Shown here piece after piece: positions 1 to 64,000 of a stretch of 64,000 nucleotides of DNA; position 1 is the first letter of the stretch, and every line of letters begins with the position of its first letter. Below the pieces are notes generated by a model. It ran no database searches. It worked only from the letters and a program-made list of their open reading frames with translations, and was not told where the DNA came from. Origin of the DNA: Pseudomonadota bacterium. GTDB lineage: Bacteria; Desulfobacterota; Desulfobacteria; Desulfobacterales; RPRI01. Position numbers and translations under genes: made by a program. The stretch covers positions 1 to 64,000 of the forward strand of contig JBDRRF010000066.1 of the NCBI GenBank assembly GCA_043825875.1. The letters run 5' to 3'.

Positions 1-117
1 TGAGCAGGATAAAAATTAAAACATCCTTGAACAAAACCGGCTATCAAGCAATAATGTAGTGAGGAAAATTTTAGCTGATTTATCATATAATGTTGCTTTT
101 ATTCGTTATTCATAAAA

Positions 118-570
118 TTATTGTCGAACTTGGGTTAAACACCTACAGCACCATTCAAGGTTGCCGATCTCTTTAGCCAGGGCCGGGTCCATTACCGCAG
201 TGATATCACTTTCTATAAGAGGTTTTGATCTTACTCTTGACTCTATTTTGGCAATTCTTTCCAGGATCTTGCTCTTATCCACTATAAAATCTCGAATTAC
301 AGGAAAACCTTTCAAGGGTTCTATAACAATGTCACGGTCTTTGTTTATGGGTGTAAAACATGCCATCATGGGTTCGCCATCAAGCATCATGGCACAACGT
401 CCACATACCCTTCCCCGGCAGGAATAATCAAAGGCAATTGCTTCGTGGTTTTCATGAACATATACTATTATTTCAAGAACCGTTATATTTTTCTTCCATG
501 GAACATCATAGGTTTTGTAATAAGGTTTTGCATCTATTGCCGGGTCGTATTTTAATATTTTTACATTCAT
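118..570 (-). pseudogene. SdhB/FrdB-like Fe-S subunit, C-terminally truncated
   Basis: 2Fe-2S motif SCRGRVCGRC...C and 'IEPLKGFPVIRD' are typical of SdhB/FrdB. The ORF stops (TAA) inside the first 4Fe-4S motif (WCCRCLTQVRQ*). Start placed at MNVKIL after an AGAGGAG RBS. Confidence 0.7.
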
Positions 571-583
571 CCCTTCTTCTCCT

Positions 584-2476
584 CTATAGGGCAAATTTGT
601 TGTCTATGAATTTTTTTACCTGTTCCGGGGTATAGTCCAGACATACGATCGGTTTCTTTTTAAGCTTCATGTTTCCGTTATCCAGTTTAACGGTAATATT
701 GCAAAGCCAGTTTTCGTTATCTCTTTTGTCAAAATCCGATCTGTAATGCTGCCCCCTTGTTTCCTTTCTCATCAGTGCTGCCCGGCACATGGCTTCAACC
801 ACATCAAGCATGTTATAATTTTCTATGGCTTCTTTCCATTCGGTGTTAAAAGTTTTTGTCTTGTTTGAAACTATCATCCGGGGAAGATCTTCTTTTCTTA
901 TCCGCTCCAGTTCTTTTATTGACGATTCGAGATCGGGGCCGTTTCGTATTGGTCCCAAAGCCTTGTACGAAGCTCTTTGAATTGCGTGTCTTACCACATG
1001 AGGACGAATTGGACTGCTTACCTTTCTGTTGCGGATTTCATGTACTCTTGTAAATTCATTAATAATCGGCTGCCAGTCTATCTTGTTGATCTGTAATTTG
1101 TTGATATATTCAAGAGCCTTTATTACAGCAAGTGAGCCACCACTCATATTCATATCAATACCGCCAGTTCTCGCACCTCTCACACCGCCTCCCAATGGGC
1201 AATAAAGGCCCGGTATATCGGTTGCCAGATTTTCATCAACTATCGGATGTGCGTTTGACTCGTACCATTCAAGGGAGACTTCAAGAAGTTGTTTCTGAAC
1301 GTCAAATCCGAATGATTCCTTGTAAGGTTTCACATTACGCCGGTATGTGTCTCGTAATCCGGCTATATGAGCTTCGGAACTGCAATCGACATATACTCCT
1401 CCATTGGGACTTCCTTTGCCTTCCATGATTTTTTTAGCAATCTCACGTGCAAACAAGCCACGGTTCATTTCCTCTCTGGTGTAATGTTTCATCCAGTAAT
1501 CGCCGTTCTTATCGCATATATACGCCCAGTCAAGATCATCGGCGCCGATACCACCGTTGTAACTTGCCGCAAGGCCTTCAGGATATATACTGATCAAGTC
1601 ATTTGCCATGAATTCACAGTCAGTCAATCTGGCACCATGTCTTAAAGCAATTGCATCAAGATCTCCGGTATTATCGGGGCTGCCGAGGGAAATCGGGCTT
1701 ACGGTAATCCAGCCATAGTGCCATGTACAGGGGCCTGCGGCGGCAATGGTGGCTTTTGCTCTGAAAACCCGGAATGAGCCTGTAGGTAAATAAATTCCCA
1801 TGGCTCCGATGCATTTCCCGTCTTGCATAAACAGGTTGGTAATCATGGTTTTGTCAACAACGTTTATTGCATTTCTTTTAACCTCATCTGATTCATGTCT
1901 GCTGAATCCATGTTCTACCATTTCCATACCAGGCATTATCGGCACTGTGATAAGCTTTCCCTCTTTGGTCCTGCTGAAAGCTGTTGTTCCACGGTTAGCC
2001 ACATCAAGTAGCAATTTGTTATTGGGCATATGATTATAAATAGCACTCATTACTTTCTGATTGCCTAAACCTTCAGAGTACCAAAGATTGAACTTGTATG
2101 CCGTATCTCCGTCTTTCATACTGGCAACATAATTATCCCAATTCATACCGAAACCGCCGCTAAACCCGAATGGTCCTTTGTCAACCATGATTAAATTGAC
2201 ACCTTGTCCGAATGCCTCAATTGCTGCTGATACTGCTGCAAAACCTCCGCCGATTATAAGCACATCGGTATCATATACTTCATAAACCGGCTCCGGTACG
2301 GCAACAGACTTGCCGGGAATCGGGATTTCTTTTGCGGCATCTTTTTTGGTAGTATCGCAGCTTGCAAGATTGAGTACGCCCATACCACCTGCCACACCGC
2401 CTGCTAAAAGTCCCGCATTTTTCAAAAACTCCCTGCGGGACGCTTCCTTGTTCTCCTTCTCTTTCTTTTTTGACAT
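584..2476 (-). CDS. Tat-exported lipoprotein, SdhA/FrdA/AprA-superfamily FAD-binding oxidoreductase
   Basis: SRREFLK twin-arginine motif, lipobox LASC, Rossmann motif IIGGGFAA, C-terminal RKETRGQHYRSDF. AAAGGAG RBS before MSKKK. Confidence 0.85.
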   Translation of the reverse strand: MSKKKEKENKEASRREFLKNAGLLAGGVAGGMGVLNLASCDTTKKDAAKEIPIPGKSVAVPEPVYEVYDTDVLIIGGGFAAVSAAIEAFGQGVNLIMVDKGPFGFSGGFGMNWDNYVASMKDGDTAYKFNLWYSEGLGNQKVMSAIYNHMPNNKLLLDVANRGTTAFSRTKEGKLITVPIMPGMEMVEHGFSRHESDEVKRNAINVVDKTMITNLFMQDGKCIGAMGIYLPTGSFRVFRAKATIAAAGPCTWHYGWITVSPISLGSPDNTGDLDAIALRHGARLTDCEFMANDLISIYPEGLAASYNGGIGADDLDWAYICDKNGDYWMKHYTREEMNRGLFAREIAKKIMEGKGSPNGGVYVDCSSEAHIAGLRDTYRRNVKPYKESFGFDVQKQLLEVSLEWYESNAHPIVDENLATDIPGLYCPLGGGVRGARTGGIDMNMSGGSLAVIKALEYINKLQINKIDWQPIINEFTRVHEIRNRKVSSPIRPHVVRHAIQRASYKALGPIRNGPDLESSIKELERIRKEDLPRMIVSNKTKTFNTEWKEAIENYNMLDVVEAMCRAALMRKETRGQHYRSDFDKRDNENWLCNITVKLDNGNMKLKKKPIVCLDYTPEQVKKFIDNKFAL

Positions 2477-2518
2477 TTGTATCGCTCCTTTCAAGATTTG
2501 AGAGAAACTTTATTTGCC

Positions 2519-2983
2519 TCAGATATCAAGCCTGATTATCTCTGGGGTAAGGTCTTTTGAATTCACTGTAACTTTTGCAATAGTTACAGGCAGATTTGAT
2601 CTGCGCGGGCCTGCGCTTCCGGGGTTAAGATAGAATATAGAATCCTGTTGTTTTATTTCCGCTCTGTGGGTATGACCAAAAATCACCATTTTAAGATTCG
2701 CTACAGCCGGATCAAGATCAAGATCTTCAATCTCATGCAATATATAAAAATAATGGCCGCAAACATCTACGGCTTTTGTCAGAGGAAGATTTTGGGTCCA
2801 CTTCCCTCTATCCGTATTTCCTTTTACTGCATGCACCAGAGCAATCTTGCCAAGCACATGCAGTACTTGTGGATCTCCAATATCACCTGCATGAAATATT
2901 ATATCACAATCAGCTATGGCCGATAACACCTCAGGTCTTAAAAGACCATGTGTATCAGATAAAATTCCAATTCTGTATAGCAT
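2519..2983 (-). CDS. YfcE/MJ0936-family metallophosphoesterase
   Basis: SDTHG, HAGD, GNTD, GHTH and NPGS motifs. Confidence 0.9.
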   Translation of the reverse strand: MLYRIGILSDTHGLLRPEVLSAIADCDIIFHAGDIGDPQVLHVLGKIALVHAVKGNTDRGKWTQNLPLTKAVDVCGHYFYILHEIEDLDLDPAVANLKMVIFGHTHRAEIKQQDSIFYLNPGSAGPRRSNLPVTIAKVTVNSKDLTPEIIRLDI

Positions 2984-3029
2984 ATATCAAGTTAACAAAG
3001 TCTATTTAATAAAAAATACATTCATAATA

Positions 3030-3120
3030 TCAGCAATCCTGACCGATCCTGAGGACCTTTGCTCCTCGTATTTTCCTTGCCTTAAGCTCGCCAAGATTTT
3101 TTTAGTACCATAGCTTTCAT
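3030..3120 (-). pseudogene. Collapsed remnant of a zinc-dependent alcohol dehydrogenase gene
   Basis: Manual translation gives MKAMVLK(K) joined with a frameshift to LGELKARKIRGAKVLRIGQDC*. These resemble the N- and C-termini of MDR-family ADHs. Confidence 0.55.
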
Positions 3121-3131
3121 GTTAAGCCCAC

Positions 3132-3467
3132 TCAAGCATTTCCTGTTTTCCGATCTGTGCCACAGCGCCAGCATGATGTAAATTGAGGTTCAATTATTTC
3201 ACCACATTTTATGCATTTCCAAGAAAGACCACAAGCTTCAGGGGGGCCCTGCCCCTTCTGATAACGTTTTATAAAATCTATAGCCCTTTCCAACTGGCTA
3301 TCTTCTGAAATCCATACAGATGGCAAAGTTTCTTCTGTTATCGGAAGTTCTCCCAAAGCGCCAAAAAGTGCTTCCCCACGAACCTCAGATGCAATCCCCT
3401 CAGTTTCCAGAAGACTTTTTACCATGTATGCTTCAGTAGGATGTTTTGCAATAAAAACTCGTTTCAT
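3132..3467 (-). CDS. DUF2007-like protein with C-terminal RanBP2-type zinc finger
   Basis: EAYMVKSLLETEGI N-terminus; WKCIKCGE...FTSCWRCG. Confidence 0.8.
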   Translation of the reverse strand: MKRVFIAKHPTEAYMVKSLLETEGIASEVRGEALFGALGELPITEETLPSVWISEDSQLERAIDFIKRYQKGQGPPEACGLSWKCIKCGEIIEPQFTSCWRCGTDRKTGNA

Positions 3468-3558
3468 AACCTTTGCCTTTTCTTTACAGCAGTAAATACT
3501 TCAAAAGGTAAAAACAACGATTTAGCCTTTTATAAAATAGATCCTGCTTATCTGCTAC

Positions 3559-6330
3559 TTAGTTTTCAGGCCTTTGTATATCTAACTTATGCATTCTCGC
3601 TCTTAAAGTACTTGGGTGCAGACCTAAGATAGAAGCCGCTCCATCCTTTCCGTTAATGCGCCACCCGGTATGTGAAAGTATGTTAACAATTTGCATTCGT
3701 TCAACTTCTTCCAGGGTTTGTATATTTGTTGTGGAAAATAGAGGTGCTGTCTCAGGTTTATCCGCCACATGCAAAATATGCCCCTGGCATAAGATAACTG
3801 ATCTTTCAATGACACTTTCCAACTCACGTATATTGCCGGGCCATGTATAATCTTGCAATATTTTTATTGTCTCTTTAGAAACAGATGAAATCTGTTTCCC
3901 GTATTTTTTCGCATATTTTTCAATAAAGGCTATTACCAAAAGAGGTATGTCTTCTTTGCGCTCGCGCAATGGAGAAACGATGATGGGAAATACATTTAAC
4001 CGATAAAAAAGATCCTGCCTGAAGCGTCCTTTACGAACCTCTTCCTCGAGATTACGATTTGTTGTTGCAACGATACGCACATCTGCTTTGATAGTGTTGG
4101 AAGCGCCAAGACGTTCAAATTGGCCATGCTGGATTGCCCTAAGAAGTTTGGCCTGCATATCAAGAGGAAGTTCGCCAATTTCATCAAGACATAACGTAGA
4201 ACCATTTGCAATCTCAAACCGTCCGATTTGCCTTTTATCGGCTCCGGTATAAGCCCCTTTTTCTCTGCCAAACAGTTCACTCTCTATAAGATTAGATGGC
4301 AGGGCTGCACAATTTACTACTATTATCGGACGATCTTTGCGGGGGCTCATGCTATGAACAGCATTTGAAATAAGTTCTTTACCTGTACCGGTTTCGCCAA
4401 GAACAAGAACGGTCATACTTGTTGGAGCAACCTGCTCTACCTGGTAAAGCACTCGTTTTATGCTTTCGCTTTCACCAATTATATCGGTATACTGATATTT
4501 TATATTTATCTTCTGGCGAAGATAAATATTTTCAGCTTCCAGTTGCTCCTTTAATTTATTTATTTCAGAAAACGCATCACGGAGGGATTTATCTGCTTTT
4601 CGGTTCTCCTCTATTTGATGCTCAAGCCGCTTATTAGCAATAAGAAGTTCATTAGTACGCTCCATAACCCTTGATTCAAGATCGATGTTTGCCTTTTCTA
4701 AAGCTTTGGACATAAGTTTTCGCTCGGTGATATCGGAAAACATAATTGCGAATTGTCCCTGCTGGGGACTGATAATCCATGTTTCAAAATATTTTTTCAA
4801 CCCGGCAGAATAATTTTCATAAAGAACCGGTTCGCGTGTAACAGCAACTTTAGCATATATATCAAGCCAATATTTTTCCAAATCCGGCATAACTTCTTTA
4901 ACGGTTTTTCCGATAATACTTTCGGATTTGATACCGGTTAACTCTGTAAATGCCGGGTTTACAGAAATGAAACGATATTCGATGGGGTTGCCTGATTTAT
5001 CAGAAATGACTTCGTGAAGTATAAAACCCTGAGCAATATTTTCAAATAGTAATCTATACTTCTCCTCACTCTCTCTAAGTGCTTTATACGCCTGCCTGCG
5101 CTCAAGCTCACCTGAGGCCCGGATTGCAACTAATTTCAGTAGAGATTCTGCAAGTTTTGTATCTTTAAGAGATCTGCACCCGATAACCGTAATCAGACCG
5201 ATAGTTTTACCCTCAGAACTCCATAGAGATGCTCCAACATAGCTTTCGGCTTTTATCTCCTGAAGGATTATATCATCCGGGAATAAACGGCTTACATTTT
5301 TCGGAAAGTGGCATATTGCCTTGCCCACTACATCATTGCATGGCGTTCCTTTAAGAGCATAAGATATATTATCATCATGATTTCCATTGGAATACACAGC
5401 CAAGGTGTTTGCCGACAAACCGTCTTCCGATAAACGGCTAATAAAAACATATTCCATTGTGAGTGTTTCTGCCAAATAACATGCCAGTGACTTGAAGAAA
5501 TCTTCACCTGTAGCAGGCAAACCGCACTGCAACAAAAATATCTGGGCATTTTCAATTTGCTTGCGTTCGGTTATGTCCTGCACTATGCCTACAGACCGGA
5601 TGGGCTGTCCGGAGAGATCATAATCGGTTCGGCAAACCTCATACAACCATTTGATTCGTCCGTCTTTCATCAGCAGACGATGTTCTATTTCATACCTTGA
5701 CTTGTTTTTAACCGATTCGGTATAAGCCTTATTAATATCTTCCCGGTCATCAGGATGGATAGTCTTTAAGAAGGCTTCATAAGATGGGTTGAACATAGCC
5801 GGCTCTATTTCAAAAATTTCGAAAACCGTATCCGACCATTTCAGCTGTTTGGTTAAAAGGTTATATTCCCATCTGCCCATTCGGGCAATGCTTTGGGCTT
5901 CTTTTAGATTTTGCGCATATTCCCGAAGATTATTTTCTGCTTTTTTGTGTTCTGTAATATCGAGCCCATAAACATTTATATAATCAGCCTCAATGATAGG
6001 CGCAAATGTAAGAGAATAGACTCGTCCCTCACATTCAACTACAGTGTATTTAATTAATTTGGAATCAAAAACATCAAGACTTAATTTGCGCCAGTAGGAA
6101 GGCAAAGAACTGCCTTGTTCACACTTCCACATTTTCATTAAAGGTTGGGCAGAATTATTCGCATACAGCACAACACCTGCATTTGTAATTCTTAATACTG
6201 GATTAGGGTTTTCGTTTGGAAATTTTGAGAGGCTATCAATCGTTTTTTCCGTCAGATTGCGTTTTGCAGCATCTTTTTCTAATTCTGCTATTCTTTGTTC
6301 TAATTCGTTGTAGGTTGATTTTTCAGGCAT
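3559..6330 (-). CDS. Sigma-54-dependent enhancer-binding protein with PAS/PAS/GAF/PAS sensors and Fis HTH
   Basis: GETGTGKEL Walker A, ESELFG...[35 protein letters not shown] 'DIT' motifs. Confidence 0.92.
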
Positions 6331-6414
6331 TTTTATTGTATGATAAAAATTAAGTTTTTGTAAAAATCATATAACCCGCCATACCGCTCAAATACAGTAT
6401 CGAGAGCACAATGA

Positions 6415-7371
6415 TTATGTTATTTTTAATACGAGTTTTCCTGCAACTCTTCCGGTTTCACTTCGAATATGTGCTTCACGAATTTGATCTAAAGAATAGA
6501 CTTTTTCAATCACCGGATGCAATTTGTTATTTTCTGCCAATTCTTTTAGTTTATTCAAATCCATTGCGTTCAGTTTAGCAAAAACAATTTTAATTTTCTT
6601 GAATCCTGTTAAATTAGCTATAAGCCAAGAGAGCATGATCTTAAAACCAGGGACAGGAGTAACATAGCTTCCTTTCGGTTTTAAGGCTGCCTTTGCCTGT
6701 GAAAAAGAGATATTTCCTACTGTATCAAAAAAGATATCATAAATCCCTTTATTTTTAAATACATCTTCTTTTCTATAATCAATAACTTCATCGGCACCCA
6801 TTTTTTTTACTAATTCAATATTCTTTGTACTGCACACTCCGGTAACTCGGCAGTTAAAAGCCTTTGCAATTTGTAATCCGGCAAAGCCGACTCCTCCCGA
6901 GCATCCATTGATAATAATATGATCGCCCGCCTTTAGCCCGCCCTTGTACACTAAGGATTGATATGCCGTCAAACCTACAACCGGTATGGATGCCGCTTCT
7001 AAAAAATCAAGATTTTGTGGTTTAAGGCCGATTTCATTATTCTTTGCTTTGAGAAATTTTGCATAAGCTCCGCCTTTCATTGAGTTTACAGATCCCCATA
7101 CAGCATCGCCTTTATTATAACCTTTAATATTATTCCCTGTTTCAACAACAATTCCGGAATAATCTCCTCCTAATATTTTAGGAGGCTTGATCCCAGTTAT
7201 AAACTTCATCATTCCTTTTCTGATTTTCCAGTCCACCGGATTTACCGAACTTGCATGAACCTGTACCAGGATTTCATCCTCTTTGACTACCGGGATTTCG
7301 GCTTCCTGATACTTCAGCACTTCTGCCGTACCATATTTATCTGTCACAACAGCTTTCATTAATCCTTTCAT
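6415..7371 (-). CDS. NADPH:quinone oxidoreductase-like MDR-family dehydrogenase
   Basis: ASSVNPVDWK, NGCSGGVG, C-terminal GKLVL. Confidence 0.88.
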   Translation of the reverse strand: MKGLMKAVVTDKYGTAEVLKYQEAEIPVVKEDEILVQVHASSVNPVDWKIRKGMMKFITGIKPPKILGGDYSGIVVETGNNIKGYNKGDAVWGSVNSMKGGAYAKFLKAKNNEIGLKPQNLDFLEAASIPVVGLTAYQSLVYKGGLKAGDHIIINGCSGGVGFAGLQIAKAFNCRVTGVCSTKNIELVKKMGADEVIDYRKEDVFKNKGIYDIFFDTVGNISFSQAKAALKPKGSYVTPVPGFKIMLSWLIANLTGFKKIKIVFAKLNAMDLNKLKELAENNKLHPVIEKVYSLDQIREAHIRSETGRVAGKLVLKIT

Positions 7372-7447
7372 CTGAAAAACCTTCCCTTTTGAAGAGTAAA
7401 CTGTTGTCTGAAAACAAAATTTAATATTTACTGTTATAATATATGCT

Positions 7448-8698
7448 TTACACGCTCTTTTTTAATTCTCTGAAATCAATTCCTGCCGGGCTTTGATATA
7501 CTCTAAGATCAAACTCAGGAACTATAGCAAGTATATGATCAAAAATATCAGATTGGATAGCTTCGTAGTTCGCCCATGCCTTATCTTTGCAGAAAACATA
7601 TATTTCAATTGGCACTCCGCACTTTGTGGGAGTCATCTGCCGGATAATGAAAGTCATTTCCTGATTTACCATAGGATGGTTCTTTAAATAAGCAACCACA
7701 TAAGCACGGAAAGTTCCAATATTGGTTAATTGTCTTTTGTTTGCTGTACCGGAATCCTCAAGATTATGCAATTTATTGTATTCAGCCAATTCTTTCTTTT
7801 TATGCTCCATATATTCTGCAATATATCTTATTTGGGAAAATCGGTCCACCATTTCAACCGTGCAGAATTTTATAGTATTTATATCAATACAAACCTCTCT
7901 TTTAATTCTGCGTCCACCCGATTGCTGCATTCCGCGCCAGTTTTTAAATGATTCGCTGATAAGAGCATAGGTAGGAATTGTGGTTACTGTTTTATCCCAG
8001 TTTTGCACTTTTACGGTTGTTAAAGCAACCTCCAGGACTGCGCCATCAGCACCATATTTGGGCATTTCAATCCAGTCTCCATGCGCCAGCATTTTATTAG
8101 CCGAAATTTGTATACCGGCCACAAAGCCTAAGATTACATCTTTAAAGACCAAAAGAAGAACTGCCATAAACGCGCCCATGCCGCTTATGAAGTAAATAGG
8201 TGTTTTGCTGAATATTATTGAAATAATTAAAATAACAGCTATGAAATAAACCACGATTTTTAAGCTCTGAATAAAACTTTTAATAGGAACTTCTTTAGAA
8301 GCCTCTCTGGAGCTATATATATCAAGAACAGAATTCAAGAATGAATCAAGAACCATAATACTGATAACAATCATATAAACATACACAGCATTTATGCATA
8401 TGGCTATGACTCGCTCACTTCCCTCAAAGGCAAGAGGCAAAATAAAATAGAAAATAGCGGCGGGTGCAAAATGAGATAGTTTTTCAAATACTTTGCGTTT
8501 ATGGAAAATATCGTCCCAATTGCTTTTGGTTCGGGCAATTATGCGGTCTACAACATTTATAATAATCCGCTTGGCAATAATATTTGCTATTATACTGAAA
8601 ATGATTGCAAGAACTATTAAAATACTTCTTGTTAATAAACCAGCATTCTCAAGATTTACCCCATGAGAGACCAATAATTCATTAATAAATTCTGTCAT
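7448..8698 (-). CDS. MscS-family mechanosensitive channel (YbdG-like)
   Basis: N-terminal TM helices; GDWIEMPKYGADG, VKVQNWDKT, FKNWRGM, IQSDIFDH. Confidence 0.9.
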   Translation of the reverse strand: MTEFINELLVSHGVNLENAGLLTRSILIVLAIIFSIIANIIAKRIIINVVDRIIARTKSNWDDIFHKRKVFEKLSHFAPAAIFYFILPLAFEGSERVIAICINAVYVYMIVISIMVLDSFLNSVLDIYSSREASKEVPIKSFIQSLKIVVYFIAVILIISIIFSKTPIYFISGMGAFMAVLLLVFKDVILGFVAGIQISANKMLAHGDWIEMPKYGADGAVLEVALTTVKVQNWDKTVTTIPTYALISESFKNWRGMQQSGGRRIKREVCIDINTIKFCTVEMVDRFSQIRYIAEYMEHKKKELAEYNKLHNLEDSGTANKRQLTNIGTFRAYVVAYLKNHPMVNQEMTFIIRQMTPTKCGVPIEIYVFCKDKAWANYEAIQSDIFDHILAIVPEFDLRVYQSPAGIDFRELKKSV

Positions 8699-8745
8699 AA
8701 TAAACCTATAAGATTCAAGTTAAGTGGTTTTAATCTGAAACATCT

Positions 8746-8927
8746 GAGCCACTTTCAAAACGTTTCAGTTTGGTCAAGTTCAAGGCGGGAGTTCAACCGC
8801 CAGAATACATTAAGTATTTCGAGGATAGCGCTAAAGGTTAGCGCTTATGCTTCACTACGTGTCACTTCGTGCGAAATTTGAGCCCAACGCAGAGATCGGC
8901 TGAAATGGGGCGTTTTGAAACTGGCTC
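8746..8927 (+). mobile_element. MITE-like element, copy 1 (longest internal variant)
   Basis: 17-bp terminal inverted repeats GAGCCACTTTCAAAACG...CGTTTTGAAACTGGCTC flanked by duplicated ATCT; homologous to 29183, 37695 and 61375. Confidence 0.85.
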
Positions 8928-9202
8928 ATCTGACCATGATAATATCGGCACAATTAACTTCTATAAAATACAACCACATATGTCAAGTATCCTCTGCACA
9001 ATTATCCTCTGCACAAACATCCATGACAACCCCATGCCGACATGGCCGTCTATCAAAGATACAAAAAAAGTTTATTATTTAATCAATCTGTAGGCTATCT
9101 GTAAGTAATTATGTATTAAGTAATACTGGTGTAAGCGGCAGGAAAGAGCTAAGTAATTCATGAATTACATGTCAATATCTTCAACCATTAAATTCACAAT
9201 TT

Positions 9203-11332
9203 ATGGAGGCAAGCATGAAAACAAGTAAATTCGCCCGTAAAACCGGCAAAGTATTTATTCCAAGTGCAAAAAAATTCACGCCCAATCAGAAACCAATTCA
9301 ACCGGACATCATTGATAGAAATAATTTATCGGTCAATGAACTGGTTAATCCGCAAACTCTACATCCATACAAGTTTTGTCATACAAATCTTAAGCAAGGA
9401 TGTTATTCCATTTCAATAACAACAAGTTCTATGACTTTTTTAAACCGGGGATGGCGTGGCACGATTCGTGTTGAAAAGGCAGATGACGGAATCTGTATTT
9501 CGGGTGACCTATATACAGTAAGGCGATATATGGTTATGAGTAAAAAAGTCCTTGCCGGTACAAAAGAGTATAAATTGGCAAAACCCGAACTAAGAAATAT
9601 TGAACTTCTCTATGAAAACAGATTATTTTCGGAATATCCGGTTTTTAAAAAGAAGATCCCTGTTTATTCCCGGCGCAGTTATTATGCTTTCCTTTTAGGA
9701 ACATCGGCACAGCTATATGCTATATCACACAATAATAATCCATGTTCTTTCAACCTTGATTTTGATCTGTACGAATTTGATCATGATGATACCGGTTATG
9801 AAGGCACATACCCAAATGCCCCTACAAAGGCAATCCGGCTTGTTCTTCAGCACACAGATATCGATAATCGCTATACCGGAAAAATGTTCGAAGGCGAAAC
9901 TGAACTCGGCACGGTAACTATGGAATGGGTTTCAAGCTATTTCCGAAAGGCTTATTTGGACATCCATACCCTGCAAGGAGCACAACCACCTCAAGGTGTT
10001 GATGATCCGGATAGTACTGACACAGAAACTTTCAGGACCATTTTTGCTACCGCAGGTTGGGACTTGTCTGCTTCATACAAAACACCTGACATTACTATTC
10101 CGGCCAGCCTTGCCGGTATCCAGGCCTCTGCTGATTGCTGGAATCGCGAAAATTCCCATGAATTACTCGAAACTGTGTCGACTTACGATCCAGCAGTTTT
10201 AGATAAAAAATGGAAAGTACATCTCATAGCAATTGAAGGAAGGCTTGGATGCAGCCGGGGAAGAATGTTTGATAATGAGATTGATGCTGCCGACATAGGC
10301 GATGTCAATAATGTAGCACGTGAAGGCGCAGTTACATACAGTGATGATGGTTACAATCATGCAAATTTTGGTGACAATGAAAATGATTTGCAAAAAGATA
10401 CGCCGCGGGCATTTATTCGTAGTGCCGCCCATGAAGTTGGACATGCTTTTAATATGATCCATCAACATGACGAAGCCGTTAACGATAATTCTATAATGAC
10501 AGTATCACCAGGTGTGGCAGGTGTATTAAATGCTGACGGGCTTGATTTTCCGGAAGATATTGATCTTTCATTTAACGCGCTTTGTCGTCATCACCTGATT
10601 CATCGCCCTGATCCGTGGGTACGTCCCGGTGCGCTTGAGTTCACCGGAAGTTTAGTCGGCACTCCCGAAGCAGATGATGTTTATTTTTATGATTCTTCGC
10701 AACTAAAGATGGAGCTTACCCTGTCTGGTAAAAATATAAAACTGGGAGAAATACTTAAAATCTCCTGGAAAATTACCAATACATCAAAGAATCCCATTGA
10801 TTTTCCTGAGCGAGTAACCGACAGTTCCTTTACTGCCCGCGTCAGTATTACCTATCCCGATGGCTCGATAAGATTTGTTCGCCCGGTAGATGTGAATGCC
10901 GACATTGATAATCCGCTTATACCGTTAAACTCCGGCCAATCCCGCACATCTGAAACAACATTATTTTGGAATAAAAAAGGGTTTGCTTTCACCAATCCTG
11001 GAAAACATATCATTGAAGTAAATATTTTGTGGGCTGATGAAGGGTACCATTCATGCGTTAATGCATCTGAAGATATCTGGGTAGATTACCCTGTAACAGC
11101 TAATGAAAATGAAGTCGCCTCGCTTATTCTGCATAAAGATGTCGGACGGTATGTTGCGCTAAAAGGCAGAAAGCCTATCAAAGAGGCAATACAACGAATC
11201 GAAAAAGTAATCTCCAACTATAAAACACACCCTGCAAGCGGGGCGCTTAAAGATATTCCCGGACACCGCTATTCGCTGGTCAAGCTGCCGGCAAAAACGA
11301 AAGTAATTAAGCCGGTTTCAAAAAAACAATAA
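9203..11332 (+). CDS. Uncharacterised metzincin-like zinc metallopeptidase with C-terminal beta-sandwich
   Basis: AHEVGHAFNMIH (HExxHxxxxxH) followed by Met-turn SIMT; start may be the second Met (9215). Confidence 0.7.
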   Translation: MEASMKTSKFARKTGKVFIPSAKKFTPNQKPIQPDIIDRNNLSVNELVNPQTLHPYKFCHTNLKQGCYSISITTSSMTFLNRGWRGTIRVEKADDGICISGDLYTVRRYMVMSKKVLAGTKEYKLAKPELRNIELLYENRLFSEYPVFKKKIPVYSRRSYYAFLLGTSAQLYAISHNNNPCSFNLDFDLYEFDHDDTGYEGTYPNAPTKAIRLVLQHTDIDNRYTGKMFEGETELGTVTMEWVSSYFRKAYLDIHTLQGAQPPQGVDDPDSTDTETFRTIFATAGWDLSASYKTPDITIPASLAGIQASADCWNRENSHELLETVSTYDPAVLDKKWKVHLIAIEGRLGCSRGRMFDNEIDAADIGDVNNVAREGAVTYSDDGYNHANFGDNENDLQKDTPRAFIRSAAHEVGHAFNMIHQHDEAVNDNSIMTVSPGVAGVLNADGLDFPEDIDLSFNALCRHHLIHRPDPWVRPGALEFTGSLVGTPEADDVYFYDSSQLKMELTLSGKNIKLGEILKISWKITNTSKNPIDFPERVTDSSFTARVSITYPDGSIRFVRPVDVNADIDNPLIPLNSGQSRTSETTLFWNKKGFAFTNPGKHIIEVNILWADEGYHSCVNASEDIWVDYPVTANENEVASLILHKDVGRYVALKGRKPIKEAIQRIEKVISNYKTHPASGALKDIPGHRYSLVKLPAKTKVIKPVSKKQ

Positions 11333-11351
11333 AAGAAATTAAGAACAAATA

Positions 11352-11384
11352 GTCAGTACCACCGGCTTAGCCGATGGTACTGAC
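11352..11384 (+). terminator. Stem-loop after peptidase gene
   Basis: GTCAGTACCA-CCGGCTTAGCCGA-TGGTACTGAC inverted repeat; no clear U-tract. Confidence 0.6.
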
Positions 11385-11509
11385 ATATATACTATCCTTA
11401 AGCATTCTACGCACAATCTATAATTTCTTTAGACACTGATCTACTAACAGGGTAACCACATTTAGCTTTTTCATACACTCTGTTTGGGTCAACATTAAGT
11501 ATGTTGAGA

Positions 11510-11660
11510 AAATATATTATTGCAAAAATTCACTTAATAGATTATATACCATCCTAATTTAATTTGATAAAGCAACATCAAGTCTTCCGTAACTAAACAA
11601 AAACAGTTAATACTAATTCTTCCAATCTTTCTGAATATCACTGGATATCACGCAGAATAC
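11510..11660 (+). repeat. ~150-bp AT-rich direct repeat, copy A
   Basis: Aligns by eye with 12559-12700 (aatatattattgcaaa...cttaatagattatatacc...ctaatttaatttgataaag...caatctttctg.atatca). Confidence 0.85.
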
Positions 11661-11768
11661 GGAGACACCCTATGCTTTATAATTACTTGATTAAGTGTAC
11701 ATTTCCGCATCATCGTTCTGCGGTTTGTAAATCCTTTAAACATCTGAAATAAGGAGGATTATAATATT

Positions 11769-12398
11769 ATGCGTATCACCATATCCCTTATAATTATTGC
11801 AGTTATGGGTATCATCGCCTGGAAAAAAGGTTTTAGGCCGTGGTTATGGATTCTTGCAGGAGGTATACCTGGTCTTATCATTTTGGCATTTATGCCGTCT
11901 GCCACAGTCGATGGACTTGATGAAGCAATACGGGAAAGACGACGTAAAGCGGGAAATCTTGTAGGCACTATCTTTTCTTCAATTGCCATCATTCTCGCCA
12001 TAACGGTGGTCATACTTTTATTTACAGTTAAAGATATTCAATTTCTGCTTAATTTAATGTATGCATCTCTCGCTCGTTTACCCTGGATTATAGCTTGCCT
12101 TGTAGCCTTTGCGTTTATCATCGTGCATTGGCATAAATCTCCAAAAGCATCGTTATGGGCTGCAAGAGGAGTAGGGTTGGTACTGATCTGCCAGCTCATT
12201 GGCTCTGCCAGCACCCAGTTCGTTTTCTACGCAATGAAAAATTTCGAAATAGCAAAATCAGAAATTGCGATGATGAATGCAATTATAGGGGTAGCATTGA
12301 CGTTGTTAAGTATATTAGCCTGCTCGTTTCTGATAGTTGGAGTATATTCCGACCGAAAAACTGAGTCTGTGATTCCTGTGAATAGTATATCACCGTAG
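11769..12398 (+). CDS. Hypothetical multi-pass membrane protein
   Basis: About 6 hydrophobic segments; AGGAGG RBS upstream. Confidence 0.7.
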   Translation: MRITISLIIIAVMGIIAWKKGFRPWLWILAGGIPGLIILAFMPSATVDGLDEAIRERRRKAGNLVGTIFSSIAIILAITVVILLFTVKDIQFLLNLMYASLARLPWIIACLVAFAFIIVHWHKSPKASLWAARGVGLVLICQLIGSASTQFVFYAMKNFEIAKSEIAMMNAIIGVALTLLSILACSFLIVGVYSDRKTESVIPVNSISP

Positions 12399-12558
12399 AG
12401 AAATAAAACATTCACGGCATAGAAAGTGTTGCTGTGGCTGGCCTCAAGAACAGTTTTGAATCCATTAGCCATATAATCTTTCCTTACAATGAAGAAAGGA
12501 TAAGTGACATTGTTCTTTCTATGCTTGTTGATAAATATCTTATTATACTGGCATTTAC

Positions 12559-12700
12559 AAATATATTATTGCAAATATTAACTTAATAGATTATATACCT
12601 TACTAATTTAATTTGATAAAGTAACATTAAGCTTTGCGTAACTATACAAAAATAGTTTAATAATAATGCATTCAATCTTTCTGGATATCATGCTGAATGT
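12559..12700 (+). repeat. ~140-bp AT-rich direct repeat, copy B
   Basis: Diverged copy of 11510-11660. Confidence 0.85.
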
Positions 12701-12749
12701 GGTGATATTCAAGCCTGTATAACCTTGTTACGTGTGATCAAATTTCTTA

Positions 12750-12962
12750 ATGGAAGAGATGGGGAAGTTGATGGCAATGTTCGCTGAAGACAGTGGCTTC
12801 GGCGATCCAGAGGCACGGCAAAATGCTGAGCTACGCATCTATCTTTTTCTGTCTCAACAGCAGAGCAAGAATTCCAGCCAACTCAACTTGCTGATGTTAT
12901 TACTTGTGGTTGTCGGACTGCTCAATGCAGTTGTACTCGCATCTCAAGTTTGGGGTAATTGA
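12750..12962 (+). CDS. Small hypothetical protein with C-terminal TM helix (possibly a fragment)
   Basis: 70-aa ORF ending LLMLLLVVVGLLNAVVLA; weak RBS. Confidence 0.4.
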   Translation: MEEMGKLMAMFAEDSGFGDPEARQNAELRIYLFLSQQQSKNSSQLNLLMLLLVVVGLLNAVVLASQVWGN

Positions 12963-13014
12963 GCCTTACATTCTTTTAAGATCGTAATACCTATCCTGGT
13001 ATAAATAAATACTC

Positions 13015-13045
13015 TTGACATTTATAAACAATTTGTTTATAAACT
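13015..13045 (+). promoter_or_regulatory. higBA sigma-70 promoter with overlapping palindromic operator
   Basis: TTGACA (13015-20), 17-bp spacer, TATAAA (13038-43); palindrome TTTATAAACAA-T-TTGTTTATAAA (13021-43). Confidence 0.75.
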
Positions 13046-13049
13046 TACT

Positions 13050-13331
13050 ATGATTCAAACTTTTGCTTCATCCGAAACGGAACGCTTCTTTGCTACCGGA
13101 AAATCGCGCCGCTTGCCGCAGGATATACTCAAACGTGCAGCGATGCGCTTGACACAGTTGGACGGCGCCATACGCCTCGAAGACTTGCGGGCTCCCCCTT
13201 CTAACAGACTTGAGGCTCTAGTTCATGATCGTGCTGGTCAATGGAGTATTCGCATTAACGATCAATGGCGTATCTGCTTCCGCTTTAAAAACGGAGACGC
13301 ATATGACGTTGAAATTGTCGATTATCACTAA
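13050..13331 (+). CDS. higB: HigB (RelE-like) toxin
   Basis: PPSNRLEAL...GQWSIRINDQWRICF...EIVDYH. Confidence 0.93.
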   Translation: MIQTFASSETERFFATGKSRRLPQDILKRAAMRLTQLDGAIRLEDLRAPPSNRLEALVHDRAGQWSIRINDQWRICFRFKNGDAYDVEIVDYH

Positions 13332-13344
13332 AGGAGAAAATATT

Positions 13345-13641
13345 ATGGTTAAAAATGGTTTGCCTGCAATTCATCCGGGAGAATTTCTGGCTGAAATCAT
13401 AGGAGAGATGGACATATCGCAAGCTGCGTTCGCGCGCGCTATCGGGGTATCACCCATGCGGATTTCGCATGTTATCAAGGGCGATCGTCCGGTGACGGCG
13501 GAACTGGCATTACTTATTGGACGTGCGTTCAACCAGTCACCGCAATATTGGCTCAATCTTCAGGCGTCTTACGATTTAAAAATCGCGGAGATCAATATCG
13601 GAAAACGCCTCACTAATGTCCATTCATTAACGCATGCTTAA
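13345..13641 (+). CDS. higA: HigA antitoxin (HTH XRE)
   Basis: IHPGEFL...YWLNLQASYDL; true start MVKNG after AAGGAG. Confidence 0.93.
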   Translation: MVKNGLPAIHPGEFLAEIIGEMDISQAAFARAIGVSPMRISHVIKGDRPVTAELALLIGRAFNQSPQYWLNLQASYDLKIAEINIGKRLTNVHSLTHA

Positions 13642-13884
13642 TTGCCTATTGAGCAATATCTGCGAATTCTATCAACCAGGGGTAGTATTAGGGTATTAAA
13701 CTATTAAACTTAATTATATTGCAAATAAGATACAGAGTAATCGCATGCTAAAAGGTCGTGCCAATAGAATTAAAAAGAGAATAATAAATATTTAAGATGC
13801 AACCCTAATATGTTCAGAAAGACAAAGAAGGAGCTTGCAGGGGGAAAATCCGGGAGTATGCAAAGGAAGACAAGGAAGGAGATT

Positions 13885-14901
13885 ATGATAGACTACAGTG
13901 AATTGACCGCCCGTGAGCTGCTGTCGTGCATGGCGCTGGGTAAAGCCCTTACTTCCGAGCTGCGCTCTGAAGAGCTTTTCAGCATAATCCTCCATAAAAT
14001 CTCTGAATTCCTTCCGGCTGAGAATTGGTCATTGCTCCTTTTAGATGAGGCAGCAGGAGAACTTCGTTTTGAGGTGAGTGTTAATCTTAATCTTGAACAG
14101 GTGAACAATGTATGCTTGCCCCTTGGACAAGGAATTGCGGGAAAAGTGGCGCTGGAGCAAACGCCCATGGTCGTTGATAATACGATAAAATGTGAGTTTT
14201 TCTCGCCCCGGGTGGATCAAATCACGGGATGCTGCACAAGGTCCATTATCTGTGTCCCTCTTATTTTCGGCGGAAAAACTGTGGGAGTCATTGAAGTCGT
14301 GAATCCCAAAAGCTTAAAAGGTGATCCACTTCCGCTCCTTTCCATCATTGCGGATTACGCTGCCATCGCCGTCGAAAACATGCGCCGCTATCGCGAAATC
14401 CAAAATCTTGCGAGCCATGATGATTTGACAGGCCTTTACAATACGCGGCACCTGTATAGAGTCCTCGGCAGCCTTGTCAGAACGGCCGAGGAGACTAGGG
14501 GCACCTTCTCTCTGATTTTTATGGACATCGATCACTTCAAGAAGGTCGTGGACACTTACGGCCATCTCAAAGGCAGCCAGGCCATTCAAGAGGTCGCCGG
14601 AACCATCCGGGAGTGCCTTTCCGAACCGTCATTTGGCGTGGCCTATGGAGGGGATGAGTTCGTTGCTGTGTTACAGGGCTTTGATAAGGCACAAGCATTA
14701 AAAAAAGCTGAGGAGATCCGCTCCAGGATGAAGCAGACCATTTACCTCGCCAGCCAGGGCCATCTTCTGCGTCTGAACGCGAGCTTCGGCATCGCAACCT
14801 TTCCCGATGATGCCGACGATGTGACCGGTCTTCTTGCTCTTGCCGATCGCGCGATGTTCAACGTCAAAGAAGGAGGGAAAGACGCTATCAAGTTGGCCTA
14901 A
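13885..14901 (+). CDS. GAF-GGDEF diguanylate cyclase
   Basis: GAF domain (GQGIAG...SIICVPL), DDLTGLYN, DIDHFKKV, GGDEF, ADRAM. Start chosen after GGAG; the ORF extends upstream to 13810. Confidence 0.88.
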   Translation: MIDYSELTARELLSCMALGKALTSELRSEELFSIILHKISEFLPAENWSLLLLDEAAGELRFEVSVNLNLEQVNNVCLPLGQGIAGKVALEQTPMVVDNTIKCEFFSPRVDQITGCCTRSIICVPLIFGGKTVGVIEVVNPKSLKGDPLPLLSIIADYAAIAVENMRRYREIQNLASHDDLTGLYNTRHLYRVLGSLVRTAEETRGTFSLIFMDIDHFKKVVDTYGHLKGSQAIQEVAGTIRECLSEPSFGVAYGGDEFVAVLQGFDKAQALKKAEEIRSRMKQTIYLASQGHLLRLNASFGIATFPDDADDVTGLLALADRAMFNVKEGGKDAIKLA

Positions 14902-15042
14902 TGGCTTGAAACTCAAGGGAGTAGAGAAACGGGAACAGGAGAATTATACTTGTCAACCTTAACTTCAAAAAGCTAATCTGGTAGCTAAAACTACTGCTTT
15001 TCATAATTTCGGCATCATATCGACCGAGAAAATATGCTGTAA

Positions 15043-15124
15043 TGTCATTTCGAGGCAATAGCCGAGAAATCTTGAAACTCACAACTGTATTTAAAAAAGA
15101 TTCCCAGCTTCGCTCGAAATAACA
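15043..15124. repeat. REP/REPIN-like palindromic element
   Basis: Inverted ends TGTCATTTCGAG...CTCGAAATAACA with internal GAGAAATCT/AGATTCC and CTTCGCTC motifs. Confidence 0.6.
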
Positions 15125-15190
15125 AATGAGTCGATACTCCTATTTTTTTGCGAACTGGGGTTTGGGCAACAACCCGTTACTTATAAACTA

Positions 15191-15218
15191 TTGACAATAT
15201 TTTTTATTTATATAGACT
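15191..15218 (+). promoter_or_regulatory. Putative sigma-70 promoter for the small ORF and rsgA
   Basis: TTGACA-N16-TAGACT. Confidence 0.45.
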
Positions 15219-15405
15219 AATACATATTAGTATTTCTATTTGAACAGAGCATTTCCAAGGCAAATAGACAAAATAGATCAACGTCAGTTATGCTGCATAT
15301 TTTATTCTCAAATAAAGACGTTGCGGACATCTAAAGATTGTACAGATTGTACTCGACGACGCCATACACGGCGGGGAAAAACTTACAATATGAAAGGAGC
15401 GAGCA

Positions 15406-15519
15406 ATGGGAGACAAGGGTGGCAAGAAAGATAAAGACAAGAGCAAGAAACAAAATACTAAGAAACATAACCAAAAGGTCAAAGAAGCGAAGGATAAGCA
15501 ACCGCAAAGATCCGTATAA
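15406..15519 (+). CDS. Uncalled 37-aa Lys-rich protein MGDKGGKKDKDKSKKQNTKKHNQKVKEAKDKQPQRSV
   Basis: Manual translation; AAAGGAG RBS upstream; below the ORF-track size cutoff. Confidence 0.7.
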   Translation: MGDKGGKKDKDKSKKQNTKKHNQKVKEAKDKQPQRSV

Positions 15520-15593
15520 GGGCGCCCCATAAACACATACACATACATGAGAGAATGGATACACATAAAGACTGAAAACCGGAAATTACTTCC

Positions 15594-16655
15594 ATGGAAT
15601 TAGTCGAACTTGGTTTTGACCTTTGGTTTAAAGACCAGGCCAGTGAACTATGTGAACCTGAACAGCGAATTGCACGGGTAACGGCGGTTGATCGAGGCTG
15701 GTATACCGTCAGGAATGAGCAGGGAGAAGTACCTGCCAAGGCAACCGGCAAATTCATGTATTCTATAAAATCGACAATTGATATGCCTTGCGTCGGTGAT
15801 TGGGTCTGTGTGGATTACCACGATACTGATAATTTCGCGAGCATCCATAAGATGCTGCCAAGGAAATCGTTTCTGCGTCGTAAATCTGCCGGGAAAAACA
15901 TTGAGTTTCAGATGATAGCAGCAAATGTTGATTTAGCCTTCATTGTTCAATCGTGTCATTATGATTTTAATGTGAGCAGGCTTGAACGCTATCTGGTGAT
16001 GGCGAATGAAGGTTGTGTTGAACCATTGCTAATTCTGACCAAAACAGATTTGGTCAGTGCAGATGAACTGGAACAATTAATCTCAGAAATTACTGATATT
16101 GGGATTAACGCCAGGATTATTGCTATCAGCAATGTAACCGGAGCCGGTTTAGACCAGGTCAAAGAAATTATGAGCTTTGGAAAAACACACTGTATAGTTG
16201 GTTCCTCAGGAGTTGGTAAGTCTACGCTAATCAACCAACTCACCGGCCATGACACATTGAAAACAAGAACGGTAAGTACTTCCGGAGAAGGACGACATAC
16301 GACTTCTCGCCGTCAGCTTATTGTTCTTGAGCAGGGCGCAATGTTAATAGATACGCCGGGAATGCGAGAAGTAGGCGTTTTGGGTGCTATTGAAGGAATA
16401 GATGACAACTTCGATGATATCCAGGAATTATCAGTGAATTGCCGATTCACCAATTGCGGCCACACGAATGAACCTGAATGCGCAGTTTTGAAGGCAATTG
16501 AAGGCGGCAAACTACAGCAGGAACGCTATGAGAATTATTTCACGCTCAAGAAAGAGTCAGAGTTTAACGAGATGTCATATACTGATAAACGGAAAAAAGG
16601 AAAAGCATTTGGAAAAGATGTTAACTCTGTAATGAAACATAAGGATAACCCCTGA
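15594..16655 (+). CDS. rsgA: Ribosome small-subunit-dependent GTPase A
   Basis: VGDWV, AANVD, TKTD, GSSGVGKSTLIN, GRHTT, DTPG, CRFTNCGHTNEPEC zinc site. Confidence 0.95.
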   Translation: MELVELGFDLWFKDQASELCEPEQRIARVTAVDRGWYTVRNEQGEVPAKATGKFMYSIKSTIDMPCVGDWVCVDYHDTDNFASIHKMLPRKSFLRRKSAGKNIEFQMIAANVDLAFIVQSCHYDFNVSRLERYLVMANEGCVEPLLILTKTDLVSADELEQLISEITDIGINARIIAISNVTGAGLDQVKEIMSFGKTHCIVGSSGVGKSTLINQLTGHDTLKTRTVSTSGEGRHTTSRRQLIVLEQGAMLIDTPGMREVGVLGAIEGIDDNFDDIQELSVNCRFTNCGHTNEPECAVLKAIEGGKLQQERYENYFTLKKESEFNEMSYTDKRKKGKAFGKDVNSVMKHKDNP

Positions 16656-16738
16656 ATAAGAAAAGATCTTCATCAAGTTCCTTCCAGCCGAAACTAAAAA
16701 GTGCATTTGCTGTATTTCATTGTATATCATTTATTATT

Positions 16739-17635
16739 TCATCTTACAGGCCAGAGATAAAATTCCGATAATGGTTTATATCCCACTCCTATTATACCGT
16801 CTATCAAATATAAAACCCACGCGTAATCAACATCATACATACTTGTTGTTGAAGACCAGTAGAAATCCTGAACATCATTAAAAAGATGCTCAACCGGTAA
16901 TGCCGGCGAATGTTGACTTAAATCTATTAAGCTTTCTAATTCAAGAATATTTGGAACCCGCCAATCATTGTAACCATATTTACTTTCCATGTTCATTTCT
17001 ATCACTAAAGTAAAAACAGACTTCCAAGCTACTGCGTTTTTATTTAAATTTGCATCCTTCATCCATGTTAGATTAGTAGCATTGTCATATATAAAATTAG
17101 TATTTTCTGTAAAACGTTGTTTGCCGTAACTCAGGCCGGAGCAGTATTCACCGTCTTGCCCCGTATTATTACAATCTATAATAACTCCGCTTTCATCAAA
17201 ACAATTCTTTTGTCCTGTTTGAAATACCCTGCTTTTGTTATGATTGTCTGCAATGCGAACCGGCCAGACCATATACGAACCGTATTTCATTCCTTTAAAT
17301 ACTCTTGCTCCACCTAAATGAATGTACCATGCCTGGTTTGGCAACCTGGCGCAAGTTGAAGATGTCCAGTAGTATCCGGGGAATACATTAATAAAAGGGT
17401 GACCGGCGGGAATACTTGGATTAATCATTTCATGGCTTATCAGGCTGAACAATTCTTTACGATTCGGAAGCCTCCAGTCGTTATAACCATAAAGTCCTGA
17501 AAGATTGGTTTCTTTAATAGTATTTAATGCTTCTTCCCAGCTCATAGGAAAATCAAATAAAGAAGCATTTTTTGCCCACATCAAACCTGTATAAGTATCA
17601 ACTACAGTTTCATTTTCTGCTGAAAAACGGCTCAT
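16739..17635 (-). CDS. Lcl/DUF1566 tandem-domain protein
   Basis: Two repeats of D..TGLMW...GYNDWR(L/V)PN..EL.SL...YW(T/S)S...WPVR. Confidence 0.88.
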   Translation of the reverse strand: MSRFSAENETVVDTYTGLMWAKNASLFDFPMSWEEALNTIKETNLSGLYGYNDWRLPNRKELFSLISHEMINPSIPAGHPFINVFPGYYWTSSTCARLPNQAWYIHLGGARVFKGMKYGSYMVWPVRIADNHNKSRVFQTGQKNCFDESGVIIDCNNTGQDGEYCSGLSYGKQRFTENTNFIYDNATNLTWMKDANLNKNAVAWKSVFTLVIEMNMESKYGYNDWRVPNILELESLIDLSQHSPALPVEHLFNDVQDFYWSSTTSMYDVDYAWVLYLIDGIIGVGYKPLSEFYLWPVR

Positions 17636-17745
17636 AAGTTCAAAAGTTTGTCAGGAAAAAGACATCGCATATTATTATAGGTTTAAACAAACGGGAGAAA
17701 AATTATATGAAAGATTTTGGTGATTACTATTTAAAATCAGGTTCT

Positions 17746-20064
17746 CTAACTTGTTACTTTTAACACGTCATTTAATACTTTACTCAGTGCATTATCACCA
17801 AAAGGTTTTGGCATCATGCCTTTGAAACCATATTCACGAAAATTTGACATAATCGGATCATCAGAGTAACCACTTGACACAATGGCCTTTACTTCAGGAT
17901 CTATCTCAAGCAATATCTTTATTACATCCTTTCCTCCCATAGCACCGGGAATTGTCAAGTCCAGGATGACGGCATCATAGGGTTTTCCGGACTCCCAGGC
18001 TTTTTTATATAATGCAATCGCCTCATCACCATCTTTTGCGAACTCTGCTTCATATCCCAGCATATCCAGCATTTCTCCTATCATTAATCTTAAATATTTA
18101 TCATCATCCATTATAAGTATTTTACCCTTGCCTTTTAACAGGACAGATTCTTCTTTCAGCTGAATTTCTTTTCCGGAAGCAGGCAGGTAAATGTAAAATG
18201 TGGTTCCATAACCTAAACGAGAGTTTACCGATATGTGCCCGCCGTGCTTTTTGATAATAGAATAGGCTGTTGCAAGTCCGAGACCTATTCCCGTTTGCTT
18301 GGTTGAAAAATATGGATCAAATACCTTTGGAAGATACTTTTCATCTATGCCCATCCCATTATCCTTAATAGTAATCATGATGTATTTGCCCGGTTGTAAA
18401 GGGAGGCCATGCTTTTCTTCAATTAATTTATTTTCGGCACGAATCTGTATGATGCCACCATCCGGCATAGACTGGTTTGCATTTATAACAATATTGTTAA
18501 TAACCTGGCTTATCTGTCCAGTATCGATCTCAGCTGGCCGTAGGTCTTTTGCAATAGAGAAATCGCATCTCGATTTTGAGCCGGTCAATATAAAGCGGGA
18601 AGACTCTTCCAGAATTTTTGCAATTGAATAAACTTCCTTTACCGGTGCTCCACCTTTGGCAAAAGTCAACAATTGCATTGTTAGCGCCTGTGCCCTCTTA
18701 GAGGCAGCTTCCGTCGCACTCAGAAGATCAAATATCTTATGGTCGGATTTTATACTCATCTTGGCAAGGGAAATATTTCCTAAAATCACTGTCAGTATAT
18801 TATTAAAATCATGGGCTATGCCTCCTGCAAGAATACCGACTGATTCAAGTTTCTGAGACTTCTGAATATCTTCTTCCGTCTGTTTGCGCTCGGTGATGTT
18901 GTCGAACATCACAACAAAACACTCCTTACCAGGAGAATAGACCGAGAAGTCAAACCACATGTTCATGACGTTAACATAGTATTCGAAGCGCTCAGGCCGG
19001 CCGGTCAATGCCACAATGGCAAATCGTTCTAACAATTCAGGATCGGCTTTTTGGATACCGGGAATGACCTCTGAAACATTCTTACCGACAACATTCTTAA
19101 ATCCTGTCTGGTTTTGGAATGCGTTGTTGACAACAAGATAGACAAAGTCATGCGGTCGACCGTTCTCGAAAAGCATCCGGCAATACGCGAATCCCTCCAA
19201 CATATTTTCGAAAAGAGTCCGATAGCGCGTCTCGCTCTCACGAAGCGCTGTTTCTCTTACCTTTAAGGATTCAGCCATATTATTGAAAGCTTTTGCAAGT
19301 TCCCCTATTTCATCCTCTGTCTCAACAGGTACCGCCTCGACCACTCCTTCCATTCCTAATATTTTAACACTTTTAATTAATCTATTAAGAGGTTTTATTA
19401 TTCTATTTAATGCGATGTATGCAGTTGCAGAACCAATTATCAGGAAAACAATACCCATCAGGATGCTTTTAAATAAAATATCATTGAACTGCTTATGCAG
19501 CATTTCCTTATCCATCGTAATCTTGACAAATCCAATAAGACGGTCACTTCTCTGAAGGGGATTTTTAACAAAAAACATGGATTCTTCCACAAGGTGACCT
19601 GAGCTTGAGATTACAGGCGCCCAGAATTCTACATGGCTCTTATCCTCAAGATAAAAAGGGGAGAGAGACTCCCTCATTTTATCAAATATTTTTATTCTTC
19701 CTGATTCATCTCTATCACTTGGTTTTTCTGGAATTCTTGTTTTAAATCTTTCTTTACTCTTTAAAAGCTTCCCATCAAGATTGAACACAGAAACATCTAA
19801 GATATTTTCCTGTTGCAAAATTCCCTCAGCAGGACCCTCAAGCAGTTCTTTATTTTCCGAAAACACTCCAATCCTTGAGTTATAAGCAAGAACGCTTGCA
19901 AGTACTTTTCCATCTCTTATAAGATTGTCTGTGAGGGTGTTAATTTGGTTATGAATAAAGAGAGAAGTGAAAGAAACAGAAATAGCAAAGATAAAAAGGG
20001 TAATTGCAACAAAGACCTTTATGCGGAAATTTTCATTAATAATTTTAAGTAAATTCAAACTCAT
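17746..20064 (-). CDS. Hybrid sensor histidine kinase (periplasmic sensor, HAMP, PAS, HisKA, HATPase, REC)
   Basis: Two TM segments, DEIGELAKAFNNM HAMP, AGGIAHDFNNIL H-box, GLGLA G-box, receiver with ILDLT and KPF. Confidence 0.93.
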   Translation of the reverse strand: MSLNLLKIINENFRIKVFVAITLFIFAISVSFTSLFIHNQINTLTDNLIRDGKVLASVLAYNSRIGVFSENKELLEGPAEGILQQENILDVSVFNLDGKLLKSKERFKTRIPEKPSDRDESGRIKIFDKMRESLSPFYLEDKSHVEFWAPVISSSGHLVEESMFFVKNPLQRSDRLIGFVKITMDKEMLHKQFNDILFKSILMGIVFLIIGSATAYIALNRIIKPLNRLIKSVKILGMEGVVEAVPVETEDEIGELAKAFNNMAESLKVRETALRESETRYRTLFENMLEGFAYCRMLFENGRPHDFVYLVVNNAFQNQTGFKNVVGKNVSEVIPGIQKADPELLERFAIVALTGRPERFEYYVNVMNMWFDFSVYSPGKECFVVMFDNITERKQTEEDIQKSQKLESVGILAGGIAHDFNNILTVILGNISLAKMSIKSDHKIFDLLSATEAASKRAQALTMQLLTFAKGGAPVKEVYSIAKILEESSRFILTGSKSRCDFSIAKDLRPAEIDTGQISQVINNIVINANQSMPDGGIIQIRAENKLIEEKHGLPLQPGKYIMITIKDNGMGIDEKYLPKVFDPYFSTKQTGIGLGLATAYSIIKKHGGHISVNSRLGYGTTFYIYLPASGKEIQLKEESVLLKGKGKILIMDDDKYLRLMIGEMLDMLGYEAEFAKDGDEAIALYKKAWESGKPYDAVILDLTIPGAMGGKDVIKILLEIDPEVKAIVSSGYSDDPIMSNFREYGFKGMMPKPFGDNALSKVLNDVLKVTS

Positions 20065-20073
20065 TTCCTTCCT

Positions 20074-20976
20074 TTAGTCAATGATCCTTGCTTTCCTGAT
20101 AATATTTTCTTCAATATTAATTCCTAATTGTTTTGCTACATTAAGATTAATCGTTATAATTGCCTTTCTTGCATCTATCTGCTTACCATTCATTATATTA
20201 CTTCCTGAGAGTATCTTTTTAGCCACCTCTCCTGCCTGAGAACCCATATCAAAAGCATCTACACCTATAGACATAAGTGCTCCAACCTCCACATACTTTT
20301 CTGAAAAGGCAAGGATGGGGATTTTATTTTCAAGGGAGAAGAGAAGCATAAATTCAACTGTTTCAGGGGTAATCACCGTTAGATCCGGGAGTATCCAGAA
20401 GGCATCTATCTTTCCTTCCATATCTTTTATTAATTGAGGAACATCCTTAGAAATATAAACCTGCTTAGCAACCAGTTGAATACCAAGTTTTCCAGCGGCA
20501 TCTTTTGACTCTTTTGCAAGATGGCCTGTTCTATCTTTGTCATATAAAAGGCCGATAGCTTTTATTTCAGGCATTACGGATAGGAGAGTAGAAAGCTGCT
20601 CTTCCTGGGATATATTCATGCCGACACCGCTGATATTCTTTTCTCCTGAAAGTATGGACCATGGATTTAAGACCATGACATATATAACGGGAATATCTTT
20701 AATCCTTTTTACCTTCAAGAGTGCATTCACCCCTATTGCAAGAATCATATCAGGACTGATCTTATTGATTTCCCCTACAACATCTTTACCTTGCAATTCT
20801 GAGATGATTAGCCTTTTGATCCGGGCATCACAAGTATTTTTGAACCCCTCAATAGCATCTTCGTATGGCTGTACCCTGCTGCTTTGGACAACCACAACCT
20901 CTTGCCCGGCCCGGGCTAAACCCTGGCAAACAATTAAAAATAATATAATAACTAGTAAAGAAAGATTTCTTATCAC
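20074..20976 (-). CDS. Periplasmic ABC_sub_bind-type substrate-binding protein with no adjacent permease or ATPase
   Basis: Signal peptide; IGLLYD, DAFWILPD, GALMSIG, INLNVAKQLGI motifs. Confidence 0.85.
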   Translation of the reverse strand: MIRNLSLLVIILFLIVCQGLARAGQEVVVVQSSRVQPYEDAIEGFKNTCDARIKRLIISELQGKDVVGEINKISPDMILAIGVNALLKVKRIKDIPVIYVMVLNPWSILSGEKNISGVGMNISQEEQLSTLLSVMPEIKAIGLLYDKDRTGHLAKESKDAAGKLGIQLVAKQVYISKDVPQLIKDMEGKIDAFWILPDLTVITPETVEFMLLFSLENKIPILAFSEKYVEVGALMSIGVDAFDMGSQAGEVAKKILSGSNIMNGKQIDARKAIITINLNVAKQLGINIEENIIRKARIID

Positions 20977-21117
20977 AATATTATCATAAGTCAGCTTGGA
21001 ATTTGTAACAACGGCGCTTAGAGTTTTTATAAAGAAAATAAATTAATAACTTGAAAAAGATTAATAATGTTGCTAATAAATTATTAACATAAATTATTTG
21101 TTCTGAAAACTCTTTTT

Positions 21118-23091
21118 ATGAAGAAACCAGAAATGATTTATTCATGTAGCCATTTTCATAAAATATGCATCTTCTTGCTTTGTTTTGTCCTTACAATGAC
21201 TCCCTTTTGCGGGGCTTTCGCTGCCCAGTCTCAAGACGAAATGGATGTTCTTCGCCTGTTTTATAAGGAAAAAGACCTAGTTGTGTCTGCCACCAGGCAT
21301 CCTAAACCCATTTCCCAGGTTGCGGAAAACATCACGGTTGTCACTGCAAAAGAAATAGAGGAGATGAATGCCCATACTGTAGCGGAAGTCCTTGCAAGAA
21401 TTCCCGGCCTTTTTGTTGCTTTCAGCCAGGGCGCAGGAATCTTTGGCTCTACCTCCCTTACAAAAATTCAGGGTTCTGAAGACAGGCATGTTCTCGTCCA
21501 GGTTGATGGGGTAACCTGGAATTTTTTAAATAGCGGAGCCGCCGAAACCAATTCAATCCCTGTTGGCATTATAGAACGCATCGAGGTCATCAAAGGTCCC
21601 GCATCATCGGCCTGGGGCTCAGCTCTTGGCGGTGTGGTTAACATCATAACAAAGTCACCAGGAAGCGCAGAAAGACCTTCCGGTACCATAAGCGGCTCTT
21701 ATGGTGAGAAAAATACGCAGGATTACAGAGCCGAGATCTCGGGAAAAGAAGGGGTTATAGGCTATTATCTGTATGCCGGCAGGCAATATACCGAGGGTCA
21801 GATGCCTTCAATAGACTTTGATACCCATAGCTTTTATTCTAAATTTCATATCCCTTTTTCAGAAAATGTTGCGGTGGGTCTGAGTGCGGGATACAGCGAT
21901 CCGCAAAATGGCCTCGGCGATTTTGATAGTGGAGATTTCAGCTCAAAAAATAGCAGCCGCACATTTTTTACAACCGTCTCGCTTGATGCATCTCTTACCG
22001 GGGAGCTTGATTTCAACATATCCTTCCACCATTTCAAACAAAGAAGCGATATAGTAAATAATTTCCTTGGACTGGGAGGTTTCAGCACACCCGGTGAATT
22101 ATATTTAGATAGCCTTTATGATGAGAAAACTACGGGAGGAAGCGGCAAATTTGTATGGAAGTCCGGAAGGCACACCGCTGTTTTAGGTGTAGATGCTGAC
22201 AGGGGAAAGCTTGATCAGTCACTTACCTCAGGAGCACTTCTCCAATTATACGGCGCCCCGGCAGAATCGACTGTACATCCCGATGTCGAACGGTGGGCGG
22301 TATATATCAACGACACCATAGTAATCGACAGATTGTCAATCACACCCGGCATCCGGTATGATCATAACAGCATTACAGGCTCCTTTACAAGCCCCTCTCT
22401 GGGAGCTACCTATCGGCTTGGTGAAGATTCAATTTTAAGGGCTTCTGTAGCAAGAGGCTTTACCATACCTCCCCTTTCCTGGACCTCAGGTGGAGGATTG
22501 TTCCTTGATCCGAATTCGTCTCTTAAGCCCGAAAAAGTCTGGTCGTATCAAACAGGTTTAGAATCAACAGCTTTAAAGTACCTCTGGGCCAAGGCTACGG
22601 TGTTTCGCCATGATATAAAAGATGTCTTGAAAAAGGAGCCGTTTGCAGGAGGAGCGCCGGTATTTAATGACCTTTATATTAACAGCGGTTCAAGCAGGCG
22701 TCAGGGGATTGAACTTGAAGCCGAAACAGTCCCGGTGTATAATTTTTCTTGCCGGTCGGGATTTGCCTATGTGGATATAGATCCTGACAACGAGTTCGGA
22801 GCTTCCGAAATCTATTCCTGGAATATCATTTTTAAATATGATGACAAAAAATCCTTTCGTGCCCAGATCTTTGGCCATTATGTATGGTGGGACTTAGATC
22901 CTTCAGCTGGGGCAAGCTATGATGATTTAATCTGGGATTTAAACCTTAATAAAAAAATATGCTCTTACAAAAGAACTTCTACGGAAATATTTCTTACGGC
23001 TCATAACATCTTTAACGGGTCTCAATATACCTTTAGCGATATTCAAAACCCCGAAAGATGGGTTGAGGCCGGGTTGCGCTTTTCATTTTAA
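21118..23091 (+). CDS. TonB-dependent outer-membrane receptor
   Basis: Signal peptide, VVSATR TonB-box region, plug motif IERIEVIKGPASSAWGS...GGVVNIITK, C-terminal aromatic RFSF. Confidence 0.93.
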   Translation: MKKPEMIYSCSHFHKICIFLLCFVLTMTPFCGAFAAQSQDEMDVLRLFYKEKDLVVSATRHPKPISQVAENITVVTAKEIEEMNAHTVAEVLARIPGLFVAFSQGAGIFGSTSLTKIQGSEDRHVLVQVDGVTWNFLNSGAAETNSIPVGIIERIEVIKGPASSAWGSALGGVVNIITKSPGSAERPSGTISGSYGEKNTQDYRAEISGKEGVIGYYLYAGRQYTEGQMPSIDFDTHSFYSKFHIPFSENVAVGLSAGYSDPQNGLGDFDSGDFSSKNSSRTFFTTVSLDASLTGELDFNISFHHFKQRSDIVNNFLGLGGFSTPGELYLDSLYDEKTTGGSGKFVWKSGRHTAVLGVDADRGKLDQSLTSGALLQLYGAPAESTVHPDVERWAVYINDTIVIDRLSITPGIRYDHNSITGSFTSPSLGATYRLGEDSILRASVARGFTIPPLSWTSGGGLFLDPNSSLKPEKVWSYQTGLESTALKYLWAKATVFRHDIKDVLKKEPFAGGAPVFNDLYINSGSSRRQGIELEAETVPVYNFSCRSGFAYVDIDPDNEFGASEIYSWNIIFKYDDKKSFRAQIFGHYVWWDLDPSAGASYDDLIWDLNLNKKICSYKRTSTEIFLTAHNIFNGSQYTFSDIQNPERWVEAGLRFSF

Positions 23092-23154
23092 TGTTGCATA
23101 ACTGTTAAAGACGTGTTAAAAGCGATTCTATAAAAATCTTTAAACTTTCAGATG

Positions 23155-23241
23155 CATGCCGAACTCGATGAGCCTGCCCCGGTAAGATATAGGTCGGGGG
23201 TATCCAAAACATCTTAGATATAATGGATACTGGCGTTTGCC
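23155..23241. repeat. Degenerate REP-like palindromic element between the receptor and the peptide gene
   Basis: CCCCGG...TCGGGG hairpin plus GTATCCA...TGGATAC inverted repeat. Confidence 0.4.
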
Positions 23242-23319
23242 AATATTACAATATAAAAGCGTTTTTCGAAATTTTAATGATTCTTTAAACGAAAAGACAT
23301 CAAAAAAAGGAGGAAAGGC

Positions 23320-23445
23320 ATGAAAGAAGAAAAAGCAAAAGAAACTAAAGAAGAAATAATGGTACTTGATGAAGGTATTGATGTAGATGATACAGTCGAT
23401 ATGGGTATAATGTGTTGTTCCGGTGCATTAGCTCCTTTTAGATGA
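23320..23445 (+). CDS. Uncalled 41-aa RiPP precursor peptide (geopeptide-like) MKEEKAKETKEEIMVLDEGIDVDDTVDMGIMCCSGALAPFR
   Basis: Manual translation; AGGAGG RBS at 23308-13; acidic leader with VLDEG motif and C-terminal CC core; immediately upstream of a rSAM/SPASM gene. Confidence 0.88.
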   Translation: MKEEKAKETKEEIMVLDEGIDVDDTVDMGIMCCSGALAPFR

Positions 23446-23451
23446 TTAATC

Positions 23452-23496
23452 TTAACAAAAAGGAGCGGCAATAGCACTGCCTCTCCTTTTTGTTAA
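23452..23496 (+). terminator. Strong hairpin between precursor and maturase
   Basis: TTAACAAAAAGGAG-CGGCA...TGCCT-CTCCTTTTTGTTAA. Confidence 0.85.
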
Positions 23497-23511
23497 CTTT
23501 CTCTGGACACT

Positions 23512-24819
23512 ATGCTACTTTCCCGCTACCTCAAGGTATATCCTTACGGAGAAAGCGATGATGAATTGTTGCTTTTTTCTACCCGTAAGATGTCAAAAAT
23601 TCTCCTTAATAAAGAAACCTATCAGGCCATTGAAAATAACGGCGGGCTTTCTGCTTCAGATGAGGCTCTTTTATCAAAGCTTGGCATGATAGTTCATGAC
23701 CGGGAAGTGGAAAAGATAGACTTATTTAATTTTTTGGATGAACTTAATGTAAAAAATAACGGATTGCATGTCATAGTTGTCCTTAATTTGGACTGCAATT
23801 TTGCCTGCACATATTGTTATGAAGGGGGCATGAAGGGAAAGCTCTATATGTCAGATGAAACTGCGGATAATCTTGTAGATTTCATCAAAAATAATTTCCC
23901 TCCCCATAAAAAATCTCTTCTTATAGATTTTTTCGGAGGAGAGCCTCTTTTGAGCATTGACCTTATTAAACGTATTTCCCAAGCATTAAAGTCATTTATC
24001 GAAAGCAGAGGAGCCTCTTACAGCTTTACCCTTGTAACAAATGGTTCTCTCTTTACAAAAAAGACAGCAGAAGAATTAGTTGCATTAGGGCTTGAAGGCG
24101 TAAAAATAACTTTAGACGGCCCGGCCGAAACTCATAATCAATCAAGGCCTTTTAAATCGGGTGCCAAAAGCTTTGATACGCTCATTAAGAATATCAAAGA
24201 GACTTGCGATCTTGTAAAAATAGGCATAGGTGGAAATTTTACAAAGGAAAATTACGAAAAATTTCCTTTACTTCTTGATTATCTGGCAAGAGAAGGGCTA
24301 ACGCCGGATAAAATTGCCACGGTAAAGTTTGACCCTGTAATGAAACAGCCTGAAGGGAATTTTTCGCCTCCCGAATATGCAAGCGGCTGTACTTCAGTTA
24401 ATGAGCCATGGCTGATGGGTGTTGTTGCGTACTTGCGGGAAGAGATTTTAAAAAGAGGATACAATACGCAAAAGATTATGCCCATGACCTGCATGACAGA
24501 ATCTACAAACTCCTATGTGGTTAATTTCGATGGCGTTATTTACAAATGTCCGGGTTTTATTGGCAAAAAGGGCTATGATGTTGGGACTCTTTTGACAGGC
24601 GCAAAAGATTATGCTGCTTATAAGCCCACCATCTGGAAAAATGAGGAGTGTTCCGGTTGTGAGTATCTTCCTCTTTGTTACGGAGGATGCAGATATATGA
24701 CGTTTTTGCGCACTGGAACAATAGATACGGTGGATTGCCAAAAGGCCTACCTTGATGCCTCACTTGAAACATTGATCAAGCAGGACATTAAATATAAACT
24801 AAGAGCGGACAACCGTTGA
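23512..24819 (+). CDS. Radical SAM/SPASM peptide maturase (geopeptide-maturase-like)
   Basis: CNFACTYC, FFGGEPLL, TNG, TLDG; SPASM cysteines C...YKC...CSGC-x5-C-x3-C-x15-C; ~80-aa N-terminal extension resembling an RRE. Confidence 0.92.
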   Translation: MLLSRYLKVYPYGESDDELLLFSTRKMSKILLNKETYQAIENNGGLSASDEALLSKLGMIVHDREVEKIDLFNFLDELNVKNNGLHVIVVLNLDCNFACTYCYEGGMKGKLYMSDETADNLVDFIKNNFPPHKKSLLIDFFGGEPLLSIDLIKRISQALKSFIESRGASYSFTLVTNGSLFTKKTAEELVALGLEGVKITLDGPAETHNQSRPFKSGAKSFDTLIKNIKETCDLVKIGIGGNFTKENYEKFPLLLDYLAREGLTPDKIATVKFDPVMKQPEGNFSPPEYASGCTSVNEPWLMGVVAYLREEILKRGYNTQKIMPMTCMTESTNSYVVNFDGVIYKCPGFIGKKGYDVGTLLTGAKDYAAYKPTIWKNEECSGCEYLPLCYGGCRYMTFLRTGTIDTVDCQKAYLDASLETLIKQDIKYKLRADNR

Positions 24820-25391
24820 GCAAATTAAGAGCCTTAAATCTACTGATATTTACCACTGTCAGCTTTATGTGAACTGTTATATTCGAACCAATAGATCCCT
24901 TTGCAGAAAACCCTTTCTCTTTTTAACAGTCATATTCTAATGAAATTATCCTCTTTCTTTGCACGATTGTTCTTCAAACATATAAGTTGTCTCCAGGCAG
25001 CAGAACAACGCTGTTGTGTCTTTAAGTTATCAGGAGTAGAGGGGGTATTAGGGATACTCCACATATTTATAATTTATATGGTATATAAATGTTATGCAAA
25101 GATATTCTCAGATAGCCTCTCCTGGAGCCACCATATCATCGGTGAATTTACTTTCTACATATATTCCCTCCGACCCCAATATTCCCGCTGTGTCAACTAA
25201 TCCTTTTTAATCATATTTTGATTGCGCTTGGGTATCATTTTATTTGATGCAATTCTATACAAGTTGTGGCAGGCAATATTTTCTTGACATACTATCATTT
25301 TCTTTTATACTTTATACTTATAAAAGCAATATCTTATCTATTACAGGACATCCCCAATCGACAATGCAGCCACTTTAAAAAGAGGAACATC

Positions 25392-26198
25392 ATGTCAATT
25401 GTTACAATATCCAGAGGATCTTACAGCCGGGGAAAGGAAATTGCTGAAAAGCTGGCCGGAGCATTAGGCTATGAATGTATTTCCCGTGAAATTATCCTCG
25501 AAGCTTCCGAGCAGTTCAATATACCGGAAATAAAGCTTGTACGGGCAATCCATGATGCACCATCTGTTCTGGACCGCTTTTCCTATGGCAAGGAAAGATA
25601 TATTGCATTCTTCCGTGCGGCTTTTTTAAAACGCCTGCAAAAGGATAATCTTGTTTATCACGGCCTGGCCGGCCACGTCTTTGTGCAGAAAATCCCGCAT
25701 ATATTGAAAGTTCGCATTATCGCCAATCTGGAAGACCGGATAAACGAAGAAATGAAACGCGAAAATATTTCGGCTGAGCAGGCCCGTCAAATACTGGTCA
25801 AAGATGATGCCGAGCGCAGAAAATGGAGCATGGCGCTTTACAATTTAGACACATGGGACCAGCGGTTTTATGACATGACCCTGCATTTGGACACCATGGG
25901 CGTGGAAGACGCAGTTTCAACCATCCTTCATATACTTGAGCGCCCCTGCTTCCGAACAACTCCTAAAAGCCGGGAGCTGCTTGACAATCTGTCACTAAGT
26001 GCCCAGGCAGAGGCTGCCCTGGTAAATGAATTCCCGAAAGCAACTGTTGATGCCGGAAAGGGGGTTGTTTACATCAGTATCCGTGGATCTCTTGTTGATG
26101 AAAAAAGGATCAATACAAAAGTAAATCACCTAATCAAAAATGTTGCGGGTACTAAAAAAGTACACATCAACATTGTCCCGCATCATATAGAAGATTGA
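25392..26198 (+). CDS. Cytidylate-kinase-like family protein with C-terminal BON-like domain
   Basis: IVTISRGSYSRGKEIAEKLA, LKVRIIA, DDAERRKW; start MSIVTIS after AGAGGA. Confidence 0.8.
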   Translation: MSIVTISRGSYSRGKEIAEKLAGALGYECISREIILEASEQFNIPEIKLVRAIHDAPSVLDRFSYGKERYIAFFRAAFLKRLQKDNLVYHGLAGHVFVQKIPHILKVRIIANLEDRINEEMKRENISAEQARQILVKDDAERRKWSMALYNLDTWDQRFYDMTLHLDTMGVEDAVSTILHILERPCFRTTPKSRELLDNLSLSAQAEAALVNEFPKATVDAGKGVVYISIRGSLVDEKRINTKVNHLIKNVAGTKKVHINIVPHHIED

Positions 26199-26201
26199 TA
26201 T

Positions 26202-27977
26202 ATGAAATTTGAAAGATTTCAAAACACGCCTAATTCGGCAATAACTTATCTGCGGAAAATCTTCCCGTTCCTGCGCTGGTGGAATTTCATCGGATGGGAT
26301 ACGGTTCGGGCAGATCTTATTGCGGGATTAACAGGTGCGATTATCGTTTTGCCCCAAGGGGTTGCGTTTGCAATGATTGCCGGGCTGCCGCCGGAATACG
26401 GCTTATATACTGCTATGGTGGTTCCTCTGGTCGCCGCATTGTTCGGTTCATCCCTGCATCTGATATCCGGGCCCACTACCGCCATTTCCATTGTGATTCT
26501 TTCTTCCCTTAGTTCCATCGCCGCCCCCGGCTCAGTGGAATATATCCGGCTGGCCATCACTCTAACCTTTCTGGCCGGTGTTTTTCAGTTAGCATTCGGC
26601 CTGGCACGAATGGGAATTTTGGTGAATTTTGTCTCCCATACCGTGATTGTAGGATTTACGGCCGGTGCTGCTATACTGATTGCCACCAGCCAGATAAAGC
26701 ATGTGTTCGGTCTCCACCTTCCGGGATCAGAATCCTTTTTTGCCGAATTAATGAATATTATTCGGGAAATCAGAGGTATAAACCCCTATGCCATGATTGT
26801 TTCCGCCGGAACTCTGGCTTGTGCCGTGCTGTTTAAATTATACCGGCCCCGCTGGCCGCGGCTGTTGATTGCCATGGTAATAGGCAGTCTGATCGCCGTG
26901 TCTATCGGTGCAGAATCCCATAATATCCGGTTGATGGAAAGTCTGCCCGGCCATCTGCCGCCATTTTCAATACCGGATTTTTCCTTAGATGCCATAAGAT
27001 TACTCTCGCCCAAAGCGTTTCCGGTAGCGCTTATAGGTCTTATCGAAGCCCTTTCAATCGCACGTTCAATTGCGGCAAAATCCCGCCAGCTTATCGACAG
27101 CAATCAGGAGTTTATCGGCCAGGGGCTGTCCAATATTTTCGGTAGTTTTTTTTCCTGTTACGCGGGTTCCGGTTCATTTACCCGGTCCGGAATTAATTAT
27201 CATGCCGGTGCAATGACACCGCTGTCCGCGGTTTTTTCCGCCGTGTTCCTGGCACTGATCCTGCTTCTTATAGCACCGTTAACCGAATACCTGCCAATCT
27301 CTGCAATGGGCGGGGTGATTCTGTTGGTAGCATTTAACTTGATTGATTTTCATCATATCCGAAGTATTATCAAAACCAGCAAACATGAAACAGCAATACT
27401 TCTTACAACATTTGCCGCCACCCTGATTTTTGATCTGGAATTTGCCATATACGGCGGCGTGCTAATGTCCCTGTTTCTGTATCTTAGCCGGACCGCCCAT
27501 CCTGAGGTCGTTAGCCTTATTCCCAATCCGGATTCCCGCGGGCAATATCTTGCCCAGGGCGATTCTCAATGCCCGGCGTTTAAAATCATCCGCGTTGATG
27601 GACCTCTTTTTTTTGGCGCGGTGAACCATGTCGTGGAATATTTTCAGGCCATTGACAAACAACTTCCCCGTAAAAGCCATCTGCTGATTGTGGCCTGCGG
27701 AATCAATTTTATTGATATCACCGGTGCCGAAATGCTGGTCAATGAAGCCAGTCGCAGAAGAGGTCTTCGCGGCGATTTATACCTTTGTGGCCTCAAACAA
27801 AATGCCAGGAATTTTCTTAAGCGGGGAGGATATCTCGACAGCATTGGAGCTGATCATATTTTTGAATCGGAAACAGAAGCCATCAAAACAATCCTGTCAA
27901 ACATTGATAACCCAGAATGCCGAAAATGCAAATCACCCCTTTTCAAAGAATGTGAGCACAGGAAGCAATTTGGATAA
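26202..27977 (+). CDS. SulP/SLC26 anion transporter with STAS domain
   Basis: DLIAGLT...PQGVAFA...GLY, GPT, NQEFIGQG, GSFTRS, STAS FIDITG. Confidence 0.93.
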   Translation: MKFERFQNTPNSAITYLRKIFPFLRWWNFIGWDTVRADLIAGLTGAIIVLPQGVAFAMIAGLPPEYGLYTAMVVPLVAALFGSSLHLISGPTTAISIVILSSLSSIAAPGSVEYIRLAITLTFLAGVFQLAFGLARMGILVNFVSHTVIVGFTAGAAILIATSQIKHVFGLHLPGSESFFAELMNIIREIRGINPYAMIVSAGTLACAVLFKLYRPRWPRLLIAMVIGSLIAVSIGAESHNIRLMESLPGHLPPFSIPDFSLDAIRLLSPKAFPVALIGLIEALSIARSIAAKSRQLIDSNQEFIGQGLSNIFGSFFSCYAGSGSFTRSGINYHAGAMTPLSAVFSAVFLALILLLIAPLTEYLPISAMGGVILLVAFNLIDFHHIRSIIKTSKHETAILLTTFAATLIFDLEFAIYGGVLMSLFLYLSRTAHPEVVSLIPNPDSRGQYLAQGDSQCPAFKIIRVDGPLFFGAVNHVVEYFQAIDKQLPRKSHLLIVACGINFIDITGAEMLVNEASRRRGLRGDLYLCGLKQNARNFLKRGGYLDSIGADHIFESETEAIKTILSNIDNPECRKCKSPLFKECEHRKQFG

Positions 27978-28111
27978 TCAGAAAGTATTTTAGACTCCCT
28001 TTACTTTTAAAGTTGTTGCCAATCAACGACTCAAAAAGTTTTGTAAACAAAATAAAGCGCTAAAGTTTTGATCAACAATCAAACTGCGGGCACACCCGCA
28101 AAGGTCGGATT

Positions 28112-29113
28112 ATGGGAATTAATCTTTTTAGTTCGTTTAAAAACTGGCGAAACCGTCTATTAAGGAAACTGGCCGTTCATCGTGAGCACAACAAGCAAGA
28201 AAAGGCCTTGATTAATGAAATTAACCGGATTCTCTCAGAGACCAAAACCAAAATTCCTCTGGTCCCAAATTATCTCAGTAAACTAAAAAAGCCTATTCTT
28301 CTCGCTCTGGAAACAATAACTTCAATGACTGCACAAATTCCAGGCCCCATAAACCTTGATCCGGCTCTCTGGGAAAAATCTCCGGTACCAAAAGCCATCT
28401 TTACAAGCCATGATGAATTTTTACGGTGGTTTGTCAATTGCAGCAGCGTGCAAAATGCCTTTAAACAATATAATTCGGACAAACTTTTCGGGTTGCTGGT
28501 TGCAGAATATCAAGAGAAGACTTCTTTTGGCGTAGACCGTACCGGCGAAATTATCCAGAAGGATGTTCAACAAAAATCAGTGTCTTTTGAAGATCCCATG
28601 ATTGTAGTACTTCAGCCGGATCAAAAAACCGCTCAGAAAGAGTTGCAACACCGAATACTTGTCATGTTGTTTCTTAATGAGTTGGAGGAGATTGCAGACC
28701 TGAAATCACTGGAAAAAGAGCTTGAAATACAGCAGGACATTCTTAAGATAAAGCTGTCGGGAGAAAAAAAATATAACCCGGAAAAACCGGACACCAATAA
28801 ATCTGCCAGTGAAGCAAAGCAGATTATAAATGATATTAACCGGAAAATAGAAGAGATCGGGAGAAACCCGGACACACCTGAAAGTCATCTCAGACACGTT
28901 ACCGAAGTACTTACAAATATTGACCGGAATGTAAAAATGACACCATTTACGATTCGGGTAAATAGTCTTAGCATACTGGTTAAGGCATCCTCTTTAGAAC
29001 CATTTGATGAACTTTCATTTGCAGAATGTACCTACACAGGGTCTCCCAAAAAAGCTGTTATTTGGGTGCAAATAGACAGGTCATCAAACAGGTCATCAAT
29101 GACCGGAAAATAA
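28112..29113 (+). CDS. Hypothetical protein with coiled-coil region
   Basis: 333-aa ORF, no recognised motif. Confidence 0.65.
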   Translation: MGINLFSSFKNWRNRLLRKLAVHREHNKQEKALINEINRILSETKTKIPLVPNYLSKLKKPILLALETITSMTAQIPGPINLDPALWEKSPVPKAIFTSHDEFLRWFVNCSSVQNAFKQYNSDKLFGLLVAEYQEKTSFGVDRTGEIIQKDVQQKSVSFEDPMIVVLQPDQKTAQKELQHRILVMLFLNELEEIADLKSLEKELEIQQDILKIKLSGEKKYNPEKPDTNKSASEAKQIINDINRKIEEIGRNPDTPESHLRHVTEVLTNIDRNVKMTPFTIRVNSLSILVKASSLEPFDELSFAECTYTGSPKKAVIWVQIDRSSNRSSMTGK

Positions 29114-29182
29114 TTTTTCAGGGTTGCCCAACATAGTAAATATCATCAACCCGTTCCGTGTGGTTATGAGTATCAAACAAAA

Positions 29183-29347
29183 GAGCCAATTGCAAAACGC
29201 CCCATTTGGGCCGATCTTAAGCGTTGGGCTCAAATTTCGCACGAAGTGAAGCTTTAGCGCTATCCTCGAAATACTCAATGTATTCCTGTGGTTGAAATTT
29301 TCTCCCGCCTTGAGCTTGACCAAACTGAAACGTTTTGAAACCGGCTC
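29183..29347 (-). mobile_element. MITE-like element, copy 2 (inverted orientation)
   Basis: GAGCCAATTGCAAAACG...CGTTTTGAAACCGGCTC; reverse complement matches the other copies. Confidence 0.85.
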
Positions 29348-29356
29348 TAAAGATCT

Positions 29357-30289
29357 TTATTTTTTTATCAGTTTAAAATAATCTTGACCCACATGTGTCT
29401 CTACCGGTTTGTTTTTTCCGATCATATCTATATCAAACCTGTATCCTTGTATATATTTTTCATTCAAAACTTCAACTGTATGCTCATTTGATCCGTCAAC
29501 GGGATTTTCCATCGTAGTATTTACACGATTTACCTGGATAGCACTACCGCAATTCTTCTGAAAATACAAATAGCTCGGCACCTTTGACTTATGATTTTTA
29601 CACCAGCGGTAGCAAAAACCTTCAAGGGTGTTTGGGTCATGAAATGTATTTATTGCAATAAGAAAATCCTTCATTGATGTAACCGAACTTAAGATCTTGA
29701 CCAGTAATGATTCTTTTGAAAATATTTTAATTAACTTTGGATATTCCCTGGCTACATATTTTATAATTTTTGCTACCAATTCTTTTTTATATACGGTAGT
29801 ATTCAGTTCAAACGGATATCTTGCATTGCTATTACGCCCTTTTTTCCACTTCAGCCTGTAAATCGTTTCGCCGCCAATATCTATCTTTGTTATTTGATCA
29901 CTATCCTCTTTTAAGTTCAAAGGACTGAGTCTGAGTGAAAAACCAAAAATATCTTTTGAAAACTTCCCGAAAGTATTTTCTATAACGCCAAAATCAACAG
30001 AATCATAATATACAACATCATCGGTTCCAAACAAAATATACCTGGAATCTACCTGCCCGATTAAATTAACAAAATCATCATGAAAATTCTTTTCATTTAT
30101 TACAATGCAATCAGAATATCGTCTAAAAAGCTCACTATACTGTTCATTAAATAGATTAGCTTTATATATTATATAAGTTTGGATTTTATCCCCTGGCATA
30201 TGCCGGTAAAGGCTCTCAAGATAAGCCTCAAGCTGCAAAGGCCGGTTCATACTAAAAACAATATTGCTTACGGGTTTTATCATAATCAT
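29357..30289 (-). CDS. Putative GT-A-fold glycosyltransferase-like protein
   Basis: IVFSMNRPLQL N-terminus and FGTDD motif; adjacent to a GT2 gene. Confidence 0.55.
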   Translation of the reverse strand: MIMIKPVSNIVFSMNRPLQLEAYLESLYRHMPGDKIQTYIIYKANLFNEQYSELFRRYSDCIVINEKNFHDDFVNLIGQVDSRYILFGTDDVVYYDSVDFGVIENTFGKFSKDIFGFSLRLSPLNLKEDSDQITKIDIGGETIYRLKWKKGRNSNARYPFELNTTVYKKELVAKIIKYVAREYPKLIKIFSKESLLVKILSSVTSMKDFLIAINTFHDPNTLEGFCYRWCKNHKSKVPSYLYFQKNCGSAIQVNRVNTTMENPVDGSNEHTVEVLNEKYIQGYRFDIDMIGKNKPVETHVGQDYFKLIKK

Positions 30290-30351
30290 TCCAATTCAAC
30301 GGACAGAAAAAATTCAGAATGCCCTTTACATTTAATATTATTACTTACGGA

Positions 30352-31266
30352 TTATTTTAAGTCTTCCGGCATTTGCCAAGCAGGCATATTATCTTTTGTA
30401 ACAAATACGGATTGGATTAGCCCGGCATAAAATCTTAAATCAAAAGGCCAGTATCTTATCGCTTTTTTGTATAAATATAATGCAGCCTTTCTGTTTTTCT
30501 TTTTTCTGTTTTCTCGTGCGACTCTGTAGTAACTGCGACCAATTTTTTTGAAAGCTGTTTTTCCGGCAACTACTTTTTCACCGCCGCCTCTGAAATAAAA
30601 CCTTTCTAGTGCCAATATTTTGGAGCAATTTGTTCCCACAGATTTAGACAGACTGTCAGCACTAGTACCTCTTATCGCCTTAACATTTTTTACAAACAGT
30701 GCTTTCCCTTTTAGTGAAAGTCTTAAAATAAAGTCCGAGTCTTCTGCGTTATTCAACTGCGTATCAAAGTATAACCTTTTAGCAATGGCTTTTTTAAATA
30801 CTAAAGCTGACGGCCATATCACACTGTTTACAAATAGTCTTTCAGTAATATTACCCGAAAAGCATCTTTTCTCGCTGTCATTAGCTACTATACTACCGTC
30901 GGGGTTTTTGACCACTGTAAGGCAATATGCAATACAATAGTCCGGGTTATCGATAAACGCGTTTATCATAGTAAAGAGATAATTTTGGGGCCATGAATCA
31001 TCAGAATCCAGAAAAGCTATAAATTCCCCGGTTGCATTTTCCAGCCCAATATTTCGGGCTGTAGAGACTCCACCATTTTTTTTATAGAAATATTTTATAC
31101 GGGAATCTGATATAGCAGAAACTACTTGCCTGGTATCGTCTGTTGAACCATCATCGATTATCAACAACTCTATATTCGTATAATTCTGTAATAAAACAGA
31201 ACTAATTGCTTCTTGAAGGAGTTTGCTTCTGTTATATGTTGGGATTATTACGCTTACGCTCAGCAT
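30352..31266 (-). CDS. Family 2 glycosyltransferase
   Basis: SVIIPTYNR, IIDDGSTD, ARNIG, FLDSDD, AED. Confidence 0.93.
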   Translation of the reverse strand: MLSVSVIIPTYNRSKLLQEAISSVLLQNYTNIELLIIDDGSTDDTRQVVSAISDSRIKYFYKKNGGVSTARNIGLENATGEFIAFLDSDDSWPQNYLFTMINAFIDNPDYCIAYCLTVVKNPDGSIVANDSEKRCFSGNITERLFVNSVIWPSALVFKKAIAKRLYFDTQLNNAEDSDFILRLSLKGKALFVKNVKAIRGTSADSLSKSVGTNCSKILALERFYFRGGGEKVVAGKTAFKKIGRSYYRVARENRKKKNRKAALYLYKKAIRYWPFDLRFYAGLIQSVFVTKDNMPAWQMPEDLK

Positions 31267-31524
31267 TAATCTTTTTCCATGAGAAACAGTAATTACGTCT
31301 TCTTTTAAAGTTATCTGCTTTGCTTTTTCTTAATTGCGATTGTATTTGAAATATATATTTTGTTCTGACATAATCCGGAAATTAATTTTACAGAATTTAT
31401 ATTAAAACAGCTAAATGAGTCAAACAAAATAGTTGAACATTAAACACACCGTTTAATAAATCTTTCTAAGAAACTGCCAAACCAAAGCATTAACTGAAAG
31501 ATTTGCCATTTTATAAGGGAGTTT

Positions 31525-32046
31525 ATGGAAGAATCAAATAAAGAAAAATCAGGAATCGAAAAAGCCGGAGAAGATCTGTTTAATTTTGCTCTTGATCGTG
31601 AGGACTTAAAATCGATTATTTCACTATTGCCTAAAGAGGCTGACATCAAACGGGAAACGGTCGAATATGAACTCCAGATATTGAAATTTATAGGCACCGG
31701 ATGGAGTATCACTTTTTTTCTTGAAAACTCCACATACAAAAACCAACTTGCAGAATTGTACTGGAAAGCTGTTTATCAGTATTCGCAAAGTATATCTGAA
31801 GCAACTGATCTTATGATTGGTCATAAAATTGATTATTTCCAAGTATTAAAAGACCGTCTTGAAATGTATATAGAAGCTATGAGACAACAGCCGGGCGCCC
31901 CTGAACCCGCAGTTATTATAGGGCCGGAATTTGCCCGGACCTGCGGAAATGTCGATGACATATTCGCAGTAATGGCCGGATCAAGAATGTTTAAGTTAAC
32001 AGTAGCCAGCATTAAGGAATATTTTGAGAAGATACAGATGCTGTAG
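31525..32046 (+). CDS. Hypothetical protein
   Basis: 173-aa ORF with AAGGGAG RBS. Confidence 0.7.
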   Translation: MEESNKEKSGIEKAGEDLFNFALDREDLKSIISLLPKEADIKRETVEYELQILKFIGTGWSITFFLENSTYKNQLAELYWKAVYQYSQSISEATDLMIGHKIDYFQVLKDRLEMYIEAMRQQPGAPEPAVIIGPEFARTCGNVDDIFAVMAGSRMFKLTVASIKEYFEKIQML

Positions 32047-32081
32047 TTTTTTGGAATTTGGGGGAAAGTGCGGCAGGAGAC

Positions 32082-32119
32082 AAACCTTGAGCTGTGAATT
32101 AAACAGCATTCAGGGTTTT
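32082..32119 (+). terminator. Probable intrinsic terminator
   Basis: AAACCTTGA-GCTG...CAGCA-TTCAGGGTTTT imperfect stem. Confidence 0.5.
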
Positions 32120-32237
32120 ACCTAAAACCATACTCATGCGAAATATCACTGATAATCTTATATTGCATCCTTTTTAAAAAGTGTGGTATTTTGTTTAGGG
32201 TAGCATGGAAATTTATTTAAAGTAAAAAGGTGTAAAA

Positions 32238-33164
32238 ATGAAATGGGACTCAGTAGAAGATATTATAAAGCACTTTAATCTGGAAGTTGATGACACAGAT
32301 GTTTCCAATGTCCGTTCTGCTCTTCTTCAACTCTTAGCTAAATCACATCCCGAAATAAGTGGGGGCGATTTTGAAACGGAAGAGCAAAAAAAAGAATACA
32401 ATGATATCCAGAGTGCAATCAAAGATTTAAATACACTTGGCTCTCAGCAAAATGCTTTCGTTTCAGTAAATCAAATGACTGATATTATAAAAGCTGTTTT
32501 TAATGCTATAGCCCCAGGAAAAGAAAATCAACAACCCAATATTGAATTTTACGTTAAGAATGAATTACACAAAAAAATTATTAGTTTCTATAAACCGATT
32601 AAAATCATTTCCGGGACAATTGCCGGAGTTTGCACAGCATTGATTATCTTTTCTAAAACATTAAGTGAAAATACTATTTTAGCACCTTTCCTTGAATTTA
32701 TATATTCTCATTCAATCTTATTATATGTTCTCTTTATTTCAGCAACATGGTTTGTCTTCACATGGTTTAAAGAACAAAAAGATGAACAAAGAAAAGAGTG
32801 GCTTTTTTCAGAAGATGGCAAACTTGTAATATTGGCTGAAGTAGTAGGATCTTTTGGAAAGAAAGTTGAAGACAAAGTTATCTTTAGTTTTAGAGGTTTT
32901 GTCAGGACTATCCAGGGTAAAAGAAAAAAAAGGACTAAAAGCATTATTAAGATTTATTTATCAAACATTTACCAGGTATTATATGGTGCTTCGATAATTA
33001 GTACTAGCATTGCTGAACAGATAGCGCATCATCATTTATCCAACTTTGAAAAGCAAAATATTATTAAAAAATATAACAAACAATCCATCGAGCATTTTTA
33101 TGAAATAGACAGTAATTTAATCCATCAATTGCCTGATAGATCTTATTATAAATATTTCTATTAA
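32238..33164 (+). CDS. AT-rich two-TM membrane protein with J-domain-like N-terminus
   Basis: VRSALLQLLAKSHPEISGG...EYNDIQSA resembles a J domain (HPE for HPD); two central TM helices. Confidence 0.6.
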   Translation: MKWDSVEDIIKHFNLEVDDTDVSNVRSALLQLLAKSHPEISGGDFETEEQKKEYNDIQSAIKDLNTLGSQQNAFVSVNQMTDIIKAVFNAIAPGKENQQPNIEFYVKNELHKKIISFYKPIKIISGTIAGVCTALIIFSKTLSENTILAPFLEFIYSHSILLYVLFISATWFVFTWFKEQKDEQRKEWLFSEDGKLVILAEVVGSFGKKVEDKVIFSFRGFVRTIQGKRKKRTKSIIKIYLSNIYQVLYGASIISTSIAEQIAHHHLSNFEKQNIIKKYNKQSIEHFYEIDSNLIHQLPDRSYYKYFY

Positions 33165-33178
33165 TATGGAGATTTTCC

Positions 33179-33811
33179 ATGGAAAACACACCACAATCCG
33201 ATAAAGCAGAAACCGAAATACCCATTGATCTTAAGAAATGCGTTGAATTTCATGGGCATCTTTGTCCAGGTCTTGTTTACGGTTATGTTGTCGCAAAAGA
33301 GAGTATAAAGCTGCTTGATATTAAACGCTCAATTGACGAAGAGGTTGTAACCATTTGTGAGAATGATTCATGCGCAATTGACGGGCTTCAAGTAATGATT
33401 GGCACAACTGCAGGCAAAGGAAATCTGATAATTAAAGATTACGGGAAAAATGCATATACTGTTATAAACCGTTTTAAAGAAAAAGCTTTCCGATTCTCAA
33501 GAATGACCGAATATAATTACAGCGGTAAAAACTTAGATGAGTTCAATAAGCTTGAAAAAGCGGTTTCTAATGGAACAGCAAACGAGCAGCAAAAAGCCCG
33601 CCAGAAATTTTTAAAAGCTGTTGATCTTTTTTCAAGGCCGTTTAATGAAGTTTTTCATATAGAAGAGATTGAATTCTCCATGCCGCCATATGCTCCCCTG
33701 GCACCTTCCGTAGCATGTGCCATATGTGGTGAAATGACCATGAAAACTAAGATGGTTCCCGTAGAAAACAGCAAATTAATCTGCATTCCTTGTTCAAATA
33801 CAAAATCATAA
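33179..33811 (+). CDS. FmdE/FwdE-family protein with C-terminal zinc finger
   Basis: FHGHLCPG, ENDSCAIDGLQ, GKGNL, CAICGE...CIPC. Confidence 0.9.
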   Translation: MENTPQSDKAETEIPIDLKKCVEFHGHLCPGLVYGYVVAKESIKLLDIKRSIDEEVVTICENDSCAIDGLQVMIGTTAGKGNLIIKDYGKNAYTVINRFKEKAFRFSRMTEYNYSGKNLDEFNKLEKAVSNGTANEQQKARQKFLKAVDLFSRPFNEVFHIEEIEFSMPPYAPLAPSVACAICGEMTMKTKMVPVENSKLICIPCSNTKS

Positions 33812-33996
33812 AAAATTTACGCATTAAAAAACCATTGCAAAGCCATGATCAATTGCTTTCATATCAATGGTTCTAACAAGAACACCCCGACTATTTCAGC
33901 CGGATTGCCCTGCATTTTTCGAATAAAGGTATTGATTAGATACGCAACCATGTGTAAAAGGAAAGTTACCTTTAAAGCAATGCGAGGCTTAAGTAA

Positions 33997-34683
33997 ATGA
34001 AATTAAAACCAGTTGAATTTGCAGCTTGTCTCAATGTTCAACAATCTACCGTGGAACGATGGATTCGCCAGGGCAAGATTCCTGTCAGGCAATCAGAAGG
34101 TTTTTGCATCTTCGATGAAAAAGCTTTAGAGAAATGGGCCCAAAAGCACAATATCAGCTTAACACTTTCTGATCATCACAAAAATGATACAAAAAATTCA
34201 GAGAAAAACGCACTTACTTTAGCGATGAAACGTGGTGGGGTACACTATGATATCCCGGGAGATAGCGTTAATGAAGTTTTAAAAAATGCTGTATCCCTTG
34301 TCCCGGATATGTCGGAATATGATAGAGAAATCCTATATAATAAACTGATTGAACGTGAGAATTTAACTCCCACAGGTATCGGCAAAGGTGTTGCCATTCC
34401 TCACCCAAGAAGCCCTATGACAGGTACTGATACTAAAGCTTTTATCAGCACCTGTTTTTTAAAAAATAAAATTGATTTTGGCGCAATAGACGGAAAACCG
34501 GTAACAGTAATGTTTTTAATTGTATGCCCATCAGTAAAATCTCATCTGTATTTTCTGTCACGCATATCTTTTTGCTTAAGGGATAATTCATTTATAAATT
34601 TTCTAAACAGTTCACCCACACCTGAAATATTTTATGAAAAGATAGACACGTTTGAAAAACGCCTGGAAAAGACCGATAAATGA
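33997..34683 (+). CDS. PTS EIIA(Ntr/Fru)-domain protein with N-terminal excisionase-type HTH
   Basis: AACLNVQQSTVERWIRQGKIP HTH; ERENLTPTGIGKGVAIPHPR. Confidence 0.9.
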   Translation: MKLKPVEFAACLNVQQSTVERWIRQGKIPVRQSEGFCIFDEKALEKWAQKHNISLTLSDHHKNDTKNSEKNALTLAMKRGGVHYDIPGDSVNEVLKNAVSLVPDMSEYDREILYNKLIERENLTPTGIGKGVAIPHPRSPMTGTDTKAFISTCFLKNKIDFGAIDGKPVTVMFLIVCPSVKSHLYFLSRISFCLRDNSFINFLNSSPTPEIFYEKIDTFEKRLEKTDK

Positions 34684-36407
34684 GAAACATATTCTTACGA
34701 CAATCTCCGCTAAAATGGGAAGCATTAAGGCATGATGACCGTCCTTTACTTATAATTACCGGCATGGTTGTTGGAGTCTTCAGCGGAATTGCGGCATTTG
34801 CGTTGAACCGATCGTTGGAATTTATGCTGGAATTTTTTACTCACTATAGATCTCACTGGTGGATATTTCTTCTTCCTGCAGCAGGGGCAGCCTTGTCCTC
34901 TCTTTTCTTAAACAAAGTTATCAGGGAAGAGCCGGGACACGGTGTTCCGGAAGTAATCAAATCTATATCCAAATACGGAGGTTTTTTACGCCTGCGCTCA
35001 AGTTTCTCCCGGCTGGTCTCAAGCTGCCTGACTATAGGAACTGGTGGATCAGCAGGGCCGGAAGCGCCGGTTGTGGTAAGCGGAGCTGCTATAGGCTCCA
35101 ATATTGCCCGTTTATTTTCCTTTAATGAGAGACAAAGGATAACCTTGGTGGGTTGCGGTGCGGCGGGAGCTATATCATCGATTTTCAACGCTCCGATCAC
35201 CGGTCTGATTTTTGTTATGGAAGTTATTCTTGGGGAATGGTCAACAGAAAAAATTGTGCCAATAGCTGTTGCCTCGGTTGCGGGAACGGAAATAAGCCGG
35301 TTGCTGGCCGGCAATCAAATAGCTTTTAGCCATCATGTTTTTAATCTCTCTTTTCATGATCTGATAGCCTGCGTTGGACTTGCTCTGGTAGCCGCATTTG
35401 TTTCCATTCTAATGACAAGATCTTTGAGAGTAATGCATCAACGCTGTGAAAAAGTCAGATTGCCTCTGTGGGTTAAAGCTGCTATCGGAGGCTGTGTTGT
35501 TGGCATTTTTGGTTATTTATTGCCGGATGTTCTTGGTGAAGGATACCATTCCATTAGAAAAATGATAGAAGGAGTTTACACACAAGGGACTCTTATTGTG
35601 GCTATCGCCTGCTTTGCCAAGGTGTTTGCTACCTCCCTTACTTTGGGATGGGGAGGCTCAGGAGGTATTTTTGCCCCCAGCCTGGTTGTCGGAAGCTTTG
35701 CAGGACTTGCATACAACAGAGGACTTTCCTATCTCTTCCCTAATTTCAATCTGGCGGGGGAAGGCTGCTATGCGCTCCTGGGCATGGCAGGTTTAATCGG
35801 AGGCATACTTCAGGCGCCCTTAACCGGTATTGCTTTGATTATTGAAATTACGGGCGGCTATGAAGTGATTGTTCCGTTGATTATAACATCTTCTCTTGCC
35901 GCAACAATATGCCATTATTTTGAACCTGCCTCTTTATATATGAAGGATCTTGTGGAAAGAGGCCAGCTTTTAAGACCTGGAACCGATGCCAGAGTACTCA
36001 CGGATTTAAGTATCTCGGAACTTCTTGAAAAAGATGTTACCACTGTAAAACCGGATATGTCTCTAAGAGAGTTTGTAGAAATCGTTAAGTATTCACATCG
36101 AAACTATTATCCGGTGGAAAACCCAGAAAACAAATATTTTATGGGCATGGTGCTTTTTGATGATATCCGGCCATATCTTTTCGATTCCATAATGTACGAT
36201 ACTGTATTTGTGGAACAGATAATGGATCCGAGTGTGTTGACGGTTAAAACCGATGATGATCTTTTAAAAATCCTTCGAATAATGGATGACAATGGCCTTT
36301 ACAGCATACCTGTAGTTGAAGACAAACGGTTTATGGGTATGATTTCAAAAGCAACTATATTGGATCATTACAGAAAAGAGCTGCTGGTACAAACCACAGA
36401 AAGTTAA
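34680..36407 (+). CDS. CLC chloride channel/antiporter with CBS pair
   Basis: GHGVPE, GSAGPEAP, FNAP, GGIFAP, EITG motifs; C-terminal CBS domains. Confidence 0.92.
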   Translation: MRNIFLRQSPLKWEALRHDDRPLLIITGMVVGVFSGIAAFALNRSLEFMLEFFTHYRSHWWIFLLPAAGAALSSLFLNKVIREEPGHGVPEVIKSISKYGGFLRLRSSFSRLVSSCLTIGTGGSAGPEAPVVVSGAAIGSNIARLFSFNERQRITLVGCGAAGAISSIFNAPITGLIFVMEVILGEWSTEKIVPIAVASVAGTEISRLLAGNQIAFSHHVFNLSFHDLIACVGLALVAAFVSILMTRSLRVMHQRCEKVRLPLWVKAAIGGCVVGIFGYLLPDVLGEGYHSIRKMIEGVYTQGTLIVAIACFAKVFATSLTLGWGGSGGIFAPSLVVGSFAGLAYNRGLSYLFPNFNLAGEGCYALLGMAGLIGGILQAPLTGIALIIEITGGYEVIVPLIITSSLAATICHYFEPASLYMKDLVERGQLLRPGTDARVLTDLSISELLEKDVTTVKPDMSLREFVEIVKYSHRNYYPVENPENKYFMGMVLFDDIRPYLFDSIMYDTVFVEQIMDPSVLTVKTDDDLLKILRIMDDNGLYSIPVVEDKRFMGMISKATILDHYRKELLVQTTES

Positions 36408-36422
36408 GAGACCTTTATAAGC

Positions 36423-37679
36423 TCATTTTGGCTTTTGACCCGTTTCTACTCCAGGTTTTAATACAAGAAAATAAAAATTCCCCTCATGTTGCATGTTACC
36501 TGCTGCTATTTCGGCATATTTCCCGTTACCCCAAAAAAGATCCGCCCGGCCCGGCCCGCGTATTGCACCTCCCGTATCCTGGGCTAATACAAATTTATTA
36601 TAATTTGACCAGGCAATGATTTCTCCGTTTTCATCTATATCAGGTTTTAATGTTTCTACATATACTAACCCTGATAATGGAAATATGCTTTTGTCCAATG
36701 CTACTGATCTTTGCGGCGTAAGTTTTACTTCAAGATATCCAAAAGGCCCGGCTTGTTCAGGCTTAAAAAAAACATAGCTTGGGTTATGATTTAAAATTTC
36801 GTGCATTTTATCAGGGTTGGAATTTAAATACTTACGGATATTTTGCATAGACATTTCCGAACGCGGTATAATATCCTGCTGAATCAATAAAGCTCCAATA
36901 CTTTTATATGGATGACCGTTTGTAGCATGATAATGGACATGTAGAATTTCTCCGTTATCAAGATTAATCTTTCCCGACCCTTGTATCTGAAGGAAAAAAA
37001 GGCTGACCGGATCTTTGACCCATGCAATAACTATAGCTTCATTTTCAGCAATTGCTCCCGTTTCGATTTGCTTACGATCGTAGTAAGGCACAACCGTTTG
37101 ACCTGTATATCGTCCTGTAATTTTTTCTCCCTTATATTTTAAAGAAAATAAGGAAAGATCTATAGTAACAAGATCGGATGGCTTCCCATAAACCGGATAT
37201 TTATATATGTCATTTTTGAAAAGACTTCCTTCAAGCTCAGGCTCATAATATCCTGTAAACAGAACTCTTCCATTTTTATCGTTTCCTGTAGATTTATATA
37301 CATAGTAATTCGTTTTGATATAATCTCTTAAGTCATCCGCTGGTGGCCTGCTTGCAATAAACTTCTGAAAAGCTTCTAAAGATTCTACCATCTGAGATGT
37401 AGTATAAATATCATTGGCGAATTTGAATTTTTTATCAGCAGGCCTTTTTAAAAGGTAAGAAAGACTTTGTGTTATGCTTTCATCCAGATTTTCATAATTT
37501 AAATCATCGCGAAAATCAGGAAATTTTGAGGAAGATAGTTTTACCATTGCTTCCATTTCCGCTTTAGAGCCCAATATAAATTTAGCACATCCTGTAAAGC
37601 CCAAAATCAAAACCGAAACAGATAACAAAAAGAAAGAAATTAATATTATTTTTATTTTTTTTTGCATTATCAAATCCAA
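36423..37679 (-). CDS. mltA: Membrane-bound lytic transglycosylase A
   Basis: TGYYEP, FFLQIQGSG, NPSYVFF, QDTGGAIRG, DLFWG; lipobox-like FTGC. Confidence 0.92.
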   Translation of the reverse strand: MDLIMQKKIKIILISFFLLSVSVLILGFTGCAKFILGSKAEMEAMVKLSSSKFPDFRDDLNYENLDESITQSLSYLLKRPADKKFKFANDIYTTSQMVESLEAFQKFIASRPPADDLRDYIKTNYYVYKSTGNDKNGRVLFTGYYEPELEGSLFKNDIYKYPVYGKPSDLVTIDLSLFSLKYKGEKITGRYTGQTVVPYYDRKQIETGAIAENEAIVIAWVKDPVSLFFLQIQGSGKINLDNGEILHVHYHATNGHPYKSIGALLIQQDIIPRSEMSMQNIRKYLNSNPDKMHEILNHNPSYVFFKPEQAGPFGYLEVKLTPQRSVALDKSIFPLSGLVYVETLKPDIDENGEIIAWSNYNKFVLAQDTGGAIRGPGRADLFWGNGKYAEIAAGNMQHEGNFYFLVLKPGVETGQKPK

Positions 37680-37694
37680 ATTTTTTGTCAGGAA

Positions 37695-37837
37695 GAGCCA
37701 CTTTCAAAACGTTTCAGTTTGGTCAAGCTCAAGGCGGGAGAAAATTTCAACCACAGGAATACATTTAGTATTTCGAGGATTGAAATTTGAGCCCGACGCT
37801 TAAGATCGGTCAAAATGGGGCGTTTTGAAACTGGCTC
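37695..37837 (+). mobile_element. MITE-like element, copy 3 (shortest), inserted at the moaC stop codon
   Basis: Same terminal inverted repeats; TCAGGAAGA present on both sides. Confidence 0.88.
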
Positions 37838-38327
37838 AGGAAGAACTTGTTTTTTCTCTTGTAAATTTTCCGCTTTTGCCGCCTTGTTTTTCAATAAGGC
37901 ATATATCTGAAATAGTCATTTCCCTGTCATAGGATTTACACATATCATATATAGTTAAAGCCGCAATAGAGACAGCAGTCAAAGCCTCCATTTCAACGCC
38001 CGTCTGGCTGAAAATCTTAACGGAAGACTCTATTCTTATGCTACTTGAAGCCTCATCCGGATAAAAATCCACAGCAACATGGGTTAAATTTAAAGGATGG
38101 CACATCGGTATAAGATCCGATGTTTTTTTGGCAGCCATTATTCCGGCAATCCTGGCAGTTTCAAGAACATTTCCTTTTTTAACCTTTTGATTCATTATCA
38201 TCATCAAGGTATCTTGTTTCATGGAAACAACACCACCAGCAATTGCACTTCTCTGAGTTGGTTTTTTTTCTGTAACATCAACCATGCGTACATTGCCGTT
38301 TTTATCAATATGAGTAAAAGAAGACAT
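37836..38327 (-). CDS. moaC: Cyclic pyranopterin monophosphate synthase
   Basis: THID...MVDV, LIPMCHP, TGVEMEAL, IYDMCK, KQGGKSG. Confidence 0.96.
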   Translation of the reverse strand: MSSFTHIDKNGNVRMVDVTEKKPTQRSAIAGGVVSMKQDTLMMIMNQKVKKGNVLETARIAGIMAAKKTSDLIPMCHPLNLTHVAVDFYPDEASSSIRIESSVKIFSQTGVEMEALTAVSIAALTIYDMCKSYDREMTISDICLIEKQGGKSGKFTREKTSSS

Positions 38328-38402
38328 TAAGATTTCCCCTCTCCTTTTGTCAGCTAACAATTCATGAGCTTACCAATTTATAAACTATCTTTCCCTTATT
38401 CG

Positions 38403-39806
38403 CTAAAGCTTTATAACTTTCATCATGTTGGTAGTGCCTGCAACATATTCTTTCGTACCGGATGTAATCACAACAAGATCTCCTTTTGATACACGCTTTG
38501 AAGAAAGAGCCGAAAAAGCCGTATTCTCACTACTGCAACTATCAGCATCGGGATATGCGACAAGGCTTGGCAAACATCCCCAGTATAGGGCAAGGCGTCT
38601 TGCCGTAGTTTTTTCGGGAGAAAGGGCTATAATTAAGGGTTTAGGCCTAAACCGTGAAATATGGGCGGCTGTTGAGCCGGAACGCGTTGTAGCAACAATA
38701 GCTTTAGCATTAAGGTGATCTGCAAGAATACATGAAGCGAACGCTACCGAATGGGAAATATCCGATTCCGGCATAAGATTTAAGTATTTTTCATGCGGAT
38801 AATTTTCTTCGGCGCTTTCGGCTATCTTGCTCATATACTGAACCGCCTGAACAGGGTAGTCACCGCTTGCCGTTTCCTCTGAAAGCATAATAGCATCGGC
38901 ACCATCTAATACAGCATTTGCAACATCGTTGGCTTCAGCTCTTGTGGGACGTGGTGAATTGACCATTGAGCGAAGCATCTGGGTAGCTATAATGACCGGC
39001 TTGCCCATAGCATTTGCTTTTTTAACAAGCATTTTCTGAATATTCGGTACATTTTCAAGTGGTATCTCTACACCAAGGTCACCACGTGCAACCATTATTC
39101 CATCCGATACATCCATGATTTCTTCTATATTATCAAGAGCCTCATGTTTTTCTATTTTAGCTATAACGGGAGTATTTTTATGCGCTTTTTTAATTATATT
39201 TTTCAGAAAAATAATATCTTTTGCACTTCTTACAAAAGATAGAGCAACATAATCTACATTGTTTTTAAGCCCGAAAACAAGATCCCCTTGATCTTTATAA
39301 GTCAGTGCATCAGCTTTTATAGTGCCGGTAGGAAGATTTATTCCTTTATTGGAAGTAAGAACTCCGCCGGTTATGACTTCACAGATTATATCTATATGGT
39401 GTATCCTTTTTACTACAAGCTCCAGCATGCCGTCTGCAAGCAGTATCCTGTCTCCAGGCTTAACATCAGATGCAAGACTCTGGTACGATACGGACACCCT
39501 TTCGGAATTACCCTCAACAATCCTGCTTGTAAGTGTAAAAGTCTGGCCAGGCTCAAGACGAACACCCGGTTCTTTTACTTTTCCCACTCTGATTTTAGGG
39601 CCGCAAAGATCCTGTAAAATAGCAACATGCGCGCCAAGCTTGTCTGAAATAGCCCGAATATCGGTCATCTTTTTAAGATGTTCTTCATGAGTGCCGTGCG
39701 AAAAATTCAATCTGGCAACATTCATCCCGTTTAAAATAAGTTTTTCTAAAACTTCGGGTGACTCGCTGGATGGGCCTATTGTGCATACGATTTTTGTTTT
39801 CGGCAT
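38403..39806 (-). CDS. pyk: Pyruvate kinase
   Basis: TKIVCTIGP, RLNFSHG, AKIE, MVARGDLGVE, ATQML, MLSEETA. Confidence 0.97.
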   Translation of the reverse strand: MPKTKIVCTIGPSSESPEVLEKLILNGMNVARLNFSHGTHEEHLKKMTDIRAISDKLGAHVAILQDLCGPKIRVGKVKEPGVRLEPGQTFTLTSRIVEGNSERVSVSYQSLASDVKPGDRILLADGMLELVVKRIHHIDIICEVITGGVLTSNKGINLPTGTIKADALTYKDQGDLVFGLKNNVDYVALSFVRSAKDIIFLKNIIKKAHKNTPVIAKIEKHEALDNIEEIMDVSDGIMVARGDLGVEIPLENVPNIQKMLVKKANAMGKPVIIATQMLRSMVNSPRPTRAEANDVANAVLDGADAIMLSEETASGDYPVQAVQYMSKIAESAEENYPHEKYLNLMPESDISHSVAFASCILADHLNAKAIVATTRSGSTAAHISRFRPKPLIIALSPEKTTARRLALYWGCLPSLVAYPDADSCSSENTAFSALSSKRVSKGDLVVITSGTKEYVAGTTNMMKVIKL

Positions 39807-39833
39807 GATATATTATCCTTTTCGCAATTGCTA

Positions 39834-41321
39834 CTAAGATCGACGGCAAATATTTAATATAACATTTTCAAGTACTGTTTTGGGATTATGACCGGATGAT
39901 TTTAAGTGCAAGTCGGCATCTTTCAGGCATTCAAATGCAAAAAAAAGCTCGTCCATACTGAATTTTTCCGATTTTTTAATCAAACCCCATAAAGGATAAG
40001 GGCTTTTTGAATTTTTAGCAATTAAAAGATCAGTACCGGGTTTGCTTTTCTTTTTTGTGTTTTTTTTCTTTGGGTCACTAACAGTATCTGCATATTGATC
40101 TTCCGCTAAGAGACTATCCCATGATTCGATGTGATTTAACAATGCATCTTCATACTTTTCTATAGCAGGCATTGTAACTGACACAAAACGGGGATATGGA
40201 AACCCGGTTTCCCAGGCTTTGCCATAAGAACTATTTGCAAATCCTTTAATACAAATAATTTTTCTGATCTGGTTTATTATTGCAGATAGCGCCTGAAGAG
40301 GATGAATTCCGGAATAAAGAAGAGAATCAAGGAAAAATAAAGAATCTGCAACATTTTTATCGGATACGGCATTTGTCAATTCATAAATCGGATCCAGTTT
40401 TGTTCTTTTCAAAACCGTTTCTACATCTCGTACAGTTATTTTATTTCTCTTATCTGTATAATTTATAAGCTTTTCAACATTGTTTAACAAGGTCCGCAGA
40501 TCAAATCCGGTCATTTCATACACTGCAAGATATGCGTCATTGTCTATTGTCTTGCCGCTTTTTATCAGTACTTCATTAATCCTTTCCCGAATTATGTTTT
40601 CCCTGGCACTTTTTTCATTTCTGGAATCACCCTTGGGAATCTGACAATTGATTATCATCCCTTTTTCTTTTAAAGATTTATAAAGGCTTAATCTTTTATC
40701 AACAAACTGTGCCGTTACTACCATGTGGTTTTTTTCGGGAAAACCCTTATCAATAGCTTTAAGAAAAAAAGAAGCACTGTCTATCGATTCTGAAACACTT
40801 ACATTATTACCAAGACAATATGAAATAATATCATCAAACCATGAATCGTCTGATCCGGTGTCATCAATGCCAAGCGATTTGCTTCTGTTTGCTTTATCCA
40901 CATCATCGAAAGAAAGCCCAAGCAGAGACATTACGTTTGTAAAAACCTTAGAGGCTTTTTTCATGTCCTTTTTTACATAATATTCTTTTGCTTTTTCAAG
41001 AAGGCTCGCATTGGTTTCTTTTGAATAAAATAAATTAGAGTCAGTAAAAGTAATTACTTTTCTTCCCGGCATAAAAGAAAAAGTGTTAGCACGCTCGACC
41101 GCGTCAAATATATTTTCGTTTACCCCGTCAATTATATCGAAATTAAGATTTTCAGTTAACAAAGAGGAATCTGAAGAATCCGGCAGTAAAGCTTTTAATA
41201 GCTCATCGAGTGCAGTTTTACACAGCAGTTCTTCGCCATGGATAAGATATACCGGGGAAAAGCTGCTTTTATTTGCGTCTTTGATATGATTTTTGAGTTC
41301 TTTATAATCTATTTCAGGCAT
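39834..41321 (-). CDS. holA: DNA polymerase III delta subunit (long form)
   Basis: PVYLIHGEE, DKRL..YK, NNVEKL, ADLHLKSSG. Confidence 0.8.
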   Translation of the reverse strand: MPEIDYKELKNHIKDANKSSFSPVYLIHGEELLCKTALDELLKALLPDSSDSSLLTENLNFDIIDGVNENIFDAVERANTFSFMPGRKVITFTDSNLFYSKETNASLLEKAKEYYVKKDMKKASKVFTNVMSLLGLSFDDVDKANRSKSLGIDDTGSDDSWFDDIISYCLGNNVSVSESIDSASFFLKAIDKGFPEKNHMVVTAQFVDKRLSLYKSLKEKGMIINCQIPKGDSRNEKSARENIIRERINEVLIKSGKTIDNDAYLAVYEMTGFDLRTLLNNVEKLINYTDKRNKITVRDVETVLKRTKLDPIYELTNAVSDKNVADSLFFLDSLLYSGIHPLQALSAIINQIRKIICIKGFANSSYGKAWETGFPYPRFVSVTMPAIEKYEDALLNHIESWDSLLAEDQYADTVSDPKKKNTKKKSKPGTDLLIAKNSKSPYPLWGLIKKSEKFSMDELFFAFECLKDADLHLKSSGHNPKTVLENVILNICRRS

Positions 41322-41337
41322 TTTATATAATAAATAA

Positions 41338-41443
41338 AGGGTTCAGGGATTCGAGGAGCCAAGGGGTCAAGTGTTTATTTTCTTGAGTTATAAAATACTT
41401 TCCTTTTCACTCGAGTCCTTGAACCCTGGACCCCTTGAACCCT
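41338..41443. repeat. Inverted arms of degenerate 8-bp tandem repeats
   Basis: GGTTCAGG-GATTCGAG-GAGCCAAG-GGGTCAAG-TG ... CA-CTCGAGTC-CTTGAACC-CTGGACCC-CTTGAACC. Confidence 0.8.
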
Positions 41444-41482
41444 ATAGTAATTGTCAAAATAATATTTCGATTTTTGTTATAA

Positions 41483-42250
41483 TTATTTACTTTTCGCTTT
41501 ATTACCCAAGACCAAAAGCATTATAGCTGATATTATCGCAGCCAAGATCCCCACTACCTGAGAAACAGAAAGAATCCCAAAGACAAAATCGCCTCTGAAA
41601 TCGGCTCTGAATACTTCGATAATAGATCTTGTTATTCCATAAACTAAAACATAAATCCAAAATACCTGACCGTTAAATTTTTTATGCCTGCGAATAAACA
41701 GCAGAAACAAAAATATGATCAAATTATTTAAAGCTGAATAAAGCTGGGTTGGATGAAGAGGAGTACCGATAGGGGCAAGAGAATCAGGATTGTTAAAAGT
41801 AACTGCCCAGGGTAATTCGCAGTATTTCCCATAGCAGCAACCCGCAAAAAAGCATCCTATTCTTCCGAAAAAATGCGCAAGAGCAATTGAGGGAGCCAAA
41901 ATGTCAGTTGTTTTCATTACAGGAATTTTTTTTATTTTAAAATAGATAATTCCAGTAATAAATGCTGCTATAAAGCCCCCGTAAAAAACAAGCCCCCCGT
42001 TCCATACCTTAAATATTTCAACCGGATTTTCAAGAAACAGCCTTGGATTCGTTGCAATGTAGAACAGGCGTGAGCCAATAATTGCGGAAACCAGAATATA
42101 AAAACACAGGTCCATTATCATGTCAGGGTTTTCGCCAAGTCTTTTCGCTTCTTTTACGGCAAAATATATTCCCGCAAGAAAACCCAAAGCAATGAAAAAG
42201 CCGTAAGTATATATTGATAATGGGCCAATTTTTAAGAGAATAGGATGCAT
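41483..42250 (-). CDS. lgt: Prolipoprotein diacylglyceryl transferase
   Basis: WNGGLVFYGG, GRIGCF..GCCYG, HPTQLY, EVFR. Confidence 0.96.
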   Translation of the reverse strand: MHPILLKIGPLSIYTYGFFIALGFLAGIYFAVKEAKRLGENPDMIMDLCFYILVSAIIGSRLFYIATNPRLFLENPVEIFKVWNGGLVFYGGFIAAFITGIIYFKIKKIPVMKTTDILAPSIALAHFFGRIGCFFAGCCYGKYCELPWAVTFNNPDSLAPIGTPLHPTQLYSALNNLIIFLFLLFIRRHKKFNGQVFWIYVLVYGITRSIIEVFRADFRGDFVFGILSVSQVVGILAAIISAIMLLVLGNKAKSK

Positions 42251-42318
42251 ATAATCTCCTCTTGGATAGATATTTCGGTTCGTATACTAAATGCGGTTGC
42301 AGCTAAAACATTAGCTCA

Positions 42319-42819
42319 TCAGTCTGGCATTTTTTTAAGCAGGATATGAAACAACAATATACACATCCCGATGGAAATAGCACTGTCTGCAACATTAAAT
42401 GCCGGCCAGTGTAAATTTCCTATATAGAAATCCAGAAAATCAACAACTTTCCCGAAACGTATTCTATCAACCAAATTCCCTGCCGCTCCGCCAAATATCA
42501 AAGCAAGAGCAGTTGCAAGCATAGAATAATTTCTTGGCGTAACTTTATAAAAATAGAAAATAAGACATAATGCAAGAAATGAAATAACAACAAAAACCAG
42601 CTTTCTTACAACAGGACTTTGACCTGAAAGAAATCCGAATGCTCCACCAGGATTATGAATATGGGTAAGGCTGAAAAAACTGTCAATAACCGGTATGGAA
42701 TGATAAAGCGGCATATATTTTAATACTATTATCTTTGTAACCTGATCAAGCAAGAGAACTATGCCGGCTATAATTATAAGTTTTATATATTTATTTATTT
42801 TCACTTTACTATTTGCCAT
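42319..42819 (-). CDS. lspA: Lipoprotein signal peptidase II
   Basis: DQVTK, NPGGAFG, GNLVDR, VVDFLD, FNVAD. Confidence 0.96.
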
Positions 42820-45616
42820 TTGCTATTTGCTTAAGCGCATCCTGGCATCTGTTGCAAATAGTTGGTGCATCAGTGTTTGAGCCTACAGACATATCGTAAA
42901 TCCAGCATCTTTCACACTTTTTCCCAGGTGCCGGTTCTGCTGAAATATAAAGCCCTTCTATCTCATGGCTTTGTGTAAAACCTTCGTGTTTCCCGTTTTT
43001 AATCAAAGTCACATCCGAAGTAATAAAAATAGTTTTTAATTCTTCTAAATATCCGGCAAGAAGATCAAATAAATCATCTGGTGCGGATATTTTAACAGAA
43101 GCATTAAGCGAATGACCGATTATTTTTTTAGCTCTTGCTTCTTCAAGCACCTTGGTAACCTCGGTACGCACTTCAATTATTTTTTTCCATTTTTGTCCAA
43201 GAATATTATCTTTCCATTCATTAGAAACTACAGGCAAAAGGGCAAGATGAATGCTTTCTTCTTTACCCTGGTATTCCGGCATAGCTTTCCATATATCTTC
43301 TGAAGTAAAGGGAAGAATCGGAGCCATAATTCTTGTGATAGAATCAAGTATCAAATACATAACGGTTTGTGCGCTTCTTCGCTCCAGGGACTCAGGATAC
43401 GAAGTATAAAGCCTGTCTTTTAAAATATCGAGATAAAAAGCCGACAGATCTGTTGTGCAATAATTATAAAGGCTATGATATATTGTATGAAATTCATAAG
43501 AATCATAAGCCTTAATTGTCTTTTCTGTAAGTTCGCAAAGTTTAAAAAGAGCATACTTGTCTATTTCAGGCATCAAACCATATTCAACTTTGTCCTTTTC
43601 ATGATCAAAATCAAATAAATTCCCCAGCATGAACCTGCATGTATTTCTGATTCTTCTGTAGGCGTCACTTAATTGTTTGAGTATATTATCGGAAATCCGG
43701 ACATCATCTTTGTAATCGGATGCAGAAACCCAGAGCCTTAGGATTTCGGCTCCGTATTTATCTATAACTTTTTTGGGAGCAATTACATTGCCAAGAGATT
43801 TTGACATCTTTTTGCCATTTGCATCTACGACAAATCCATGGGTCAAAACCGATTTATAAGGAGCCTTTCCCCTCGTCCCAACAGCTGTTAGAAGAGAACT
43901 GTGAAACCATCCTCTGTGTTGATCGCTTCCTTCAAGATAGAGATCTGCAGGCCACTTAAGATAGGGGCGCTGTTCAAGTACTGCGGCATGGCTTACCCCC
44001 GAATCAAACCATACATCTAAAATATCCGTTTCCTTTCTGAAAGTATCACTTCCACATTTACTGCAAATACTTGCCTGGGGAATAAGTTCTGACGCTTCTT
44101 TTTCAAACCATATATCTGCTCCGTGTTCTTTGAAAAGCTCAAACAAATGATCAGCTATCTTTTGATTAATATGAAGAGCATTACATTTTTCACAGAAGAA
44201 AACAGCTATTGGAACACCCCATGCACGCTGTCTTGAAACACACCAGTCCGGTCTGTTTTCAATCATTCCGTAAATTCTTTCTCTTCCCCAGGCAGGCATC
44301 CATTTTACCCTGTCGATTTCTTCAAGTGCTTTTTTCCGAAGACCTGTTTTATCCATGGAAATAAACCACTGAGGAGTTGCTCTGAAAATAACGGGCTTTT
44401 TACAACGCCAGCAATGGGGATAAGAATGTGAGATTTTTTCTTCGGCAACAAGAGAGCCTGATTCTTTAAGCTTTAAAACTATATCGTCATTTGCCTTAAA
44501 AACAAATTTATCCTTAAAAAATTCCACATCATCTGTAAAACAGCCATTGTCATTAACAGGAGAATAGGTGTCAAGACCGTACTGAAGACCAACTTCATAG
44601 TCTTCCCTTCCATGCCCCGGAGCTGTATGGACACAACCTGTACCGGCATCTAACGTAACATGATTGCCAAGTATTATAAGTGAATCCCTGTTATATAAAG
44701 GATGTAAACAATGCTTTTTCTCAAGCAGCTCGGCTCTGATTTCACAAAGAACCGAATAATCCGAAATGCCAAATTTTTCCATGCACTTTTGGGCAAGGTC
44801 GGCGGCAAGAATCAATACTTCATTGTTTCCTACATCTACCGCAGAATATTTGAAATCAGGATGCAAAGCCACAGCAAGATTTGCAGGAATAGTCCATGGA
44901 GTTGTTGTCCAGATAACTATATATGTTTTTTTTCCGGAAAGCTCCGGAATTTCCTCTGAAACATCATCTGAAAGTAAAAATTTTACAAATACTGATGGAG
45001 ATGTTTCATCCTCATATTCTATTTCGGCTTCCGCAAGTGCTGTTTTACAGCTACAGCACCAGTGTATAGGCTTTTTGCTATGAAAAAGACTTCCTTCTAA
45101 AGCGAATTTGATACATTCTCTGGCAATGATAGCTTCGTATTCATAAGCCATTGTGAGATACGGATTATCCCACTCAGCTAAAACCCCGAGTCTTTTGAAT
45201 TCTTCACGCTGTATATCAACATATTTTTCTGCATACCGCCTGCAAAGCTTTCTTATCTGGGTTTGGGAATGTTTTTTTGCTTCAGCCCCAAGCTCCTTAT
45301 CAACATTATGTTCTATAGGCAGCCCGTGGCAGTCCCAACCCGGAACATATACAGCGTCAAAATTTGCCATCTGCCTGCTTCGAACTATAATATCCTTCAA
45401 TATTTTGTTTAATGCGGTTCCGATATGTATATTACCGTTTGCATAGGGAGGTCCGTCATGCAGAATAAAAAGTTCCCGATCATTTGAAGCAGTTCGTATC
45501 TTGTTATATAAATTAATATCTTCCCATACTTTTAATAAAACAGGTTCCCGCTTTGCCAGATTGGCTTTCATGGCAAACTCGGTAACGGGAAGATTAAGCG
45601 TTTTCTTGTAATCCAT
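42809..45616 (-). CDS. ileS: Isoleucyl-tRNA synthetase (type 1)
   Basis: [19 protein letters not shown]-terminal CERCW...CNRC. Confidence 0.97.
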
Positions 45617-45694
45617 CAACTCCTCCAAAAATCATATAATAAATAAAATAATATTTTGTATTAACAAAGCATTTATCTGTCAAGGTTATTGAAA

Positions 45695-46381
45695 TCAAGA
45701 TAGTTCTTCTTGCTTTTTTATATCGGATCTTCTGATATAATACGGAACAATTGATGCGACATCCTCAATATCATTATTCAAAAACTTCTTAATTCCTAAT
45801 AATGCAACCGTCGAAGCTTTAATAACATTAAATTCATCAGATATAAAGTGAACCAAACCACCAAGCTTTTCTTCTATAACTTCTCTGTAAAGTTTTGAGC
45901 CATCACCAATAAACAGGCAGGGTTCATTAATATCTTCTATTGCTTTTTCCGGAAGAATATTCTTCTCCTGTGTTTGTTTTTTAACCATTCCAGCTACAAA
46001 TCTATAACGTGATGAATAAACTTCGCCCTTTCGCGCATCTATCATAACACATATCAGGTAAGGGGTTTCAGGTAATTGTTCTGCAAGCGCATCAAGGGTT
46101 GATATACCGGCCACAGGTTTTCCTGTTGCTTCGGCAAAACCCTTTACGGAACTTATTCCTATTCGAAGCCCTGTAAAACTTCCCGGCCCTTTTGTAACAG
46201 AAAATCCATCCAAATCATGCGGATTTAAACCGGAGGTTTCAAAAATCTTTTTTATCATACTCATAAGATGTTTTGAATGAGTCTCCCGCACTTCACTAAC
46301 AAGCTCTGCAAGAAGATTTTTATTATGAACTATAGCCACACTGCAACTTTTAGCAGCAGTATCAACAGCAAGTATTTTCAT
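45695..46381 (-). CDS. tsaB: t6A biosynthesis protein TsaB
   Basis: ILAVDT, GPGSFTGLRIG, DARKGEVY. Confidence 0.95.
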   Translation of the reverse strand: MKILAVDTAAKSCSVAIVHNKNLLAELVSEVRETHSKHLMSMIKKIFETSGLNPHDLDGFSVTKGPGSFTGLRIGISSVKGFAEATGKPVAGISTLDALAEQLPETPYLICVMIDARKGEVYSSRYRFVAGMVKKQTQEKNILPEKAIEDINEPCLFIGDGSKLYREVIEEKLGGLVHFISDEFNVIKASTVALLGIKKFLNNDIEDVASIVPYYIRRSDIKKQEELS

Positions 46382-46419
46382 AATAATTAAATGCCGATTC
46401 TTTTGGAAATGATCCCGTT

Positions 46420-48840
46420 TTATGCTTTTGCTTTCCCGTCCTGCTCATCCTTTTTATCATCTGCCGTATATCCCTCAATAGCTAAAGGAAGAACTTCATC
46501 CATCTGTTTTACAGTAATAAATTTGATCTTGCGTTTTACATTTTGAGGTATTTCTTTAAGATCTTTAATATTTTTTTCAGGTATAATTATAGTTTTAATC
46601 CCTGCTCTAAGTGCGCCAAGCGCTTTTTCTTTAAGACCACCAATAGGAAGGACTCTTCCTCTAAGAGTAATTTCACCGGTCATGGCCACATATTTATTAA
46701 TCGGCTTATTTATAAGAACCGAAATAAGAGCAGTTGCCATTGCAATACCTGCTGATGGGCCATCTTTGGGAATTGCTCCTGCCGGAACATGTATATGCAC
46801 ATCGGTATTATCAAAAATATTTTCCTCCAGACCATAAGAAGAAAGATTGGCTCTTGCGTAACTTAGTGCAGCCCTTGCTGATTCCTGCATCACTTCCCCA
46901 AGCTGCCCTGTTATTATCAGCTCCCCTTTTCCTGCAATCAATGCCGCTTCAACATAAAGAACTTCTCCTCCGACCTGTGTCCATGCAAGACCTGTCGAAA
47001 GGCCGATCTGACTCTCCTCCTGATCCATTTCAGGTATAAATTTTGGAACACCTAAGTATTTTTGAAGATTTTTTCTCGAAATATCAAAAGAGCCTTTTTC
47101 GCCTTCAGCAATCTTTCTTGCTACTTTACGGCAGATAGTACCTATCTCTCTTTCAAGATTTCTCAACCCGGCTTCCGATGTGTATTCATTAATTATCTGA
47201 GACATAGCTTCCGAACCGATTGATAGCTTCTTAGTACTTATGCCGTTTTCCTTTGCCTGGCGGGGAAAGAGAAAGGTTTCTGCTATTATTTTCTTTTCTT
47301 CCGAAGTATAGCCGGAAAGGTTAATCACTTCCATTCTGTCTAAAAGAGCGTAAGGAATAGTATCCGTTAAGTTTGCCGTAAGAATAAACATTACCTTTGA
47401 AAGATCAAAAGCAAGATTAAGATAATGATCACTGAAAGCAGAATTCTGCTCCGGATCAAGGGCTTCCAAAAGTGCAGCCGAAGGATCACCGCGAAAATCA
47501 GCTCCTACTTTGTCAATCTCATCCATCATAAAAACAGGGTTGTTTGAACCGCACTGTTTCAAACCGGTTAAGATACGACCGGGAAGTGCCCCTATATATG
47601 TACGTCTATGCCCCCTTATTTCAGCCTCATCCCTTATTCCGCCAAGAGATATCCTGACAAATTTTCTTTTCATTGCAGTCGATATAGCTTTTCCAAGAGA
47701 AGTTTTCCCTACACCGGGAGGGCCTACAAAGCATAAAATAGGACCCTTCATTTTTTGGTTAAGCTTGCGAACGCTAAGATATTCCAGTATCCTGTCTTTT
47801 ACATTATCAAGCCCATAGTGATCTGTATCGAGAACTTTTTTTGCATGTTTGATATTAATAATATCTTTTGTAGCTTTACTCCAGGGAAGTTCAACAAGCC
47901 AGTCGAGATAAGTTCTTATTACAGAAGCTTCTGCAGAATCTGTATGCATCATCTCAAACCGCTTAAGCTGCTTTTCAGCCTCTTTTTCAGCTTCTTTAGA
48001 CATTTTACAGCGTTTTATTTTTTTCCTGTATGAACTCAGCTCCTGGCTTCTTTCATCATTATCACCAAGCTCCTTGTTAATAGCTCTCATCTGCTCTCTT
48101 AGATAGTAATCACGCTGGCTTTTTGATATCTCATCTTTTACATCGGATTGTATCTTGGCCTGCATAGCAGAAAGCTGTACTTCTTTTGATAAAAGTTCAT
48201 TTACTTTCTTAAGACGTTTAAGCGGATTGACAAGTTCCAGCAACTGCTGGGATTCTTCGATTTTAAGCTTAAGGTTTGAGGCAACAAGATCGGCAAGCTT
48301 TCCGGGATCATTTATTCCTTCCAATATAGAACCAACATCACCTGTAAGTTCCCCACGAAAAGCCATTATTTTCTCTGAGTTTTCGCGTACAATTCTCATC
48401 AATGCCTGAATCTCAAGAGAAACCTCCTTTAGAGGCGCCTCGGAAATTCTTTCGATTTTTACACGATAAACTGATTTTCGCCTGACAAAATCCACTATTT
48501 TCGCCTTCGCTACACCTTGTACAAGCGCTTTTACACGGCCATCTGGAAGCTTTAACATTCTTAAAACCTTGCTTACAGTACCAATACGAAACATTTCATC
48601 CTGAGCAGGGTTCTCAACATTAGGATCTTTCTGAGTAACAAGCAGTAAAAAACCGTCTTTTCTAACAGCCTCCTCCACAGCTCTGACCGACTTTTCACGG
48701 CCTACGAAAAGCGGAAGAAGCATGTCGGTAAAAATCACAACATCACGCACCGGCATAAGTGGCATAATTTCCGGAAAATTCGTATCGTTTTCATCCTCTT
48801 CGATCATTTTTATCAGATCATCCTTGTCGGTCTCGGCCAT
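46420..48840 (-). CDS. lon: Lon protease
   Basis: GPPGVGKTS, DEIDK, PKDGPSAG, IGGLKEK. Confidence 0.97.
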   Translation of the reverse strand: MAETDKDDLIKMIEEDENDTNFPEIMPLMPVRDVVIFTDMLLPLFVGREKSVRAVEEAVRKDGFLLLVTQKDPNVENPAQDEMFRIGTVSKVLRMLKLPDGRVKALVQGVAKAKIVDFVRRKSVYRVKIERISEAPLKEVSLEIQALMRIVRENSEKIMAFRGELTGDVGSILEGINDPGKLADLVASNLKLKIEESQQLLELVNPLKRLKKVNELLSKEVQLSAMQAKIQSDVKDEISKSQRDYYLREQMRAINKELGDNDERSQELSSYRKKIKRCKMSKEAEKEAEKQLKRFEMMHTDSAEASVIRTYLDWLVELPWSKATKDIINIKHAKKVLDTDHYGLDNVKDRILEYLSVRKLNQKMKGPILCFVGPPGVGKTSLGKAISTAMKRKFVRISLGGIRDEAEIRGHRRTYIGALPGRILTGLKQCGSNNPVFMMDEIDKVGADFRGDPSAALLEALDPEQNSAFSDHYLNLAFDLSKVMFILTANLTDTIPYALLDRMEVINLSGYTSEEKKIIAETFLFPRQAKENGISTKKLSIGSEAMSQIINEYTSEAGLRNLEREIGTICRKVARKIAEGEKGSFDISRKNLQKYLGVPKFIPEMDQEESQIGLSTGLAWTQVGGEVLYVEAALIAGKGELIITGQLGEVMQESARAALSYARANLSSYGLEENIFDNTDVHIHVPAGAIPKDGPSAGIAMATALISVLINKPINKYVAMTGEITLRGRVLPIGGLKEKALGALRAGIKTIIIPEKNIKDLKEIPQNVKRKIKFITVKQMDEVLPLAIEGYTADDKKDEQDGKAKA

Positions 48841-49158
48841 TTTTTCTCCTGCATATCTTATTTGCTATAACAACTTAAAGTTATAAGCATAAAATTAACG
48901 TGAAATTTCAATTTTATTGTTCTTCCATATTATATTACATTTTTTTACGAGTCATGAACAATATAAATCAGGTTTATAAACATATAACAATATATTATTT
49001 TGGCAATAACAGGCTTGATTTTTTTATTCAATATACATAAGTTACATATTAGTAAACTTAACAGAGATATGTAATTGAAAATATCCCGAATATACAATTT
49101 ATTTTTATAATTCAAATGCCAAAAATCACCAAACAGTTAACATATTATTTTTATATCC

Positions 49159-49950
49159 ATGAAAGGCTTTGTTATGTATAATTATGTTATCCATATATTA
49201 ACATTTATATTCGGGCTTTGTATAGGAAGTTTCATGAATGTGTGCATATACAGGCTTCCTCTTTCAAAATCAATTGTCACACCCCGTTCAATGTGCCCCG
49301 GCTGTGGTAGCTTTATAAATTTTTACGATAATATCCCGGTCTTAAGCTACATATTCCTTAGGGGAAAATGCAGAAAATGTAACATACATATTCCTTTGCG
49401 CTATCCTTTGGTTGAAATTATAAGCGGCTTTGCCGCTCTTTCATGTTTTATTAAATTCGGACTTTCAGTGGAAACGTTAGTATATTTTGCTTTTACGGCC
49501 GCACTTATTGTAATTACTTTTATTGATATTGACCATCAAATTATACCTGATGTTATATCTTTGCCCGGTATACCGATAGGTTTATTGCTGGCATCATTTT
49601 TTCTGCCGTCGATGAACTTTAAAGAATCTATTATAGGAATTCTTGCCGGCGGAGGAAGCTTGTTTGCCGTAGCCTGGATATACAGTCTTATCACAAAAAA
49701 AGAAGGCATGGGTGGCGGCGACATAAAGCTTCTTGCAATGATAGGCTCCTTTATTGGATGGCAAGGAGTTTTATTTACTATTTTTACCGCTTCCTTGACC
49801 GGAACGATAGTCGGAATTACAGTTATGCTTAAAACCAGAAAAAATGTAAAACTGGCTGTACCCTTTGGACCGTTTCTTTCTATCGGAGCAATCTTATATA
49901 TCCTTTTCGGGACAGAAATGATTTCATGGTATTTTAATATATTGAAATAA
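49159..49950 (+). CDS. pilD: Prepilin peptidase/N-methyltransferase
   Basis: GSFMNVCIYR, CPGC, CRKC, MGGGDIKL, PFGPFL. Confidence 0.94.
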   Translation: MKGFVMYNYVIHILTFIFGLCIGSFMNVCIYRLPLSKSIVTPRSMCPGCGSFINFYDNIPVLSYIFLRGKCRKCNIHIPLRYPLVEIISGFAALSCFIKFGLSVETLVYFAFTAALIVITFIDIDHQIIPDVISLPGIPIGLLLASFFLPSMNFKESIIGILAGGGSLFAVAWIYSLITKKEGMGGGDIKLLAMIGSFIGWQGVLFTIFTASLTGTIVGITVMLKTRKNVKLAVPFGPFLSIGAILYILFGTEMISWYFNILK

Positions 49951-50191
49951 CACATGAAATATATTTCATTTTCTGCTTGCGCCAAAACCGCGGTTTTACC
50001 GGATTAAAAAAATGCGCGAAACATCAGGTATTTTAATTGGATATTTTATACCCATATGTTGATCCGTATCCATCATTTATGCATACAGTTTATCCATAAC
50101 CCGTTTTATTTTCAAAAAACTCTTTTTGTAAACTGACAGAATATCTCTTTGATTAAATAAGTTATAAATAATTTATGGCCCATTGATAAAA

Positions 50192-50207
50192 TGGCACACA
50201 GGTTGCT
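50192..50207 (+). promoter_or_regulatory. Sigma-54 (-24/-12) promoter
   Basis: TGGCAC-ACAGG-TTGCT matches TGGCAC-N5-TTGC, upstream of a ZraP-like gene. Confidence 0.85.
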
Positions 50208-50272
50208 TTACAAGAAAGCAAGCGCTGGCAAAACCACCATCATGAATTAACACATCACAAATAGGAGGTATT

Positions 50273-50743
50273 ATGAAAAAACAATTTTTGACAATCTTTC
50301 TGGCTATGGCAATCATTGCCTTTGGTATTACCGCATTTGCAGGTCAGGAAAAGGGATACGGCCCAGGAAAAGGTCAGGGGTATGGGCCAAGTGACGGACA
50401 TGGATATGACCGAGGTTCCTGTTATATGAAAAATCTCAGTGATGATGAAATGAAAAAAGCAGAGGAAGAACGCAAAGCTTTTTTTAAGGCAACTGAAGAG
50501 CTAAGGCAGGAAATCTATTCAAAAGAACTTGAATTAAAAAGTGAAATCGCTAAAAAAAATACGGATATTGAAAAAGCCCAAAAAATTCAAAAAGAAATTT
50601 CCGAACTTAAAGCTCAGTTTGACCAGAAACGGCTGGATCATAAGTTGAAAATGAAATCGATAAATCCTTCATTAATCAGAGGGTTTGGCGGTCGCAAGCA
50701 TGGACGTATGATGAATAAACCCTGCATGAAAAATATGAAATAA
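50273..50743 (+). CDS. Periplasmic Spy/CpxP/ZraP-family chaperone or metal sensor
   Basis: Signal peptide, Gly-rich GYG repeats, LRQEIYSKELEL...QKEISELK helices. Confidence 0.85.
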   Translation: MKKQFLTIFLAMAIIAFGITAFAGQEKGYGPGKGQGYGPSDGHGYDRGSCYMKNLSDDEMKKAEEERKAFFKATEELRQEIYSKELELKSEIAKKNTDIEKAQKIQKEISELKAQFDQKRLDHKLKMKSINPSLIRGFGGRKHGRMMNKPCMKNMK

Positions 50744-50766
50744 ATAAAAAATACTTAAAGGTTCTG

Positions 50767-50800
50767 ACAGGCCGGTGGCAAATTAGCTCCGGCCTGTTTT
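50767..50800. terminator. Intrinsic terminator between convergent genes
   Basis: ACAGGCCGG...CCGGCCTGTTTT. Confidence 0.75.
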
Positions 50801-50809
50801 ATAAAAAAC

Positions 50810-51415
50810 TTATAGAATGGATACATCTCCAATTCCTTGCCGGATAACCTCAGGAATATCATCAATCAGTGAAACAACACTTGATGGTTGTCCTGCAACC
50901 GGCCCCCCATCAATTACTACGCTGATTCGTGTATTATAATATTCATTGATTAAAGACGGATTATCGAAGACAGTGCCATCCGGCATAGTGGCACTGGTTG
51001 TAATAACAGGATTTCCAAGCTCCTCAACAAGAGCAAGGCAAATTTTATTGTTTGGCACCCTGATTCCTGCTGTTTTCCGGTTTGTAAGCATTATTTTAGG
51101 GACCAGCTTTGATCCTTCAAGAACAAAAGTGTACGGCCCGGGCAAAAGTCTTTTCATTGTCTTGTAAGCATAGTTTGATACCTTGGCGTAATCACTTATG
51201 TTTTTCAATCCTGAACATATGAAACTAAAAGGCCTGTTTTTATCCCTTTGTTTTAATAAATAAATTTTCTCGATAGCCTTTTTGTTCATTATATCACAGC
51301 CAATTCCATAATATGTATCGGTTGGATAAGCTATGACCCCACCCTTCTTAAGTATATCAACTACCTTGCTGATAAGACGTTTCTGTGGATTTACAGGATT
51401 GACTTCTAAAAGCAT
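50810..51415 (-). CDS. Sua5/YciO/YrdC-family protein
   Basis: YPTDTYYG, PGPYT, GIRVP, TTSA; start MLLEV. Confidence 0.9.
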   Translation of the reverse strand: MLLEVNPVNPQKRLISKVVDILKKGGVIAYPTDTYYGIGCDIMNKKAIEKIYLLKQRDKNRPFSFICSGLKNISDYAKVSNYAYKTMKRLLPGPYTFVLEGSKLVPKIMLTNRKTAGIRVPNNKICLALVEELGNPVITTSATMPDGTVFDNPSLINEYYNTRISVVIDGGPVAGQPSSVVSLIDDIPEVIRQGIGDVSIL

Positions 51416-51747
51416 AATTATTCTTTCAGTAAAAGAGTTGATACAGCGGTATGAAGTATCTTTTTTTAAATAAATCAAAAATAATAATCCATTATTTAAT
51501 ACATCTACTATTTCATTGTCAAGTGAAGGGAATTTAATCTTGCCAAAAATATACTATTCTGATAGTTAAAAAATTTTATAAAAATCCCTATCCGGCCCTT
51601 CCTTCTTTATAAGCTTTATAAGAAGGAGGAAAAATTAAAGGTGATTTTGGTTCTTATGCAGCCTTGATCAGGTAAATTATCATAATTCTTGCTATTCCAA
51701 CAGTTTAATAAATAGTAAATTTATAACTTAGCAGTATACTAATTACT

Positions 51748-53223
51748 GTGGAGGAACTCATGTTAAAAACAGAAATTGAGGAAGCCTATTCTTTTGACGA
51801 TGTTTTGCTCGTACCAAACTATTCAGAAGTGCTGCCTAAAGATATCGATACAACTACACAGCTAACTAAAAATATTACATTAAATATTCCGATTGTAAGT
51901 GCTGCCATGGATACGGTAACTGAATCACAAACGGCTATAAGCATGGCCAGAGAAGGTGGAATCGGTTTTATCCACAGAAATATGAGCATAAAAAGTCAGG
52001 CGGTTGAAGTTGATAAAGTTAAGAAATCGGAAAGTGGTATGATAGTTGATCCAATCACTATAAATCCCGATCATAAAGTTTATGAAGTTGTACAGTTGAT
52101 GGAAGAATACAGAATTTCAGGCGTACCCGTCACAAAAGGCGATAAACTTGTTGGAATTGTAACAAACAGGGACTTGCGTTTCGAAACCAATCTTGACAAG
52201 AAAGTATGTGATGTAATGACAAAGGATAATCTTGTTACAGTTTCTGAAGGCATCTCGCTTGAAGATTCAAAAAAACTTTTACATGAGCACAGGATTGAAA
52301 AACTTCTTGTAGTTGATAAAAAAGGCCGCCTTGCTGGTATGATAACTATAAAAGATATTGAAAAAATAAAAAAATATCCGAATGCATGTAAAGATAAAAT
52401 GGGAAGACTCAGAGTAGGAGCTGCCGTAGGCGTTGGTCCTGATATACTAGAACGTACAGAAAAGCTTCTCGGCGCAGGCGCTGATGTAATTCTTATTGAT
52501 ACAGCTCACGGACATACTAAAAATGTTATAGAAGCTGTCAAGATTTTAAAAAGCACCTTTAAAGATATTGAACTTATAGCCGGAAATATTGCAACGGAAA
52601 AAGGAGCAAACGCTCTTGTAAAGGCCGGGGCTGATGGAGTGAAAATCGGAATCGGCCCTGGCTCTATTTGCACAACCCGTATAGTTGCCGGAGCAGGAGT
52701 ACCTCAGTTAACAGCAATATTGAACTGCAAAAAGGTTGCGGATAACACAGGAATTCCGCTTATTGCCGATGGTGGCATCAAGTTTTCAGGAGATCTTGCA
52801 AAGGCACTGGGAGCAGGTGCACATGTAATCATGATAGGCGGATTATTTGCCGGAACAGAGGAAAGCCCTGGTGAATCAATCTTTTTCCAGGGACGAACAT
52901 ATAAGGTTTACAGGGGAATGGGGTCCATTGAGGCCATGAAATCAGGAAGCAAAGACAGATATCACCAGGAGCATCAGGATGAAGACGACAAGCTTGTTCC
53001 GGAAGGAATTGTGGGCCGTGTTCCTTACAGAGGTTCTCTTTCGGCAAACATTTTACAACTTGTAGGGGGGCTTAAAGCCGGAATGGGATATGTTGGATGT
53101 AAAAATCTGAAAGAATTAAGGAAAAAAGCAAAATTTATTAAGATATCTGCCGCAGGATTAAGAGAAAGTCATGTTCATGACGTAATTATAACTAAAGAAG
53201 CACCCAATTACAGACTTGACTGA
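51748..53223 (+). CDS. guaB: IMP dehydrogenase
   Basis: [11 protein letters not shown] pair, [21 protein letters not shown]. Confidence 0.97.
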
Positions 53224-53237
53224 AATTAGGTTTAATA

Positions 53238-56200
53238 ATGTCAAATACATCTTTTCCTTTTGTTCATCTTCATGTTCATACTCAATACAGTCTTCTTGAC
53301 GGAGCCATAAGATTCAAACATCTTTTTAACCGTGCACATGATTTTAAAATGGATTCTGTTGCAATAACCGATCACGGCAGTATGTTCGGAGCTTTGGAAT
53401 TTTATTCAAACGCAATTGAGAATAATATAAAACCTATCATTGGATGCGAATGTTATCTGGCGCCACGTAAACTTACAGATAAAACTTCCATAGATGGCAA
53501 AGGGCTTTCTCATCTTATACTTCTTGCTGAAAATAACGAAGGCTATAGAAATCTTTGCAAACTTGCATCAATTGCCCAGCTTAAAGGTTTTTACTATAAG
53601 CCCCGAATAGATAAAGAAGTACTTCAAAAATACAGCAAAGGCCTCATTGCTCTTTCAGCATGTCTTCATGGCGAAATTCCTACGCTTATAGGCGAAGGGA
53701 ATATCAAGGACGCCGATAATGCCGCACGTTTTTATCAGGATTTGTTTGGTGAAACCAATTTTTTCCTAGAACTTCAGCATAACGGGATAGAAATTCAAAA
53801 CAAGATAAATGAAGCTCTTGTTGATATGGGCAAAAGACTTTCCATACCACTTGTTGCAACCAATGACTGCCATTATCTTAACAAGGAAGATGCCCGTGCG
53901 CATGAAATTCTTTTATGCATACAAACGGGAAAAACAGTAAAAGATCCTTCTCATTTCAAATTTGAAACCGACCAGCTTTATTTCAAGTCCGGCGATGAGA
54001 TGAATTCCTTTTTCGCAGCAACCCCTGATGCGCTTAAAAATACCACAGAAATTGCAAAAAGATGCAATGTGGAAATGGATTTTAACAATTACCATTTCCC
54101 GTTGTTTACTACAATCGCAGGCCAAAGCGAACAGGAACTTCTTGAGCAAAAAGTTGCCGAAGGTTTTGAGCAGGTTCTTGCAAAAATTAAACTAAAAAAT
54201 CCATCTATAGATGAAAATCTATACAGGGAACGCTTAAAACATGAAATGTCGGTTATTATTTCAATGGGCTTTCCCGGGTATTTTCTGATTGTCTCTGATT
54301 TTATACAATATGCCAAAGATAATAATATCCCAGTCGGCCCCGGACGAGGATCTGCAGCTGGAAGTCTTGTCGCATACTCGCTTGGAATTACCAATCTTGA
54401 TCCAATCGAACATGGTCTTATTTTTGAACGGTTCTTAAATCCGGCACGTAAAAGTATGCCGGATATCGATGTCGATTTCTGCATAAACGGTCGTGACAGG
54501 GTTCTAAAGTACGTTGTAGAAAAATACGGTGAAAACAGGGTTTCCCAGATTATCACATTCGGATCAATGAAGCCCAGAGCTGTAATACGTGATGTCGGAC
54601 GCGCATTAGATATTCCTTTGCGCGAAGTAGATGAAATTGCAAAGATGATTCCCGATGTTTTAAATATAAGCCTTGATGAAGCATTAAAACAGGAACCAAA
54701 GCTGTCGGAGCTTGTCAAACAGCGATCTGATATTGCAGAACTAATTGCCATTTGCCGCACGCTTGAAGGATTAACCCGTCATGCATCGACACATGCTGCC
54801 GGAGTTGTTATTTCAGATAAACCACTCGATGAATATCTGCCTCTTTACAAGGGTAAAAACGGCGAACTTGTTACACAGTTTGATATGAAGCGGGTTGAAA
54901 AGATAGGGCTTGTAAAGTTCGATTTTTTAGGACTTCGCAACTTAACTGTAATTGCAAACACACTTTCCCTTATTTTAAAACAAGGCAAAACACCTCCTGA
55001 TATCGATAACCTTGACCTTAATGATCCGGCTGCGTATCAACTGCTTTCAGAAGGAAATACTACCGGAGTATTCCAGCTTGAAAGCAAAGGGATGAAGGAG
55101 CTTTTAAAAAGAGTCCGACCCGAGAATTTTGAAGATATAACGGCGCTTGTAGCTCTTTACAGACCTGGCCCATTAGAAAGCGGAATGATTGATGATTATG
55201 TGGAAAGAAAGCACGGCAGAAAATCTGTTGAATATCTTGTGCCTGAACTTGAACCCATACTTAAAGAAACTTATGGAGTAATAGTATATCAGGAACAGGT
55301 AATGAAAATTGCCGGTGTTATAGCTGGTTATTCCATGGCTGAAGCCGATGATCTTAGAAAAGCAATGGGTAAGAAGATCGTAGAAATTATGGCTGCACAA
55401 AGGAAACGTTTTGTTAGTGGTGCAACCTCAAAAGGCGTACCGAAAGAAAAAGCTGATACACTATTTGCCCTTATTGATAAGTTCGGCGGTTATGGATTTA
55501 ACAAATCTCACAGTGCGGCATATGCACTTATCGCATACCAAACCGCATATCTGAAAGCACACTACCAGGTTGAATTCATGGCCTCACTATTAACCAGTGA
55601 AATGGGCTCTACAGATAGTGTTGTTAAATATATTTCCGAGTGCGCAAGCCATGACGTTCCTGTTCTTCCCCCTGATATTAATGAAAGCGACAGGGATTTT
55701 TCCGTAAACAACCAAAAGATAAGGTTCGGTCTTGTAGCAGTCAAAAACGTGGGAGAAGGCGCTATTGATGCAGTAGTTGAAACAAGAAATATTAAGAAAT
55801 TTACTTCTCTGTTTGACTTTTGCGAACGGGTTGATCTTAAAAAAGTTAATAAACGCGTTATAGAAAGCCTGATAAAATGCGGAGCATTCGATTTAACAGG
55901 AAGCTTTCGTTCAAGAATGATGGCTTCTCTTGAAGATGCTGTTGAATACGGACAGAGAGTCCAAAGAGAAAAAAACAGTCCGCAAATAGGTTTGTTCGGA
56001 TCTATTGAAGATAATGGAGCATTACCTGATACTCCCGCAATTCCTGAAATTGATGAATGGAACGAAAAAGAACTTCTTGGTTTTGAAAAAGAATATCTTG
56101 GTTTTTACATCACCGGGCATCCGCTCAACAAGTATAAAGAACTTCTTCTAAAATATACCAACACGGATTCTCTTGCTATAAAAGATATGAATGACGGTGA

Positions 56201-56762
56201 AATTGCAAGATTCGGCGGAATAATAACAAGCACAAGAGTAATTAAAACCAGGAAAGGTGATGACATGGCATATGTCGTAACGGAAGATATGCACGGAAGT
56301 ATTGAAACCACTGTTTTCCCTTCCGTTTATGCTTTTGCCTTTGATGAAATTGCTACAGACAAACCTGTTATTATCCAGGGCAAGATTCAAAAAGATGAGA
56401 AATCATTAAAAGTGCTTGCCGATGCTATCATTCCGTTTGAAAAAGTTGAAGAAAAATGGACATCAGAAATACATTTTAATATCGATATAGCAACATCTTC
56501 AAAAGATTCGCTTTTGAAATTGAAAAATATTATTATAAACCACTCGGGCTTGTCTAAAGGTTTTGTACATTTAATAGACCCTGGAAAATCGGATATTATC
56601 ATAGAACTTCCGGATACAATGAAATTAAAGCCCGGTTTTTTACTTGAAAAAGAAGTAAATATACTTTTTGGATACAATGCTGTGGAAAGTGTATGCAAAC
56701 CTATAGAACTTCATGCAGTAAACAATCATAGTAAATATCACAAAAAAAGCAGAAGTATTTAA
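53238..56762 (+). CDS. dnaE: DNA polymerase III alpha subunit
   Basis: HLHVHTQYSLLDGA, GRGSAAGS, MPDIDVDF, KFDFLGL, YGFNKSH; no intein evident from length. Confidence 0.97.
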   Translation: MSNTSFPFVHLHVHTQYSLLDGAIRFKHLFNRAHDFKMDSVAITDHGSMFGALEFYSNAIENNIKPIIGCECYLAPRKLTDKTSIDGKGLSHLILLAENNEGYRNLCKLASIAQLKGFYYKPRIDKEVLQKYSKGLIALSACLHGEIPTLIGEGNIKDADNAARFYQDLFGETNFFLELQHNGIEIQNKINEALVDMGKRLSIPLVATNDCHYLNKEDARAHEILLCIQTGKTVKDPSHFKFETDQLYFKSGDEMNSFFAATPDALKNTTEIAKRCNVEMDFNNYHFPLFTTIAGQSEQELLEQKVAEGFEQVLAKIKLKNPSIDENLYRERLKHEMSVIISMGFPGYFLIVSDFIQYAKDNNIPVGPGRGSAAGSLVAYSLGITNLDPIEHGLIFERFLNPARKSMPDIDVDFCINGRDRVLKYVVEKYGENRVSQIITFGSMKPRAVIRDVGRALDIPLREVDEIAKMIPDVLNISLDEALKQEPKLSELVKQRSDIAELIAICRTLEGLTRHASTHAAGVVISDKPLDEYLPLYKGKNGELVTQFDMKRVEKIGLVKFDFLGLRNLTVIANTLSLILKQGKTPPDIDNLDLNDPAAYQLLSEGNTTGVFQLESKGMKELLKRVRPENFEDITALVALYRPGPLESGMIDDYVERKHGRKSVEYLVPELEPILKETYGVIVYQEQVMKIAGVIAGYSMAEADDLRKAMGKKIVEIMAAQRKRFVSGATSKGVPKEKADTLFALIDKFGGYGFNKSHSAAYALIAYQTAYLKAHYQVEFMASLLTSEMGSTDSVVKYISECASHDVPVLPPDINESDRDFSVNNQKIRFGLVAVKNVGEGAIDAVVETRNIKKFTSLFDFCERVDLKKVNKRVIESLIKCGAFDLTGSFRSRMMASLEDAVEYGQRVQREKNSPQIGLFGSIEDNGALPDTPAIPEIDEWNEKELLGFEKEYLGFYITGHPLNKYKELLLKYTNTDSLAIKDMNDGEIARFGGIITSTRVIKTRKGDDMAYVVTEDMHGSIETTVFPSVYAFAFDEIATDKPVIIQGKIQKDEKSLKVLADAIIPFEKVEEKWTSEIHFNIDIATSSKDSLLKLKNIIINHSGLSKGFVHLIDPGKSDIIIELPDTMKLKPGFLLEKEVNILFGYNAVESVCKPIELHAVNNHSKYHKKSRSI

Positions 56763-56770
56763 ATAACAAT

Positions 56771-58129
56771 ATGCAACCAACAACAAACAATATCTATTCC
56801 GTTCTTCTTGCAGGTGGAACCGGAACCCGTCTATGGCCTGTTTCAAGAGAGCTATATCCAAAACAGCTTGTAAGATTTATCGGCAATTATTCCTTAGTCC
56901 AGAGTACTATAAAAAGGCTTGAATCCGTTATAGACGCAGATAAAATAAAAATAGTATGCGCAAAGGAACACCTGCATGAAACTGCAAGGCATATGCAAGA
57001 AATAGGTGTAAATCCGGATGGTAAAATAATATGCGAGCCCTGCGGACGTAATACGGCACCTGCGATTTTACTTGCAGTATTGAATATTATAAAGATTAAA
57101 GAAGACGCGATAATTTGTGTATTTCCAGCAGACCATGTTATAAAAAATATCTCTCTCTTTAATAAGAAACTTAAATCAGCCATAAAATTAGCTGAAAAAG
57201 GCTACATTGTCACATTCGGAATAAAGCCCGATTATCCTGAAACAGGATACGGCTATATAGAGGCAAGTAGTAAAGTTTCACCTGATGGACACCATATCAA
57301 CAGATTTGTAGAAAAGCCGGATAAAAAAACAGCCCTGCAATATATAAAAGCCGGAAATTTTTACTGGAACAGCGGTATGTTTGTCTTTAAAGCTGAAGTA
57401 ATGCTTGAAGAATTCAAAAAATTTACACCCTCTCTTTTTGAAATGATGACAAATATAACCTCAAAAAAAAACCAATTTACAAAAAAGCATTATGGAGAAT
57501 TAGAAGATATTCCCATAGATATTGCAATAATGGAAAAAACTGAAAAAGGATTGGTTATTCCTTCCGATTTTGGTTGGAGTGATATCGGATCATGGAAATC
57601 ATTGTATGATTTTCTGCCCAAAGATAAAACAAAAAATGTACTTGATGGTGATGTTGTTACCGAGAATACAAAAAATTGTTTTATCATGGGACGCGAAAGG
57701 CTTATAGCTGCAAACCATCTTGAAAATATTGTTATAGTTGAAACCCCCGATTCTGTTTTTGTGTCAGATATTGCTAACAGCAGAAACGTCAAAAATATAG
57801 TATCAAAACTAAAGAAAAGTAAACGCAAAGAATATAAACGTCACAAAACGGTTTACTACCAATGGGGAAATATCACTCTTCTTGAACAAAAAAAGGGGTT
57901 TACTGTTACAAATATAATTGTATACCCCGGTTCATTATATAAGATTTCCAATCCATACGGCAGGACTAAGCAATATCTTGCGGTAGACGGAATTGCAAAA
58001 ATTGAGTCAGGCAATAAAACTCTAAAACTTATTAAAGGAAAATCCTTTGTTTTTTCAGAAAAAAAAACCGTAAGCATTTCAAACCCCAATGATAGCTCTA
58101 TTGAGTTGATTTGTGTGGAAACAGCATAA
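56771..58129 (+). CDS. manC: Mannose-1-phosphate guanylyltransferase with degenerate cupin domain
   Basis: LAGGTGTRLWPVSR..PKQ, EPCGRNTAPA, FVEKP, WSDIGSW. Confidence 0.92.
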   Translation: MQPTTNNIYSVLLAGGTGTRLWPVSRELYPKQLVRFIGNYSLVQSTIKRLESVIDADKIKIVCAKEHLHETARHMQEIGVNPDGKIICEPCGRNTAPAILLAVLNIIKIKEDAIICVFPADHVIKNISLFNKKLKSAIKLAEKGYIVTFGIKPDYPETGYGYIEASSKVSPDGHHINRFVEKPDKKTALQYIKAGNFYWNSGMFVFKAEVMLEEFKKFTPSLFEMMTNITSKKNQFTKKHYGELEDIPIDIAIMEKTEKGLVIPSDFGWSDIGSWKSLYDFLPKDKTKNVLDGDVVTENTKNCFIMGRERLIAANHLENIVIVETPDSVFVSDIANSRNVKNIVSKLKKSKRKEYKRHKTVYYQWGNITLLEQKKGFTVTNIIVYPGSLYKISNPYGRTKQYLAVDGIAKIESGNKTLKLIKGKSFVFSEKKTVSISNPNDSSIELICVETA

Positions 58130-58143
58130 AGGAATCATTAATT

Positions 58144-59280
58144 ATGAAAGTGCCTCTTCTAGATTTAAAAGCACAATATAGCAGTATTAAAGAAGAAATT
58201 TTAAAAATAACCGCTGATATATATGAAAGCCAGTATTTTATTTTAGGTCCGCATGTAGAAAAACTGGAAAATGAAATAGCAAACTATTGTTCAACAAAAT
58301 ATGCTCTCGGAGTATCATCAGGCACTGATGCGCTTCTTCTTGCACTTATGGCATCGGGAATAGGGCCTGGAGATAGTGTACTCACCTCACCCTATACTTT
58401 TTTTGCAACAGCCGGATCAATAGTTAGAGCCGATGCAAAACCTATTTTTGTAGATATTGATCCTGACACTTACAACATTTCCCCCGAAAAGATATTAAAG
58501 ACAATTTCCTCAATGGGAAAAAATGAGCGGAAATCTTTAAAGGCTATTATGCCTGTTCATCTTTACGGACAATGTGCAGACATGGGGGCTATACTTGAAA
58601 TTGCAGAAAATAATAATCTTCTGGTAATAGAAGATGCGGCTCAGGCTATCGGTTCTGAATATAAAAAAAAGCGGGCCGGATCTTTTGGAGATTTCGGCTG
58701 TTTTTCTTTCTTCCCTTCGAAAAATCTCGGGGCTTTTGGAGACGGAGGGATTATTACTACAAATTCTTCAACATTTTATGAAAAAATGCAAATTCTAAGG
58801 GTTCATGGTTCCCATCCCAAATATTACCACAAATATATAGGAGGTAATTTCAGGCTTGACGCTCTTCAGGCTGCAATTGTATCAGTTAAATTAAAATATC
58901 TTGACCAATGGACTGCCGCAAGGCAAAATAATGCACAAAAATACAGACTGCTATTTGACAAAGCCGGTCTTTCTGAAAGAATAACTCTTCCTTCCGAAAA
59001 AGAAAACCGCCATATATATAATCAGTTTATAATAAAAGTGTCCGGAAAAAGAGATGAACTAAGATCTTATTTAAATGATGCCGGAATAGGCAGTGAAATT
59101 TACTATCCGGTGCCACTCCATCTTCAGGAATGTTTTTCGTATCTTGGCTATAAGAAAGGTGATATGCCTGTTTCGGAGGATTCTTCCGCAAATACTATTG
59201 CATTGCCCATTTACCCCGAACTTACTGACGATATGCAGATTTATGTGGTAGAAAAAATAAAAGAGTTTTATCAAGCATAG
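58144..59280 (+). CDS. DegT/DnrJ/EryC1/StrS sugar aminotransferase
   Basis: SSGTDAL, VHLYGQ, EDAAQA, SFFPSKNLG. Confidence 0.95.
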   Translation: MKVPLLDLKAQYSSIKEEILKITADIYESQYFILGPHVEKLENEIANYCSTKYALGVSSGTDALLLALMASGIGPGDSVLTSPYTFFATAGSIVRADAKPIFVDIDPDTYNISPEKILKTISSMGKNERKSLKAIMPVHLYGQCADMGAILEIAENNNLLVIEDAAQAIGSEYKKKRAGSFGDFGCFSFFPSKNLGAFGDGGIITTNSSTFYEKMQILRVHGSHPKYYHKYIGGNFRLDALQAAIVSVKLKYLDQWTAARQNNAQKYRLLFDKAGLSERITLPSEKENRHIYNQFIIKVSGKRDELRSYLNDAGIGSEIYYPVPLHLQECFSYLGYKKGDMPVSEDSSANTIALPIYPELTDDMQIYVVEKIKEFYQA

Positions 59281-59408
59281 ATTAAGATTGAAATTTCGGA
59301 TAATACAATGAGGGTTGATTTGTCAAAAAATATTGACATATTAATAAATTTTTGATTTTATTAGCAAGAATTTCATAAGAACCTTTTCAACCATAACCAA
59401 ATTGTTAT

Positions 59409-60038
59409 ATGGGAAATTTAAATATGAAAATTCATAAAAAACTAAACTTTATAATTACTTTATTTTTTTTAATTACTTTTCTCCCGGCATGTGTTTCGCC
59501 CCTGCAAAAAAGCAATTTAACTCCGCCCTTAAAAACAGCCGATAAAACTGCTGTTGATAGTAATACTTATATTATAGGTGCGGAAGATGTCCTTGATATC
59601 TTTGTCTGGAGGGAAGCATCTTTGACAAAATCCGTTACTGTCAGGATGGATGGGAAAATATCTTTACCTCTTACAGACGATATCCAGGCCGCAGGCCTTA
59701 CGCCTTTACAACTTAAAGAAGTTATAACAACCAAACTTAAAAACTTCATTGAAAACCCGACAGTTTCTGTAACAGTAATTCAGGCAAACAGTTATAAAGT
59801 ATATGTCACCGGCCAGGTAAAAAATCCAGGGGTTTTCAGACTTCGCAGTGAAACTTCCTTTCTACAGCTAATAGTTATAATAGGAGGTTTTACCGATTGG
59901 GCAGATCAAAAAAATATTGAAATTATAAGAAAAGAAAACGGAACAGAAAAAAGAATTCCGATAAATTATGAGAAACTTGTTGAAGGTAAAGAACCTGATA
60001 TTGCAATTAAAAACGGAGATACGGTAATAGTGCCATGA
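59409..60038 (+). CDS. Wza-like polysaccharide export lipoprotein
   Basis: Lipobox LPAC, YIIGAEDVL, VRMDGKISLP, GQVKNPG. Confidence 0.9.
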   Translation: MGNLNMKIHKKLNFIITLFFLITFLPACVSPLQKSNLTPPLKTADKTAVDSNTYIIGAEDVLDIFVWREASLTKSVTVRMDGKISLPLTDDIQAAGLTPLQLKEVITTKLKNFIENPTVSVTVIQANSYKVYVTGQVKNPGVFRLRSETSFLQLIVIIGGFTDWADQKNIEIIRKENGTEKRIPINYEKLVEGKEPDIAIKNGDTVIVP

Positions 60039-61354
60039 AAAAAACATATTTAGCAGTATACCTTTTATCGCAAAAGATGTGCTATTTTTCGGCAATTAAA
60101 CTTCTGACAGTTTTTTTTCTGATTTTATTTATACCGGTGTTTGGTTTTTCCGCCGACACATTTTCACAAGACAGGTTTCATCCTTATATTTCTGTAGAAG
60201 AAGAGTATAATGATAACCTTGATCTTACCTCCAAAAATGAAAAAAAAGATTTTATTACTACAATCAAGCCCGGTTTAAAATATTCAAATTCAGATGCAAA
60301 ATCCGGGATAGACCTTGATTATAATGCCGGTTTTGTGTTTTACGGGCAACATGAGAATTTAAACTATATTAGCCACAATGCTTTATTAAATGCCAAATAT
60401 CTTACAAAAGAGCATTTCAATTTCTTTCTAAAGGACTCTTTCATCCGTTCGGATGATCCAAGAGAAAGAGAATACTTTACACCCGTTGCCGAAAACAAGT
60501 TTGTTCTTTCCACCGAAACACAAAGAGAAAAATACTGGCGGAATGTTTTATCACCGACTGTAGAATACCAGTTCGGGCCACAAAACCGGATCGGAGTCAA
60601 TTATCGAAACAATATATACAAGATAGACAGCTCTAATCCGGATGACAGCCAGGAAGATTTTGTTAATCCTTTTTTTTCATGGAAGCTTGATCAGAAAAAT
60701 GACATCTATTTAGATTATGGCTACACCATTGGAAATTTTGAGAGCTCTGCAGATTTTACAGGCCATAAAGCAACTATGCGTTACACAAACCATTTTAGTC
60801 CAAAATCATCCGTTTTTGGAGAATACAATTTTTCAGCGCGAAACTTTGATCCCCCAAGTGTTGATTACGATATCCATCAGCCATTTATAGGAATATCTTA
60901 TGCATTTAATCCAAATTTTGATGCAAGCGCCCAGATAGGATATTTTGTTAAAGATCCGGAAACCGGTTCACGTACAGACGGTATAAGTTATAAAGCCGGG
61001 ATAACTAACCGGGATGTAAAAACTTCATATGTCCTAAGCTTGCAGGGCGGATATAATGAAGATTATTTCACTTCAGAAAATCTCGGATTTAGCCGATATC
61101 ACAGATTGACTGGATCCATAACACATTCTATTGCGATGAGAACTTCTATTGGTTTATATGGAAATGTTGAGCGATCCACGTTTGATACCGGCAAGAAAGA
61201 CTGGATCTGGGGTACAGGTTGTAATCTGTCACACAGACCTTTGAAATGGCTGACACTATATCTGGACATATCGCACAGGAACAGAGATTCCAACACATCT
61301 ACAGACGATTACACTGAAAACAGAGGAATTTTAAAAATCACTGCAACATACTAA
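60035..61354 (+). CDS. EPS-associated outer-membrane beta-barrel protein
   Basis: EEYNDN start motif, alternating aromatic strands, C-terminal YTENR...ATY. Confidence 0.8.
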   Translation: MKKTYLAVYLLSQKMCYFSAIKLLTVFFLILFIPVFGFSADTFSQDRFHPYISVEEEYNDNLDLTSKNEKKDFITTIKPGLKYSNSDAKSGIDLDYNAGFVFYGQHENLNYISHNALLNAKYLTKEHFNFFLKDSFIRSDDPREREYFTPVAENKFVLSTETQREKYWRNVLSPTVEYQFGPQNRIGVNYRNNIYKIDSSNPDDSQEDFVNPFFSWKLDQKNDIYLDYGYTIGNFESSADFTGHKATMRYTNHFSPKSSVFGEYNFSARNFDPPSVDYDIHQPFIGISYAFNPNFDASAQIGYFVKDPETGSRTDGISYKAGITNRDVKTSYVLSLQGGYNEDYFTSENLGFSRYHRLTGSITHSIAMRTSIGLYGNVERSTFDTGKKDWIWGTGCNLSHRPLKWLTLYLDISHRNRDSNTSTDDYTENRGILKITATY

Positions 61355-61374
61355 TAAAAGTTCAACAAACCATA

Positions 61375-61539
61375 GAGCCGGTTTCAAAACGTTTCAGTTT
61401 GGTCAAGCTCAAGGCAGGCGAAAATTTTAACCGCAGGAATACATGGCGTATTTCGAGGATAGCGCTAATGCTTCACTTCGTGCAAAATTTGAGCCCAACG
61501 CTTAAGATCGGCCAAAATGGGGCGTTTTGCAATTGGCTC
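61375..61539 (+). mobile_element. MITE-like element, copy 4
   Basis: GAGCCGGTTTCAAAACG...CGTTTTGCAATTGGCTC flanked by duplicated CATA. Confidence 0.88.
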
Positions 61540-61559
61540 CATAGACGGAAATTAAAACC

Positions 61560-63071
61560 ATGATTAATTCGGCACGTTCTTACAGCATCATTGATTATGT
61601 TGAAATATTTAAAAGAAGAATCTGGTATTTTATTATTCCTTTTTTTATCATACTGCCAGGCACTATACTTTATGCCGTCTATGCACCCAGAATATATAAA
61701 GCGTCAACGCTTGTTCTTGTTTCACCGCAAAAGGTTCCGGAAGCATTTGTTCAATCCACTGTAACATCACGCATCGAAGAGCGTTTACAGTCTATTTCAC
61801 AGGAGGTAATGAGCAGGACCCGCCTGGAACAGGTAATGGATGAATTTAAGTTATACCGTGAAGAAAGTAAAAACCTTTCCAAGGAACAACTTGTTGGGTT
61901 GATGCAAAAAAATATCAAAGTAGAACTTCCTTCCAGAAAAGAAGAAAAAACCTATTTTACCATAGCATATACCGGCATAAATCCAGAAATTGTCGCTGCA
62001 GTTGCCAACAGATTGACATCTCTTTTCATTGAAGAAAATCTCAAGCTAAGAGAACAGCAGGCAACCGGAACAACGGAATTTTTGACAGCCGAACTTGCTT
62101 CATCAAAAAAAAGGCTGGAAGAACTGGAAATGCAAGTCAGCCTGTATAAAAAACGATATATGGGTGAATTGCCGGAGCAACTTGACACCAGCTTGAAAAT
62201 TTTAGAACAGCTTCAAAACCAGTACCAGAGAATAGGAGAAAATCTTAACGCTGCCCAGGACCGGAAACTATTTATCCAGAAGCAGATCTCAGACCTTGAA
62301 TCGCCGACTACAGCCTCGGAAACCGGAACAATCGGACTAAAAGATAATGCACTGGCCGGACCCTTGTCTGCTTCTGCGAACAGACTGGCACCGGCTCAAT
62401 CAGGAGCAAAAAATAAAAGTTCATATGAGTTGCAAAAAGATGCCTTGACAAAACTTTTAGATGAATTAACTTCCCAGTATACTGAAAATCATCCTGATGT
62501 AATTATAACAAAGAAAAAACTTGCCGATCTCGAAACCAAACATGAATCTGATGAAGATACGGTTCAAGAGTTATATAATCTCAAAAAAGACCCTCGCTAC
62601 ATAGAATTAAACAATCAGCTTCAGATAGTCGATCTTGAAATAAAACAATATCAAACAGAAATAGTCAGCATATCAAAACAAATAACTATCTACAGAACAA
62701 GGATTGAAAACATACCATCACGCGAGCAGGAAATGGCTTCGCTTATGCGGGAATACAGTAAAACAAAAGAAAATTATGAAACCTTGTTCAAAAAGAGCCA
62801 GGAAGCTCAGCAGGCGGAAAATCTGGAGTTTAAACAAAAAGGAGAACAATTTAAGATAATTGATCCGGCTCGTGTTCCTGAAAAACCTTTCTCACCGGAT
62901 ATTAATAAAGTCCTTCTTATCGGTTTTGCACTTTGTATAGGATGCAGCATCGGACTAGTCATTTTACGCGAACAGATGGATACATCTTTTCACGATGCGG
63001 AAGATGTTGAGCTGGTTCTTGGATTAAGAGTGATAGCTACTATACCGACTATCGAGAAAGAAGCAGCCTGA
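61560..63071 (+). CDS. Wzc/GumC-like polysaccharide chain-length determinant without fused kinase
   Basis: N- and C-terminal TM segments, coiled coils, YTENHPDV, FKIIDPARVP. Confidence 0.9.
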   Translation: MINSARSYSIIDYVEIFKRRIWYFIIPFFIILPGTILYAVYAPRIYKASTLVLVSPQKVPEAFVQSTVTSRIEERLQSISQEVMSRTRLEQVMDEFKLYREESKNLSKEQLVGLMQKNIKVELPSRKEEKTYFTIAYTGINPEIVAAVANRLTSLFIEENLKLREQQATGTTEFLTAELASSKKRLEELEMQVSLYKKRYMGELPEQLDTSLKILEQLQNQYQRIGENLNAAQDRKLFIQKQISDLESPTTASETGTIGLKDNALAGPLSASANRLAPAQSGAKNKSSYELQKDALTKLLDELTSQYTENHPDVIITKKKLADLETKHESDEDTVQELYNLKKDPRYIELNNQLQIVDLEIKQYQTEIVSISKQITIYRTRIENIPSREQEMASLMREYSKTKENYETLFKKSQEAQQAENLEFKQKGEQFKIIDPARVPEKPFSPDINKVLLIGFALCIGCSIGLVILREQMDTSFHDAEDVELVLGLRVIATIPTIEKEAA

Positions 63072-63073
63072 AA

Positions 63074-64000
63074 ATGTATGAAAAGTATTATGGTTTAATA
63101 AATAAGCCTTTTGAAATAACACCTGATCCCGGATTTTTCTTTTTTAGTGAAAAACATAAAGAAGCACTTGCTCATCTTAAATATGCAGTAAGGGAAGGAA
63201 AAGGATTCAGCCTCATTACAGGAGAAGTAGGCACAGGGAAAACCACTCTAGTGCACATGCTTTTAAGTAATTTGGGCCCGAATGTTCGTACCGCGAACAT
63301 TTTTAATCCTATAATGTCGCCCGGTGATTTTATCACTTATGTTTGTATTGATCTTGGAATAAAAACAACTACTGATAAATCACGCGGGCATAATCTGATG
63401 TTGCTTTATAATTTTCTTCTGGATTGTTTTAATAAAAAGCAATTGGTTTTTTTGATAATCGATGAAGCCCAGTGCATGAACCCAAAAATCCTGGAAGAAG
63501 TCAGATTATTAACAAATTTTGAAACTTCAAAAAACAAGCTGCTCCATATAATTCTTCTGGGACAACCTGAATTAAACGAAACTATAGCCGACACCAGATT
63601 CAGAGCCTTAAAACAAAGAATTACCGTTCGTTATAACTTGAGCGAATTTAATTTTAGTGAAACAAAAGAGTATATACAATACAGACTTAAAAAAGCGGGA
63701 GGCCGTAATCTTTCTTTATTCGACAAAAGCTCCATAAAAGAAATATATAAATATTCAAAAGGCACCCCCCGTTTGATAAATACTGTATGTGATAATGCTC
63801 TTATCATTGGATTTGCACGTAATTTAAGACGTATCGGGAAACCGGTTATTTTAGAAGCCATCAGAGATCTGGAAGGATTGCAGGACAATAAGAAAAAACT
63901 AATTTTGCCCGTAATCTTATTTGTTATTTTAATTCTTATTTGCACAATGGTTACCATATTTATAATTTATCCGGATTTTTTTGAAAAAATTATTCATAAT
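63074..64000 (+). CDS. ExeA/GspA-like AAA ATPase (runs off the window)
   Basis: Manual translation MYEKYYGL..KPF.ITPDP.F...GEVGTGKTT...IIDEAQ...LLGQPEL...GTPRLINTVCDNAL. Confidence 0.9.
   Translation, partial: MYEKYYGLINKPFEITPDPGFFFFSEKHKEALAHLKYAVREGKGFSLITGEVGTGKTTLVHMLLSNLGPNVRTANIFNPIMSPGDFITYVCIDLGIKTTTDKSRGHNLMLLYNFLLDCFNKKQLVFLIIDEAQCMNPKILEEVRLLTNFETSKNKLLHIILLGQPELNETIADTRFRALKQRITVRYNLSEFNFSETKEYIQYRLKKAGGRNLSLFDKSSIKEIYKYSKGTPRLINTVCDNALIIGFARNLRRIGKPVILEAIRDLEGLQDNKKKLILPVILFVILILICTMVTIFIIYPDFFEKIIHN

Follow-up and report, generated by a model that had tools for sequence, protein, structure and literature searches.

Five genes in the window, by which the whole 64,000-nucleotide stretch of DNA analysed here is meant, form a real and widely conserved unit: a kinase and a PF04392 binding protein on the minus strand, and a TonB receptor, a peptide and a radical SAM/SPASM enzyme on the plus strand (17746-24819). 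The arrangement is far beyond chance because it recurs in dozens of distant genomes, and this conserved linkage suggests that the cell probably imports and senses its own product, predicted to be a modified peptide. With confidence close to evenly balanced, we read the cassette as a geopeptide-family module that makes a product, imports it and senses it, and whose likeliest role would be that of an autoinducer-like, strain-specific peptide signal. All five genes had been proposed in a preliminary description of this DNA, and each was recovered from the window sequence at the coordinates first assigned to it. The features are as follows.

17746..20064, minus strand: hybrid sensor histidine kinase, 772 aa (Pfam and sequence)
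20074..20976, minus strand: periplasmic PF04392 ABC_sub_bind protein, 300 aa, 120.9 bits, N-terminal signal sequence
20977..21117, no strand: AT-rich putative divergent promoter region, 141 bp, 21.3% G+C
21118..23091, plus strand: TonB-dependent receptor, Plug and 22-strand-type barrel, BtuB-sized, C-terminal Phe
23200..23230, plus strand: palindrome with 15-nt arms, overlapping a sigma-70-like match at 23224-23252 (consensus matches only)
23320..23445, plus strand: 41-aa precursor, acidic leader with a VLDEGID motif, core CCSGALAPFR
23452..23496, plus strand: strong hairpin directly 3' of the peptide stop codon
23512..24819, plus strand: radical SAM/SPASM peptide maturase, TIGR04280

Linkage was assessed in a maturase-based set of 80 related loci, drawn from Desulfobacterota, Nitrospirota and other groups, with counts taken over evaluable loci. 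Of 72 loci, 70 had the receptor gene immediately upstream of peptide and maturase; 48 of 53 contained the binding protein, and in 37 of 44 the binding protein had a kinase gene as its neighbour. Homologous small ORFs occupied the position of the peptide gene in 72 of 81 loci. All cassette binding proteins fell in one clade (SH-aLRT 97), in which a small number of orphan binding-protein/kinase pairs are found as well. A reverse test drew on 400 genomes sampled evenly across the phylum, with the place tables cross-checked by hand. The preliminary description had made its reading depend on receptor, binding protein and kinase not usually occurring apart from the peptide and its maturase. This was borne out for the receptor, as 31 of 38 orthologues in the sample lay beside a TIGR04280-type maturase. 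A binding-protein match lay no more than 7 kb away, on the same contig, for 23 of the 30 over-cut-off maturase genes; the remaining seven were in fragmented assemblies, each of which held such a match. Binding-protein/kinase pairs stood apart only in a minority of four genomes with in-clade pairs, in which no maturase or receptor orthologue was found at E<=1e-30 (G049, G232, G108 and G133; completeness 100%, 96%, 97% and 79%, the contigs of the last two ending just past the pair). One genome (G255) had a receptor and binding-protein pair without a maturase nearby, and two loci (L017, L019) had the maturase and a CC peptide without receptor or binding protein. One genome carried three cassettes (L066, L069, L070), none of which shared its receptor or binding protein with another. 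The window's genome held no close paralogue of receptor, binding protein or peptide, the next best matches being at 26% and 27% identity.

The maturase scored 561.3 bits against NCBIfam TIGR04280, "geopeptide radical SAM maturase" (cut-off 400), and had 1701 homologues at E<=1e-40. Its CxxxCxxC motif is formed by C95, C99 and C102, and the SPASM cysteines are C327, C346, C380, C383, C389, C393 and C409. The best matches outside the family were far below their cut-offs (CefB, 197.8 bits against 600; TIGR04463, 172.6 against 525; Clo7bot, 146.1 against 600; PapB, 139.7 against 340), and the nearest solved relatives by sequence were 5wgg and 5why (5wgg E 9.7e-26), which we take to be CteB. The precursor, which ends in ...GIMCCSGALAPFR and has GGAGG 7 nt 5' of its ATG, scored only 6.9 bits against the geopeptide precursor model TIGR04229 (cut-off 30). 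On sequence grounds the maturase is a clear TIGR04280 member and the window's peptide a divergent geopeptide precursor. The cores follow the pattern CCxGxxxP[F/I/L]R with 71 distinct cores across 72 loci; 38 of these loci have Gly at core position 4, 50 have Pro at 8 and 52 have Arg at 10, and the invariance of CC in one peptide set is by construction, CC having been a search criterion there. Tandem precursor copies were present in three loci (L020, L022, L088). The earlier statement that no characterised example of the architecture exists stands in that a literature search found no described case joining all five parts and no paper that mentions geopeptide or TIGR04280; it had missed the named family (geopeptide, TIGR04280 and TIGR04229).

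The binding protein had been called an orphan, without an ABC permease or ATPase and set beside a kinase, and the ORFs scanned agreed: neither was found among 14 ORFs around the cassette and 32 of the 48 window ORFs that reach 150 aa, and no recurring ABC transporter cluster was seen in 81 loci. The ORFs scanned in the window also held no exporter, leader protease, ABC transporter or DNA-binding response regulator. The only recurring candidate exporter among the relatives was a 188-aa half-MFS, present in 22 loci. From the stop codon of the binding protein to the ATG of the kinase there are 9 bp, as had been reported, and this spacer on the coding strand, AGGAAGGAA, is similar to a ribosome-binding site; the corresponding gaps lay between -64 and +36 bp in 36 of 41 pairs with a cluster-3 kinase neighbour. 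Outgroup PF04392 proteins adjoin TonB receptors and chemotaxis genes (CheR, CheW, MCP), so the pairing of this family with receptors and signal transducers extends beyond the cassette.

Pfam domains in the kinase were sCache_4 (23.5 bits, cut-off 22.1), HAMP, HisKA, HATPase_c and receiver; a further region matched PAS_8 below threshold (17.1 bits, cut-off 21.8) and is termed PAS-like. The order is transmembrane segment, periplasmic single-Cache domain (about residues 38-198), transmembrane segment, HAMP, PAS-like, HisKA, HATPase and receiver. The single-Cache domain was absent from the preliminary description. In 25 relative kinases scanned, HAMP was kept in all and sCache_4 in 15, and 20 were receiver-bearing hybrids; the non-hybrid outputs were HisKA_3 (two), HisKA without receiver (two) and HisKA_2 with GAF (one). 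Regulators adjoining the cassettes were of LuxR type in 13 loci, NtrC type in one (L032) and HD-GYP type in one (L029). The input, a periplasmic sensor with HAMP, is conserved, and the output modules and response regulators vary. The receptor had no N-terminal signalling domain by Pfam, and its best family matches, every one of them far under the cut-off, were B12, siderophore and heme receptors. When the three closest relatives are aligned with it, the start codon of their receptor genes matches the second ATG of the window's gene, at 21133, which is probably the true start; the first ATG is unconserved, and therefore the spacer may be 156 bp.

As taken from the first ATG, the divergent spacer matched its earlier description as an AT-rich region of 141 bp, its 21.3% G+C comparing with 38.6% in the window. 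Conserved blocks were shared across the three closest relatives, and the spacer held a 19-nt direct repeat, AATAAATTAATAAC.../AATAAATTATTAAC..., with copies 38 nt apart. Any regulatory role of this region is putative. The palindrome and sigma-70-like match (23200..23252) lie upstream of the peptide gene. The hairpin, an inverted repeat with 19-nt arms that are 95% complementary, folded at -24.8 kcal/mol (z -5.67; 0 of 200 shuffles equally stable), and, lying between the precursor and maturase genes, would probably act as an attenuator or transcript stabiliser. No Rfam element or riboswitch was found in 17000-26000.

Co-variation of core and binding protein, predicted in the preliminary description, was seen beyond the maturase and was weak: r was 0.20-0.22 given the maturase, with p 0.011-0.022, uncorrected (46 loci), where about 30 tests were run and the partial Mantel test is liberal for related sequences. 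In the same 46 loci the core against the maturase, given the binding protein, gave r 0.03-0.14 (p 0.03-0.35), and the leader against the maturase, given the binding protein, gave r 0.25-0.39 (p 0.0002); the leader against the binding protein, given the maturase, was not significant. The core against the periplasmic domain of the kinase gave r 0.22 (p 0.009, 37 loci), and the kinase core as a control gave r 0.14 (p 0.07). The leader against the receptor, given the maturase, was also significant (r 0.15, p 0.002-0.008), receptor and maturase distances being inseparable. Core divergence thus weakly follows the binding protein beyond the maturase, and leader divergence follows the maturase.

In the proposed mechanism, the rSAM/SPASM enzyme would recognise the VLDxG-type leader and cross-link the C-terminal CCxGxxxPFR core, the links probably being thioethers from the two cysteines, as suggested by the nearest maturase relatives. 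The product would then be released, for which the half-size MFS encoded 3' of the maturase in many relatives may serve. Re-entry is proposed to occur via the dedicated TonB receptor because the product would be too large for porins. In the periplasm it would bind the transporter-less PF04392 protein, which, alone or loaded, may act on the co-translated kinase via its periplasmic Cache domain, changing the phosphorylation output. This output would pass to a response regulator elsewhere in the genome and probably feed back on the divergent promoters.

PQQ and mycofactocin are excised from their peptides, and it is possible, if unlikely, that the Cys-Cys unit with a few flanking atoms becomes a cofactor-like or redox-active compound here, the rest of the core being discarded; the receptor would scavenge the compound, with binding protein and kinase reporting its availability so as to tune synthesis. 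Only CC, Gly 4, Pro 8 and Arg 10 are conserved, and free variation elsewhere is what would be expected of discarded residues. Across the loci neither a protease nor a peptide exporter is conserved, and a small BtuB-like receptor would fit a compound no larger than about 1 kDa. Solved PF04392 proteins are limited to three structures, with L-Trp, L-Tyr or L-Phe (PMC10443332, PMC6816091); since these members hold single aromatic amino acids, the pocket may favour a small molecule over a 10-residue peptide. However, the core tracks the binding protein and the periplasmic domain of the kinase beyond the maturase, which is unexpected for discarded residues even if weak, and the nearest relatives of the maturase (CefB, TIGR04463, Clo7bot, PapB, 5wgg) are peptide cross-linkers, not cofactor synthases.

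A peptide metallophore with a sensing arm, which would bind a scarce metal outside the cell and whose metal complex would be imported and sensed and its production raised as in siderophore systems, seems rather improbable. Such systems are usually marked by a dedicated TonB receptor gene beside the biosynthetic operon, the sub-cut-off receptor matches are to B12, siderophore and heme receptors, two neighbouring cysteines could serve as ligands to a metal, and the hosts are anaerobes by their record titles, in whose habitats metals are often sulfide-bound. Yet an inner-membrane importer, a reductase and a metal-responsive regulator were neither conserved in the 81 loci nor found in the window, and no riboswitch or Rfam element accompanies the cassette. 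Potential metal-binding residues beyond CC are unconserved among the 71 distinct cores of the 72 loci, and the thiols would be consumed if the SPASM enzyme forms thioethers like its relatives. It is very unlikely that the receptor, binding protein and kinase instead detect a foreign nutrient or competitor product and switch on an internal or defensive peptide. Such an arrangement would accommodate the in-clade binding-protein/kinase pairs without peptide, maturase or receptor, the chemotaxis partners of related binding proteins, which normally sense foreign compounds, and a window without an exporter gene; it fits poorly with a receptor that, in 70 of 72 loci, is co-directional with the precursor and maturase genes and whose orthologues are seldom found apart, with the co-variation of core and binding protein, and with the separate receptor and binding protein that accompany each peptide in multi-cassette genomes.

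The self-sensing peptide module favoured here shares parts with several known systems. The Itf cluster of Bacteroides is an rSAM RiPP cluster that holds a TonB-dependent transporter, together with a C39 peptidase/ABC exporter that was not found with the cassette (PMC11002830). The NCBIfam geopeptide system (TIGR04280, a hypothetical equivalog, and TIGR04229) matches in the maturase score and in a Cys-Cys gene directly upstream; the family names cover peptide and enzyme only, and the literature search turned up no function or product for the family and no connection to a receptor, binding protein or kinase. The SCIFF/ranthipeptide thioether SPASM maturases (CteB, PapB, CefB) are alike in rSAM core, full SPASM Cys set and Cys-containing core peptide, whereas the window cassette has the core motif CCxGxxxPFR. 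Methanobactin operons encode a precursor, MbnA, and a TonB-dependent importer, MbnT; PQQ has the receptor PqqU, and imported enterobactin is sensed by the two-component system PfeS/PfeR with PfeA. The cassette resembles the first two in a self-made, peptide-derived product with its own TonB importer, and the third in two-component sensing. In contrast to methanobactin operons, MbnB/MbnC-type enzymes and an inner-membrane importer were not found among the cassette neighbours scanned; the cassette receptor scored 47.7 bits against PqqU (cut-off 1200), and unlike all three its sensing would run via a separate binding protein. Agr and ComCDE, Gram-positive systems of peptide quorum sensing, likewise join a ribosomal peptide with a hypervariable core to a membrane kinase, but the cassette hosts are two-membraned, and reaching the periplasm would cost energy. 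The binding-protein-dependent sensor kinases LuxP-LuxQ and TorT-TorS provide the parallel for the sensing arm, a transporter-less periplasmic binding protein beside a membrane kinase with a periplasmic domain; the cassette differs from them in its PF04392 family and single Cache sensor, and in that its ligand would be self-made and first pumped in by the TonB receptor.

The two divergent units of the preliminary description were borne out by the open reading frame (ORF) list and by Pfam and NCBIfam scans. The resulting cassette consists of the following features.

Features of the cassette in the window
17746-20064, minus strand: hybrid kinase of 772 aa (ORF list and Pfam)
20074-20976, minus strand: PF04392 (ABC_sub_bind) binding protein of 300 aa, with an N-terminal signal sequence
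21118-23091, plus strand: TonB-dependent receptor of 657 aa, plug and barrel, with no signalling extension
23320-23445, plus strand: peptide gene encoding 41 aa, with a GGAGG site in front and the C-terminal sequence CCSGALAPFR
Between the peptide and maturase genes, plus strand: hairpin of 45 nt, -24.8 kcal/mol, z -5.7
23512-24819, plus strand: radical SAM/SPASM maturase of 435 aa, with all cluster cysteines

The 9-bp spacer that leads from the binding protein to the kinase resembles a ribosome-binding site. The divergent spacer measures 141 bp at 21.3% G+C, or 156 bp if the receptor starts at an ATG conserved in its closest relatives. In the kinase, a single-Cache domain lies in the periplasm between two membrane segments, and HAMP, a PAS-like region, HisKA, HATPase and a receiver follow in that order. 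Among the window ORFs scanned, Pfam showed no ABC transporter, TonB/ExbBD genes, C39 peptidase, exporter or DNA-binding response regulator. The hairpin behind the peptide gene folds as a strong stem and is not listed on the plus strand by the intrinsic terminator scan; termination there is uncertain because the T-run belongs to the stem itself. The cassette is flanked by housekeeping genes. Its surroundings include an Lcl_C (DUF1566-type) protein encoded immediately 3' of the kinase gene (16739-17635, minus strand), a GAF-GGDEF cyclase (13810-14901, plus strand), and a cytidylate-kinase-like gene with one for a SulP/STAS transporter after it (25266-27977, plus strand), none of which is conserved beside the cassette in relatives.

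The maturase matched TIGR04280, the NCBIfam geopeptide radical SAM maturase model, over all of its positions (1-428 of 428) with 561.3 bits (E 1.4e-168; cut-off 400), and a search of the organism's own genome returned the same result. Homologues numbered 1701 at E<=1e-40, several of them named geopeptide radical SAM maturase by NCBI. Radical SAM/SPASM peptide maturases are recognized by a CxxxCxxC motif plus seven further cysteines arranged as Cx9-15Gx4C ... Cx2Cx5Cx3C ... C. The maturase carries the CxxxCxxC motif and all seven SPASM cysteines, and the residues C95/C99/C102, C327...G341...C346, C380/C383/C389/C393 and C409 were invariant in 15 homologues. Judged by sequence, the cassette is a member of the geopeptide family, which is named yet, as far as our search reached, unstudied: no literature containing the words geopeptide or TIGR04280 was found in a search that covered few subscription journals. 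The best models outside the family (CefB, TIGR04463, Clo7bot and PapB) all scored far under their cut-offs, and the best solved relative was 5wgg/5why (E 9.7e-26), the thioether-forming CteB. Because of these nearest models and this structure, the geopeptide product may be expected to carry thioether cross-links.

Variants of the maturase were also observed. In five loci the enzyme carries, as a fusion, a soluble extension about 290 aa long (L016:2415-4499, L046:2635-4806, L048:5019-7100, L049:10001-12181 and L073:3628-5793) that had no Pfam match; its conserved RY[I/V]DDFID motif recalls the DDxxD of terpene and prenyl synthases. Three further genomes (G297, G202 and G211) have open frames of 711-735 aa that suggest the same fusion, and the extension is absent from the window's genome. 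That genome encodes a second SPASM maturase paralogue on another contig (G000:C79:70787-72037; 185.8 bits to TIGR04280, under the cut-off). The same contig holds, about 120-135 kb off, distant matches to the receptor (26% identity) and, over the full length, to the kinase (23%), and the paralogue may mark another RiPP locus.

The window peptide itself did not reach the cut-off of the geopeptide precursor model TIGR04229 (6.9 bits, E 6.2, against a cut-off of 30 for a 22-position model). Its CC core and leader motif are nonetheless common to 71 neighbours of maturase homologues. The leader is rich in E/K and continues as I/V-I/V-V-L-D-x-G-I/V-D, with the C-terminal CC core after it. Small ORFs of this kind lie between receptor and maturase, directly 5' of the maturase and on its strand, in 72 of 81 loci with the window counted and one false match (L044) dropped; the search required CC, which makes its invariance among these ORFs a matter of construction. 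As an independent check, 16 of the 72 peptide loci were also recovered by tblastn with the window peptide. Cores are 10-14 residues long and 71 of the 72 are distinct. Glycine at position 4 (38/72), proline at 8 (50/72) and arginine at 10 (52/72) recur, and positions 3, 5-7 and 9 are highly variable. Tandem precursor copies were seen in three loci (three in L020, four in L022, two in L088). One metagenome-assembled genome (MAG) holds three cassettes (L066, L069 and L070) whose cores all differ. Each of these cassettes has a receptor and a binding protein of its own; a kinase is present in only one of the three.

Conservation of the surrounding genes was followed in 80 loci of up to 10 kb on each side, fetched via an alignment of 15 maturases and encoding maturases 46-81% identical to that of the window. 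By record titles the hosts are Desulfobacterales, other Thermodesulfobacteriota, Nitrospirota/Thermodesulfovibrionia, Geobacteraceae, Syntrophales and a Spirochaetota MAG. Cassette genes were counted by tblastn with the window proteins. The receptor lies directly upstream on the same strand in 70 of 72 evaluable loci (at least 1 kb upstream), the exceptions being L017 and L019. The binding protein is present in 48 of 53 (at least 4 kb upstream; exceptions L019, L028, L034, L040 and L085), divergent as in the window in 44 and co-directional downstream in four. A kinase adjoins the binding protein in 37 of 44 (at least 6.5 kb upstream; exceptions L019, L028, L034, L085, L066, L069 and L071). In L017 and L019 the maturase is accompanied by a Trp-rich CC peptide (L017:2328-2438 and L019:9813-9926; cores CCCWGP... 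and CCWGPS...) without receptor or binding protein, and these loci hold instead conserved genes without a Pfam match, whose products measure 265 and about 515 aa. In a complete genome (G102:C1:2071052-2071897) the cassette binding-protein gene carries an in-frame TAG, possibly a pseudogene or a sequencing error.

Clustering of 1033 called ORFs yielded only two further recurrent neighbours. One is a half-size MFS protein of 188 aa, directly 3' of the maturase in 22 loci (for example L026:6547-7110, L042:11319-11876 and L071:11294-11857), with about 4-6 predicted membrane helices and a match to MFS_1 positions 9-178 of 347; it is a candidate exporter. The other is a LuxR-type response regulator beside the cassette in 13 loci. 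The window has neither of them, and in its own genome no close relative of either lies next to the cassette. In the 18 loci without half-MFS or regulator, no exporter or protease was found 3' of the maturase, the genes there being regulators, a sulfatase, a transposase and unrelated genes.

The preliminary description had made its circuit depend on receptor, binding protein and kinase not usually occurring apart from the peptide and maturase. Linkage was examined in reverse: binding protein, TIGR04280 and receptor served as queries against 400 evenly sampled genomes of the phylum, and the place tables were cross-checked by hand. Thirty over-cut-off maturase genes were found in 26 genomes; for 23 of them a binding-protein match lies on the same contig no more than 7 kb away, and the other seven lie in fragmented assemblies with a match on another contig. 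Outside the window, 31 of 38 receptor orthologues (E<=1e-60) sit beside a TIGR04280-type maturase (28 over the cut-off, three below), five are at contig ends and two have no maturase, one in G223 and one near 96 kb on contig 22 of G255, where a binding protein adjoins. In a quick IQ-TREE phylogeny of 68 binding proteins with no rows left out, all 51 cassette binding proteins and five contig-truncated copies fell in one clade (SH-aLRT 97). Three of the 12 unlinked binding proteins examined also fell inside it (L091, L093 and L094, from genomes G232 and G049), as binding-protein/kinase pairs with their own regulators. These two genomes (96% and 100% complete) and two more, G108 and G133 (97% and 79%), had no maturase and no receptor orthologue at E<=1e-30; in G108 and G133 the contig ends just past the binding-protein/kinase pair. 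From the reverse search, the tree and the orphan genomes, therefore, the receptor is nearly exclusive to the cassette, and the binding-protein/kinase pair is linked to it in most cases but not in all. The dependence thus held for the receptor and mostly for the pair, and failed for the in-clade orphans. Two of the in-clade sets, lacking receptor, peptide and maturase, span L091:9881-13041 and L093:6321-10957 with LuxR-type and REC-GAF-HD-type regulators; they may eavesdrop, or may sense another ligand.

Covariation was assessed by partial Mantel tests on pairwise distances for 46 loci with all parts (4999 permutations each; rank-based values in parentheses). Given the maturase, the core correlated with the binding protein at r 0.20 (0.22), p 0.022 (0.011), and the leader did not, at r 0.01 (-0.06). 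Given the binding protein, the leader correlated with the maturase at r 0.39 (0.25), p 0.0002, and the core at r 0.14 (0.03), p 0.031 (0.35). For the 37 loci that also have a kinase, the core correlated with the periplasmic domain of the kinase at r 0.22, p 0.009, against r 0.14, p 0.07, for the cytoplasmic kinase core used as control. Given the maturase, the receptor correlated with the core (r 0.18-0.22, p 0.004-0.023) and with the leader (r 0.15, p 0.002-0.008), and its distances are collinear with those of the maturase and inseparable from them. Of the covariation that had been anticipated for the peptide core, that with the binding protein appeared, weakly (r 0.20-0.22), and that with the receptor could not be told apart from the maturase. 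The pattern is weakly consistent with recognition of the leader by the maturase and of the core by the sensor, given about 30 uncorrected tests and a partial Mantel procedure that is liberal for related sequences.

The sensing arm is compact and its input side is constant. Of the 41 pairs in which the gene beside the binding protein belongs to the kinase family obtained by ORF clustering, 36 have a gap of -64 to +36 bp. HAMP was found at about residues 215-290 in all 25 kinases scanned with Pfam, and sCache_4 in 15 of the 25 at E<=0.01, ten of these over the Pfam cut-off. Outputs comprise 20 hybrids with a receiver, two HisKA_3 kinases, two HisKA kinases without a receiver and one HisKA_2 with GAF, and neighbouring regulators are LuxR-type, NtrC-type (L032) or HD-GYP-type (L029 and L093). 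Because HAMP and sCache_4 are kept while output modules and regulators vary, the input half of the kinase is conserved and the output swapped, as expected if the conserved function detects one kind of periplasmic ligand. A complex prediction of binding protein 25-300 with kinase 38-198, each with an alignment, gave a score that was not specific against one control.

Promoter elements and other identities were considered as well. Among 62 loci, none had a sigma-54 promoter with at least 9 of 11 consensus positions and GG and GC in place, either upstream of the receptor gene or between receptor and peptide; one relative, L032, has an NtrC-type regulator despite this. A PAS-rich sigma-54 activator of 923 aa lies in the window 11 kb from the kinase (3559-6330, minus strand), and no link to the cassette is shown because the cassette has no sigma-54 promoter match. 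Identity of the receptor as the B12 receptor BtuB was rejected at 142.8 bits to TIGR01779 (cut-off 599.7), with PDB BtuB chains matching only its plug region (residues 53-205). BtuB genes are usually preceded by a cobalamin riboswitch; Rfam gave 0 matches at E<=1 in 17000-26000, and a riboswitch ahead of the receptor was thereby ruled out. A FecA-type signalling transducer was likewise set aside, Pfam giving only Plug (66-173) and barrel with no N-terminal STN domain, and the window ORFs scanned contained neither sigma nor anti-sigma genes.

What the product does was weighed among a private peptide signal, a metallophore and a small cofactor. A methanobactin-type operon was rejected, a general Pfam scan of neighbours in the window and its relatives showing no MbnB/MbnC-type enzymes and no inner-membrane or periplasmic uptake set. 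A bacteriocin was set aside, since a producer would hardly encode its own toxin's entry receptor beside the toxin, and no immunity gene recurs. A small ligand for the binding protein is a live alternative because its solved relatives (3lkv, 6hni and 3lft, E 5e-19 to 3e-16) bind the single amino acids Phe, Tyr and Trp (PMC6816091; PMC10443332); PMC6816091 names two selectivity residues. The window protein scored 120.9 bits to PF04392, and the weak correlation of its family with the peptide core bears on the same choice. The best-supported mechanism would be a loop in which the peptide is made, released, re-imported and sensed. We hold it possible, if somewhat improbable, that this loop amounts to TonB-powered peptide quorum sensing in two-membrane bacteria: a radical-SAM cross-linked peptide of about 10 residues would be released, pumped back and read by the binding protein and Cache kinase, the hypervariable cores (71/72) and matching binding proteins would define private 'pherotypes', and in related clusters chemotaxis would follow the same logic of receptor, PF04392 protein and transducer. 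The theme of receptor, PF04392 protein and transducer is also drawn for chemotaxis because of three neighbourhoods outside the clade (L096:955-10434, L098:5893-14786 and L100:6160-13625), where PF04392 proteins lie between one to three TonB-dependent receptors and genes for CheR, CheW, an MCP with HAMP and CheC/CheX, L100 also having a CobT-like gene nearby. These sets are a possible route from TonB import into chemotaxis.

Peptide pheromones are a textbook feature of Gram-positive bacteria, and small molecules that diffuse are regarded as the main signals of outer-membrane bacteria. In Desulfobacterota, Nitrospirota and relatives, one conserved cassette combines the synthesis of a peptide with an energy-dependent importer in the outer membrane and a sensor in the periplasm. 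It is a concrete candidate, open to testing, for signalling by peptides across two membranes in anaerobes of environmental importance. If the signalling proposal is true, it would supply a first function for the geopeptide family, for transporter-less PF04392 proteins and for sCache_4 kinases; should the product turn out to be a metallophore or cofactor, it would still belong to a new class of natural products that has uptake and feedback of its own. No description of a receptor, binding protein and kinase with the geopeptide pair was found in the literature, in a search outside most subscription journals. Among known systems, the maturase resembles ranthipeptide and sactipeptide enzymes at a distance (139.7 bits to the PapB model, cut-off 340; 197.8 bits to CefB, cut-off 600). 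TrpX-type aromatic amino-acid ABC binding proteins, to whose model NF041285 the window protein scored 88.3 bits under a cut-off of 390, sit with an ABC permease and ATPase, whereas the window protein has no ABC genes nearby, and neither a permease nor an ATPase is among the window ORFs scanned or recurs in the 81 loci. With no ABC partner and an adjoining kinase that carries a periplasmic Cache domain, the window protein has the gene arrangement of a binding-protein-dependent two-component sensor.

What the first reader, a model, noticed from the sequence alone, without database searches (positions are those of the whole stretch)
23320..23445. Uncalled 41-aa precursor peptide with VLDEG leader motif and Cys-Cys core
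Seen: AGGAGG RBS, then MKEEKAKETKEEIMVLDEGIDVDDTVDMGIMCCSGALAPFR*. It is missing from the ORF track, which shows only a spurious antisense ORF here. From recall, the acidic VLDEG...CC layout matches the bioinformatically defined geopeptide family (TIGR04229, maturase TIGR04280; identifiers need verifying), whose chemistry I believe is uncharacterised. Inference: with C32/C33 and only one aromatic residue (F40), thioether cross-links are the most plausible modification.
Basis: partly seen in the sequence, partly recalled or inferred. Interest (0 to 1): 0.8.

Follow-up and report, generated by a model that had tools for sequence, protein, structure and literature searches.

The report
Geopeptide precursor in peptide-sensing cassette
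This tiny gene is real: it encodes a small two-cysteine peptide next to its modifying enzyme, in a conserved gene set with an outer-membrane receptor, a periplasmic binding protein and a sensor kinase, which suggests but does not prove that these anaerobic bacteria signal with the peptide.

Summary
The 41-codon ORF is real. It has an AGGAGG site and a strong downstream hairpin, and it precedes a radical SAM/SPASM enzyme that passes the geopeptide maturase model TIGR04280 (561 bits, cut-off 400). The peptide fails TIGR04229 (6.9 bits, cut-off 30), as did every homologue I scored. Related precursors lie upstream of 14 of 14 related maturases with upstream DNA. Across 49 precursors only the leader motif, the Cys pair and a short tail are kept. 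Thioether chemistry is likely but not shown: the seven-Cys SPASM pattern matches CteB and CrpC, and 21 of 49 cores lack aromatics. All 26 of 401 phylum genomes with the maturase also carry this TonB-receptor clade (34 of 401 in all), mostly beside a PF04392 binding protein and sensor kinase, in five gene orders. Best reading: a strain-variable peptide signal that is imported and sensed. Against it: no exporter or peptidase here, no expression data, and the sensor module also occurs without peptides. This scan noted the same cassette in other genomes. My paper searches found no description.

The parts
17746..20064 (-). Hybrid sensor histidine kinase, 772 aa (sCache_4-like periplasmic domain, HAMP, HisKA, HATPase, receiver)
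   Evidence: Pfam, (protein 57); orthologues at related loci
20074..20976 (-). Periplasmic binding protein PF04392, 300 aa, with no ABC permease or ATPase gene beside it
   Evidence: Pfam; model closest to CD0873, 3LKV and the Trp-bound 3LFT; ORF list
21118..23091 (+). TonB-dependent receptor, 657 aa (plug and barrel; Pfam shows no N-terminal signalling domain), with an acidic-then-aromatic segment just before the TonB box
   Evidence: genome profile; N-terminal comparison
23308..23313 (+). Ribosome-binding site AGGAGG, 6 nt before the precursor ATG
   Evidence: sequence; RBS-like word before 41 of 49 precursors
23320..23445 (+). Geopeptide-type precursor, 41 aa: charged N-terminus, leader motif I13-G19, variable linker, Cys32-Cys33, 8-residue tail ending in Arg41
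23452..23496 (+). Stable intergenic hairpin between precursor and maturase; probably an attenuator or stabiliser favouring precursor RNA (inferred)
   Evidence: z -5.2; z < -2 downstream of 20 of 49 precursors against 4 of 49 coding controls
23512..24819 (+). Geopeptide radical SAM/SPASM maturase, 435 aa: N-terminal RRE-like domain, C95/C99/C102 motif, SPASM C327, C346, C380, C383, C389, C393, C409
   Evidence: TIGR04280 561.3 bits; invariant Cys; model with three strands then three helices at the N-terminus, pLDDT 89.6; Foldseek best hit CteB, 5WHY/5WGG

Best explanation
The ORF is the precursor of a radical-SAM-modified peptide, most likely an extracellular signal. (1) The precursor is made in excess over the maturase because of the hairpin (inferred). 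(2) The leader motif binds the maturase's N-terminal RRE-like domain (inferred from CteB). (3) The enzyme abstracts an H atom and joins one or both Cys thiols to carbons in the short tail, giving one or two thioether rings, -2 Da each. The closest characterised relatives make non-alpha (ranthionine) links. The residue four after the second Cys (Leu37 here) is a weak guess for an acceptor. (4) The leader is removed and the roughly 10-residue basic core leaves the cell by a route not encoded here (unknown). (5) The linked TonB receptor takes the peptide into the periplasm, the PF04392 protein binds it, and the divergently encoded hybrid kinase is switched (inferred). Shown: the ORF, the maturase identity, the conserved Cys pair and the five-gene linkage. 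Inferred: the chemistry, export, sensing and what the signal controls. My odds: real precursor about 0.97; thioether about 0.8; peptide sensed through the linked module about 0.6.
For: Precursors: 14 of 14 GTDB loci with upstream DNA (a 15th locus starts inside the maturase). In the phylum sample, 28 of 30 over-cut-off maturase places have one on the same contig; the other two are short contigs, and their genomes carry a precursor beside the receptor on another contig. Of 49 precursors, 47 have CC and 2 have C-x-C; Arg or Lys sits at +9 in 36; all 49 cores differ; none has Asp/Glu at +4 or +5; 21 have no aromatic residue after the first Cys. Chemistry: seven invariant SPASM Cys in 33 of 33 maturases. 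The first two are spaced x18, as in CrpC of TIGR04463, which has a three-Cys AuxI and cross-links motifs with no acidic acceptor (PMC13692751). CteB is the best sequence and structure match. Linkage: all 26 maturase-positive genomes of 401 are among the 34 with this receptor at E<=1e-45. The receptor is on the same stretch in 27 of 28 maturase rows; receptor, binding protein and kinase together in 21 of 28, with most gaps at contig ends. Five gene orders occur. A sub-cut-off variant (G005, G023, G100) keeps the logic with a family-5 binding protein, and G005 has a dCache kinase. G255 has an extra receptor, binding protein and precursor with no maturase beside them. All five same-genus systems have different cores, and the precursor changes faster than the maturase. 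Core distance tracks binding-protein distance after allowing for the maturase tree (partial r 0.29, 2 of 999 permutations; stable on dropping rows).
Against: No peptidase or exporter lies in this cassette. A half-size MFS gene is linked in only some loci (4 of 15; L061, L066, L076, L041), and this genome has no close match to it (best E 1e-13). The binding protein/kinase module is generic: it matches in 56 of 401 genomes and occurs with distant receptors or alone, with no peptide (for example G232). G066 and G332 lack part of the module on long stretches. Tree distances of the four proteins correlate (rho 0.53-0.81), but that can be shared descent, and G255b is a mosaic. Mantel-type tests on related sequences overstate significance. 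An eighth Cys (C293) is present in 30 of 33 maturases and could fill the open AuxI site. No DNA-binding response regulator lies beside the kinase in this window. The system is in only 4 of 16 same-genus genomes searched, several of them fragmented.
Confidence: 0.5

Rival explanations
1. Same signal, different wiring: the peptide binds the outer-membrane receptor, and the PF04392 protein relays from the receptor's periplasmic N-terminus to the kinase without binding the peptide (YfiB/YfiR-like logic, recalled).
For: A hydrophobic/aromatic segment precedes the TonB box in 38 of 41 receptors at PF04392-type geopeptide loci and 9 of 11 receptors of peptide-free PF04392 modules, against 0 of 6 others. 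The TonB box looks degenerate in 5 of 37 receptors. The closest solved PF04392 proteins include a Trp-bound one.
Against: The pattern was defined after looking, and the six negatives are few independent events. Core sequence tracks the binding protein, not the receptor, in partial tests (receptor r 0.09, 136 of 999).
Confidence: 0.15
2. The modified Cys-Cys peptide is a metal ligand (methanobactin-like in role, recalled): it is exported, re-imported loaded with metal, and the kinase reports metal status.
For: The Cys pair is invariant. TonB receptors usually import metal chelates (recalled), and this genome has TonB genes (2 over cut-off). The CrpC authors suggest a metal role for their related cluster.
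Against: Thioether formation would consume the thiols. The tail is hypervariable even within a genus. No inner-membrane uptake system is linked. No shared upstream motif stood out in 200 nt upstream of the 49 precursors; Fur boxes were not tested directly.
Confidence: 0.17
3. The maturase acts on the cysteines without forming an S-C ring (for example Cys C-beta oxidation as in anaerobic sulfatase maturases, epimerisation, or a link to the conserved Arg), whatever the product's role.
For: No acceptor residue is conserved apart from the basic +9 position. C293 might complete AuxI. anSME and SuiB are also among the structural hits.
Against: The anSME-type extra Cys near the first SPASM ligand is absent. 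C293 is replaced in 3 of 33 maturases. The nearest NCBIfam families are Cys-rich-substrate maturases, and CrpC makes thioethers on varied residues.
Confidence: 0.1
4. The product is a narrow-spectrum bacteriocin or a shared cofactor, and the receptor/kinase set serves immunity or uptake.
For: Fast core divergence and patchy presence. RiPP antibiotics enter through TonB receptors (PMC8183687 passages). PQQ and mycofactocin are radical-SAM RiPP cofactors (PMC10114670 passages).
Against: No immunity gene, dedicated ABC exporter or further tailoring enzyme is conserved. A producer carrying its own importer fits a toxin poorly, and variable cores fit a cofactor poorly (inference).
Confidence: 0.08

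Closest known systems
NCBIfam geopeptide system (TIGR04229 precursor, TIGR04280 maturase, hypothetical equivalog)
   Same: The maturase passes the cut-off over its full length. A short leader-motif/Cys-Cys peptide lies immediately upstream.
   Different: The peptide is below the TIGR04229 cut-off. The model names cover only peptide and enzyme, not the receptor, binding protein or kinase. No paper was found for the names.
CteB / SCIFF ranthipeptides (PDB 5WGG, 5WHY)
   Same: RRE, radical SAM and seven-Cys SPASM layout; best PDB match by sequence and fold. A reference-list title links SCIFF ranthipeptides to quorum sensing in clostridia (paper not read).
   Different: About 20% identity; TIGR03974 103 bits against a cut-off of 425. 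Two adjacent Cys rather than six. Gram-negative host with an outer-membrane receptor.
CrpC (TIGR04463) of Methanococcus voltae, PMC13692751
   Same: Seven SPASM Cys with the same x18 spacing of the first two; ranthionine-type thioethers on motifs without acidic acceptors. TIGR04463 is the third-best family (172.6 bits).
   Different: Far below that family's cut-off (525). CrpC's substrate is a large repeat protein.
PapB / freyrasin and QhpD (Cys-to-Asp/Glu ranthionines)
   Same: Same enzyme architecture; NF047865 139.7 bits.
   Different: No Asp/Glu at +4 or +5 in any of 49 precursors, so the CxxxD rule (recalled) cannot apply.
Uncharacterised Parabacteroides RaS-RiPP cluster (PMC9389541)
   Same: Two-component system, precursor, radical SAM enzyme and TonB receptor in one cluster (passage).
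   Different: That cluster has a peptidase-containing ABC exporter and nucleotidyltransferases and a 61-mer precursor; no periplasmic binding protein is listed.

Membership tests
Geopeptide maturase TIGR04280 | HMM score above 400 bits | tested here: met
   561.3 bits, model positions 1-428 of 428
Geopeptide precursor TIGR04229 | HMM score above 30 bits | tested here: not met
   6.9 bits, E 6.2; not found in the own-genome scan. Eight other precursors scored individually gave at most 29.6, and 0 of 5 maturase-bearing genomes had a match over the cut-off.
Geopeptide system | Short leader-motif/Cys-Cys ORF directly upstream of a TIGR04280 gene | tested here: met
   66-nt gap here; 14 of 14 and 28 of 30 related loci
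RRE-dependent radical SAM/SPASM RiPP maturase | CxxxCxxC motif, SPASM cysteines, N-terminal RRE fold | tested here: met
   RRE assigned from predicted secondary structure and the full-length match to CteB
Ranthipeptide or sactipeptide | Radical-SAM-installed Cys-to-carbon thioether (non-alpha or alpha) | not testable with these tools
   Homology favours a thioether, non-alpha more than alpha; needs mass spectrometry
Ranthipeptide or sactipeptide | Three-Cys AuxI cluster with an open site | tested here: inconclusive
   Seven invariant SPASM Cys fit, but C293 (30 of 33) lies in a low-confidence loop
PapB/QhpD-type ranthipeptide | Asp or Glu four residues after the Cys | tested here: not met
   0 of 49
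Aromatic cross-linked RiPPs (cyclophane, streptide type) | Conserved aromatic residue in the core | tested here: not met
   21 of 49 have none after the first Cys
Peptide quorum-sensing circuit | Signal and cognate sensor genes linked, with strain-variable signal | tested here: met
Peptide quorum-sensing circuit | Dedicated export and processing of the signal | tested here: inconclusive
   No exporter or peptidase in this cassette; a half-size MFS gene at some loci only; a shared housekeeping route was not tested
Peptide quorum-sensing circuit | Secreted peptide changes kinase output with cell density | not testable with these tools
   needs cultures and mutants

The most novel reading that the evidence does not exclude
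Geopeptides are strain-specific, thioether-cyclised peptide pheromones of anaerobic Gram-negative bacteria (Desulfobacterota, Nitrospirota). They are read across two membranes by a dedicated TonB receptor, a transporter-less periplasmic binding protein and a sensor kinase: a RiPP-based quorum-sensing circuit with pherotypes, in which a generic receptor/binding protein/kinase module has been tied to a self-made ligand.
Probability: 0.45. Interest if true: 0.85.

Novelty: new variant of a known kind. Interest (0 to 1): 0.55.

Why it matters
The geopeptide family has a database name but, in the papers I could search, no chemistry and no function. This copy gives a short, easily made substrate with a paired enzyme, so the cross-link can be settled in one co-expression experiment. 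If the linked genes sense the product, Geobacter-type and sulfate-reducing bacteria would have a peptide-based cell-to-cell signal. Such signalling is mostly known from Gram-positive bacteria (recalled). It could bear on biofilm and syntrophic behaviour in sediments and groundwater. It would also give the first ligand for a widespread orphan receptor/PF04392/kinase module.

Tried and rejected
Rfam over 22900-25500 gave only a chance microRNA match on the hairpin. The sigma-70 scan was at chance level (10 sites against 8.3 expected), so no promoter is claimed. A sigma-54-like site was seen upstream of 6 of 49 precursors (shuffled mean 0.37) but not in this window. The intergenic stretches have no repeat elsewhere in the genome. 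A second regex-matching ORF on contig C21 was rejected as chance. The complex prediction never ran because the queue was full (binding protein with kinase sensor domain; then binding protein with receptor N-terminus), so there is no structural verdict on either contact. The cluster-member look-up could not be made. Haft and Basu 2011 is not held. Paper searches: 'geopeptide' gave 0. The accessions plus 'geopep' gave 28 papers, and none of the 20 listed held either accession. Three combined-term searches gave 0, and searches listed nothing on this system. Most subscription papers are not covered, and no supplementary tables were opened; network tables in radical SAM mining papers may list this family. 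In one search one of six arrangement classes comes from the neighbouring cassette in tandem locus L057 and was discounted. Absence of Gly four residues after the second Cys is only weak support for a side-chain acceptor, since +7, +8 and +9 also lack Gly.

Full report
Observation. The frame 23320-23445 (+) gives the 41-residue peptide exactly as reported, with AGGAGG at 23308-23313. It sits between a TonB-dependent receptor gene (21118-23091) and a 435-aa radical SAM gene (23512-24819) on the same strand. A 45-nt hairpin fills most of the 66-nt gap to the enzyme gene (z -5.2, 0 of 200 shuffles). In this genome 8 of 1131 short RBS-led frames have CC near the stop and 2 also have the leader pattern; the second is a chance frame.

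Family. The enzyme scores 561.3 bits on TIGR04280, 'geopeptide radical SAM maturase' (cut-off 400), and the next family scores 198. The peptide scores 6.9 bits on TIGR04229 (cut-off 30), so it is not formally a member. The model has 22 positions and missed every homologue I tried: best 29.6 among those scored singly, and 0 of 5 genomes over the cut-off. Homology settles the matter. A similar ORF lies upstream of 14 of 14 related maturases that have upstream DNA, and on the same contig for 28 of 30 over-cut-off places in a 401-genome phylum sample. All 49 collected precursors start with ATG, 41 have an RBS-like word, and 20 have a downstream hairpin at z < -2 against 4 of 49 coding controls. 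I picked these ORFs by eye and by profile and required a Cys pair, so one-Cys forms would be missed.

Anatomy of the peptide. Conserved features are an aliphatic-x-x-Gly leader motif, a linker of mostly 9-13 residues, the Cys pair (47 CC, 2 C-x-C) and a tail of 8-9 residues in 33 of 49, with small residues at +3/+4, hydrophobic ones at +8 and Arg or Lys at +9 in 36 of 49. The ten-residue core carries a net positive charge in 46 of 49. All 49 cores differ. Among the five same-genus systems every core differs, and precursor codons change amino acid more often than silently (13-15 against 4-7), the reverse of the maturase.

Chemistry (inferred). The maturase model (pLDDT 89.6) starts with three strands and three helices, as an RRE would, and its best PDB match is CteB. 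Seven SPASM cysteines are invariant in 33 of 33 sequences. CteB has an auxiliary cluster with an open site and binds its leader on the RRE (PMC8326336, passages). CrpC, of the third-ranked family TIGR04463, has the same x18 spacing, a predicted three-Cys AuxI, and makes apparent ranthionine links on motifs without acidic acceptors (PMC13692751; abstract, passages and section 12). Aromatic cross-linking is unlikely as the family reaction, since 21 of 49 cores have no aromatic residue, and the Cys-x3-Asp pattern is absent in all 49. A thioether is therefore the best guess (about 0.8), non-alpha somewhat more likely than alpha. Against: C293, present in 30 of 33, could be a fourth AuxI ligand, and no acceptor residue is conserved.

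Context. Upstream lie the receptor and, divergently, a PF04392 binding protein and a hybrid sCache-HAMP kinase. The maturase passes its cut-off in 26 of 401 genomes. The receptor matches at E<=1e-45 in 34 of the same 401, including all 26. Of the other eight, three carry a sub-cut-off maturase with a precursor (G005, G023, G100), two end at a contig edge, one has a precursor near a contig edge, and two weak matches have no cassette. On wide loci the receptor is beside the maturase in 27 of 28 rows and all three partners in 21 of 28, in five gene orders; a 29th place is a 2.8-kb contig, and one place was not fetched separately because it is this window. The G005/G023/G100 variant swaps in a family-5 binding protein, and G005 has a dCache kinase; G023 has a similar kinase gene. 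G255 has a third receptor with a binding protein and a precursor but no adjacent maturase. Trees of the four proteins over 27 systems correlate (rho 0.53-0.81, 0 of 999 permutations), which shared descent alone could give.

Limits of the link. The binding protein family is wider than the peptide system: 56 of 401 genomes match. I fetched 20 of the places not already linked to a maturase. Many have distant receptors and kinases with no peptide, and G232 has a close binding protein/kinase pair with no receptor or maturase within 7 kb. So the module is generic, and only this receptor clade is tied to the peptide. No peptidase or exporter is in this cassette, and this genome has no close match to the half-size MFS gene seen at some loci. 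The system is in 4 of 16 same-genus genomes searched.

Which protein binds the peptide? Two results pull apart. Core distance tracks binding-protein distance after allowing for the maturase tree (partial r 0.29, 2 of 999), while receptor distance does not (r 0.09, 136 of 999), and this holds after dropping one or three rows. That favours import and direct binding, though such tests overstate. On the other side, receptors of PF04392-type loci carry an aromatic segment before the TonB box (38 of 41, and 9 of 11 in peptide-free modules, against 0 of 6; pattern set after looking), and 5 of 37 have a degenerate box. That suggests a receptor-to-binding-protein relay. The co-folding job that could have helped did not run.

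Literature and earlier notes. No paper in the library holds 'geopeptide', none of those listed holds the two accessions, and the combined searches found no description. The library lacks most subscription papers, and I opened no supplements. I also saw passages of PMC10114670, PMC8183687 and PMC9389541; the last mentions an uncharacterised Parabacteroides cluster with a radical SAM enzyme, a TonB receptor and a two-component system. Eight earlier notes of this scan describe the same cassette in other genomes. I had recorded that reading before opening them, and they are not independent support.

Verdict. This is a divergent geopeptide-type precursor with a true TIGR04280 maturase, in a conserved make-import-sense gene set. 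The most likely function is a thioether-cyclised, strain-variable peptide signal (0.5). Interest 0.55: the family is named but appears unstudied, and the locus makes both the chemistry and the signalling idea directly testable.

Noticed in passing
L003:1202-1405 and 1471-2790 (G000:C79, about 70.5-72.1 kb): A second RiPP-like pair in this genome: a 67-aa ORF with four Cys, including a Cys-Cys near its C-terminus, upstream of a radical SAM/SPASM enzyme that passes no NCBIfam family cut-off (best TIGR04463, 285.7 of 525).
   Followed up: partly
L066:4965-7097, L067:8593-10797, L041:582-2786: Three maturases are 711-735 codons long; the roughly 280-residue C-terminal extension of the two examined has no Pfam match. 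It could be a fused second enzyme.
   Followed up: partly
L081:4157-11009, L087:115-6589, L088:6240-11194: A co-oriented variant operon: receptor, family-5 binding protein, basic-leader precursor, sub-cut-off maturase and (in two) a kinase; the receptors lack the aromatic pre-TonB-box segment.
   Followed up: partly
L092:7058-10042 (G255): An orphan C-x-C precursor with its own receptor and binding protein but no adjacent maturase; its leader closely resembles that of another precursor in the same genome.
   Followed up: partly
L057 (G166:C1, about 379-390 kb): Two complete cassettes in tandem with different cores.
   Followed up: partly
L099:3109-6837 (G000:C95): A 1242-aa protein with four tandem PF04392 domains, followed by a STAS-domain gene.
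   Followed up: no
G000:C57:73873-83757: Four TonB-dependent receptor genes within 10 kb.
   Followed up: no
L010, L056, L063, L064, L080, L089 (65-165 nt upstream of the precursor region): Sigma-54-like sites upstream of 6 of 49 precursors, against a shuffled mean of 0.37; none in this window.
   Followed up: partly
L072:9390-11040: About 1.6 kb of other DNA separates precursor and maturase in G021; L011, L016 and L022 also have longer gaps or an inserted gene.
   Followed up: no
window 13050-13641 (+): Two small overlapping ORFs that look like a HigB/HigA-type toxin-antitoxin pair (recognised by eye; label recalled, not tested).
   Followed up: no
window 9203-11332 (+): A 709-aa ORF with an HExxH-like stretch, possibly a zinc metalloprotease (not scanned).
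   Followed up: no
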